Part shown: piece after piece, positions 1 to 29,045 of the stretch
How positions within the stretch are numbered: the first letter of the stretch is position 1
Layout of the letters: every line of letters begins with the position of its first letter
Virus record (IMG/VR): IMGVR_UViG_2778261464_000005
DNA length: 29,045 nt
Direction: 5' to 3' (one strand)
Origin: a virus
Taxonomy: Duplodnaviria; Heunggongvirae; Uroviricota; Caudoviricetes
The notes under the pieces: model-generated
Database searches by the model: none
What the model was told of the DNA's origin: nothing
The model's input: the letters and a program-made list of their open reading frames with translations, nothing else
Program-made: the position numbers and the translations under genes

Positions 1-77
1 CTTTAATAGATAACTATAATAAAGTTAAAAAATATTTAGATGGTTTTAAATCTCATTGCTATAAGTATAAATGTGGA

Positions 78-626
78 GTGGAGTATAAAAGACGCGCCGC
101 AACAGCCTTAGCTCATGGTATTTATGGGGATACTGATGAGGCTATCAGGAAATTTAATGATATTAACAGTGAAATAATAAAAGATCATGAAGAATCTGTC
201 CGGGCTAGATTATGCTATCAAATCGGAGCGTTTACACCTGTTATAGTATTGTCAGTAATTCTATTATTTATTTATCTGTTTAGAGATGCTGTTTTTTTTG
301 TAAAAAACCCCCTGTTTCTAACCTTACCTGTTTGTTTATTTTGGGCTTCTTTAGGGGGATATCTTTCTGTTTCACTAACCATAAAAAACACAGATCGAGA
401 AAAATCTTTAAAGAGAAGAATCTATTATTTTTATGGTGTAGAAAGATGTTTAATTGCTTTAGTGGCTGGTGTCATTTGTTATGCTATAATAAAAAGCGGA
501 TTAGTTCTTGATTTACTAAACAAAGAAGACAATAAATATGTGTTGTTTATAATATATTTACTTTCTGGGTTTAGCGAGACACTTATTCCAAATGCGCTTA
601 AAAGTATTGAGCGAAAGATAGACTAA
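78..626 (+). CDS. Polytopic membrane protein, function unknown; probably 5'-truncated by the window edge
   Basis: Track ORF begins with GTG at 78, but the same frame has no stop back to position 3, so the true start may lie upstream of the window. About four hydrophobic helices (VIVLSVILLFIYLF, LFLTLPVCLFWASLGG, LIALVAGVICYAII, YVLFIIYLLSGF). AT-rich and Lys-rich, unlike the prophage backbone. Confidence 0.45.
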   Translation: MEYKRRAATALAHGIYGDTDEAIRKFNDINSEIIKDHEESVRARLCYQIGAFTPVIVLSVILLFIYLFRDAVFFVKNPLFLTLPVCLFWASLGGYLSVSLTIKNTDREKSLKRRIYYFYGVERCLIALVAGVICYAIIKSGLVLDLLNKEDNKYVLFIIYLLSGFSETLIPNALKSIERKID

Positions 627-640
627 ATGTAAATTGTATT

Positions 641-1830
641 AGCTCAGACCTGATCTGACAGTTACCGGTTATTTATACAGGTATCTGTCAGATTACATCT
701 GGCTTAAATTTTTCTCGGCCCAGATGCGCTTTCCATCAAGTAACGTTTCCATTGGCGTCCGCCCATTGCACATTTTTCCCTGATGGGTTCGCTCATTATT
801 ATAGTGAGCCAGCCATTCATCAAGATCCGACTGTAATGTATCAAGATCGCCGTACAGTTTTTTACGGAACGTTACCTGATAAAATTCGTTCAGGATTGTT
901 TTATGGAACCGCTCGCAGATGCCGTTGGTCTGCGGGGACATCGCCTTTGTTTTCGTGTGTTCTACATCGTTTATTGCCAGATAAAGCTGATAATCATGCT
1001 GCTCTACTTTGCCACAGTACTCCGTGCCTCTGTCGGTCAGTATTCTCAGTATCGGCAGGCCCTGAGACGCATAAAACGGCAGTACACGATCATTCAGTAA
1101 GTCAGCCGCGGTAATCGGTGTTTTGGTGACGTAAAGCTTACAGTGAGCCACTTTCGAGTACGTATCAACGAACGTCTGCTGATAAATACGCCCGGCACCT
1201 TTCAGGTTGCCTACATAGAACGTGTCCTGCGAACCCAGATATCCCGGATGAGCCGTTTCGATTTCGCCACAGGCCTCGTCATCACTGGCTTTACGCTCCA
1301 GTGCTGCGATCTGGCTGTCAGTTAACTCAATGCCATCACGGGCTACTTTTTCTTCCAGTGCTTTCGGACGTTTTTTGAAATTCTCAAGGTTATGGCGTAA
1401 CCAGACAGAATGGACACCACTGCCGGAGATAAAAACGCCCTGTTTACGCAGCTCGTTGCTGCGTCCGGTGCTGACTGTGTGCCGGGAAAGCGACGGCGTA
1501 ATCAACAACAGCCTGTTCAGTTGCCTCATCGGTACGGTTCTTAAGGTTAGGAGCGCGGCGACTACGATTAATCAGCGCATCCACACCACCTTCATCGACC
1601 AGTTCGCGGTAACGATAAAACGTATCACGCGAAACGCCCATGATTTTACAGGCTTTTGATACGTTGCTGAGTTCTTCAGCCAGATTGAGCAAACCGGTTT
1701 TGTGTTTGATAACGGGATTGGTAGTATGAAGCATGAGAGTTACCTCGTGTTTTGTATAAGGATTCGACACCCATATCAAAACCGGTAACTCTCAACCTTT
1801 CAAGGCTCAGTGTCAGATCAAGTCGCGACT
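641..1830 (-). mobile_element. IS481-family (YagA-like) insertion sequence, about 1.2 kb, between the left-edge ORF and the 3' end of int
   Basis: Encloses the HTH + rve/DDE transposase ORFs. Ends share TGATCTGACA (about 651-660; reverse complement at about 1811-1820) and GTTACCGGTT (about 661-670; reverse complement at about 1781-1790), but the right end has about 20 extra bp between the two blocks, so the terminal inverted repeats are asymmetric. Boundaries approximate. Confidence 0.55.
693..1779 (-). pseudogene. IS481-family transposase (HTH + rve integrase core, YagA-like), split by a frameshift into two overlapping ORFs
   Basis: ORF 1444..1779 (111 aa) has the N-terminal HTH (SKACKIMGVSRDTFYRYRELVDEGG) and ends ...AFPAHSQHRT; ORF 693..1529 (278 aa) has the DDE/rve core (TDRGTEYCG ... 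SPQTNGICERFHKT). Together about 380 aa, the size of one IS481-type transposase. IS481-family transposases are normally a single ORF, so the split reads as a disrupting frameshift rather than a programmed one. Confidence 0.7.
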
Positions 1831-1845
1831 AATACATGTAAATAT

Positions 1846-2976
1846 TCATATTGTTAAAGTTACCCAATTTTTTCCGCGGAGATCGTTATAACGATCAGTT
1901 TGTTGCTGGGTTTTATGTCCCAGCAATTTCTGAGTATCTATTCCCTGTTCTTTGTATAGCCTTTCTGACAATGAACGTTGCTCATGAAAGGTTGCTGGGG
2001 TTCCTTCACCCCAATCAATTTCAGCCAGATCCCTTGCTTTGCTAAAATTCATAGTCAGAGTATTAGCTTTTACTTGTGCCCCACGTTCTGCCTGTGAAGT
2101 TGATCTGAAAAAATGTACTAAGTATGGACTATCTACATAGTCACGGCAGCGAGCTACAACATCGCGCAGGCTCCAGTTGATTACATTCAAACGAAGAGAA
2201 AGAGGAATGGCTATTTTGCTGCCGGTTTTTTCCTGTTCGATATGCAGATGATCATCCCAGATATCGCTGAATTTCATTTTGGATATATCTCCCAAACGTT
2301 GGCCAGTAACCAGCGCTAACAGCATGGCATTTCCCATGTAACGATGAGTGGAGTCTGCGATATCAAAAATTTTTTGCCATTCTTCCAGGCTGAGGCGTTG
2401 ACGGGTGATTTTCCTTCTGGGTTGCTTCGTCGCAAGAGCAGGGTTATACCCTGGTGGAACTTCGCCATAATGCTGTGCTTCCTTAAACACATCGATTAAT
2501 ACAGACCTTACGACTTGGGCCATTCTAGGCTGTCCAGCTGTAATATACTCATCAAGCAATTGTGCTATATCTCTGACATCAACGGATGAGATCAACTTCA
2601 TTCCTGCTCGTTCTCTGAGCAAGGATACTGGTTTGGCTTTTTGCTTATAGGTATTGAGTCTTATATCACCACTTTTGAGCCTATCATCCTGGATCGCTTG
2701 ATAGCGATCTAACCAGGTTGACGTTGTGATCGCTTTTCCTTTGCAGGTTGCGATCCTGTCACTGATAGCCAGAATCTGTCGGGTTCTTTGTTCAGCCAGG
2801 CGTGTATTGGCTTCAGTGGCAATAGCGATGGCTTCAGCTTCGTTAGTTCCCAACGCATGAAATTTCCCTGTTACTGGATGCTTATACCGCCAATAGACTT
2901 TATTTACCTTCCTACTATAAAGCGGATATAAGTTAGGTACTGAAACATTATTCTTACGCGGTCTGGCTGCCATCAC
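1846..2976 (-). CDS. int: Lambda-family tyrosine integrase
   Basis: 376 aa with N-terminal arm-binding-type region (NLYPLYSRKVNKVYWRYKHPVTGKFHALG) and C-terminal catalytic region (FHEQRSLSERLYKEQ...LLGHKTQQQTDRYNDLRGKNW) colinear with lambda Int as I recall it. Overlapping xis immediately upstream on the same strand. Confidence 0.9.
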   Translation of the reverse strand: MMAARPRKNNVSVPNLYPLYSRKVNKVYWRYKHPVTGKFHALGTNEAEAIAIATEANTRLAEQRTRQILAISDRIATCKGKAITTSTWLDRYQAIQDDRLKSGDIRLNTYKQKAKPVSLLRERAGMKLISSVDVRDIAQLLDEYITAGQPRMAQVVRSVLIDVFKEAQHYGEVPPGYNPALATKQPRRKITRQRLSLEEWQKIFDIADSTHRYMGNAMLLALVTGQRLGDISKMKFSDIWDDHLHIEQEKTGSKIAIPLSLRLNVINWSLRDVVARCRDYVDSPYLVHFFRSTSQAERGAQVKANTLTMNFSKARDLAEIDWGEGTPATFHEQRSLSERLYKEQGIDTQKLLGHKTQQQTDRYNDLRGKNWVTLTI

Positions 2977-3199
2977 TCAAGATCCGTTGCAAAAGTAATG
3001 AGTCATTTTTCTTGATTACTGGTGTTACCAACTCCCCAACTAACTCAGCGTCCTCACGCACTCGCCATAACCGACCTTGTTTCATGGCCGGTGGGCAAAA
3101 TAAATTCTGCTTAGCATAACGACGCAATGTGGACACACTTGGAGGATTACTTCTGTATTTTTCAGAGGCCCATTCTTCAAGAGTTAACATTTGAAGCAT
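2954..3199 (-). CDS. xis: Excisionase (lambda Xis-like)
   Basis: 81 aa, MLTLEEWASEKYRSNPPSVSTLRRYAKQNLFCPPAMKQGRLWRVRED resembles the lambda Xis winged-helix N-terminus. Overlaps the int start by 23 nt, the classic xis-int arrangement. True start may be the internal Met at about 3190. Confidence 0.75.
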   Translation of the reverse strand: MLQMLTLEEWASEKYRSNPPSVSTLRRYAKQNLFCPPAMKQGRLWRVREDAELVGELVTPVIKKNDSLLLQRILSDGSQTA

Positions 3200-3272
3200 A
3201 TGCGATCACCTTGTTACTTCACTAACTGTTCAGTCTCTGCATATCGACCCTGCAAGGTCGGTTAGTTTCTCC

Positions 3273-3361
3273 ACAAAACAGAGAAGAGCACCTGTGGCCA
3301 CAACTATCAGGATGGATCGGGTTATGACCCCGTCATCCGGGGATACTCTTCTCTGTTTTGT
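3273..3361. repeat. Perfect 16-bp inverted repeat (ACAAAACAGAGAAGAG / CTCTTCTCTGTTTTGT) flanking a 57-bp spacer
   Basis: Read directly from the sequence; lies in an ORF-poor GC-rich stretch between xis and the next gene. Coordinates approximate. Confidence 0.6.
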
Positions 3362-3367
3362 AAAAAG

Positions 3368-3408
3368 GGCGGTACCAGCCGGAAGCAAGGGTACAAGCTG
3401 GTACCGCC
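3368..3408. repeat. Perfect 12-bp inverted repeat (GGCGGTACCAGC / GCTGGTACCGCC) with a 17-nt loop
   Basis: Read directly. The loop contains GGTACAAG, the same octamer as the half-site of the OR palindrome at 5230-5250. Further GC-rich stem-loops follow up to about 3560. Confidence 0.55.
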
Positions 3409-3625
3409 AAGACTACACACAGCATAAAGTTGTGGTGCCGGGTGCCTCCCGGTGCCTGGCGAAGGTTGCACACCAGGCGGGTGGGTATCCACAGAAGGTC
3501 GACTGTCAGCCTCAACCTTAACCCGCGTGCGCTGAGCCGCATTCACCACAACGCTAAGGATTCTCTCTGGTTGAAAATACTTAGCTGTTATGTGCCTGCT
3601 TTTAGCCACATCAGGCGAGGTGGAC

Positions 3626-3680
3626 CTGGTTATTCCCCAACAACAAGGATTCGGTTAATCTGGTTATCCCCAACAACGCA
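3626..3680 (+). repeat. Two copies of a ~20-bp direct repeat (CTGGTTAT(T)CCCCAACAAC) spaced ~34 bp, directly upstream of the 3693 start codon
   Basis: Read directly; the position suggests a regulator-binding or promoter element for the moron at 3693..4127. Confidence 0.5.
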
Positions 3681-3692
3681 AAAGGAAAAGAA

Positions 3693-4127
3693 ATGTCCGG
3701 TAATATCTATACGCTGTACAAATCCCACTGTGAAAATGTTGGAAAGTATCGGGGCATTGAAATCAGTGGGGTAGTGTCATCAGTCGAAATAAGCAAAGTT
3801 GAATCAAGGGCAACATTACTAACTCTTCTGGACCTTGTGTTACATGAGCACCGGAAGAAATTCGGCACTCCCTATAATCAGTTGAATGGGAAAAAGGCTC
3901 TGGTTCACCTTATTCTGATGAAGCATCACTGGATGCCAAAACAGATTAATGAGATGAAATTTGATGAACTTCTTCTTTCAATTCAGGATGAACTCACACT
4001 TGATAAAATAAGCGTAACCGCCCAGAAATTTTTAGATTATCGAGACTGGAGATCACAAATTCATCACTTTGATGATTTTGACGAAAATGAATGGGATCCT
4101 AATTTGTCTGCACAATATCTAAAGTAA
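3693..4127 (+). CDS. Hypothetical protein (AT-rich moron between xis and the immunity region)
   Basis: 144-aa ORF with no recognisable motif, transcribed opposite to int/xis/cI, lower GC than neighbours, preceded by the direct repeats above. Confidence 0.55.
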   Translation: MSGNIYTLYKSHCENVGKYRGIEISGVVSSVEISKVESRATLLTLLDLVLHEHRKKFGTPYNQLNGKKALVHLILMKHHWMPKQINEMKFDELLLSIQDELTLDKISVTAQKFLDYRDWRSQIHHFDDFDENEWDPNLSAQYLK

Positions 4128-4305
4128 CATCCTGTGATAAAACCGTGATTTCCTGATCCAGTTTTTTTAAGGAGTCTATTGTTTCCTGTCGATAAGACAG
4201 CACTTCACGAAGCTGGTTTATAGCTGCCAGCTTCTTTGTCATCCACTCATAAATTTCCTCATCTGTGTAGTCAGGCGCGACGATTTTGGGTTCTGTTTTG
4301 TGCAT
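4099..4305 (-). CDS. Small hypothetical protein (68 aa), first gene of the leftward early transcript
   Basis: Internal ATG at 4305 preceded by GAGGAGG (spacing ~6). Its 3' end overlaps the 3' end of the convergent 3693..4127 gene by 29 nt. No arginine-rich N-like motif. Confidence 0.45.
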   Translation of the reverse strand: MHKTEPKIVAPDYTDEEIYEWMTKKLAAINQLREVLSYRQETIDSLKKLDQEITVLSQDVTLDIVQTN

Positions 4306-4363
4306 TTCACACCTCCTCAAGTTATCAGTTACTTGTTGATGGGGACCAGATTGTTAAAGAGCT

Positions 4364-4388
4364 AAGCGTCCTGTAGGGCGCTTTTTTG
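4364..4388 (+). terminator. Putative intrinsic terminator (hairpin AAGCGTCC-TGTA-GGGCGCTT followed by T6)
   Basis: Stem with one G:T wobble plus TTTTTTG run, read directly. It could stop plus-strand transcription from the 3693 moron before the immunity region. Confidence 0.45.
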
Positions 4389-4454
4389 TTGCTAACGAAT
4401 CATCCTGGACTTCATATGCCCCAGGCGGCTACTTCGTGGGCGTCCTGCCTGTTT

Positions 4455-4500
4455 GTTGTTTTTCTTGGGTACATTATGTATCTCAAAGGTACATTGTCAA
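4455..4500. promoter_or_regulatory. Putative leftward operator/promoter region (OL/PL-like) carrying two GGTACA half-sites
   Basis: GGGTACATTATGTA and AGGTACATTGTCAAG share the GGTACA core with the OR palindrome. Sits between the cI terminator and the leftward small gene. Confidence 0.35.
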
Positions 4501-4502
4501 GT

Positions 4503-4526
4503 ATAAAAAAACCTGCCGAAGCAGGT
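4503..4526 (-). terminator. Intrinsic terminator downstream of cI (minus strand)
   Basis: Perfect hairpin ACCTGC-CGAA-GCAGGT (4511-4526) with an A7 run on the plus strand, i.e. a U-run after the hairpin on the minus strand, 14 nt past the cI stop. Confidence 0.6.
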
Positions 4527-4539
4527 TCATAAACATTGA

Positions 4540-5214
4540 TTAGGCTTTGATTTTGTATCTTCTTGGTTTTCCTGAGAAAATCACAGTACCAATTATAGAG
4601 CAATTACCGTTGATCTTAATGTAAGGCTCAGGCCAGTTTGGGTTTAACGCTTTGAGATAACGCTGTGTCCCATCTTCTATCAACCTTTTGAAGGTGGTTT
4701 CACCTGTATCGTGCATCAATGCAATAACGTCGTCACCGTGGCAGGCAGGTACTTCAGGATCGACAAAAATCATGTCTCCCGGGCGGTACTCATCAATCAT
4801 TGAATCACCTATCACCCGCAAGATATAAGTCATTTCCCCACAGGGTACAGGGCAGGGATACGTTTCTGCTGTGCTCAAATCAACCTCAGAATATCCAACT
4901 TCTTTCCATGCTCCGGCCTGTACCCATGATATGACAGGGACTAATGTGATTTGTTTATTAGTGATTGAAACATCAGGTTTTTTTGTGATGTTCGTTGTCT
5001 GGTGTTCTTGATCGAGCCATCCGACAGGCAGGTCGAAACATTTTTCGATGTGTCGTGCCATGCTGTCACCGATATTTTTAGTAGCACCATCTCCCATAAA
5101 CCTGCTGGTTTGGGTTGGCTCGCGATCAATCATAGTGGCAAAGGAAGAATTCCCGCCAACACCATCTCTCAGTTTTCTGGCGTTAGACCGCCGGATGTCA
5201 TGGATTGTTTTCAT
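4540..5214 (-). CDS. cI: CI-type prophage repressor (N-terminal HTH + C-terminal S24 LexA-like autopeptidase)
   Basis: 224 aa. The C-terminal segment VIGDSMIDEYRPGDMIFVDPE...FKRLIEDG...LKALNPNWP matches the S24 peptidase motif of lambda CI/LexA. Divergent from the Cro-like gene across an operator-bearing intergenic region. Confidence 0.85.
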   Translation of the reverse strand: MKTIHDIRRSNARKLRDGVGGNSSFATMIDREPTQTSRFMGDGATKNIGDSMARHIEKCFDLPVGWLDQEHQTTNITKKPDVSITNKQITLVPVISWVQAGAWKEVGYSEVDLSTAETYPCPVPCGEMTYILRVIGDSMIDEYRPGDMIFVDPEVPACHGDDVIALMHDTGETTFKRLIEDGTQRYLKALNPNWPEPYIKINGNCSIIGTVIFSGKPRRYKIKA

Positions 5215-5229
5215 AACGAAATTAAAACC

Positions 5230-5250
5230 CTTGTACCGTTAAGGTACAAG
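5230..5250. promoter_or_regulatory. OR-like operator: perfect palindrome CTTGTACC-GTTAA-GGTACAAG in the cI/cro intergenic region
   Basis: 8-bp arms with a 5-bp spacer, read directly. A candidate PR follows (TTGAAG at ~5255, TAATAT at ~5277), and another GGTACA lies at ~5293. Confidence 0.55.
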
Positions 5251-5304
5251 TATCTTGAAGGTTCATTTTAATCATGTAATATGTATATTGGAGGTACATA
5301 TTGT

Positions 5305-5505
5305 ATGAAAGCGTATTGGGACTCTTTAACCAAAGAACAGCAGGGCGAGTTGGCCGGAAAAGTTGGCTCAACACCTGGCTACTTACGGCTGGTTTTCAAT
5401 GGCTATAAAAAAGCCAGTTTTGTGCTGGCTAAAAAACTTGAGCAATGCACGTCAGGTGCAATTACGAAATCTGACTTAAGACCGGATATCTATCCGAAAG
5501 ATTAG
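5305..5505 (+). CDS. cro: Cro/YdaS-like HTH regulator
   Basis: Start taken at the internal ATG 5305 (MKAYWDSLTKEQQGELAGKVGSTPGYLRLVFNGYKKAS...), preceded by GGAGG ~9 nt upstream. Small HTH protein divergent from cI. Confidence 0.7.
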   Translation: MKAYWDSLTKEQQGELAGKVGSTPGYLRLVFNGYKKASFVLAKKLEQCTSGAITKSDLRPDIYPKD

Positions 5506-5536
5506 CAGAACACTTTCAATTTTTAACCACAGAACG

Positions 5537-6106
5537 ATGAGGCTAATCGTGGGTAAGCATCACTGGAAAATAGAAAAACAGCCTGAGTGGTACATGAAAG
5601 CTGTCAGAAAAACTATCGCGGCGTTGCCGGGTGGTTACGCTGAAGCCGCTGACTGGCTGGATGTAACAGAGAACGCTTTATTCAACCGCCTTCGTGCAGA
5701 TGGCGATCAGATTTTTCCGCTGGGATGGGCAATGGTTTTACAGCGTGCTGGTGGCACTCACTTCATTGCTGATGCTGTGGCGCAGTCTGCAAATGGCGTA
5801 TTTGTGTCTCTTCCTGACGTCGAGGATGTGGACAACGCCGATATTAACCAGCGTCTGCTGGAAGTCATTGAACAGATCGGCAGTTATTCAAAACAGATTC
5901 GTTCAGCAATCGAAGACGGTGTAGTGGAACCGCATGAGAAGACAGCAATTAACGACGAGCTGTATCTCTCAATTTCGAAGCTGCAGGAGCATGCAGCACT
6001 GGTCTACAAAATCTTTTGCATTTCAGAAAGTAATGACGCCCGCGAGTGTGCAGCTCCGGGCGTCGTGGCGTCGATTGCTTCTGGTTGTGGAGAAACTAAC
6101 GCATGA
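5537..6106 (+). CDS. CII-like / YdaT-family regulatory protein
   Basis: 189 aa directly after the Cro-like gene; size and position fit the Rac-type YdaS-YdaT pair. Start uncertain (ATG 5537, or GTG 5551 with a better SD). Confidence 0.55.
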
Positions 6107-6461
6107 ACAGTTTAACAACACACTACCGTCGCTCGCAACTGATTGCGCTTCCTGTACCGGGTGGAAAAGCGAAGGTGGAATATTGCTATGCAGTGAATGT
6201 ACCAGGTGACAGGGAAATTGTAACCCACAGCTTTGCAGAGTGGGCTGTGGGTGATTTCAACCGGCAGAAGGAGACAGTCCTTTGCGACAAGTTAACCGCT
6301 GGTTCAAAGATCACTACGGAGTGCCCGTCAGAGTTATTCGTTGGGAGCCGGAAACACAACGGGTTATCTACCTCCGTGAAGGCTATGAGCATGAGTGCTT
6401 CAGCCCGCTCGAACAGTTTCGTCGTAAATTCAGGGAAATAGAGGTCGGTCATGAGCACTAA
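6103..6461 (+). pseudogene. Small gene between the CII-like and replication genes that needs a frame change to be read through
   Basis: ATG 6103 overlaps the upstream stop (ATGA). The protein-like N-terminal half is in that frame to about 6270. The protein-like C-terminal half (...[59 protein letters not shown]) is in the -1 frame, open from 6255, and ends at TAA 6459-6461 overlapping the replication gene start. The original frame continues as a Ser-rich, low-complexity tail to TAG 6441. Confidence 0.4.
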
Positions 6462-7392
6462 ATTAACCGGCTATGTATGGGATGGTTGCGCTGCGTCAGG
6501 CATGAAATTATCCAGCGTGGCAATTATGGCCCGCCTGGCTGATTTCAGTAATGACGAAGGTGTGTGCTGGCCATCAATTGAAACCATTGCCCGTCAGATT
6601 GGCGCGGGGATGAGTACCGTCAGAACGGCTATCGCACGGCTGGAAGCAGAAGGCTGGTTAACGCGTAAGGCGCGTCGCCAGGGTAACCGCAATGCGTCGA
6701 ATGTTTATCAGCTTAACGTTGCGAAGCTTCAGGCAGCGGCATTTTCTCAACTGTCAGATTCTGACCCGTCAAAATCTGACGCATCAAAATCTGACCCGTC
6801 AAAATTTGATGCGTCGAAATCTGGCAAAAAAGCGGGTTTTCACCCGTCAGAATCTGGCGGGGATCCGTCAGTAAAATCAAAACATGATCCGTCAGATAAA
6901 AAACCTTCTCGTCCGGACGCTTCGCAACCGGACACGCAGACGGCTGAACAGGATTTTTTAACTCGCCATCCTGATGCGGTTGTATTCAGCCCTAAAAAGC
7001 GCCAGTGGGGGACGCAGGATGATTTGACCTGCGCACAGTGGCTCTGGAAAAAAATCATCGCCCTGTACGAGCAGGCTGCCGAATGTGACGGCGAGGTGGT
7101 TCGTCCCAAAGAACCGAACTGGACAGCCTGGGCAAACGAAATTCGCCTGATGTGTGTACAGGATGGGCGTACTCACAAACAAATCTGCGAGATGTACAGC
7201 CGCGTCAGCCGCGATCCGTTCTGGTGCCGTAACGTGCTCAGCCCGTCGAAGCTGCGGGAAAAATGGGATGAGCTTTCCCTGCGCTTATCGCCGTCCGTCA
7301 GCACGTACACCGAAAAACGCGAGGACCCGTACTTCAAAGCCAGTTACGACAACGTGGACTACAGCCAGATCCCGGCAGGATTCAGAGGGTGA
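6451..7392 (+). CDS. Replication initiation protein (N-terminal HTH; iteron-encoded repeat linker; C-terminal Trp-rich domain)
   Basis: 313 aa. N-terminal LSSVAIMARLADFSNDEGVCWPSIETIARQIGAGMSTVRTAIARLEAEGWL is typical of phage replication-initiator HTH domains. The middle SDPSK/SDASK/SDPSK/FDASK repeats are encoded by the tandem DNA repeats. Position after cII mirrors lambda O. Confidence 0.75.
   Translation: MSTKLTGYVWDGCAASGMKLSSVAIMARLADFSNDEGVCWPSIETIARQIGAGMSTVRTAIARLEAEGWLTRKARRQGNRNASNVYQLNVAKLQAAAFSQLSDSDPSKSDASKSDPSKFDASKSGKKAGFHPSESGGDPSVKSKHDPSDKKPSRPDASQPDTQTAEQDFLTRHPDAVVFSPKKRQWGTQDDLTCAQWLWKKIIALYEQAAECDGEVVRPKEPNWTAWANEIRLMCVQDGRTHKQICEMYSRVSRDPFWCRNVLSPSKLREKWDELSLRLSPSVSTYTEKREDPYFKASYDNVDYSQIPAGFRG
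6755..6900 (+). repeat. Iteron array (probable origin of replication) inside the replication initiator gene
   Basis: Five tandem 15-bp units (TCTGACCCGTCAAAA, TCTGACGCATCAAAA, TCTGACCCGTCAAAA, TTTGATGCGTCGAAA, TCTGGC...) followed by three more CCGTCAG-containing units and an A-rich tract (GATAAAAAACC). Coordinates approximate. Confidence 0.6.
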
Positions 7393-7394
7393 TC

Positions 7395-7883
7395 ATGAGT
7401 CTGTTAAATGACGTTCAGAAATTCATTGAAGCCCATCCGGGGTGTACTTCCGGAGACATTGCGGATGCTTTTGCAGGTTACTCACGGCAGCGCGTTCTGC
7501 AGTCTGCAAGCAAGTTACGTCAGAGTGGGCGTGTGGCTCACCGTTGTGAAGGAGATACACGCAGACATTTCCCGCGCCTGACTGAGAGAGCGCAGGAACC
7601 GGAACCACAACCAGTTCGAGAAACCAGACCTGTGCGCAATTTCTATGTCGGCACTAACGATCCACGGGTGATTTTGTGCCTGACCCGCCAGGCTGAAGAA
7701 CTGGAGTCCAGGGGCTTATACCGTCGTGCTGCAACCGTGTGGATGGCGGCATTCCGTGAAAGCCACTCCCAGCCAGAACGAAACAATTTTCTGGCGCGTC
7801 GTGAGCTGTGTTTACGTAAAAGCAGCAAGCGCGCTGTATCGAGTGATGAGTGGTATCTGTCAGGGAATTACGTGGGGGCGTAA
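7395..7883 (+). CDS. Hypothetical protein, possibly replication-associated (helix-rich N-terminus)
   Basis: ATG 7395 is 3 nt after the replication gene stop, with AGAGGG upstream; 162 aa. Its stop overlaps the next start (TAATG). Confidence 0.5.
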   Translation: MSLLNDVQKFIEAHPGCTSGDIADAFAGYSRQRVLQSASKLRQSGRVAHRCEGDTRRHFPRLTERAQEPEPQPVRETRPVRNFYVGTNDPRVILCLTRQAEELESRGLYRRAATVWMAAFRESHSQPERNNFLARRELCLRKSSKRAVSSDEWYLSGNYVGA

Positions 7884-8209
7884 TGACGACGTTAACTCAA
7901 TGCCAGCAGCAGGTGCTGGATATGCTGATTTCTTATCAGAAAGAGCGTGGCTTTCCGCCAACCAATCAGGAGGTGGCAACCATGCTGGGATACCGTTCAG
8001 TGAATGCAGCGGTAGAGCATCTTCGCGCACTGGAGAAAAAAGGCGTCATCACGATAAAGCGTGGCGTGGCCCGGGGGATAACGCTTCATACCGCGGTGAA
8101 GGACGACGACAGCGAGGCGGTCGGGATTATCCGCGCACTGCTTGCCGGTGAGGAAAACGCAAGGCTGCGTGCAACCCACTGGTTACATGAGAGGGGCCTG
8201 AAAGTATGA
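7883..8209 (+). CDS. LexA N-terminal DNA-binding-domain-like protein without a peptidase domain
   Basis: Internal ATG 7883 overlaps the upstream stop. LTQCQQQVLDMLISYQKERGFPPTNQEVATMLGYRSVNAAVEHLRALEKKGVITIKRGVARGITL is colinear with the LexA winged-helix N-terminus as I recall it. Only ~108 aa, so no S24 domain. Confidence 0.65.
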   Translation: MTTLTQCQQQVLDMLISYQKERGFPPTNQEVATMLGYRSVNAAVEHLRALEKKGVITIKRGVARGITLHTAVKDDDSEAVGIIRALLAGEENARLRATHWLHERGLKV

Positions 8210-8595
8210 AGCTGATCCTGCCTTTTCCGCCCAGCGTGAACACGTACTGGCGACACCCCAACAAAGGGGCGTTTGCTGGTAAGAGCCTGATAAGCGCGGC
8301 GGGGCGAAAATTCCAGAGCGCAGCGTGCGCAGCAATAGTTGAGCAGTTACGTCGTCTGCCGAAACCAACGTCGGCACCTGCTTCAGTGGAGATCGTGTTG
8401 TTTCCTCCGGATAACCGGATCCGCGATCTGGACAACTATAACAAGGCGCTGTTTGACGCCCTGACCCACGCGGGTGTGTGGGAAGACGACAGCCAAGTGA
8501 AAAGAATGTTGGTGGAGTGGGGACCGGTTATCCCGGAAGGGAAGGTCGAGATCACTATCAGTAAGTACGAGAAACCGGCGGGTGCAGCCGCCTGA
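8206..8595 (+). CDS. rusA: RusA-family Holliday junction resolvase
   Basis: 129 aa; PFPPSVNTYWRH...RDLDNYNKALFDALTHAGVWEDDSQV matches E. coli RusA motifs. Typical nin-region position. Confidence 0.85.
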   Translation: MKLILPFPPSVNTYWRHPNKGAFAGKSLISAAGRKFQSAACAAIVEQLRRLPKPTSAPASVEIVLFPPDNRIRDLDNYNKALFDALTHAGVWEDDSQVKRMLVEWGPVIPEGKVEITISKYEKPAGAAA

Positions 8596-8614
8596 TTAAG
8601 AGGAGAAACGAAGT

Positions 8615-9412
8615 ATGAATAATCTGATGGTCATTGATGGTATTGAAGTTCGTCGTGATGCTTATGGGCGTTACAGCCTGAACGATCTGCACAGGGCTGC
8701 CGGTTCTCTGGATAAGCATAAGCCTGCATTCTGGCTCCGCAATGAGCAAACTGAACGTTTAATAAGCGAGTTGCAGATTTGCAACTCGGTCAATATAGAG
8801 CCAGTTAACGTTATTCGTGGCGGAAATAACCAGGAGACGTATGTCTGCAAAGAACTGGTGTATGCCTATGCAATGTGGATCAGCCCGTCATTCCATCTGA
8901 AGGTGATCCGTACTTTCGATATGGTAACCAGCGCACCGGAAAAATTATCCGGACAGGCTGCTGACAAGATGCAGGCTGGTGTGATTCTGCTGGACTTTAT
9001 GCGCCGGGAATTAAACCTGTCTAACTCTTCAGTGCTTGGTGCCTGTCAGAAACTCCAGGAGGCTGTTGGCTTACCGAATCTGGCACCGCGCTATGCCATT
9101 GATGCTCCTGCTGATGCACTCGATGGCTCAAGCCGCCCTACGCTATCATTGAGTGCACTGCTGAAGCAGTATGGTATCCGCCTTACGGCTAATCAGGCAT
9201 ATCACCAGATGGTGAAGCTGGGGATCGTCGAACAGCGCGAACGATACAGCCGTACCGCGATTAACAACATCAAAAAATTCTGGTCGCTGACAGCGAAAGG
9301 CTGCATGTTCGGCAAGAACATCACCAGTCCCGCAAATCCGCGCGAGACGCAGCCGCACTTTTTCGAATCCCGATTCCCTGAGCTGTTAAAGCTGCTCGAT
9401 ACCGTTCATTGA
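8615..9412 (+). CDS. KilA-N domain protein (antirepressor-like, or a BstA-like abortive-infection protein)
   Basis: N-terminal ~100 aa (VRRDAYGRYSLNDLHRAAG...PAFWLRNEQTERLISEL) looks like a KilA-N domain; C-terminal ~160 aa is unassigned. Confidence 0.65.
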   Translation: MNNLMVIDGIEVRRDAYGRYSLNDLHRAAGSLDKHKPAFWLRNEQTERLISELQICNSVNIEPVNVIRGGNNQETYVCKELVYAYAMWISPSFHLKVIRTFDMVTSAPEKLSGQAADKMQAGVILLDFMRRELNLSNSSVLGACQKLQEAVGLPNLAPRYAIDAPADALDGSSRPTLSLSALLKQYGIRLTANQAYHQMVKLGIVEQRERYSRTAINNIKKFWSLTAKGCMFGKNITSPANPRETQPHFFESRFPELLKLLDTVH

Positions 9413-9419
9413 GGTTACC

Positions 9420-10088
9420 GTGAGAGCACTACTGACCCCTGAAATTGCCCCGCGTATGGGGATCGTATTGTTCAGACCAGGTTCAGAGCTGATGCCCCTG
9501 TTTATGCAGGGGCGTGTCCTGCTGGAGCCTGAGCCGGAGCATTATTCATCTTTCGCCAGTGGTGCCGTTCCCGCGGCATCACAACCGCTGGCGGATGATC
9601 CTGCCGTTCGGGCCGTGTTCCGTAATGAGGCAGTGATTCGTCGTGCTGGTGGGGTGGAATGTCTTGAAAGCTGGTTACTTCGTGAAAAAGGCTGCCAGTG
9701 GCCTCATTCCGACTGGCACAGCGAGAACATGACCACAATGCGACACGCGCCGGGCGCAATCCGTCTGTGCTGGCACTGTGATAACCAGCTGCGCGATCAG
9801 TTCACGGAACGGCTGGAATCAATGGCAACGGATAACTGTGCCCGGTGGGTGTTATCTGTCGTGCGTCGGGATCTCGGTTTTAATGATAGTCACGTTGTGA
9901 CAATGCCGGAACTGTGCTGGTGGCTGGTTCGTAATGACCTGGCGGATGCCTTACCGGAAAGTGCAGCCCGTAAGGCACTGAGATTACCGAAGCCTGTTGT
10001 GCCGTCTGTCACCCGGGAAAGTGACCTTGTGCCTTCGGTTCCTGCCCCAGCATCATCCAGGATAAAGCGAAAAAGGTGCTGGCGCTGA
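9420..10088 (+). CDS. Hypothetical nin-region protein (possibly the N-terminal part of a split DUF968/YdfU-like gene)
   Basis: GTG 9420 preceded by GAGG; 222 aa. Its last ~60 nt overlap the next ORF, whose frame is open from 10025. Confidence 0.45.
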   Translation: MRALLTPEIAPRMGIVLFRPGSELMPLFMQGRVLLEPEPEHYSSFASGAVPAASQPLADDPAVRAVFRNEAVIRRAGGVECLESWLLREKGCQWPHSDWHSENMTTMRHAPGAIRLCWHCDNQLRDQFTERLESMATDNCARWVLSVVRRDLGFNDSHVVTMPELCWWLVRNDLADALPESAARKALRLPKPVVPSVTRESDLVPSVPAPASSRIKRKRCWR

Positions 10089-10408
10089 AAGTGGATCCGG
10101 AGTCGCCGGAGTCTTTTATGTTACGCCCCAAACGTCGCCGCTGGGTTAATGAAAAGTACACGCGCTGGGTTAAGACGCAGCCGTGCGCATGTTGTGGAAA
10201 GCCTGCTGATGATGCCCACCACCTGATAGGTCACGGTCAGGGTGGAATGGGTACAAAAGCGCATGACCTTTTTGTGTTGCCTTTGTGCAGAAAGCATCAC
10301 GACGAGCTGCATGCGGATACCGTGGTATTTGAAGAGAAGTATGGCTCCCAGTTGGAGCTGATATTTCGTTTTATTGATCGTGCGCTGGCAATTGGCGTGC
10401 TGGCCTGA
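10076..10408 (+). CDS. DUF968-like zinc-binding protein
   Basis: Motif CACCGKPADDAHHLIGHGQGGMGTKAHDLFVLPLCRKHHDELH (Cys/His cluster), which I recall as characteristic of phage DUF968/YdfU proteins. GTG start; the true N-terminus may lie in the upstream ORF. Confidence 0.5.
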   Translation: MLALKVDPESPESFMLRPKRRRWVNEKYTRWVKTQPCACCGKPADDAHHLIGHGQGGMGTKAHDLFVLPLCRKHHDELHADTVVFEEKYGSQLELIFRFIDRALAIGVLA

Positions 10409-10422
10409 TTTGGTGGAGAAAG

Positions 10423-10773
10423 TTGATGCGTGATATGTATGAAGTATTGGACCGCTGGGGAGCATGGGCTGCAGCAGAAAATAGTGGTGTGGACTGGCAG
10501 CCGATAGCGGCTGGTTTCAAGGGACTTTTACCACACGGTAAAAAGTCACGTCTCCAGTGTGATGATGATGAAGGCATCATGATAGATAGTTGTGTGGCTA
10601 GGTTGCGTAAATATAAGCCGGAAGAGTATGAGCTGATAATTGCTCACTTTGTTATCGGTATCTCATTACGCACTATTGCGAAGAAGAGAAAATGCTCTGA
10701 TGGGACTATAAGAAAAAAGTTGCAAGCTGCATTGGGATTTATTGATGCAGTTATATATATAATACATGGGTAA
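10423..10773 (+). CDS. Q: Late-gene antiterminator Q
   Basis: 116 aa; VLDRWGAWAAAENSGVDWQPIAAGFKGLLPHGKKSRLQCDDDEGIMIDSCVARL...CSDGTIRKKL matches the phage antitermination protein Q family. Sits just before the late region. Confidence 0.8.
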   Translation: MMRDMYEVLDRWGAWAAAENSGVDWQPIAAGFKGLLPHGKKSRLQCDDDEGIMIDSCVARLRKYKPEEYELIIAHFVIGISLRTIAKKRKCSDGTIRKKLQAALGFIDAVIYIIHG

Positions 10774-10780
10774 TTTATTA

Positions 10781-10799
10781 GACGGCCATATTGGCCGTC
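10781..10799. terminator. Perfect hairpin (GACGGCCA-TAT-TGGCCGTC) between convergent Q and the minus-strand cassette; possible bidirectional terminator
   Basis: 8-bp perfect stem read directly; overlaps the stop codon of the 10798..11976 gene and lies 8 nt after the Q stop. No strong U-run on either side. Confidence 0.4.
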
Positions 10800-11976
10800 A
10801 GCTAAATAAATATGTAATAGCATAAGGCGTAAGTAAAAAGTAGAATCTAAATGTAAGATATAAGCCACATAAAACTATAATTCCTAATGAGGCAAAAACA
10901 ACTTTCTGAACAAGCAATCTTGTGGTTAAACTATCAAATGTATCCTTTATATCTTCGTAAATAGCCTTGAAGTTATATTCTGCTTGTTGTTTTTTATGAT
11001 TTAACTCATCATTTATTGCTGTTAAAGTTTGCCATTGATTAAATAGAACAAATAGAATCATAATAGTGAAGAACAATGCACCCAACACTACAGCTGTGTT
11101 TATTAATGCTTGACTATCCCAACCATTAGCCTGCTTCATTTGAGTCGCAACGATAATTGTTGCGACGGGGATACCTAATATCTGATTTTGTATGTCACTG
11201 AATACTTTATGTATTTTCCCCATCTCTTCTATTTTGGCTACTCGTAACTGATCCAGTATTTTCTCGTAAGAAAAACCAGAAACGAATACTTTGTATCCTT
11301 TTTGATAACTTTCATAAAGTTGTCCTAAATCCCTTAACATGAAGGAAAAAGAGGTTTCTTTAGTTTTAGATTCACATGATGATTTTATACTACTTGCTAA
11401 AATAGTAAGTTTTTGATCTTTATGCGTATCTTCTGCAAAGTTTGCGATCAAATTATGAATCAGATCTCCATTAACATTCATAAGATCATCGCTAGAATAA
11501 TTTACTGGAATTTTTAGTACGTTGGATTCGACGAATACCAATTCAAAATTTGTTTCATCTAAATAAGCAGAACAATCTTTGAATAAAGTAATTAAGCTCA
11601 AAACATCTCTGTACTTGGATATAATAGCAGGCGACTTTTTATCCCTGTTGTGATAATTAAGTTCGATTATAAAGAAGTTACTGGCTTCCTTTATCCTATT
11701 TTTAGGATTTTTTAAATACTCATTAAAAGAGAAATGTAGCTGCCCCAATCGTAATTTGGGGGGGGTTATATGTAAGGTTATAGTTTGGCCTAACTCAATG
11801 TTGCCAGATTCAAGGGTGATGCCAAAATCATGGGGATTCTCTGTGATATCGTTGATGATGTCACAGAGCTCCTCGTTTGAAAGAATGAGTGATGCTTCAG
11901 ATAGGGTACCTGCAAATGTAGCGGCCTTGTAAATAGTCACTAAGTCTTTGAAGGTTCTCTGATTGTTACTGCTCAT
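10798..11976 (-). CDS. Hypothetical protein with ~280-aa soluble N-terminal domain and two C-terminal transmembrane helices (candidate membrane effector)
   Basis: ATG 11976 preceded by AGGTGA; starts 7 nt after the upstream gene stop (operon). Hydrophobic helices ALINTAVVLGALFFTIMILFVLF and VVFASLGIIVLCGLYLTFRFYFLL. AT-rich, no recognisable enzymatic motif. Confidence 0.7.
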   Translation of the reverse strand: MSSNNQRTFKDLVTIYKAATFAGTLSEASLILSNEELCDIINDITENPHDFGITLESGNIELGQTITLHITPPKLRLGQLHFSFNEYLKNPKNRIKEASNFFIIELNYHNRDKKSPAIISKYRDVLSLITLFKDCSAYLDETNFELVFVESNVLKIPVNYSSDDLMNVNGDLIHNLIANFAEDTHKDQKLTILASSIKSSCESKTKETSFSFMLRDLGQLYESYQKGYKVFVSGFSYEKILDQLRVAKIEEMGKIHKVFSDIQNQILGIPVATIIVATQMKQANGWDSQALINTAVVLGALFFTIMILFVLFNQWQTLTAINDELNHKKQQAEYNFKAIYEDIKDTFDSLTTRLLVQKVVFASLGIIVLCGLYLTFRFYFLLTPYAITYLFS

Positions 11977-13000
11977 CCTCTTCACCTAATTCTGATAAAA
12001 TCTCTGATCTTAGCGTATCCGGAATCTCGGTAAGTATCAATTTATCGTTTTCTGAATCATAAAGAACGCTGCCATCATGCAAGGCCGCACGCTCGAATTT
12101 CAGAGACCAATGTTTGGACTTTCCTTTGAAACTAACAAGCCCACGTATAACGTTGCCATCAGGCACGAACCCATCAGAGAACTCCAGATCGTCATTGGTT
12201 AACTTTTCAACTAACAACTCAGGAGCAGTTGGCCATATCTCGTTTGCAAAAATTTGAGTGTCGAAAGTTTCACCAGAACGATTTAAATTTTTTAATTTTT
12301 CATGAGCCTTATTTAGGAACTCTTCACGTGCCTCTGGTTCAAAACCTCTTTCAGTAGCAAATTCTAAAAGTGCATTCCGTAATTTTGTTGTTTCTTGTTT
12401 GGCAATTAGAATATCGTTGCAACCTAAAAACTTTTTGAAATAACCTGCTACTGAATTTTGCCCCTTTAGAAAGCTAATATATCTCTCTTTGCCATTCTGG
12501 CGCCCAGTTAAGTCAATTCGTCCCGCTACTCGAAGTTTAGCAATGTCTAGATATTCACTTTCTTGAATTTCAAAATCGTGGACTGAAGAGCCAACTGCTG
12601 ATGTTAGGATTGCAACCATCAAATAATGATTTCCATTTACCTCATTATGGGCAATTATTACATAACCACCAGTAGACATTGATTCATCATCGGCTCTGGC
12701 TTTTAAATGATTGATCATTCGGATACTAGTATCATAAAAACTATGTGTTTTATTTACGAAATAATCATCAACGATATTACCCATAGGGTAACTATCGCGG
12801 TCATCTTCAAATTTCCCATATCCTTTACCTGCTCTCCCAGAGTACCTTTCAGTAAGTGCGTTAGAGAGGTCTTTTGATGCTTGCTGAACAGGTTTTTCTG
12901 AAGGACAAGGAATAATGGTGGCTAACCCCTGTTGTTCCTTGTTCATAATGTGAACAATAAACTTATGAGTGATATTAGTGGGGGTCGCTGATGCAGTCAT
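11966..13000 (-). CDS. Divergent NdpA/YejK-family (NA37) nucleoid-associated protein homologue
   Basis: 344 aa, about the size of YejK (~335 aa). Colinear blocks with E. coli YejK as I recall it: [20 protein letters not shown] vs [41 protein letters not shown] vs [40 protein letters not shown] vs [25 protein letters not shown]. AT-rich. Confidence 0.7.
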   Translation of the reverse strand: [344 protein letters not shown]

Positions 13001-13117
13001 AACAACATCCTTTTAATGGTTTTGAACAATTGGTGTTGATAATACTTCAAAAAATACTAATGCGTACGCAAAAAATACAGTACTCTGTTAAGAGTGGTTA
13101 CTTCGCCACACAGCTTA

Positions 13118-13146
13118 AACCCGCCGTCGAGCGGGTTTTGTCGTTT
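13118..13146 (+). terminator. Hairpin + U-tract upstream of the holin gene (tR'-like terminator/attenuator)
   Basis: AACCCGC-CGTCGA-GCGGGTT followed by TTGTCGTTTCT, read directly. By position this corresponds to the late-transcript terminator that Q-modified polymerase reads through; I could not identify PR' itself. Confidence 0.45.
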
Positions 13147-13290
13147 CTGGGCTTTGGTATTCGTTGGGCTTGGTCTATCTAGCTCTTATCCATTGGCTCG
13201 GCTTCTTTTACGTTTCCGCTTCTGATTTGCGGTTCGTGGTACTCCCTCAATTTGCACCTCTTGTATCGGCGAGGTGAGAGATAACTACAA

Positions 13291-13617
13291 ATGCCTCATA
13301 ACCCAAATACTTGGCTGGAGTTGGTCCAGAGCTGGTGGCGTGGAGACACACCGCTGGGCGCAGTGATTATGTCGATTGTTATGGCTGGTTTGCGCATTGC
13401 CTATTTTGGCGGTGGTGGTGGCTGGAAGCGAAAAACACTCGAAATTCTACTCTGTGGCGCTCTGACGCTGACTTTTGCATCCGCTCTTGAGTATGTCGGA
13501 TGGCCTAAATCGCTTTCTGTTGCCATTGGTGGTGGGGTGGGGCTGATCGGTGTCGATGCTATTCGTGGGGCTGCAATGAGAGTAATCGGTAATAAGTTTG
13601 GTGGCTCTAAGGAGTAA
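13291..13617 (+). CDS. Holin (three-TM, lambda S-like architecture)
   Basis: 108 aa with hydrophobic segments and a charged C-terminus, directly upstream of the endolysin. Confidence 0.8.
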   Translation: MPHNPNTWLELVQSWWRGDTPLGAVIMSIVMAGLRIAYFGGGGGWKRKTLEILLCGALTLTFASALEYVGWPKSLSVAIGGGVGLIGVDAIRGAAMRVIGNKFGGSKE

Positions 13618-13620
13618 TTT

Positions 13621-14097
13621 ATGCAGGTACTAAATTCCCAGCGTAAAGCTTTCCTCGATATGGTGGCATGGTCAGAAGGAACGGATAACGGGCGACAACC
13701 GACACGTAACCACGGTTATGATGTTATTGTTGGTGGTGAACTGTTCACTGATTACTCCGATCACCCTCGCAAACTTGTCACGCTAAACCCAAAACTCAAA
13801 TCAACAGCCGCCGGACGTTACCAGCTTCTTTCCCGTTGGTGGGATGCCTACCGTAAGCAGCTTGGCCTGAAAGACTTCTCTCCAAAAAGCCAGGACGCTG
13901 TGGCATTGCAGCAGATTAAGGAGCGTGGCGCTTTACCGATGATTGATCGCGGTGATATTCGTCAGGCTATCGACCGTTGCAGCAATATCTGGGCTTCACT
14001 GCCGGGCGCTGGTTATGGCCAGTTCGAGCATAAGGCTGACAGCCTGATTGCAAAATTCAAAGAGGCTGGCGGAACGGTCAGAGAGATTGAGGTATGA
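13621..14097 (+). CDS. R: Endolysin, lambda R-type lytic transglycosylase
   Basis: 158 aa, nearly identical along its length to lambda R as I recall it ([149 protein letters not shown]). Confidence 0.92.
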
Positions 14098-14531
14098 GCA
14101 GAGTCACCGCGATTATCTCCGCTCTGATTATCTGCATCATCGTCTGCCTGTCATGGGCTGTTAATCATTACCGTGATAACGCCATCGCCTACAAAGAGCA
14201 GCGCGATAAAGCCACATCCACAATCGCTGACATGCAGAAGCGTCAACGTGATGTAGCAGAACTTGACGCCAGATACACAAAGGAGCTTGCTGATGCTAAC
14301 GCGACTATCGAAAGTCTCCGTGCTGATGTTTCTGCTGGTCGTAAGCGCCTGCAAGTCGCCGCCACCTGTGCAAAGTCAACGACCGGAGCCAGCAGCATGG
14401 GCGATGGAGAAAGCCCAGGACTTACAGCAGATGCTGAACTCAATTATTACCGTCTCCGAAGTGGAATCGACAGGATAACCGCGCAGGTTAACTACCTGCA
14501 GGAATACATCAGGACGCAATGCCTTCGATGA
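14094..14531 (+). CDS. Rz: Rz i-spanin
   Basis: N-terminus [31 protein letters not shown] matches lambda Rz; overlaps the R stop; contains the embedded Rz1 frame. Confidence 0.85.
14293..14478 (+). CDS. Rz1: Rz1 o-spanin lipoprotein (embedded in Rz in another frame)
   Basis: Signal peptide with lipobox ([20 protein letters not shown]) followed by a proline-rich stretch ([16 protein letters not shown]). Start chosen at the internal Met of track ORF 14263..14478. Confidence 0.7.
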
Positions 14532-14720
14532 TAGCGATAATTTTACTCATCATCCTTCACATCTGGCTCTGTAGACAGGGTGGTGCTTACTTCTGGAGCG
14601 AATCCAGATTAAACATCTCATTGCTGATGCTTGATATTGAGCATCTGGCGCGCGGTAAGGGCTGTGTTGAGATAAGTGCCAGTTCATTACAAAGCTATAT
14701 CTAATGGAACCTGAAATAAT

Positions 14721-14738
14721 TTGTCATTGTCATGACAA
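14721..14738. promoter_or_regulatory. Palindromic operator-like site TTGTCA-TTGTCATGACAA upstream of the 14782 moron
   Basis: Perfect 12-bp palindrome TTGTCATGACAA (14727-14738) preceded by a direct repeat of the half-site, about 45 bp upstream of the start codon. Confidence 0.35.
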
Positions 14739-14781
14739 GAAAATTCATTAATGATGAGCTCTCATTATACGGGAGGTAGAT

Positions 14782-15030
14782 ATGGCATTTCGTTATTTTG
14801 AACTTACCGAAAATATTCCTTTTGAGGATGCAAGAGAGCTTCACGTACAGTTCAAACACCACTTAGAATATGTTGTAAAGGCATTATTTATGTTAGGAAC
14901 ACATGAAAAGCATTTAATTGTTGAAGGCCGGGATGACGAATCGATAACACAGATATTTGGTGGGCATGATGAAAAGTTTATGCATCTTTATCATATCGAT
15001 GAATATGAAAAACGTGAAGACTTAATCTAA
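14782..15030 (+). CDS. Small acidic His-rich hypothetical protein (moron)
   Basis: 82 aa, strong SD (GGGAGGTAGATATG), AT-rich, palindromic site upstream. Confidence 0.55.
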   Translation: MAFRYFELTENIPFEDARELHVQFKHHLEYVVKALFMLGTHEKHLIVEGRDDESITQIFGGHDEKFMHLYHIDEYEKREDLI

Positions 15031-15145
15031 CCTCCTACGACTGTTTTTATTGCCATCATAAAAGCCATTCCTTGCAGAGTGGCTTTGATAATGGATATCC
15101 CAACAAGCGGATAAGACAATAAATATACCCACCAGGGGATAAACA

Positions 15146-15391
15146 ATGTCTAAAATCACGGTTACACCTGCATAGCAGATCCGCTTAAACCTGCTGGCGA
15201 AACTGAACTATGACACCGCCGCTGCAGCAGACGCGATTAAGTTTGTTGGTGACGATCCGTTGAAGTATCAAATCTTTGTGAACCAGTTAAGCTGGGTAAT
15301 ATCTGAAAGCGGGCTGGTAGCCAGAACGACGAAAGCTATCAAAGAGTCGGAAGACACACTACTGTGGTTTGAAGCTGAATCTGGTTCATAA
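15146..15391 (+). pseudogene. Small gene interrupted by an in-frame amber (TAG) codon at codon 10
   Basis: ATG 15146 with AGGGGA upstream gives MSKITVTPA, then TAG at 15173-15175, then 71 further protein-like codons (QIRLNLLAKLNYDTAAAADAIKFVGDDPLKYQIFVNQLSWVISESGLVARTTKAIKESEDTLLWFEAESGS) to TAA 15389-15391. No ATG downstream of the TAG in that frame. Confidence 0.4.
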
Positions 15392-15439
15392 GTGAATGAA
15401 TGTGGTAATTTAATCCTCCGCAAAAAAAAGGGGATAAAA

Positions 15440-15661
15440 ATGCTAAAGAATGTCATAGCTATTTTACCGGGTGACGCGTTTGATCATGTTGTTGTCCAGG
15501 ACGACCTGGAGATTGTTACCTTCAGGGGTGACAAGGGCGGCGTGCTTACTATGCCTATCGAGGAGTACGAACTAGACGGGATAAGTTATAACGTCGCACG
15601 TTGTGACGGTATGGTCACTGACGAAAAAGTTGAGAAGGCTATCAGACACTTCACCAAGTAA
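15440..15661 (+). CDS. Small hypothetical protein
   Basis: Internal ATG 15440 of track ORF 15392..15661, preceded by AGGGGA; 73 aa; followed by an intrinsic terminator. Confidence 0.55.
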   Translation: MLKNVIAILPGDAFDHVVVQDDLEIVTFRGDKGGVLTMPIEEYELDGISYNVARCDGMVTDEKVEKAIRHFTK

Positions 15662-15678
15662 TAATCAGCTTCCGAACC

Positions 15679-15704
15679 AAGCCTCGCAATAGCGAGGCTT
15701 TTTA
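15679..15704 (+). terminator. Intrinsic terminator (AAGCCTCGC-AATA-GCGAGGCTT + T-run)
   Basis: Perfect 9-bp stem and T5 read directly, ~20 nt after the stop of the 15440 gene. Confidence 0.6.
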
Positions 15705-15715
15705 ACGACAGAGGT

Positions 15716-15910
15716 ATGACAGTGGTTCTTACAGCTAAGCAGTTTGAAGACCTTGCATCCTTCGCGAAGGAAGATAGCCAGCCTCAATACACCATCGCAA
15801 CCGGAATAATCCCAGAATTCGAAGATGATTGTGAGTTTATCCCCGTTTATGCCGGGCTCATCGCTTATTTAGAGTTACTGAATCACGGTGTATTGCAACT
15901 CGACCACTAG
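15716..15910 (+). CDS. Small acidic hypothetical protein
   Basis: 64 aa; start ambiguous (ATG 15716 sits right against the SD; GTG 15722 has better spacing). Confidence 0.45.
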   Translation: MTVVLTAKQFEDLASFAKEDSQPQYTIATGIIPEFEDDCEFIPVYAGLIAYLELLNHGVLQLDH

Positions 15911-15984
15911 CGACATTACGCCAAGTATTCATCAAGTGCCTAGTTTAATGTTAAATTATTCCCTCATTCATAAAAGGGAATGTT

Positions 15985-16386
15985 ATGAAAATAGATCACG
16001 AGTATTTGAAAGGTCTTTTGGAAGCTTTCGAGGCGTCTGAAGAGCCGCATACTGATATAAAGCAGCTGCAGCTGGCTGGGTATGACTACAGCACCGATGA
16101 ATTTTTATTCCATATGCGTTTATTGGCTGATCGTCAACTAATTGCTAGAACAGACGGCAAGTATGGGTTTGGTTTCTCTGAGGCTGCTGATGGAGGATCA
16201 TGGTTCGTTATACCGTTACGATTAACTTCAAGCGGTCATGACTTCCTTGAAGCTCTCAGGAATAAAGAGGTTTGGAATTCTCTCAAGACCGGCTTTAAAG
16301 ATGCAAGCATTGGAACATTAGTTGACGTTTCAAGGCGTTTGCTGGATGGTTATATTCAGAAAAAAATTGACGACTTAATTGGCTAA
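15985..16386 (+). CDS. Hypothetical protein (AT-rich moron, 133 aa)
   Basis: Clean ORF with its own terminator downstream; no motif recognised with confidence. Confidence 0.6.
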   Translation: MKIDHEYLKGLLEAFEASEEPHTDIKQLQLAGYDYSTDEFLFHMRLLADRQLIARTDGKYGFGFSEAADGGSWFVIPLRLTSSGHDFLEALRNKEVWNSLKTGFKDASIGTLVDVSRRLLDGYIQKKIDDLIG

Positions 16387-16403
16387 TATTTTATATAACC
16401 ATC

Positions 16404-16429
16404 AGCCCCGCAATCGCGGGGCTTTTTTA
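16404..16429 (+). terminator. Intrinsic terminator (AGCCCCGC-AAT-GCGGGGCT + T6)
   Basis: Perfect 8-bp GC-rich stem followed by TTTTTT, read directly. Confidence 0.65.
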
Positions 16430-16520
16430 TTGCCATTATGATGGCAGATATATTGCTATGGCGTAACAGGATTTCAACTATGAACCCAACAGAAGCAGCT
16501 ACATCACCGAAGGACGGATA

Positions 16521-16871
16521 ATGCCACCACGCACACCAAAAGCCTGCCGTGTTCGCGGGTGCCGCCATACCACCACTGACCCGTCAGGTTATTGCGAAAG
16601 CCACAAAAGCGAAGGCTGGAAGCAATACAAGCCAGGACAATCCCGTCATCAGCGCGGCTACGGTTCGAAGTGGGATGTTATCCGCGCGCGTGTGCTGAAG
16701 CGTGACAAAGGTTTATGTCAGTTATGTCTGCGTGCCGGTGTGGTGCGTGAGGCGAAAACCGTTGACCACATCATCCCTAAAGCGCATGGCGGCACTGATG
16801 CCGACAGCAATCTGCAGAGCCTGTGCTGGCCGTGTCATAAGGCGAAGACGGCCCGTGAACGGTTGAAGTAA
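16521..16871 (+). CDS. HNH endonuclease (packaging-associated, adjacent to terminase)
   Basis: 116 aa; Cys pairs plus HNH-type motif (TVDHIIPKAHGGTDADSNLQSLCWPCHKAKT); sits immediately upstream of the terminase small subunit, as in HK97-like packaging modules. Confidence 0.8.
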   Translation: MPPRTPKACRVRGCRHTTTDPSGYCESHKSEGWKQYKPGQSRHQRGYGSKWDVIRARVLKRDKGLCQLCLRAGVVREAKTVDHIIPKAHGGTDADSNLQSLCWPCHKAKTARERLK

Positions 16872-16897
16872 GAACCAGTTCCCACTGCCAGAGGGGA

Positions 16898-16957
16898 GGG
16901 GCGGGTCAAATCTCTGTGACCTGACGTCTTCCGGACTGCCCGCCCCATCGTTTTTTT
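16898..16957 (+). other. GC-rich inverted repeat (GGGGCGGG ... CCCGCCCC) followed by T7; candidate terminator and/or cos/packaging-site region
   Basis: 8-bp arms separated by ~33 nt, then TTTTTTT, read directly. Lies between the HNH and terminase small subunit genes, where cos sites sit in HK97-like phages. Confidence 0.3.
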
Positions 16958-16996
16958 ATACCCGCGAAAAATGAAATTTAAACAGGAGTGCCGCAT

Positions 16997-17491
16997 ATGG
17001 CTGGAACGGCGGGGCGTTCCGGGCGTCGCCCCAAGCCAACGGCGCGCAAGGCGCTGGCCGGAAACCCCGGCAAGCGAGCCCTGAACAAAGATGAACCTGT
17101 TTTTACGCCCATCAAAGGGGTTGAGCCACCGGAGTGGTTCGCAGAAGAAAATCTCCCTCTCGCTACGATCATGTGGCAACTGACAACCAAAGAACTCTGC
17201 GGTCAGGGCCTGCTGTGCGTGACTGACCTCGCGGTGCTTGAGCGGTGGTGCGTAGCCTATGAGTTCTGGCGACGTGCCGTGAAAAATATTGCCAGCCAGG
17301 GCAACACCATCACCGGTGCAATGGGCGGTATGGTCAAAAATCCGGAGCTGACCGCCAAGAAAGAACAGGAGTCCGAGATGAGCAGCACGGGGGCAATGCT
17401 CGGACTCGACCCCAGCAGCCGCCAGCGTCTGATTGGCCTGGCGGGGCAGAAGAAAGCCACTAACCCGTTTCTGAAAATTATCGAATCATGA
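16997..17491 (+). CDS. Terminase small subunit (P27 family)
   Basis: [34 protein letters not shown] is the characteristic P27-family N-terminus; AGGAG 8 nt upstream of ATG 16997; overlaps the large subunit start. Confidence 0.85.
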
Positions 17492-19221
17492 GCCGGAAAT
17501 CTTACCCCAACGTAAATGCAGCCAATCAGTATGCCCGTGATGTCGTGCGCGGAAAGATTGTGGCCTGCCAGTTTGTGATTCAGGCCTGCCAGCGCCATCT
17601 TGATGACCTGATGGCGGAAAAAAGTAAGTCGTTTCGTTACCGCTTCGACAAGGACCTGGCTGAACGGGCCGCGAAATTTATTCAGCTGTTGCCGCACACC
17701 AAGGGTGAGTGGGCATTCAAACGGATGCCCATCACGCTGGAGCCGTGGCAGCTATTTGTGATCTGCTGTGCGTTTGGCTGGGTCAATAAAGGCACCCGGT
17801 TGCGCCGCTTCCGGGAGGTGTATACCGAAATCCCCCGTAAGAACGGCAAATCAGCAATCTCTGCCGGTGTTGCCCTGTATTGTTTTGCCTGTGATAACGA
17901 GTTTGGCGCGGAAGTGTATTCCGGTGCCACGACAGAGAAACAGGCGTGGGAAGTCTTTCGCCCGGCGCGACTGATGTGTAAACGCACACCCATGCTGACG
18001 GAAGCGTTCGGGATTGAGGTTAACGCCTCAAACATGAACCGTCCGGAGGATGGCGCGCGGTTTGAACCGCTGATCGGTAACCCTGGTGATGGTTCATCAC
18101 CCCACTGTGCGGTGGTGGATGAATATCACGAGCACGCCACCGATGCGCTTTATACCACGATGCTTACCGGGATGGGGGCGCGACGTCAGCCACTGATGTG
18201 GGCCATCACCACCGCCGGGTACAACATTGAGGGGCCGTGCTACGACAAGCGGCGGGAAGTTATCGAGATGCTCAACGGTTCGGTACCCAACGATGAACTG
18301 TTCGGGATCATCTATACCGTTGATGAAGGTGACGACTGGACCGACCCGCAGGTGCTGGAAAAAGCCAATCCAAATATTGGCGTGTCGGTTTATCGCGAAT
18401 TTTTGTTAAGTCAGCAGCAGCGTGCTAAAAATAACGCCCGTCTGGCAAACGTCTTTAAAACAAAACACCTCAATATCTGGGTGTCGGCGCGTTCGGCGTA
18501 TTTCAACCTGGTGAGCTGGCAGAGCTGCGAGGATAAATCACTGACCCTTGAGCAGTTCGAGGGGCAGCCGTGCATTCTGGCCTTTGACCTGGCGCGTAAG
18601 CTGGATATGAACAGCATGGCGCGACTTTATACCCGCGAGATTGACGGTAAAACGCATTACTACAGTGTGGCCCCGCGTTTCTGGGTACCGTATGACACGG
18701 TGTACAGCGTCGAGAAAAATGAAGATCGCCGGACAGCCGAACGCTTTCAGAAATGGGTGGAAATGGGCGTTCTGACTGTTACCGCTGGTGCGGAGGTGGA
18801 TTATCGCTACATCCTCGAGGAGGCCAAAGCGGCGAACAAAATCAGCCCGGTCAGTGAGTCACCCATCGACCCCTTCGGGGCGACCGGGCTGTCGCATGAC
18901 CTTGCTGATGAAGACCTGAACCCCATCACCATCATTCAGAACTACACCAACATGTCCGATCCGATGAAAGAGCTGGAAGCGGCGATTGAATCGGGGCGCT
19001 TTCATCATGACGGCAATCCCATCATGACCTGGTGTATCGGCAACGTGGTCGGCAAAACCATTCCGGGTAACGATGATGTGGTGAAGCCTGTCAAGGAGCA
19101 GGCGGAAAACAAAATCGATGGTGCGGTTGCACTGATTATGGCGATCGGTCGGGCAATGCTCAAAGAACCCGACGATTTCCTCTCATCTCTTGATCCGGAC
19201 GATGCTCTCTTAATTCTATGA
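17488..19221 (+). CDS. Terminase large subunit (HK97-like)
   Basis: 577 aa with ATPase region ([18 protein letters not shown], ...AVVDEYHEH) and nuclease region; position between the small subunit and portal. Confidence 0.9.
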
Positions 19222-19379
19222 AATCACTAATTGCTGATGTTATCGGGCTGGCTGGTTTTGGCCTGCTTACGTGCGGGTTTTACCTGCAGTTTGGTATGGC
19301 TCCGGCTCTGATGCTGTCCGGCGGTTTACTGCTGGTGGGCGCACTGGCTATGGCCAGAAGGGGGACGCGTGCTGCTTGA
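19218..19379 (+). CDS. Possible small membrane protein (53 aa) between terminase and portal
   Basis: ATG overlaps the terminase stop (ATGA); hydrophobic ([43 protein letters not shown]); overlaps the portal start. Below the ORF-track size cut-off, so weak. Confidence 0.3.
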
Positions 19380-20595
19380 TGCTCTGTTCAGAAGTAAATC
19401 ACTGGAGAATCCTTCCACCCCGATAACCGGGGATGCCGTTGATACTGATGGGCTGTTCCGGGCAGACGTTTATGTCAGTCCTGAAACTGCGATGAAACTG
19501 GCTGCGGTGTATTCCTGTATCTATGTCCTGTCTTCCAGCCTTGCCCAGATGCCGTTGCATGTTATGCGCAGGCACAATGGGAAGGTTGAGCCCGCACGCG
19601 ATCATCCGGCGTTTTATCTGGTTCATGATGAGCCCAATACCTGGCAAACCAGTTACAAATGGCGCGAACTGAAGCAACGTCACATCCTTGGCTGGGGGAA
19701 TGGGTATACCTGGGTGAAACGTAATCGTCGCGGTGAAGTCATATCCCTGGATTGCTGTATGCCGTGGGAAACGACGCTGATGAATACTGGTGGCCGATAC
19801 ACCTACGGTTTGTACAACGAATATGGGGCGTTTGCGATCAGCCCCGACGATATGATCCACATCCGTGCGCTGGGTAATAATCAGAAGATGGGGCTGAGTC
19901 CGATTATGCAACATGCCGAAACAATAGGCATGGGGATGAGCGGTCAGAAATACACAGAAAGCTTCTTCAGCGGTAATGCCCGTCCGGCGGGGATAGTATC
20001 CGTTAAAAGCGGACTCAATAAGGACAGCTGGGGCTGGCTTAAAGATCAGTGGCAGAAGGCATCGCAGGCGTTACGCAGCCAGGAAAACAAAACCATGCTG
20101 CTGCCAGCCGATCTGGATTACAAGGCACTGACTGTGTCGCCAGTTGACGCTCAGATCATTGACATGATGAAACTGAACCGTTCAATGATTGCCGGTATTT
20201 TCAATATTCCTGCGCACATGATTAATGACCTCGAAAAAGCCACCTTCTCCAATATTTCTGCGCAGGCGATTCAGTTTGTCCGCTACACGATGATGCCGTG
20301 GGTGACGAACTGGGAGCAGGAGCTTAACCGTCGCTTGTTTACCCGCGCTGAGTTAGCCGCCGGGTATTACGTCAGGTTCAATCTGACGGGGCTTTTACGC
20401 GGAACTCCACAGGAGCGCGCGCAATTCTATCACTTCGCTATTACCGATGGATGGATGAGCCGTAATGAGGCCCGTGCATTCGAGGATATGAATCCGGTTG
20501 AAGGGCTGGATGAGATGCTGGTAAGCGTGAATGCTGCTAACCCGGCAGGAGATTTTAAGCCCCCAAAAAATGATGAGGGAAAAACCAATGAATGA
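19369..20595 (+). CDS. Portal protein (HK97 family)
   Basis: 408 aa; size, position after terminase and conserved-looking core (FSGNARPAGIVSVKSGLNKDSWGWLKDQWQ). GTG start. Confidence 0.85.
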   Translation: MLLDALFRSKSLENPSTPITGDAVDTDGLFRADVYVSPETAMKLAAVYSCIYVLSSSLAQMPLHVMRRHNGKVEPARDHPAFYLVHDEPNTWQTSYKWRELKQRHILGWGNGYTWVKRNRRGEVISLDCCMPWETTLMNTGGRYTYGLYNEYGAFAISPDDMIHIRALGNNQKMGLSPIMQHAETIGMGMSGQKYTESFFSGNARPAGIVSVKSGLNKDSWGWLKDQWQKASQALRSQENKTMLLPADLDYKALTVSPVDAQIIDMMKLNRSMIAGIFNIPAHMINDLEKATFSNISAQAIQFVRYTMMPWVTNWEQELNRRLFTRAELAAGYYVRFNLTGLLRGTPQERAQFYHFAITDGWMSRNEARAFEDMNPVEGLDEMLVSVNAANPAGDFKPPKNDEGKTNE

Positions 20596-21190
20596 CCGTG
20601 AAATCCGTTGTTACAGCGGTGAGGTGCGTGCTGAGCGGCATGACGATAACCCTGCGCACATTATCGGTTATGGATCGGTGTTTGACTGTCGTTCTGAGCT
20701 GATATTTGGTTCATTCCGCGAAATCATCCGGCCCGGCGCTTTTGACGATGTGCTTGGTGATGATGTACGCGCACTGTTTAACCACGATCCTAATTTTATT
20801 CTTGGGCGTAGTGCAGCAGGCACGCTGAATCTTTCAGTTGATGAGCGCGGATTGCGCTATGACATCCAGGCTCCGGAGACACAGACCATTCGTGATCTGG
20901 TGCTGGCCCCGATGCAACGTGGAGATATTAACCAGTCATCTTTTGCTTTCCGTGTCGCCCGTGACGGCGAGGAGTGGTATCAGGATGAGGACGGGGTTGT
21001 TATTCGCGAGATAACCCGCTTTTCCCGTCTGCTGGATGTCAGTCCTGTGACATATCCTGCCTATCAGGAGGCTGACTCGGCTGTTCGCTCCATGAAAGCA
21101 TGGCAGGAGGCGCGCAACAGCGGCGCGCTACAGAAAGCCATTAATCAACGTATGGCGCGTGAACGCGTCCTGACCCTTCTTAACGCGTAA
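20588..21190 (+). CDS. Prohead maturation protease (HK97 family)
   Basis: ATG 20588 overlaps the portal stop; ~200 aa; lies between portal and capsid. Confidence 0.8.
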   Translation: MNDREIRCYSGEVRAERHDDNPAHIIGYGSVFDCRSELIFGSFREIIRPGAFDDVLGDDVRALFNHDPNFILGRSAAGTLNLSVDERGLRYDIQAPETQTIRDLVLAPMQRGDINQSSFAFRVARDGEEWYQDEDGVVIREITRFSRLLDVSPVTYPAYQEADSAVRSMKAWQEARNSGALQKAINQRMARERVLTLLNA

Positions 21191-21200
21191 AGGAAACATC

Positions 21201-22430
21201 ATGAAACTGCATGAACTGAAACAGAAACGTAATACTATCGCAACTGACATGCGCGCCCTGAATGAAAAAATTGGTGATAACGCATGGACGGAAGAGCAGC
21301 GCACTGAGTGGAACAAAGCAAAATCCGAACTGGAAGCTCTTGATGAACGAATTGCACGCGAAGAAGAACTGCGTCGTCAGGATCAGGCGTACATTGAAAG
21401 CAATGAGGAAGAGCAGCGTCAGAATCTTGATCCGGAAAACAATTCGCAACAGGATGAGAAACGAGCTCAGGTTTTTGATAAGTGGATGCGTCACGGTGCC
21501 AGTGAGCTGACATCAGAAGAGCGAAAGGCGTTGCGTGAACTTCGTGCCCAGGGTGTAGCTCAGGATGAAAAGGGCGGATATACCGTACCAGAAACATTCC
21601 TGGCGAAAGTTGTTGAGAAGATGAAATCCTACGGTGGCATCGCCAGTGTGGCGCAGATTCTGACCACTTCTGACGGTCGCACCATGGAGTGGGCAACAGC
21701 TGATGGTACTTCCGAAGTTGGTGTTCTGCTGGGCGAAAATGAAGAAGCCGGTGAAGAAGACACCGATTTCGGTATGGGAAGTCTTGGGGCGCTCAAAATG
21801 ACATCGAAAATCATTCGTGTGTCTAATGAGTTGCTGCAGGACAGCGCGATCGATATGGAAGCTTATCTTGCCCGTCGCATTGCTGAACGTATTGGTCGTG
21901 GTGAAGCCCGTTATCTGATTCAGGGGACGGGGGCTGGTACGCCTAAACAACCCAAAGGGCTGGTCGCATCTGTGACCGGCACAACACAGACTGCCGCGGC
22001 AAATACGGTGAAGTGGCAGGAAATTCTGGCTCTGAAACACAGCATTGATCCTGCATATCGTCGCGGACCGAAATTCCGCCTGGCGTTTAACGATAATACG
22101 CTGAAACTGATCAGTGAGATGGAAGACGGTCAGGGACGCCCTTTATGGTTGCCGGATATTGTTGGTGTGGCACCTGCTTCAGTGTTGAATGTACCGTATG
22201 TCATTGATCAGGAAATTGATGATATCGGGGCGGGTAAAAAATTCATGTTCTGTGGTGACTTTGATCGCTTCATTATCCGTCGTGTGCGATACATGATTCT
22301 TAAACGTCTGGTTGAGCGTTACGCGGAATATGATCAGACCGGTTTTCTGGCCTTCCATCGTTTTGACTGTATCCTGGAAGACACCTCTGCCATTAAAGCG
22401 CTGGTGGGGAAAGGTAGCGTTGGTGGTTGA
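21201..22430 (+). CDS. Major capsid protein (HK97 fold, with N-terminal coiled-coil delta/scaffold domain)
   Basis: 409 aa; N-terminal ~110 aa is charged and coiled-coil-like (ELEALDERIAREEELRRQDQAYIE), followed by the capsid domain; directly after the protease. Confidence 0.85.
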   Translation: MKLHELKQKRNTIATDMRALNEKIGDNAWTEEQRTEWNKAKSELEALDERIAREEELRRQDQAYIESNEEEQRQNLDPENNSQQDEKRAQVFDKWMRHGASELTSEERKALRELRAQGVAQDEKGGYTVPETFLAKVVEKMKSYGGIASVAQILTTSDGRTMEWATADGTSEVGVLLGENEEAGEEDTDFGMGSLGALKMTSKIIRVSNELLQDSAIDMEAYLARRIAERIGRGEARYLIQGTGAGTPKQPKGLVASVTGTTQTAAANTVKWQEILALKHSIDPAYRRGPKFRLAFNDNTLKLISEMEDGQGRPLWLPDIVGVAPASVLNVPYVIDQEIDDIGAGKKFMFCGDFDRFIIRRVRYMILKRLVERYAEYDQTGFLAFHRFDCILEDTSAIKALVGKGSVGG

Positions 22431-22454
22431 TTAGTCTTTTTACGTAATACAGCA

Positions 22455-22498
22455 CGCCGCGTAATGCGGTTTTTTTGTGCCCGCGTTCTGGCGGGCAC
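22455..22498 (+). terminator. Tandem hairpins after the capsid gene (attenuator)
   Basis: Hairpin CCGCG-TAAT-GCGG + T7 (~22455-22477), then perfect hairpin GTGCCCGC-GTTCTG-GCGGGCAC (~22477-22498) right before the SD of the next gene. Confidence 0.5.
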
Positions 22499-22508
22499 AG
22501 GAGGTTTT

Positions 22509-22832
22509 ATGCTGTTAAAAATGGAAGAGATTAAGCTTCAGCTCCGTCTGGATGATGATTTCTCTGATGAAGATGAGTTGCTTGAACTGCTTGGTAAGGC
22601 CGCTCAGAGTCGTACGGAAAACTTCCTTAACCGTAAGTTGTATGCAACCGCAGATGACAGGCCTGCGGATGATCCTGATGGGCTTGTGATATCTGATGAT
22701 GTGAAGCTGGCGCTTCTGCTACTTGTCAGCCATTTCTACGAAAACCGCTCAACGGTTACAGACGTTGAGAAAATGGAGTTGCCAATGAGTTTTAACTGGT
22801 TGGTTGCTCCTTATCGCCTTATACCACTATGA
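22509..22832 (+). CDS. Head-tail connector protein (gp6-like)
   Basis: ATG 22509 after AGGAGG; ~107 aa acidic protein in the connector position after the capsid. Confidence 0.65.
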   Translation: MLLKMEEIKLQLRLDDDFSDEDELLELLGKAAQSRTENFLNRKLYATADDRPADDPDGLVISDDVKLALLLLVSHFYENRSTVTDVEKMELPMSFNWLVAPYRLIPL

Positions 22833-23239
22833 AAATTCGTCAGGCGCAGACCAGCGCAACCTACATACTGCCGGACCCAGGCGAGCTGAATAAACGCGTC
22901 CTGATCCGCCAGCGGGTGGATATGCCCGCGGATAACTTTGGCGTGGAGCCTCAATACCCGGTTGCGTTCCGGGCATGGGCGAAGGTTATCCAGACCAGTG
23001 CCACCACCTGGCAGGAAACCGCGCAGATCGGAGACGCCATCACCCATTACATCACCATTCGCTACCGCCGGGGGATCACTGCTGATTATGAGGTGGTCTG
23101 TGATGACAGTGTGTACCGGGTGAAACGTCAGCGTGATCTGAACGGGGCGCGGCGCTTTCTGCTGCTGGAGTGTACGGAACTGGGTGCCGAAGAACAAATG
23201 GGAGGACGCAGTGGAGCAGACAGCATTTTTACACGTTGA
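22829..23239 (+). CDS. Head-tail adaptor / head closure protein
   Basis: 136 aa; start overlaps the upstream stop (ATGA); position and size fit head-tail joining proteins. Confidence 0.65.
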   Translation: MKIRQAQTSATYILPDPGELNKRVLIRQRVDMPADNFGVEPQYPVAFRAWAKVIQTSATTWQETAQIGDAITHYITIRYRRGITADYEVVCDDSVYRVKRQRDLNGARRFLLLECTELGAEEQMGGRSGADSIFTR

Positions 23240-23258
23240 TTTCAAACAACCGGAGGAG

Positions 23259-23735
23259 ATGGAGTTTAATCGTGCCAGGCTCCGAAGGGCATTTGTTCAA
23301 ATCGGGCGTGTCTATATGCGTGATGCCCGGCGGCTGGTGATGCGACGTGGTCGGTCTGCTCCAGGTGAAAACCCCGGCTATCAGACCGGACGACTTGCGC
23401 GTTCTATAGGTTATTACGTCCCCCGTAAAAGCTCCCGTCGTTCTGGCCTGATGGTCAGGATTTCCCCTAACCAGAAAAACGGGCAGGGTAACCGGCGTTT
23501 TCCTGAAGGTTCTGCGTATTATCCGGCGTTTCTGTATTACGGTGTGCGTCATGCCGCATACGGGATGAGCAAAAAGGATAAGCGCCAGAAAAAGCAGCAT
23601 TCATCCCGCTGGCGGCTGGCACCACGTAATAACTTTATGGCTGATGTCATCGACCAGCGTCGTTACTGGACACAAAAGTTACTGTCCCGTGAGTTACAGC
23701 GGTCATTACGTCCTGTAAGAAGGAAAAAAACATGA
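23259..23735 (+). CDS. HK97 gp10-like tail-completion / neck protein
   Basis: Basic ~158-aa protein; start ambiguous (ATG 23259 after the upstream stop, or GTG 23184 overlapping it). Confidence 0.55.
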   Translation: MEFNRARLRRAFVQIGRVYMRDARRLVMRRGRSAPGENPGYQTGRLARSIGYYVPRKSSRRSGLMVRISPNQKNGQGNRRFPEGSAYYPAFLYYGVRHAAYGMSKKDKRQKKQHSSRWRLAPRNNFMADVIDQRRYWTQKLLSRELQRSLRPVRRKKT

Positions 23736-24292
23736 AACTGACGCCTGTTATTGCTGCGCTGCGTGCCCGCTGCCCGTATTTTGAAAACCGGGTGGCAGGC
23801 GCGGCCCAGTTCAAAAATCTGCCGGAGGTCGGAAAGCTGAAACTCCCGGCGGCATATGTGGTACCGGGGGATGATTCTCCGGGAGAAAACAAAAGCCAGA
23901 CCGACTACTGGCAGGAGCTGAAAGAGGGCTTCTCCGTGGTTGTCATACTGAGTAACTGGCGTGATGAGCGCGGTCAGTTTGCCTCGTATGATGTGGTGGA
24001 CGATGTCCGGCAGATGCTCTTTAAGGCCCTGCTGGGCTGGAACCCGGAAGCGTGCGGTAACCCGATTACCTATGACGGCGGCACGCTGCTGGATCTGAAT
24101 CGTCATGAGCTGATTTATCAGTTCGATTTTTCGGTCATCAGCGAGCTGACCGAAGACGATACCCGCCAGCAGGATGAGCTGAACAGTCTGGATGAACTGC
24201 GAACGCTGGCGATTGATGTTGATTATCTCGATCCCGGTAACGGGCCTGACGGCGATATCGAACATCACACCGAAATAACCATTCCTTCCTGA
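23732..24292 (+). CDS. Tail-associated structural protein (Mu-like, possibly tail terminator/sheath stabiliser)
   Basis: 186 aa, start overlapping the upstream stop, lying before the sheath gene; family recalled only vaguely. Confidence 0.5.
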   Translation: MKLTPVIAALRARCPYFENRVAGAAQFKNLPEVGKLKLPAAYVVPGDDSPGENKSQTDYWQELKEGFSVVVILSNWRDERGQFASYDVVDDVRQMLFKALLGWNPEACGNPITYDGGTLLDLNRHELIYQFDFSVISELTEDDTRQQDELNSLDELRTLAIDVDYLDPGNGPDGDIEHHTEITIPS

Positions 24293-24300
24293 GAATCTTC

Positions 24301-24471
24301 ATGTTTGTGAAACCTGTTAAAGGGCGGTCAGTGCCTGACCCTGCCCGCGGTGACCTTTTGCCCACCGAAGGGCGAAATGTTGACGAGAACAACTACTGGC
24401 TGCGCCGTGAAGCAGCGGGTGATATCCGGCGCGTGAATAAAAAGGTGAACACCGATGACGATAAGCTTTAA
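24301..24471 (+). CDS. Small tail-module protein (56 aa)
   Basis: ATG 24301; MFVKPVKGRSVPDPARGDLLPTEGRNVDENNYWLRREAAGDIRRVNKKVNTDDDKL; overlaps the sheath gene start. Below the ORF-track size cut-off. Confidence 0.45.
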   Translation: MFVKPVKGRSVPDPARGDLLPTEGRNVDENNYWLRREAAGDIRRVNKKVNTDDDKL

Positions 24472-25951
24472 CACCATTCCGTCGAATACGCTGGTTCCGC
24501 TGTTTTATGCGGAAATGGATAACTCGGCGGCGAATACTGCACAGGACAGCGGGGCATCGTTGCTGATTGGTCACGCCAATAACGGTGCAGAGATTGTTGC
24601 CAACAGTCTGGTGCTGATGCCGTCGGCAGACTATGCACGCCAGATTTGTGGTGTGGGAAGTCAGCTGGCGCGTATGGTCGAGGCTTATCGCCAGACCGAC
24701 CCGTTTGGCGAGCTGTATGTGATTGCCGTTCCGGAAGCCACAGGCGCGGCGGCAACGGTTACGCTGACGGTGACCGGAGCAGCAACCGAAACCGGCACGG
24801 TGAATGTTTATGTGGGACGTACCCGCGTGCAGGCACCGGTGACCAACGGCGATAACGTCACGACGATTGCCAGCAGTATCAAAGATGCCATCAATGCCGT
24901 TCCGGCCCTGCCGTTTACGGCTTCATCTTCGGCAGGCGTGGTCACACTGACCGCGCGTCATAAGGGGCTTTGCGGGAATGAAATTCCTGTCAGCCTCAAT
25001 TACTACGGCTTTGGTGGGGGCGAAGTGCTGCCAGCGGGCGTACAGATTGCCGTGGCGACGGGTACCGCCGGAACGGGTGCTCCGGTTCTCACCGGCGCGG
25101 TGGCTGCAATGGCGGATGAGCCGTTTGATTATATCGGACTGCCGTTCAACGACACGGCCTCCGTTAACACGCTGGTGACCGAGATGAACGATACCAGCGG
25201 TCGCTGGAGCTATGCGCGTCAGCTGTATGGTCATGTGTATACGGCAAAGATCGGCACGCTGTCAGAACTGGTGACCGCAGGTGACCAGTTTAACCAGCAG
25301 CACATTACCCTGGCGGGGTACGAAAAAGAGACCCAGACGCCTGCCGACGAACTGGCGGCAAGCCGTACCGCCCGCGCAGCGGTGTTTATTCGCAACGATC
25401 CGGCACGTCCCACGCAGACCGGTGAGCTGGTGGGTATGCTGCCTGCGCCGAAGGGGAAACGGTTCACGATGACCGAACAACAGACCCTGCTGTCTCATGG
25501 CGTGGCAACGGCGTATGTCGAAAGCGGGGTACTGCGCATTCAGCGTGATGTCACCACGTACAGGAAAAACGCTTACGGGGTTGCGGATAACAGCTACCTA
25601 GACAGTGAGACTCTGCATACCAGCGCGTATGTACTGCGCAAACTGAAATCCGTCATTACCAGTAAGTACGGGCGTCACAAGCTTGCCAGTGACGGTACCC
25701 GCTTTGGTCCCGGTCAGGCGATTGTCACCCCGGCGGTGATCAAAGGGGAACTGCTGGCAACCTACCGTCAGCTTGAGCGTGCGGGGATCGTGGAAAACTA
25801 CGCACTGTTTAAGCAGTACCTGGTTGTGGAGCGTGATGCCAGCGATCCGAACCGCCTGAACACGCTGTTCCCGCCTGACTATGTTAACCAGTTGCGTGTC
25901 TTTGCCGTGGTTAACCAGTTCCGTCTTCAGTATTCAGAGGAGTCCGCATAA
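24455..25951 (+). CDS. Contractile tail sheath protein (Mu-like)
   Basis: 498 aa directly upstream of the tube and chaperone genes; size and order match myovirus sheath proteins. Confidence 0.75.
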   Translation: MTISFNTIPSNTLVPLFYAEMDNSAANTAQDSGASLLIGHANNGAEIVANSLVLMPSADYARQICGVGSQLARMVEAYRQTDPFGELYVIAVPEATGAAATVTLTVTGAATETGTVNVYVGRTRVQAPVTNGDNVTTIASSIKDAINAVPALPFTASSSAGVVTLTARHKGLCGNEIPVSLNYYGFGGGEVLPAGVQIAVATGTAGTGAPVLTGAVAAMADEPFDYIGLPFNDTASVNTLVTEMNDTSGRWSYARQLYGHVYTAKIGTLSELVTAGDQFNQQHITLAGYEKETQTPADELAASRTARAAVFIRNDPARPTQTGELVGMLPAPKGKRFTMTEQQTLLSHGVATAYVESGVLRIQRDVTTYRKNAYGVADNSYLDSETLHTSAYVLRKLKSVITSKYGRHKLASDGTRFGPGQAIVTPAVIKGELLATYRQLERAGIVENYALFKQYLVVERDASDPNRLNTLFPPDYVNQLRVFAVVNQFRLQYSEESA

Positions 25952-26307
25952 TGGCCCGTATCGGGGGAACCTGTTATTTCAAAATTGACGGTCAGCAGCT
26001 ATCGCTGACCGGCGGCATTGAGGTGCCCATGAACAGGACGGTCAATGATGACATCATCGGCCTGGACGGTTCAGTGGACCGCAAGGAAACTCACCGTGCG
26101 CCTTATGTCAAAGGGACCTTCAAGGTGCCGAAGAATTTTCCGGTGAGCAAAATCACCTCGTCTGATGAGATGACCATCACTGCCGAGCTGGCGAACGGTC
26201 AGGTCTATGTACTGTCGTCTGCCTGGCTGCACGGCGAAGCGAACCATAATGCCGAAGAAGGCACGGTCGATCTTGAGTTCCACGGTGAAGAAGGGGATTA
26301 CCAGTAA
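25951..26307 (+). CDS. Tail tube protein
   Basis: 118 aa between the sheath and the tail assembly chaperone; start overlaps the sheath stop. Confidence 0.7.
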   Translation: MARIGGTCYFKIDGQQLSLTGGIEVPMNRTVNDDIIGLDGSVDRKETHRAPYVKGTFKVPKNFPVSKITSSDEMTITAELANGQVYVLSSAWLHGEANHNAEEGTVDLEFHGEEGDYQ

Positions 26308-26576
26308 TGAAAGAGCTTGAGTTAAAGAAACCGATTACCGCTCATGGCGAGACACTCTCCGTACTGGAGTTTGATGAGCCCACCGGGAAAGATGTCCGCG
26401 AGCTGGGGTATCCCTACCAGATGAATCAGGATGAGTCCGTCAGACTTCTGGCGCATGTGGTGTCGAAATACATTGTGCGGCTGGCGAAAGTGCCGCAAAG
26501 CTCTGTCGACCAGATGTCTCCGGCAGACCTGAATGCAGCGGCGTGGCTTGTGGCTGGTTTTTTCCTCCAGGCCTGA
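26307..26576 (+). CDS. Tail assembly chaperone (G-like, zero-frame product)
   Basis: 89 aa immediately upstream of the tape measure gene; ends ...WLVAGFFLQA and contains the slippery heptamer. Confidence 0.7.
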   Translation: MKELELKKPITAHGETLSVLEFDEPTGKDVRELGYPYQMNQDESVRLLAHVVSKYIVRLAKVPQSSVDQMSPADLNAAAWLVAGFFLQA

Positions 26577-26725
26577 CGGCTGAATACCTCACTGATCGCT
26601 TCTTTGACTGCGCCAGCTACTGGCGCATTAATCCCTTCGAATTGCTGAATATGCCGATCAGTGAAATTCCCTTGCTGGTCAGTCAGGCAAACAGGATAGA
26701 GCAGGAGAAACGCACACATGGCTGA
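26307..26725 (+). CDS. Tail assembly chaperone frameshift fusion product (GT-like)
   Basis: Zero frame 26307..26563 joined by -1 slippage to the frame of ORF 26543..26725; the conserved G/GT arrangement upstream of tape measure genes. Confidence 0.55.
26558..26564 (+). promoter_or_regulatory. Slippery heptamer T_TTT_TTC for programmed -1 ribosomal frameshift (G to GT fusion)
   Basis: In the zero frame the codons are GGT TTT TTC. A -1 slip continues into the frame of track ORF 26543..26725 (FFPPGLTAEYL...EKRTHG), which ends at 26725 overlapping the tape measure start. Confidence 0.6.
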
Positions 26726-28550
26726 ATTTGAGCTTAAGGCGTTGATCACCGGTGTCGACAGGCTTTCTCCCGCGCTGTCGAAAATGCAAAAGAAAATCCG
26801 GGGATTTAAACGCCAGGCGGAAGAAGCGTCACAGGGTGGGCTGGCGCTTGGTGGAGGACTGGCAGCGGGGCTGACGCTTTCCCTGAAATCTTATGCCGAT
26901 CAGGAAAACGCCGCTACCGGGCTGAAAGTCGCCATGATGGATGCGAACGGCGAGGTTGGAAAGAGCTTTCAGGACATCAATAAACTGGCTATTGGCCTGG
27001 GTAACCAGCTACCCGGTACAACGGCTGATTTCCAGAACATGATGCAGATGCTGGTGCGTCAGGGGATCCCGGCAGAAAACATTCTGGGTGGTGTGGGTAA
27101 AGCGACAGCTTATCTTGCGGTACAACTGAAAAAAACACCGGAAGCGGCTGCTGAGTTTGCTGCAAAGATGCAGGATGCTACCGGAACGGCGTCAGAAGAC
27201 ATGATGGGGCTGTTCGACACTATCCAGAAGGCGTTTTATCTGGGCGTTGACGATACCAACATGTTGTCCTTCTTCACTAAAACCAGTTCTGTTCTGAAGA
27301 TGGTGAACAAGGACGGTCTTCAGGCTGCACAGAGCCTTGCCCCCATCAGCGTCATGATGGATCAGATGGGGATGAACGGGGAGTCGGCAGGTAATGCCCT
27401 GCGAAAAGTTATCCAGTCCGGATTAAGTGTTAAGAAAATCAGGGACGTCAATAAAGTCATGGCCCGCCAGAAACTCGGGGTACAGCTCGATTTTACTGAC
27501 GGCAAAGGAAGTTTTGGCGGTCTTGATAACATGTTCAGGCAACTGGCAAAGTTGCGAAAACTGACCGACGTTAAGCGAACAGGCGTACTTAAGGCAATAT
27601 TTGGTGATGATGCCGAAACCCTTCAGGTGGTCAATGCCCTGATCGATAAAGGAAAGGATGGCTACGATCAGATCCAGCAGAAGATGAATAAACAGGCCAG
27701 CCTGAATAAACGTGTTCAGGCTCAGCTTGGTACGCTGTCCAACCTGTGGGAGGCAATGACGGGGACCGCAACTAACGGTCTTGCAGCTATTGGCGGAGCA
27801 TTTTCTGGTGACGCTAAAAATATCACGCAATGGCTGGGGGAGTTGGGGGAAAAATTCACGAAGTTTGCGGATGAAAATCCCCGGGTTATTCGCGGCGTCG
27901 TCGGGCTTGCTGCCGGTCTTGCGATTCTGAAACTGGGATTGATGGGCGTTGGCGGTGCCATCAGTATTGTCAGCAGGATCATGTCGATGACGCCGATTGG
28001 CATGATTGCGACGGCGATAGCCCTGGCTGCGGGATTAATTATCACTAACTGGGATGTTGTCGGACCTTATTTTAAGAAACTCTGGGAAACCATTGGTCCT
28101 TATTTTGAGGCTGGCTGGGAACTCCTTAAGAAAGTTTTTGCCTGGTCGCCGCTGGGGATGGTGATCAATAACTGGGGGCCGGTTGTTAAGTGGTTTCAGG
28201 ATATGTGGGACAAGCTGAAGCCAATTATTGAGTGGTTTACCGACAGTTCCGGTGACACGGTCGATGCCATTAACTCTGCGCAGTGGGGCGCGGGTGCTTA
28301 TGATGCTTATGGGACGGGAATACCGACGCGGGGATACACACCTTATCCGGCGGTGGATCCGGCTCAGTCAAACAACGCCTCCGATGCCACAGGCCCGAAT
28401 CCCTTCATGATTAACAAAGCTATCGCGCCAAAAGTTGATGGCGAGATCAAGGTTTCATTTATGAATATGCCACCAGGTATGCGGGTTACGGAAACACGTT
28501 CCAGTGGCATTGATATTAATCACGATGTTGGGTACACCAGATTTAGGTAA
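26718..28550 (+). CDS. Tail tape measure protein
   Basis: 610 aa, helix-rich with Gly/Ala-rich and hydrophobic segments (GLAAGLAILKLGLMGVGGAISIV), directly after the chaperone pair. Confidence 0.8.
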   Translation: MAEFELKALITGVDRLSPALSKMQKKIRGFKRQAEEASQGGLALGGGLAAGLTLSLKSYADQENAATGLKVAMMDANGEVGKSFQDINKLAIGLGNQLPGTTADFQNMMQMLVRQGIPAENILGGVGKATAYLAVQLKKTPEAAAEFAAKMQDATGTASEDMMGLFDTIQKAFYLGVDDTNMLSFFTKTSSVLKMVNKDGLQAAQSLAPISVMMDQMGMNGESAGNALRKVIQSGLSVKKIRDVNKVMARQKLGVQLDFTDGKGSFGGLDNMFRQLAKLRKLTDVKRTGVLKAIFGDDAETLQVVNALIDKGKDGYDQIQQKMNKQASLNKRVQAQLGTLSNLWEAMTGTATNGLAAIGGAFSGDAKNITQWLGELGEKFTKFADENPRVIRGVVGLAAGLAILKLGLMGVGGAISIVSRIMSMTPIGMIATAIALAAGLIITNWDVVGPYFKKLWETIGPYFEAGWELLKKVFAWSPLGMVINNWGPVVKWFQDMWDKLKPIIEWFTDSSGDTVDAINSAQWGAGAYDAYGTGIPTRGYTPYPAVDPAQSNNASDATGPNPFMINKAIAPKVDGEIKVSFMNMPPGMRVTETRSSGIDINHDVGYTRFR

Positions 28551-28557
28551 AGACGAA

Positions 28558-28579
28558 CAGGGAGGGCCGTCCCTCCCTG
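28558..28579. terminator. Perfect hairpin (CAGGGAGGG-CCGT-CCCTCCCTG) between the tape measure gene and the convergent moron; likely bidirectional terminator
   Basis: 9-bp perfect stem read directly; 8 nt after the tape measure stop and 4 nt after the minus-strand gene stop. Confidence 0.5.
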
Positions 28580-28582
28580 AAC

Positions 28583-29029
28583 TTACTGTGCGAACACGCA
28601 ATTTCGGCCTGATGGGGAGCCGACAATTCTGGACATTTTTTCGCAAATAACAGTTACTTGTTCTCCTTTTTTAAGAGCAGCAGCTGTTGATTTTTCAGAG
28701 TCTTGCATCTCCATTCTTGCTGGCATGAATTCATTTTCAGTTCTGAATTTAATAATTATAGAGTCAGTAAAGTCCTTATCAATGGATTGTACGATACCTC
28801 TAACGGCGATTAATTTACCTTTTAACTGTTCATCGGTAGCGACTTCATTTTCTTCATACTCTTTAAACAGCTGTCGAGCAGTAGTGTTGTAGATTTCTTT
28901 TTGCGGTGCCGCAGCTTCCGTATCGGATGAGTATGAAGAATTAGAGCCTTTATCGTTATTGCCTGCAAAATATCCAATAATCACCAACCCGATGAAAATA
29001 TATAAAATCCATTTTAATAATTTCTTCAT
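28583..29029 (-). CDS. Membrane-anchored/secreted hypothetical protein (AT-rich moron convergent with the tail genes)
   Basis: 148 aa with N-terminal signal/anchor (MKKLLKWILYIFIGLVIIGYFAG) and no lipobox Cys; AAGGTGA SD; low GC, on the opposite strand inside the tail cluster. Confidence 0.6.
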   Translation of the reverse strand: MKKLLKWILYIFIGLVIIGYFAGNNDKGSNSSYSSDTEAAAPQKEIYNTTARQLFKEYEENEVATDEQLKGKLIAVRGIVQSIDKDFTDSIIIKFRTENEFMPARMEMQDSEKSTAAALKKGEQVTVICEKMSRIVGSPSGRNCVFAQ

Positions 29030-29045
29030 GTTATCACCTTAATGC

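What the first reader, a model, noticed from the sequence alone, without database searches (positions are those of the whole stretch)
15146..15391. Small late-region gene carrying an in-frame amber codon after codon 9
A well-initiated ORF (SD AGGGGA, ATG 15146) hits TAG at 15173-15175 after nine codons, yet the same frame then continues for 71 protein-like codons with no internal ATG. This looks like a recent nonsense mutation, or a gene expressed only with stop-codon read-through or a suppressor.
Basis: seen in the sequence. Interest (0 to 1): 0.4.

Follow-up and report, generated by a model that had tools for sequence, protein, structure and literature searches.

The report
Amber-inactivated DUF2560 prophage accessory gene
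A small phage gene of unknown function (DUF2560 family) in an E. coli prophage carries an inherited C-to-T mutation that turns its tenth codon (glutamine) into a stop, so it is most likely an ordinary dead accessory gene, not a recoding signal.

Summary
ATG 15146 has the SD AGGGGA 6 nt upstream. Nine codons follow, then TAG at 15173-15175, then 71 open codons to TAA 15389-15391, with no in-frame ATG.

The conceptual read-through product is a full-length DUF2560 (PF10834) protein, and the match spans both sides of the TAG. All 29 intact homologues examined at the DNA level have Gln at this codon (25 CAG, 4 CAA). The nearest relatives have CAG, so the TAG is a single C->T transition.

It is not a sequencing error or a private mutation. 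The same TAG is present in 12 other near-identical copies: E. coli chromosomes, draft assemblies, IMG/VR prophages and one gut metagenome contig. Gene calls that begin just after it occur on about 170 contig records.

There is no sign of recoding:
- no suppressor tRNA in the window or in the whole prophage;
- TAG terminates 4 of 59 prophage genes;
- no Rfam element and no unusual RNA structure downstream;
- the stop is not conserved in any diverged homologue.

The TAG lineage has also changed seven otherwise conserved residues. One sub-lineage has in addition lost its stop codon and weakened its SD, which fits relaxed constraint.

Verdict: an ordinary inherited nonsense allele, that is, a pseudogene of a dispensable accessory gene. 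Low interest.

The parts
15134..15139 (+). Shine-Dalgarno-like AGGGGA, 6 nt upstream of the ATG. It is ancestral to the gene module.
   Evidence: The same upstream sequence is present in the intact homologues L008, L018, L020, L022, L029, L031 and L032. It is weakened to AAGGGA in the TAG sub-lineage L002/L015.
15146..15391 (+). DUF2560 (PF10834 / phrog_571) gene interrupted by an amber codon. The conceptual product is 81 aa; the translated product is most likely only the 9-residue peptide MSKITVTPA.
15173..15175 (+). Amber codon TAG replacing the ancestral Gln10 codon CAG (a C->T change at 15173). The next base is C (TAG-C).
   Evidence: CAG in the nearest intact relatives L018, L019, L008 and L020. 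CAG or CAA in 28 of 29 intact genes found by the motif search; the 29th (L012) was missed by that search but reads Q in the translation. TAG in all 12 near-identical copies.
15176..15388 (+). 71 codons of the DUF2560 frame downstream of the amber codon, most likely untranslated. They include the family motif DDPLKYQ and the lineage-specific replacements N19K, R50W, T52I (this window and L014 only), E70D, A71T and L74W.
15260..15262 (+). In-frame TTG (Leu39) created by a lineage-specific synonymous CTG->TTG change, with GGTGA 7 nt upstream. It is a possible but unproven internal start for a 43-aa C-terminal fragment.
   Evidence: TTG in 12 of 12 TAG alleles and 0 of 29 intact alleles. ORF 15260..15391 is listed. 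All carriers belong to one lineage, so this is a single event.
15440..15661 (+). Downstream 73-aa gene with its own GGGGA SD and ATG. It does not depend on translation of the interrupted gene.
   Evidence: In L002/L015 a TAA->TAC stop loss in the DUF2560 frame makes PGAP annotate one fused CDS.

Best explanation
The feature is an inherited nonsense allele. A single C->T transition changed the conserved Gln10 codon (CAG) of a DUF2560-family accessory gene into amber TAG. This happened in the common ancestor of a lineage of SfV/e14-like prophages (HK97-type head, contractile tail, integrated at the tRNA-Thr gene next to proA) that now circulates in Escherichia. Ribosomes start at the ancestral SD/ATG, make a 9-residue peptide and are released by RF1. 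The remaining 71 codons are not translated to any useful level, so the gene is functionally dead and evidently dispensable. The rest of the late operon is unaffected, because the next gene has its own ribosome-binding site. By inference, late transcription driven by the prophage's Q antiterminator also resists Rho-dependent polarity. Shown here: the ancestral codon, the family membership, the spread of the allele, and the absence of suppressor or recoding signals. Inferred: lack of translation beyond the TAG, dispensability, and absence of polarity.
For: (1) The interrupted frame is one full-length DUF2560 gene; the profile match spans the TAG (phrog_571). (2) Intact 81-aa homologues read ...TVTPAQQIRLNLL..., and codon 10 is CAG in the four nearest relatives. 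It is CAG or CAA in 28 intact genes and TAG only in the near-identical clade. (3) TAG was verified in DNA in L001-L007, L014-L017 and the gut-metagenome contig L095. A scan for the clade-specific 5' end with either C or T at that base found only T. PGAP calls that begin just after the TAG sit on 75 + 71 + 18 + 7 contig records. (4) There is no tRNA in the window and none annotated within the whole prophage. TAG terminates 4 of 59 prophage CDS, and no other CDS has an internal stop. There are no Rfam hits. The RNA downstream of the TAG folds no better than shuffled sequence, z=-0.20. (5) Relaxed-constraint signature: private changes on the TAG lineage are 3 synonymous against 6 replacements. 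Five of the six (E3K, R50W, E70D, A71T, L74W) fall at columns that are invariant or at least 90% conserved in 31 intact homologues. Inside the clade there are 0 synonymous changes against N21Y, D36E, T52I and a stop loss, plus an SD-weakening change. Intact lineages show 48 synonymous to 28 replacement private changes, and a median pairwise dN/dS of 0.097. Fisher's exact test gives p=0.013, or p=0.024 if the stop loss is left out. (6) The prophage is otherwise complete.
Against: No expression data exist, so low-level read-through cannot be excluded. Near-cognate tRNA-Gln inserts Gln at UAG in E. coli, which would restore the ancestral residue (PMC4333366). A C after a stop codon is the weak termination context (PMC5289835). 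The selection evidence is thin. The stem branch alone is not significant (p=0.15). The order of the TAG and the six replacements on that branch is unknown. The within-clade 0:4 ratio does not differ from that of the neighbouring small accessory ORFs, which together show 4 synonymous to 9 replacement changes. The frame has stayed free of further stops and indels across about 170 records, as expected if the allele is young but also if the frame is still used.
Confidence: 0.85

Rival explanations
1. Leaky stop, an attenuated allele. The TAG-C is read through at low frequency by near-cognate tRNA-Gln(CUG), which yields the ancestral full-length protein at a small fraction of the normal level. This reduced dose is what the E. 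coli lineage of the phage uses or tolerates.
For: The ancestral residue is Gln. Gln is among the amino acids inserted at UAG by near-cognate tRNAs in E. coli (PMC4333366). +4C is the weak termination context (PMC5289835). The initiation signals are intact in most copies, and the frame is still open in all 13 copies.
Against: The stop occurs only in one near-identical clade, whereas programmed read-through sites are conserved across diverged homologues. There is no stimulatory structure and no Rfam element. The downstream frame has taken replacements at seven conserved positions, and one sub-lineage has lost the natural stop and weakened the SD. Basal UAG read-through in RF1-proficient cells is low (own knowledge).
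Confidence: 0.07
2. The functional gene starts downstream of the TAG, giving an N-terminally truncated DUF2560 protein. This could be made from the non-canonical starts chosen by PGAP (ATC 15179, 70 aa; ATT 15236, 51 aa) or from the lineage-specific TTG 15260 (43 aa), which has GGTGA 7 nt upstream.
For: RefSeq/PGAP annotates such products. The TTG at codon 39 is present in 12 of 12 TAG alleles and 0 of 29 intact alleles, and it has an SD-like GGTGA at ideal spacing.
Against: The annotated starts differ between records (70, 66, 62, 51 and 37 aa). They are non-canonical codons with no SD, which is typical of homology-driven rescue of a broken gene. The predicted fold is one compact four-helix unit (H8-19, H24-34, H38-50, H57-79; pLDDT 91.8). 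A 43-aa product would lack the first two helices and a 51-aa product most of them. The TTG co-occurrence is a single event in a single lineage. The C-terminal part carries most of the non-conservative replacements.
Confidence: 0.05
3. Suppressor-dependent expression or stop-codon reassignment. The phage or its host would supply an amber suppressor tRNA, so that TAG is a sense codon here.
For: Nothing, apart from the open frame after the TAG.
Against: ARAGORN finds no tRNA in the window. The only tRNA annotated near the full prophage is the tRNA-Thr gene beside the integrase. TAG ends 4 of 59 prophage genes, and no other gene has an in-frame TAG. The carriers are ordinary environmental and animal E. 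coli.
Confidence: 0.01
4. Sequencing or assembly error: the true base is C.
For: None.
Against: The identical TAG appears in 12 independently produced sequences from different laboratories and sample types.
Confidence: 0.01

Closest known systems
Intact DUF2560 (Pfam PF10834, PHROG 571) genes of temperate phages and prophages of Enterobacter, Leclercia, Silvania and Klebsiella (for example P0002/L008, L018-L020; Klebsiella phage ST147-VIM1phi7.2)
   Same: Same family and the same 81-codon length. The start codon and SD are the same, as is the DDPLKYQ motif. Genomic position is the same: after the lysis genes and shortly upstream of HNH endonuclease, TerS and TerL. Up to 89% amino-acid identity.
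Classical laboratory amber mutants of phage late genes (for example lambda Sam7, and the P22 and T4 amber mutants; own knowledge)
   Same: A CAG->TAG change in a late-operon gene, producing a short N-terminal peptide. It would be suppressed back to Gln by a supE-type tRNA.
   Different: This one is natural and sits in a non-essential accessory gene. It is fixed in a wild prophage lineage and needs no suppressor host for phage viability.
Programmed stop-codon read-through (for example the Qbeta A1 protein, or the leaky UAG of tobamoviruses; own knowledge)
   Same: An in-frame stop followed by an open, protein-like frame, and a weak +4C context.
   Different: Those stops are conserved across diverged relatives, and the downstream frame is under purifying selection. 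Here the stop is confined to one near-identical clade, lies near the N-terminus, and the downstream frame shows relaxed constraint.

Membership tests
DUF2560 (PF10834) | Profile HMM score above Pfam's gathering threshold over most of the model | tested here: met
   53.7 bits against a cut-off of 25, E=2.5e-14, profile positions 2-69 of 72, using the conceptual translation with Q at codon 10. phrog_571 at 1.7e-23.
DUF2560 (PF10834) | Conserved core motif and residues (QQIRLNLL, YDT, DDPLKYQ) | tested here: met
   All are present in the window's frame, apart from Q10 itself. The window keeps D36 and D37.
DUF2560 (PF10834) | Uninterrupted reading frame of about 75-81 codons | tested here: not met
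   TAG at codon 10. The locus is therefore a pseudogene or nonsense allele of the family, not a functional member.
DUF2560 (PF10834) | Typical genomic position in temperate phages: downstream of lysis genes, upstream of HNH/terminase | tested here: met
   An HNH, TerS or TerL homologue lies downstream of the DUF2560 gene in most of the 80 IMG/VR loci, often within 100 nt. The window and the prophage map agree.
Programmed stop-codon read-through gene | The stop codon is conserved at the same site in diverged homologues | tested here: not met
   0 of 29 intact homologues have a stop there. TAG occurs only in copies at least 99% identical to each other.
Programmed stop-codon read-through gene | Purifying selection on the frame downstream of the stop | tested here: inconclusive
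   The lineage shows 3 synonymous changes against 9-10 replacement or stop-loss changes; intact lineages show 48 against 28 (p=0.013-0.024). This points to relaxed constraint, but the counts are small and the neighbouring small ORFs show 4 against 9.
Programmed stop-codon read-through gene | Stimulatory context or RNA structure 3' of the stop | tested here: not met
   Fold z-score -0.20 for 15170-15270. No Rfam family in the window. The only supportive element is +4C.
Suppressor-tRNA-dependent or TAG-reassigned phage genes | A phage-encoded suppressor tRNA (anticodon CUA) | tested here: not met
   No tRNA in the window. No tRNA is annotated inside the complete prophage in NZ_CP064847.
Suppressor-tRNA-dependent or TAG-reassigned phage genes | In-frame TAG codons in many genes, and TAG avoided as a terminator | tested here: not met
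   4 of 59 prophage CDS end in TAG, and none has an internal stop.
Suppressor-tRNA-dependent or TAG-reassigned phage genes | The host carries an amber suppressor | not tested
   The host chromosomes (about 5 Mb each) were not scanned for tRNAs with these tools.

The most novel reading that the evidence does not exclude
The amber codon is not simply a dead end. It would be a retained, selected attenuator. Either low-level near-cognate Gln read-through delivers a trickle of the ancestral DUF2560 protein, or the lineage-specific TTG at 15260 (with GGTGA upstream) now initiates a new 43-residue C-terminal product. In both cases the fast, non-conservative change of the C-terminal half would reflect a new function and not decay.
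Probability: 0.07. Interest if true: 0.4.

Novelty: already known. Interest (0 to 1): 0.1.

Why it matters
It matters little beyond annotation hygiene. The case shows how a homology-driven pipeline (PGAP) papers over a nonsense allele. It invents non-canonical ATC/ATT/CTG starts, and in one strain it creates a fused CDS, so that about 170 database records call a broken gene an intact 'DUF2560 family protein'. The case also gives weak genetic evidence that DUF2560 is dispensable for maintaining this prophage lineage in E. coli, and probably for its spread. That is one of the few functional hints available for an uncharacterised phage family. If the minority reading (selected leaky stop or new internal start) were true, it would be a modest natural example of dosage attenuation by an amber codon in a phage late operon.

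Tried and rejected
- Megablast of 15000-15700 against the phage collection found nothing. Relatives were found in E. coli chromosomes and by protein search.
- Search for an intact (CAG) ancestor carrying the clade-specific K3. The pattern with Y at the mutated base found only TAG copies in the metagenome and viral collections. No full-length protein above 89% identity appears among the clusters searched.
- Internal control for relaxed selection using polymorphism in neighbouring genes. The essential genes are dominated by synonymous, probably recombination-imported, variation. The small accessory neighbours show 4 synonymous to 9 replacement changes. The within-clade 0:4 pattern of the DUF2560 gene is therefore not specifically informative, and I give it little weight. 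The alignment of the minus-strand NA37-family gene in that script was disturbed by an indel region, and its counts were discarded.
- The genome-contig scan gave only 5 loci, all intact or diverged. With one genome per species, it was uninformative for the E. coli lineage.
- Promoter and terminator scans around the gene found nothing beyond chance.
- Rejected: sequencing error, phage suppressor tRNA, and code reassignment (see the rival explanations).

Full report
**Observation.**
- AGGGGA lies at 15134-15139, 6 nt before ATG 15146.
- Codons 2-9 encode SKITVTPA, and TAG lies at 15173-15175.
- The same frame then runs for 71 sense codons (15176-15388) to TAA 15389-15391, with no in-frame ATG.
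- By base composition alone, such an open stretch has a probability of about 0.024. Homology makes chance irrelevant.

**What the frame is.**
- With Q placed at codon 10, the 81-residue product matches Pfam DUF2560 (PF10834) at 53.7 bits (cut-off 25), E=2.5e-14. Residues 5-72 align to profile positions 2-69 of 72, so the match covers both sides of the stop.
- It also matches PHROG 571, function unknown, at 1.7e-23.
- A search of the large protein collection returned 41 relatives. Most are exactly 81 aa, from Enterobacter, Leclercia, Silvania, Phytobacter and Klebsiella, with up to 89% identity.
- In the alignment they read MSEITVTPAQQIRLNLL..., and position 10 is Q.
- At the DNA level, codon 10 is CAG in the four nearest intact genes (L018, L019, L008, L020). 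Among 28 intact genes picked up by the motif search it is CAG in 24 and CAA in 4. The 29th, L012, was missed by that search but reads Q.
- The TAG is therefore a single C->T transition at 15173 in a conserved Gln codon.

**Not an error and not private.**
- The TAG is present in two complete E. coli chromosomes aligned base by base, in five further NCBI assemblies, in four IMG/VR prophage contigs and in a human-gut metagenome contig. All are at least 99% identical to the window in this region.
- A pattern search for the clade-specific 5' end, allowing C or T at the mutated base, recovered only T.
- PGAP has rescued the broken gene with a non-canonical ATC start immediately after the TAG. Four such 70-aa variants sit on 75, 71, 18 and 7 contig records: the consensus, N21Y, D36E and T52I. 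The last is the window's own variant.
- Other records use ATT (51 aa) or other starts. In strain 2c3, a TAA->TAC stop loss leads to an annotated fusion with the next gene.
- Among 5,426 complete E. coli genomes, only 9 have any DUF2560 gene. Six carry this TAG allele and three carry an intact allele about 79% identical.

**Context.**
- In E. coli strain 20 the element is a complete prophage of about 39 kb, beside the tRNA-Thr gene downstream of proA.
- It has e14/CPS-53-like early genes, a Q-family antiterminator, a lambda-type lysis cassette and five or six small accessory ORFs, one of which is this gene. These are followed by HNH endonuclease, a P27-family TerS, TerL, an HK97-type head and a sheathed tail.
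- In the IMG/VR loci, DUF2560 genes sit just upstream of HNH/TerS/TerL genes of varied type.
- The family fold is predicted with confidence as a small four-helix unit (pLDDT 91.8; helices 8-19, 24-34, 38-50 and 57-79). Neither structure comparison nor sequence comparison with solved structures, NCBIfam or the literature yields a function.

**Tests for recoding.**
- ARAGORN finds no tRNA in the window. The complete prophage carries no annotated tRNA; the only one nearby is the tRNA-Thr gene beside the integrase.
- TAG is a normal terminator for 4 of 59 prophage genes, and no other gene has an internal stop.
- No Rfam family reaches threshold anywhere in the window.
- The 100 nt from the stop onwards fold no better than shuffled sequence (z=-0.20).
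- The stop is not conserved in any diverged homologue.
- The only features compatible with leakiness are the C that follows the TAG, a weak termination context according to PMC5289835, and the fact that near-cognate tRNA-Gln can insert Gln at UAG in E. coli (PMC4333366). That insertion would regenerate the ancestral residue.

**Selection.**
- Intact DUF2560 genes are under purifying selection, with a median pairwise dN/dS of 0.097. Their lineage-private changes are 48 synonymous and 28 replacement.
- The TAG lineage has, besides the TAG itself, 3 private synonymous changes and 6 replacements (E3K, N19K, R50W, E70D, A71T, L74W). Five of the six fall at columns that are invariant or at least 90% conserved in 31 intact homologues.
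- Inside the TAG clade there are no synonymous differences. The differences are N21Y, D36E (in the DDPLKYQ motif), T52I and a stop loss, plus an SD-weakening G->A in the same sub-lineage as the stop loss.
- Pooled, 3 against 10 compared with 48 against 28 gives Fisher p=0.013, or 0.024 without the stop loss. The ratio equals the neutral expectation of about 3:1.
- Three caveats apply. The stem alone is not significant (p=0.15). The order of the TAG and the stem replacements is unknown. The neighbouring small accessory ORFs together show 4 synonymous to 9 replacement polymorphisms in the same sample, so the within-clade pattern is not specific.
- Overall, the data fit relaxed constraint and give no indication that the downstream frame is still being protected.

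**An oddity.** One of the three private synonymous changes is CTG->TTG at Leu39 (15260). It is present in 12 of 12 TAG alleles and 0 of 29 intact ones. It creates an in-frame TTG with GGTGA 7 nt upstream. All carriers belong to one lineage, so this is a single event and may be coincidence. A 43-aa product would lack the first two helices of the predicted fold. I keep it only as a low-probability alternative.

**Mechanism, committed.**
- A C->T transition made an amber codon at Gln10 of a dispensable accessory gene.
- Translation from the ancestral SD/ATG ends after nine residues.
- The next gene (ATG 15440) has its own GGGGA SD.
- Late transcription in lambdoid phages is Q-antiterminated and so resistant to Rho-dependent polarity (established knowledge for lambda Q; an inference here). 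Downstream packaging and morphogenesis genes are therefore unaffected.
- The allele has hitch-hiked with an otherwise intact prophage through many Escherichia strains. Confidence is about 0.85.
- Rivals: functional leaky read-through (about 0.07), a downstream start giving a truncated protein (about 0.05), suppressor or reassignment (about 0.01) and sequencing error (about 0.01).

**Comparison and novelty.** The locus is a nonsense allele of a known, uncharacterised family. It meets the sequence, motif and synteny criteria of DUF2560 but fails the intact-frame criterion. It resembles a classical laboratory amber mutation (CAG->TAG in a late gene) that arose naturally in a non-essential gene. 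It does not meet the criteria of programmed read-through or of suppressor-dependent coding. Nothing here is new in kind, and interest is low. The practical lesson concerns annotation: about 170 database proteins with invented non-canonical starts derive from this one broken gene.

Noticed in passing
window 10798-13000 (- strand): Two cargo genes lie on the opposite strand, between the Q antiterminator and the holin. One is a 395-aa protein with no Pfam or PADLOC match. The other is a 344-aa NA37/YejK-like nucleoid-associated protein (PF04245, 8.3e-69). This is the classic moron position in lambdoid phages, so they may be a lysogenic-conversion or defence cargo.
   Followed up: partly
L001 3237-3392; L002 3237-3662; proteins P0001, P0027, P0042-P0047: RefSeq/PGAP annotates the amber-interrupted gene as an intact 'DUF2560 family protein' using non-canonical starts (ATC, ATT, CTG), giving products of 70, 66, 62, 51 or 37 aa. 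In strain 2c3 it is annotated as a 141-aa fusion with the next gene after a TAA->TAC stop loss. About 170 contig records carry these artefactual proteins.
   Followed up: yes
window 15260-15262: A lineage-specific synonymous change, CTG->TTG at Leu39, is found in all 12 TAG alleles and none of 29 intact alleles. It creates an in-frame TTG with GGTGA 7 nt upstream. It may be coincidence or a new internal start.
   Followed up: partly
window ~15681-15704 and 16404-16423 (+): There are G+C-rich hairpins after the 73-aa gene (AGCCTCGC-AATA-GCGAGGCT followed by TTTT, just below the scan's T-run threshold) and after the DUF2513 gene (AGCCCCGC-AATC-GCGGGGCT followed by TTTTTT). The two share nearly the same stem and loop. 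This suggests terminator-bounded moron units inside the late operon.
   Followed up: no
window 16900-18400 compared with 13000-16900, in L001-L007 and L014-L017: Among otherwise near-identical prophages, the TerS/TerL region carries far more variation than the lysis and accessory region, and most of it is synonymous: 98 synonymous sites in about 1.4 kb. The pattern suggests recombinational mosaicism of the packaging module within this lineage.
   Followed up: no
L037-L054 and L081-L091 (IMG/VR loci), positions about 4001-4310: In many Klebsiella-type phages the DUF2560 gene ends only about 60-100 nt before an HNH endonuclease gene, which is followed by TerS and TerL. This recurrent adjacency might hint at a packaging-related role for the family.
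   Followed up: no
L094 11398-11708 (outside or near the start of the window's prophage early region): The same prophage in E. coli strain 20 carries a second annotated pseudogene, a frameshifted hypothetical protein. The amber-interrupted gene is therefore not the only decayed accessory gene in this element.
   Followed up: no

What the first reader, a model, noticed from the sequence alone, without database searches (positions are those of the whole stretch)
28558..29029. Convergent AT-rich membrane-anchored gene inserted inside the tail gene cluster
A minus-strand gene with an N-terminal signal/anchor and its own SD sits directly after the tape measure gene, separated by a perfect 9-bp hairpin. 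Opposite-strand cargo inside a structural operon is typical of lysogenic-conversion genes that act at the cell envelope, for example superinfection exclusion.
Basis: partly seen in the sequence, partly recalled or inferred. Interest (0 to 1): 0.4.

Follow-up and report, generated by a model that had tools for sequence, protein, structure and literature searches.

The report
Prophage superinfection-exclusion-like membrane OB-fold gene
A small foreign gene sitting backwards just after the tape measure gene of an E. coli prophage encodes a membrane-anchored periplasmic protein related to Sie2009, a known phage DNA-entry blocker of dairy bacteria, so it is most likely an ordinary accessory gene that keeps rival phages out.

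Summary
Window 28583-29029 (-) is a real 148-aa gene with a Shine-Dalgarno site. It has 37% G+C against 51% in the tape measure (TMP) gene. A perfect 9-bp hairpin (28558-28579) separates it from the convergent TMP gene.

The protein has a short positive N-terminus, one transmembrane helix, a disordered Ser/Thr-rich linker and an acidic OB-fold domain with two invariant cysteines. It belongs to Pfam PF12869 (2.9e-19) and to PHROG 8545 "superinfection exclusion Sie-like" (1.5e-49). The tested lactococcal injection blocker Sie2009 (phage Tuc2009) falls in both families. It aligns with this family at hhalign probability 97.5%, or 95.7% using the OB domain alone.

Family evidence places the OB domain in the periplasm: lipoprotein variants, zinc-ribbon-plus-TM variants, flanking charge and the cysteine pair.

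The gene is optional cargo. In related E. coli prophages the same TMP-to-gene-N slot is empty in 531 genomes, holds this allele in 75, and holds unrelated genes in about 200.

Best reading (0.6): a lysogen-expressed moron that blocks phage DNA entry at the inner membrane. Function, expression and target are untested. Verdict: a new Gram-negative member of a known kind, of modest interest.

The parts
28583..29029 (-). Complete gene for a 148-aa Sie2009-like, membrane-anchored OB-fold protein (RefSeq WP_000734912.1, 'OB-fold protein'); stop codon at 28583-28585
   Evidence: ORF list; PF12869 2.9e-19; PHROG 8545 1.5e-49; RefSeq annotation; dN/dS 0.05-0.10
28961..29029 (-). Codons 1-23: positively charged N-terminus (MKKLLK) plus a single transmembrane signal-anchor helix
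   Evidence: Kyte-Doolittle 2.16, N-flank charge +3; AF2 helix at residues 2-22; in the family, N-flank +2.5 against C-flank -0.3
28898..28960 (-). Codons 24-44: variable Ser/Thr/Asn-rich disordered linker
   Evidence: pLDDT below 50 for residues 25-39; variable length and sequence in alignment A1
28586..28897 (-). Codons 45-148: helix-capped OB-fold domain, acidic (pI 5.2), with invariant C129 and C144; predicted periplasmic
29034..29040 (-). Shine-Dalgarno sequence AAGGTGA
   Evidence: Read directly from the sequence; GGTGATAACATG conserved in the second E. coli allele
28548..28579 (-). Intrinsic-terminator-like element for the minus-strand gene: 9-bp G+C-rich hairpin (28558-28579) followed on the minus strand by TTCGTCTTTA (28548-28557, overlapping the TMP stop codon)
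   Evidence: Terminator scan flags it on the minus strand only; folding energies; GGGAGGG/CCCTCCC stem kept, with different loops, in two other alleles
26718..28550 (+). Context: convergent tail tape measure protein gene (610 aa), the last tail gene before the cargo slot
   Evidence: PF10145 9.8e-27; PHROG tape measure families

Best explanation
The gene is a moron, meaning optional horizontally acquired cargo with its own expression signals. It lies in the slot between the tape measure gene and the Mu-N-like DNA circularization gene of a lambdoid, Mu-tailed E. coli prophage.

It encodes a bitopic inner-membrane protein. The N-terminus is cytoplasmic. One TM helix follows, then a flexible linker of about 20 residues, then an acidic OB-fold domain in the periplasm that is probably disulfide-bonded.

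By homology with Sie2009 it most likely acts in the lysogen as a superinfection exclusion protein. Incoming phages would adsorb, but their DNA would not cross the inner membrane. The tethered OB domain would bind a component of the incoming tail tip or channel. The tape measure protein is the best guess for that component, by analogy with Ltp, HK97 gp15 and T4 Imm.

The opposite orientation and the one-directional terminator let the gene be transcribed from the repressed prophage without reading antisense into the tail genes. Late tail transcription can still pass through it.

What is shown: gene, fold, family membership, cargo status and terminator-like hairpin. What is inferred: topology, promoter, expression in lysogens, the exclusion phenotype and the target.
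For: Family membership: PF12869 at 69.5 bits against a cut-off of 23.5; PHROG 8545 at 1.5e-49 over profile positions 14-176 of 177. Sie2009 (Tuc2009 orf2) hits the same PHROG (1.7e-79) and Pfam family (3.5e-11).

Direct comparison with Sie2009: hhalign of the family against Sie2009 gives probability 97.5%, E 8e-12, over 129 columns. The OB domain alone gives 95.7%, E 9.5e-9, while shuffled controls give E >= 0.055. Sie2009 and SieLC3 are membrane-associated and block DNA injection (PMC7693887, PMC4155818, PMC10883804).

Topology: 4 of 90 homologues carry lipoboxes in place of the TM helix, and 3 of 90 carry a zinc ribbon before it. Among further representatives, 36 of 142 have a zinc ribbon followed by a TM helix. 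The Cys pair is present in 87 of 90 homologues but absent from Gram-positive Sie2009. The N-flank is more positive than the C-flank in 75 of 82. The domain pI is 5.2. The C-terminus of the related TcdC OB domain was shown experimentally to be extracellular (10.1101/872283; PMC3575817).

Cargo status, by number of complete E. coli genomes: slot empty in 531, this allele in 75, a diverged allele in 7, and unrelated cargo in 174 and 24-42. G+C is 14 points below the flanks.

Context in relatives: immediately downstream of the repressor in L017 and in Burkholderia phage Carl1; opposite-strand within tail or baseplate genes in Buttiauxella and in a Klebsiella phage.

Expression signals: the terminator-like site is found on the minus strand only. 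A conserved TGCnATAA(T/A)TT block, read as an extended -10, lies upstream in three alleles.

TMP as a recurrent target of membrane exclusion proteins: PMC10883804, PMC3594210, 10.64898/2026.03.06.709160.
Against: - No experiment exists for this protein or any proteobacterial member.
- Identity to Sie2009 is only about 23-26%, across the Gram-positive/Gram-negative divide, and the mechanism and target of Sie2009 itself are unknown.
- The family is very large (7744 clusters). It includes members with no phage context (Pantoea and Pectobacterium chromosomal loci) and TcdC, for which no exclusion role is known.
- The gene is not in the lysogeny module, where classic Sie2009-type genes sit.
- The proposed promoter lies outside the window, has no good -35, and was not picked up by the simple promoter scan.
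- PADLOC has no match.
Confidence: 0.6

Rival explanations
1. It is an envelope-acting lysogenic-conversion protein whose benefit is not phage exclusion. The periplasmic OB domain might instead bind an oligosaccharide, peptidoglycan or a host envelope protein. Possible roles include protection against colicins or tailocins, stress tolerance, or a signalling or regulatory role like the one once proposed for TcdC.
For: The OB fold is a generic ligand-binding scaffold, and the closest solved structure, 3F1Z, has no known function. Homologues occur outside prophages. TcdC, a family relative, has no known exclusion activity (PMC3575817; 10.1101/872283). Other prophage cargo near a Serratia homologue includes an O-antigen-type acyltransferase.
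Against: The only experimentally characterised member of the same PHROG and Pfam family is an injection blocker. Relatives are repeatedly placed in repressor operons of temperate phages. The other cargos occupying the same slot show that the slot is optional, but they say nothing about function.
Confidence: 0.22
2. It is an AbiP/PdpSau-like abortive-infection protein. In this model a membrane-anchored OB domain faces the cytoplasm, senses phage nucleic acid and stops replication or depolarises the membrane.
For: It shares the gross architecture of an N-terminal TM helix plus an OB-like domain with AbiP and PdpSau, both anti-phage proteins and one of them prophage-encoded (PMC10127798). Structural neighbours beyond 3F1Z are nucleic-acid-binding OB folds.
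Against: Predicted topology is N-in/C-out, based on the lipoprotein and zinc-ribbon variants, flanking charge and the Cys pair. The domain is acidic (pI 5.2), whereas the PdpSau domain is described as cytoplasmic and positively charged (PMC10127798). There is no PADLOC hit. Sie2009 used as a tblastn query finds no lactococcal plasmid, though I could not confirm that an abiP plasmid is in that collection.
Confidence: 0.07
3. It is a component or assembly or injection factor of the prophage's own tail, i.e. a structural or housekeeping gene.
For: It lies inside the tail gene cluster, directly next to the TMP gene.
Against: It is on the opposite strand, has foreign G+C and carries its own terminator. 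At least 531 genomes carry the same tail cluster with an empty slot, and about 200 carry unrelated cargo there. Homologues sit in lysogeny modules and at non-phage loci. It matches no tail family.
Confidence: 0.03

Closest known systems
Sie2009 / SieLC3 (orf2 of Lactococcus phages Tuc2009, phiLC3, r1t; PHROG 8545)
   Same: Same PHROG and Pfam family and profile-level homology that includes the OB domain. Same architecture: basic N-terminus, one TM helix, Ser/Thr/Gly-rich linker, OB domain. Both are about 150-170 aa and carried by temperate phages.
   Different: About 23-26% identity. The host is Gram-negative, so the domain would sit in the periplasm. It has an invariant Cys pair that Sie2009 lacks. 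It lies in the tail cluster after the TMP gene of a contractile-tailed prophage, rather than between int and the repressor of a siphovirus. Its function is untested.
3F1Z, 'putative nucleic acid-binding lipoprotein' of Klebsiella pneumoniae (a solved structure of a PF12869-type protein)
   Different: It has a lipid anchor rather than a TM helix, 16-19% identity, and no known function or phage context.
TcdC of Clostridioides difficile and its homologues in Lactobacillus/Leuconostoc phages
   Same: N-terminal membrane anchor plus a C-terminal OB domain that matches PF12869 by profile comparison (PMC3575817). The C-terminus was shown to be extracellular (10.1101/872283). The phage homologues lie between cI and int.
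   Different: TcdC has an extra coiled-coil dimerisation region, sits in the toxin locus, and was proposed to be a toxin regulator. I did not compare its sequence directly here.
HK97 gp15 (the original 'moron')
   Same: Optional cargo inside the tail operon, adjacent to the TMP gene, with its own expression signals. It is an inner-membrane protein that blocks DNA entry, and escape maps to the tail tube/TMP region (PMC3594210, PMC10883804).
   Different: Unrelated protein (YebO family), with no OB domain. It lies between the chaperone and TMP genes rather than after the TMP gene.
Ltp (Streptococcus phage TP-J34) and T4 Imm
   Same: Membrane-tethered exclusion proteins that act outside the cytoplasm and target the tape measure protein (PMC4155818 ref. 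96; PMC10883804; 10.64898/2026.03.06.709160). T4 shows that this logic also applies to contractile tails.
   Different: Different folds and families. No Ltp (PF07553) or Imm match was found for this protein.
AbiP (Lactococcus) and PdpSau (S. aureus prophage)
   Same: TM anchor plus an OB-like domain; both are anti-phage (PMC10127798).
   Different: Their OB domain is cytoplasmic and basic, and their phenotype is abortive infection. Here the domain is predicted to be periplasmic and acidic.

Membership tests
Pfam PF12869 (tRNA_anti-like OB-fold) | Score above the curated gathering threshold | tested here: met
   69.5 bits against a cut-off of 23.5, residues 2-130; all 89 full homologues carry PF12869
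Pfam PF12869 (tRNA_anti-like OB-fold) | Helix-capped five-stranded OB barrel like the solved member 3F1Z | tested here: met
Sie2009-type superinfection exclusion proteins (PHROG 8545) | Sequence membership in the same family as Sie2009 | tested here: met
   PHROG 8545 at 1.5e-49 against 1.7e-79 for Sie2009; hhalign 97.5%; domain-only 95.7% with shuffle controls
Sie2009-type superinfection exclusion proteins (PHROG 8545) | Small protein with a hydrophobic N-terminal membrane anchor | tested here: met
   Prediction only: Kyte-Doolittle 2.16 over residues 4-22 and an AF2 helix at 2-22
Sie2009-type superinfection exclusion proteins (PHROG 8545) | Encoded in the lysogeny module (between integrase and repressor) of a temperate phage | tested here: not met
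   Here it follows the TMP gene in the tail cluster. Relatives do follow the repressor. This is a positional habit rather than a mechanistic requirement.
Sie2009-type superinfection exclusion proteins (PHROG 8545) | Expressed from the repressed prophage | not testable with these tools
   Only a conserved extended -10-like block upstream, outside the window, and an own terminator
Sie2009-type superinfection exclusion proteins (PHROG 8545) | Blocks phage DNA injection without affecting adsorption | not testable with these tools
   Needs plating-efficiency, adsorption and DNA-entry assays
Moron (Juhala/Hendrix sense) | Extra DNA present or absent between conserved genes of related phages | tested here: met
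   Empty slot in IHE3034 and O157 C1-057 and in 531 genomes; occupied in 75
Moron (Juhala/Hendrix sense) | G+C content different from the neighbouring genes | tested here: met
   37.1% against 51.3%; composition profile
Moron (Juhala/Hendrix sense) | Own terminator | tested here: met
   Hairpin plus T-rich tail on the minus strand only; stem conserved in other alleles. This is a prediction, not a transcript end.
Moron (Juhala/Hendrix sense) | Own promoter | tested here: inconclusive
   The consensus scan found none upstream. A conserved TGCnATAA(T/A)TT footprint in three alleles suggests an extended -10 about 60-65 nt upstream of the ATG, beyond the window end.
AbiP/PdpSau-type membrane-anchored OB abortive-infection proteins | Cytoplasmic, positively charged nucleic-acid-binding C-terminal domain | tested here: not met
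   Predicted N-in/C-out topology; domain pI 5.2, net charge -2
Ltp-type lipoprotein exclusion proteins | Lipobox signal peptide and Ltp repeat domains (PF07553) | tested here: not met
   No Cys in the N-terminal region and no PF07553 hit
HK97 gp15 / YebO family | Sequence similarity to gp15/YebO | tested here: not met
   No such family among the Pfam or PHROG hits

The most novel reading that the evidence does not exclude
This would be the first Gram-negative working member of the Sie2009 family, and the first carried by a contractile-tailed prophage. In this reading the PF12869 membrane-tethered OB domain is a bacteria-wide extracytoplasmic module that captures the incoming tape measure or tail-tip protein and blocks channel formation. 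The family has thousands of clusters and comes with TM, lipoprotein and zinc-ribbon anchors. Relatives such as C. difficile TcdC would then be domesticated exclusion proteins. The TMP-to-N junction of Mu-type tails would be a cargo hotspot comparable to the P2 and P4 hotspots.
Probability: 0.3. Interest if true: 0.55.

Novelty: new member of a known kind. Interest (0 to 1): 0.3.

Why it matters
If the protein excludes phages, it would give E. coli a tractable model for the Sie2009-type injection block. The target and mechanism of that block remain unknown after more than 20 years. It would also extend the block to Gram-negative envelopes and possibly to contractile-tailed phages.

About 1.5% of complete E. 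coli genomes (82 of 5426) carry an allele. That bears on phage-therapy host range and on prophage competition in STEC, APEC and commensal strains.

The link between Sie2009, this family and TcdC also suggests an alternative view of TcdC. For the window itself the finding is ordinary: a typical moron that phage-specific annotation (PHROGs) already labels correctly, while RefSeq calls it only 'OB-fold protein'.

Tried and rejected
- Megablast of the region against 50,697 phage records found no match. tblastn found only five distant phage homologues.
- A sequence search of the PDB gave only chance hits to coronavirus spike constructs, E >= 0.05.
- NCBIfam gave nothing above noise. PADLOC gave nothing.
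- The afdb50 fold library was not available.
- Rfam on 28300-29045 gave only a sub-threshold MALAT1 chance hit, so there is no known RNA element.
- The sigma-70 consensus scan found no promoter upstream of the gene. Its one strong minus-strand hit (TTGATA-16-TATAAT, L001 12383-12356) lies inside the coding sequence, and I did not interpret it.
- To test the AbiP rival, I ran Sie2009 by tblastn against plasmids and found no lactococcal plasmid. This is uninformative, because I could not confirm that an abiP plasmid is in the collection.
- The Bordetella phage hits fall on the strand opposite an annotated gene. I did not pursue them.
- Cleavable signal peptide or lipoprotein for this allele: rejected, because there is no lipobox and no small -3/-1 residues.
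- Tail structural role: rejected, because most related prophages have an empty slot.
- Literature searches for PF12869, tRNA_anti-like, 'Sie-like' and OB-fold plus superinfection exclusion found no study of a proteobacterial member.

Full report
**What is there.** Window 28583-29029 (minus strand) is a 148-aa ORF with an ATG start and TAA stop. An AAGGTGA Shine-Dalgarno site precedes it at 29034-29040. The ORF converges on the 610-aa tape measure (TMP) gene at 26718-28550 (PF10145 and PHROG tape-measure families).

Between the two stop codons lies CAGGGAGGG-ccgt-CCCTCCCTG (28558-28579), with nine perfect pairs. It folds at -21 kcal/mol on the + strand and -23.4 on the - strand, z about -2.9 against shuffles.

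The gene has 37.1% G+C (GC3 33.6%). The TMP gene has 51.3% (GC3 56.1%) and the structural region 53.5%. The window stops 16 nt upstream of the ATG, so the promoter and the downstream tail genes cannot be seen in it.

**Genomic setting.** The last 1146 bases of the window are 100% identical to E. coli S19-651 and three other strains. In S19-651 the gene (WP_000734912.1, 'OB-fold protein') lies between the TMP gene and a Mu-N-like DNA circularization gene. Baseplate and fibre genes follow. The rest of the window carries a lambda-type integrase, an S24 CI-like repressor, a CII-like gene and HK97-type head genes. This is a mosaic temperate prophage with a contractile, Mu-type tail.

**The gene is optional cargo.** About 919 of 5426 complete E. 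coli genomes carry a closely related TMP 3' end. The slot after the TMP gene is occupied as follows:

| Slot content | Genomes |
|---|---|
| Empty (60-bp spacer) | 531 |
| 176-aa plus-strand protein with hydrophobic N-terminus (phrog_5485, function unknown) | 174 |
| This OB-fold allele | 75 |
| 125-aa soluble PH-domain protein | 24-42 |
| Second OB-fold allele (about 71% aa identity) | 7, two of them IS1-disrupted |

The alignment shows that the cassette replaces exactly the spacer between the TMP stop codon and the ribosome-binding site of gene N. A Buttiauxella prophage has a 73%-identical gene in the same slot and orientation. Between alleles dN/dS is 0.05-0.10 with synonymous sites saturated, so the protein is under strong purifying selection. 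These facts exclude both a chance ORF and a tail structural role.

**The protein.** It starts MKKLLK (+3 charge). A single hydrophobic helix follows (Kyte-Doolittle 2.16, residues 4-22). Next comes a variable Ser/Thr/Asn-rich linker, and then a 104-residue acidic domain (pI 5.2).

The protein is a clear member of Pfam PF12869 (69.5 bits). It matches PHROG 8545 'superinfection exclusion Sie-like' at 1.5e-49. It has no NCBIfam, PADLOC or PDB-sequence match.

**Link to a characterised protein.** The PHROG label traces back to orf2 of Lactococcus phage Tuc2009, i.e. Sie2009. Identical copies occur in phiLC3, r1t, 50101 and 86501. Sie2009 itself hits PHROG 8545 (1.7e-79) and PF12869 (3.5e-11).

hhalign of my family alignment against Sie2009 gives probability 97.5% and E 8e-12 over 129 columns. 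With the anchor and linker removed it still gives 95.7% and E 9.5e-9, whereas five shuffled controls give E >= 0.055. The two proteins share the Y-x-x-N-x-x-A-x-D-x-x-x-K-G-K helix motif and the same architecture.

Sie2009 and SieLC3 are small membrane-associated proteins that block DNA injection of heterologous phages. Their mechanism is still unknown (PMC7693887, PMC4155818, PMC10883804).

**Topology (inferred).** Several independent family-level features put the OB domain outside the cytoplasm:
- Four of 90 homologues replace the TM helix with a lipobox signal peptide, and 3F1Z is also a lipoprotein.
- Three of 90 homologues, and 36 of 142 further representatives, have an N-terminal CxxC...CxxC zinc ribbon followed by exactly one TM helix and then the OB domain.
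- The N-flank averages +2.5 and the C-flank -0.3. The N-flank is the more positive in 75 of 82.
- Two cysteines (C129, C144) are invariant in proteobacterial members (87 of 90) but absent from Gram-positive Sie2009. That fits a periplasmic disulfide.
- The C-terminus of the PF12869-like OB domain of C. difficile TcdC has been shown experimentally to be extracellular (10.1101/872283; Pfam link in PMC3575817).

The acidic charge of the domain argues against non-specific nucleic-acid binding.

**Expression signals.** The terminator scan flags the hairpin only on the minus strand, where TTCGTCTTTA follows it. On the plus strand no T-run follows, so late tail transcription can plausibly read through to gene N. 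The GGGAGGG/CCCTCCC stem is kept, with different loops and flanks, in the second E. coli allele and in Buttiauxella.

Upstream, in otherwise diverged sequence, three alleles share TGCnATAA(T/A)TT. I read this as an extended -10 promoter element. It lies at L001 12690-12698, about 44-53 nt beyond the window end. This is a footprint, not a mapped promoter, and the consensus scan missed it.

**Context of relatives.**
- In Burkholderia phage Carl1 (P2-like) the homologue ends the operon repressor-hypothetical-homologue-terminator.
- In a metagenomic phage the zinc-ribbon variant lies 45 nt downstream of the S24 repressor on the same strand.
- In Klebsiella phage ST405-OXA48phi1.2 a zinc-ribbon variant sits backwards inside the baseplate genes.
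- In Serratia the homologue is at a prophage edge.
- In Pantoea and Pectobacterium it is chromosomal with no phage genes nearby.

The family is large: 7744 clusters at E <= 1e-3.

**Mechanism and rivals.** The best-supported reading (0.6) is a lysogen-expressed, inner-membrane-tethered periplasmic OB domain that blocks DNA entry by superinfecting phages. The tape measure or tail-tip protein is the likeliest target. That guess rests on analogy only. TMP changes overcome Ltp. Tail tube/TMP swaps escape HK97 gp15. T4 Imm binds the T4 TMP (PMC10883804, PMC3594210, 10.64898/2026.03.06.709160).

The rivals are:
- An envelope function unrelated to phages (0.22). This stays open because the family is broad and functionally uncharacterised.
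- An AbiP/PdpSau-like abortive-infection protein with a cytoplasmic OB domain (0.07). The topology and charge evidence argue against it (PMC10127798).
- A tail component (0.03). The empty slots argue against it.

**Novelty and verdict.** The gene is a textbook moron and a new, untested, Gram-negative member of a known exclusion family. PHROG-based annotation already labels it so, whereas RefSeq does not. I found no paper on a proteobacterial member. Interest is modest at 0.3. The more interesting extensions are a conserved extracytoplasmic OB module that blocks injection across bacteria, the TcdC connection, and the cargo hotspot after the TMP gene. All of these need experiments.

Noticed in passing
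Slot just beyond window 28551-29045; loci L005 3152-3834, L021 3155-3647, L006/L007 3155-3214, L008 3110-3704: The junction between the TMP gene and the DNA circularization gene is a cargo hotspot in this E. coli prophage lineage. It is empty in 531 genomes. It holds a 176-aa plus-strand protein with a hydrophobic N-terminus (phrog_5485, unknown) in 174, this OB-fold allele in 75, a soluble 125-aa PH-domain protein in 24-42, and a diverged OB-fold allele in 7 (two IS1-disrupted).
   Followed up: partly
L006/L007 about 3160-3205 (empty slot); L016 about 5885-5910: In empty-slot prophages a strong terminator-like hairpin with a T-run (GTCCCAC-tccg-GTGGGAT-TTTTT) sits between the TMP gene and gene N, on the tail-gene strand and in mid-operon. 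Buttiauxella has a similar hairpin flanked by A and T runs just upstream of gene N. Its role within a late operon is unexplained.
   Followed up: no
window 10798-11985 (-) and 11966-13000 (-): This is a second opposite-strand, two-gene insert among plus-strand early/late genes. It comprises a 344-aa NA37 (YejK-like) nucleoid-associated protein (PF04245, 8e-69) and an overlapping 395-aa protein of unknown function (phrog_5023). It is possibly another accessory or defence cargo.
   Followed up: partly
window 693-1529 (-) and 1846-2976 (-): An rve-family transposase (IS element) lies next to the lambda-type integrase, near the presumed prophage end.
   Followed up: no
window 26307-26576 (+) and 26543-26725 (+): The tail assembly chaperone gene has an overlapping downstream ORF in another frame just before the TMP gene. 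This is the usual arrangement for a programmed translational frameshift (G/GT-like).
   Followed up: no
L001 4667-5872 (E. coli S19-651): RefSeq marks the major capsid gene of the otherwise identical prophage in S19-651 as a pseudogene with an internal stop. Gene coordinates upstream of the tail region do not map one-to-one onto the window, so the window probably comes from a different carrier strain.
   Followed up: no
L004 5001-5351 (Bordetella phage vB_BaM-IFTN4): The tblastn match to the OB-fold protein lies on the strand opposite the annotated hypothetical gene (4850-5326). The OB-fold homologue near the repressor may therefore be mis-annotated in these phages.
   Followed up: no
BFVD A0A8S5U313; plasmid NZ_MN657061.1 1949-2131: A 352-aa viral protein named 'Host cell surface-exposed lipoprotein' (the Ltp family name) contains this OB fold. 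A Psychrobacter 'Ltp family lipoprotein' weakly matches the N-terminal anchor and linker. These may be fusions of the two exclusion modules.
   Followed up: no
P0091, P0097, P0110, P0143, P0164, P0182: Some family representatives carry 2-5 tandem copies of the OB domain in proteins of 350-580 aa.
   Followed up: no
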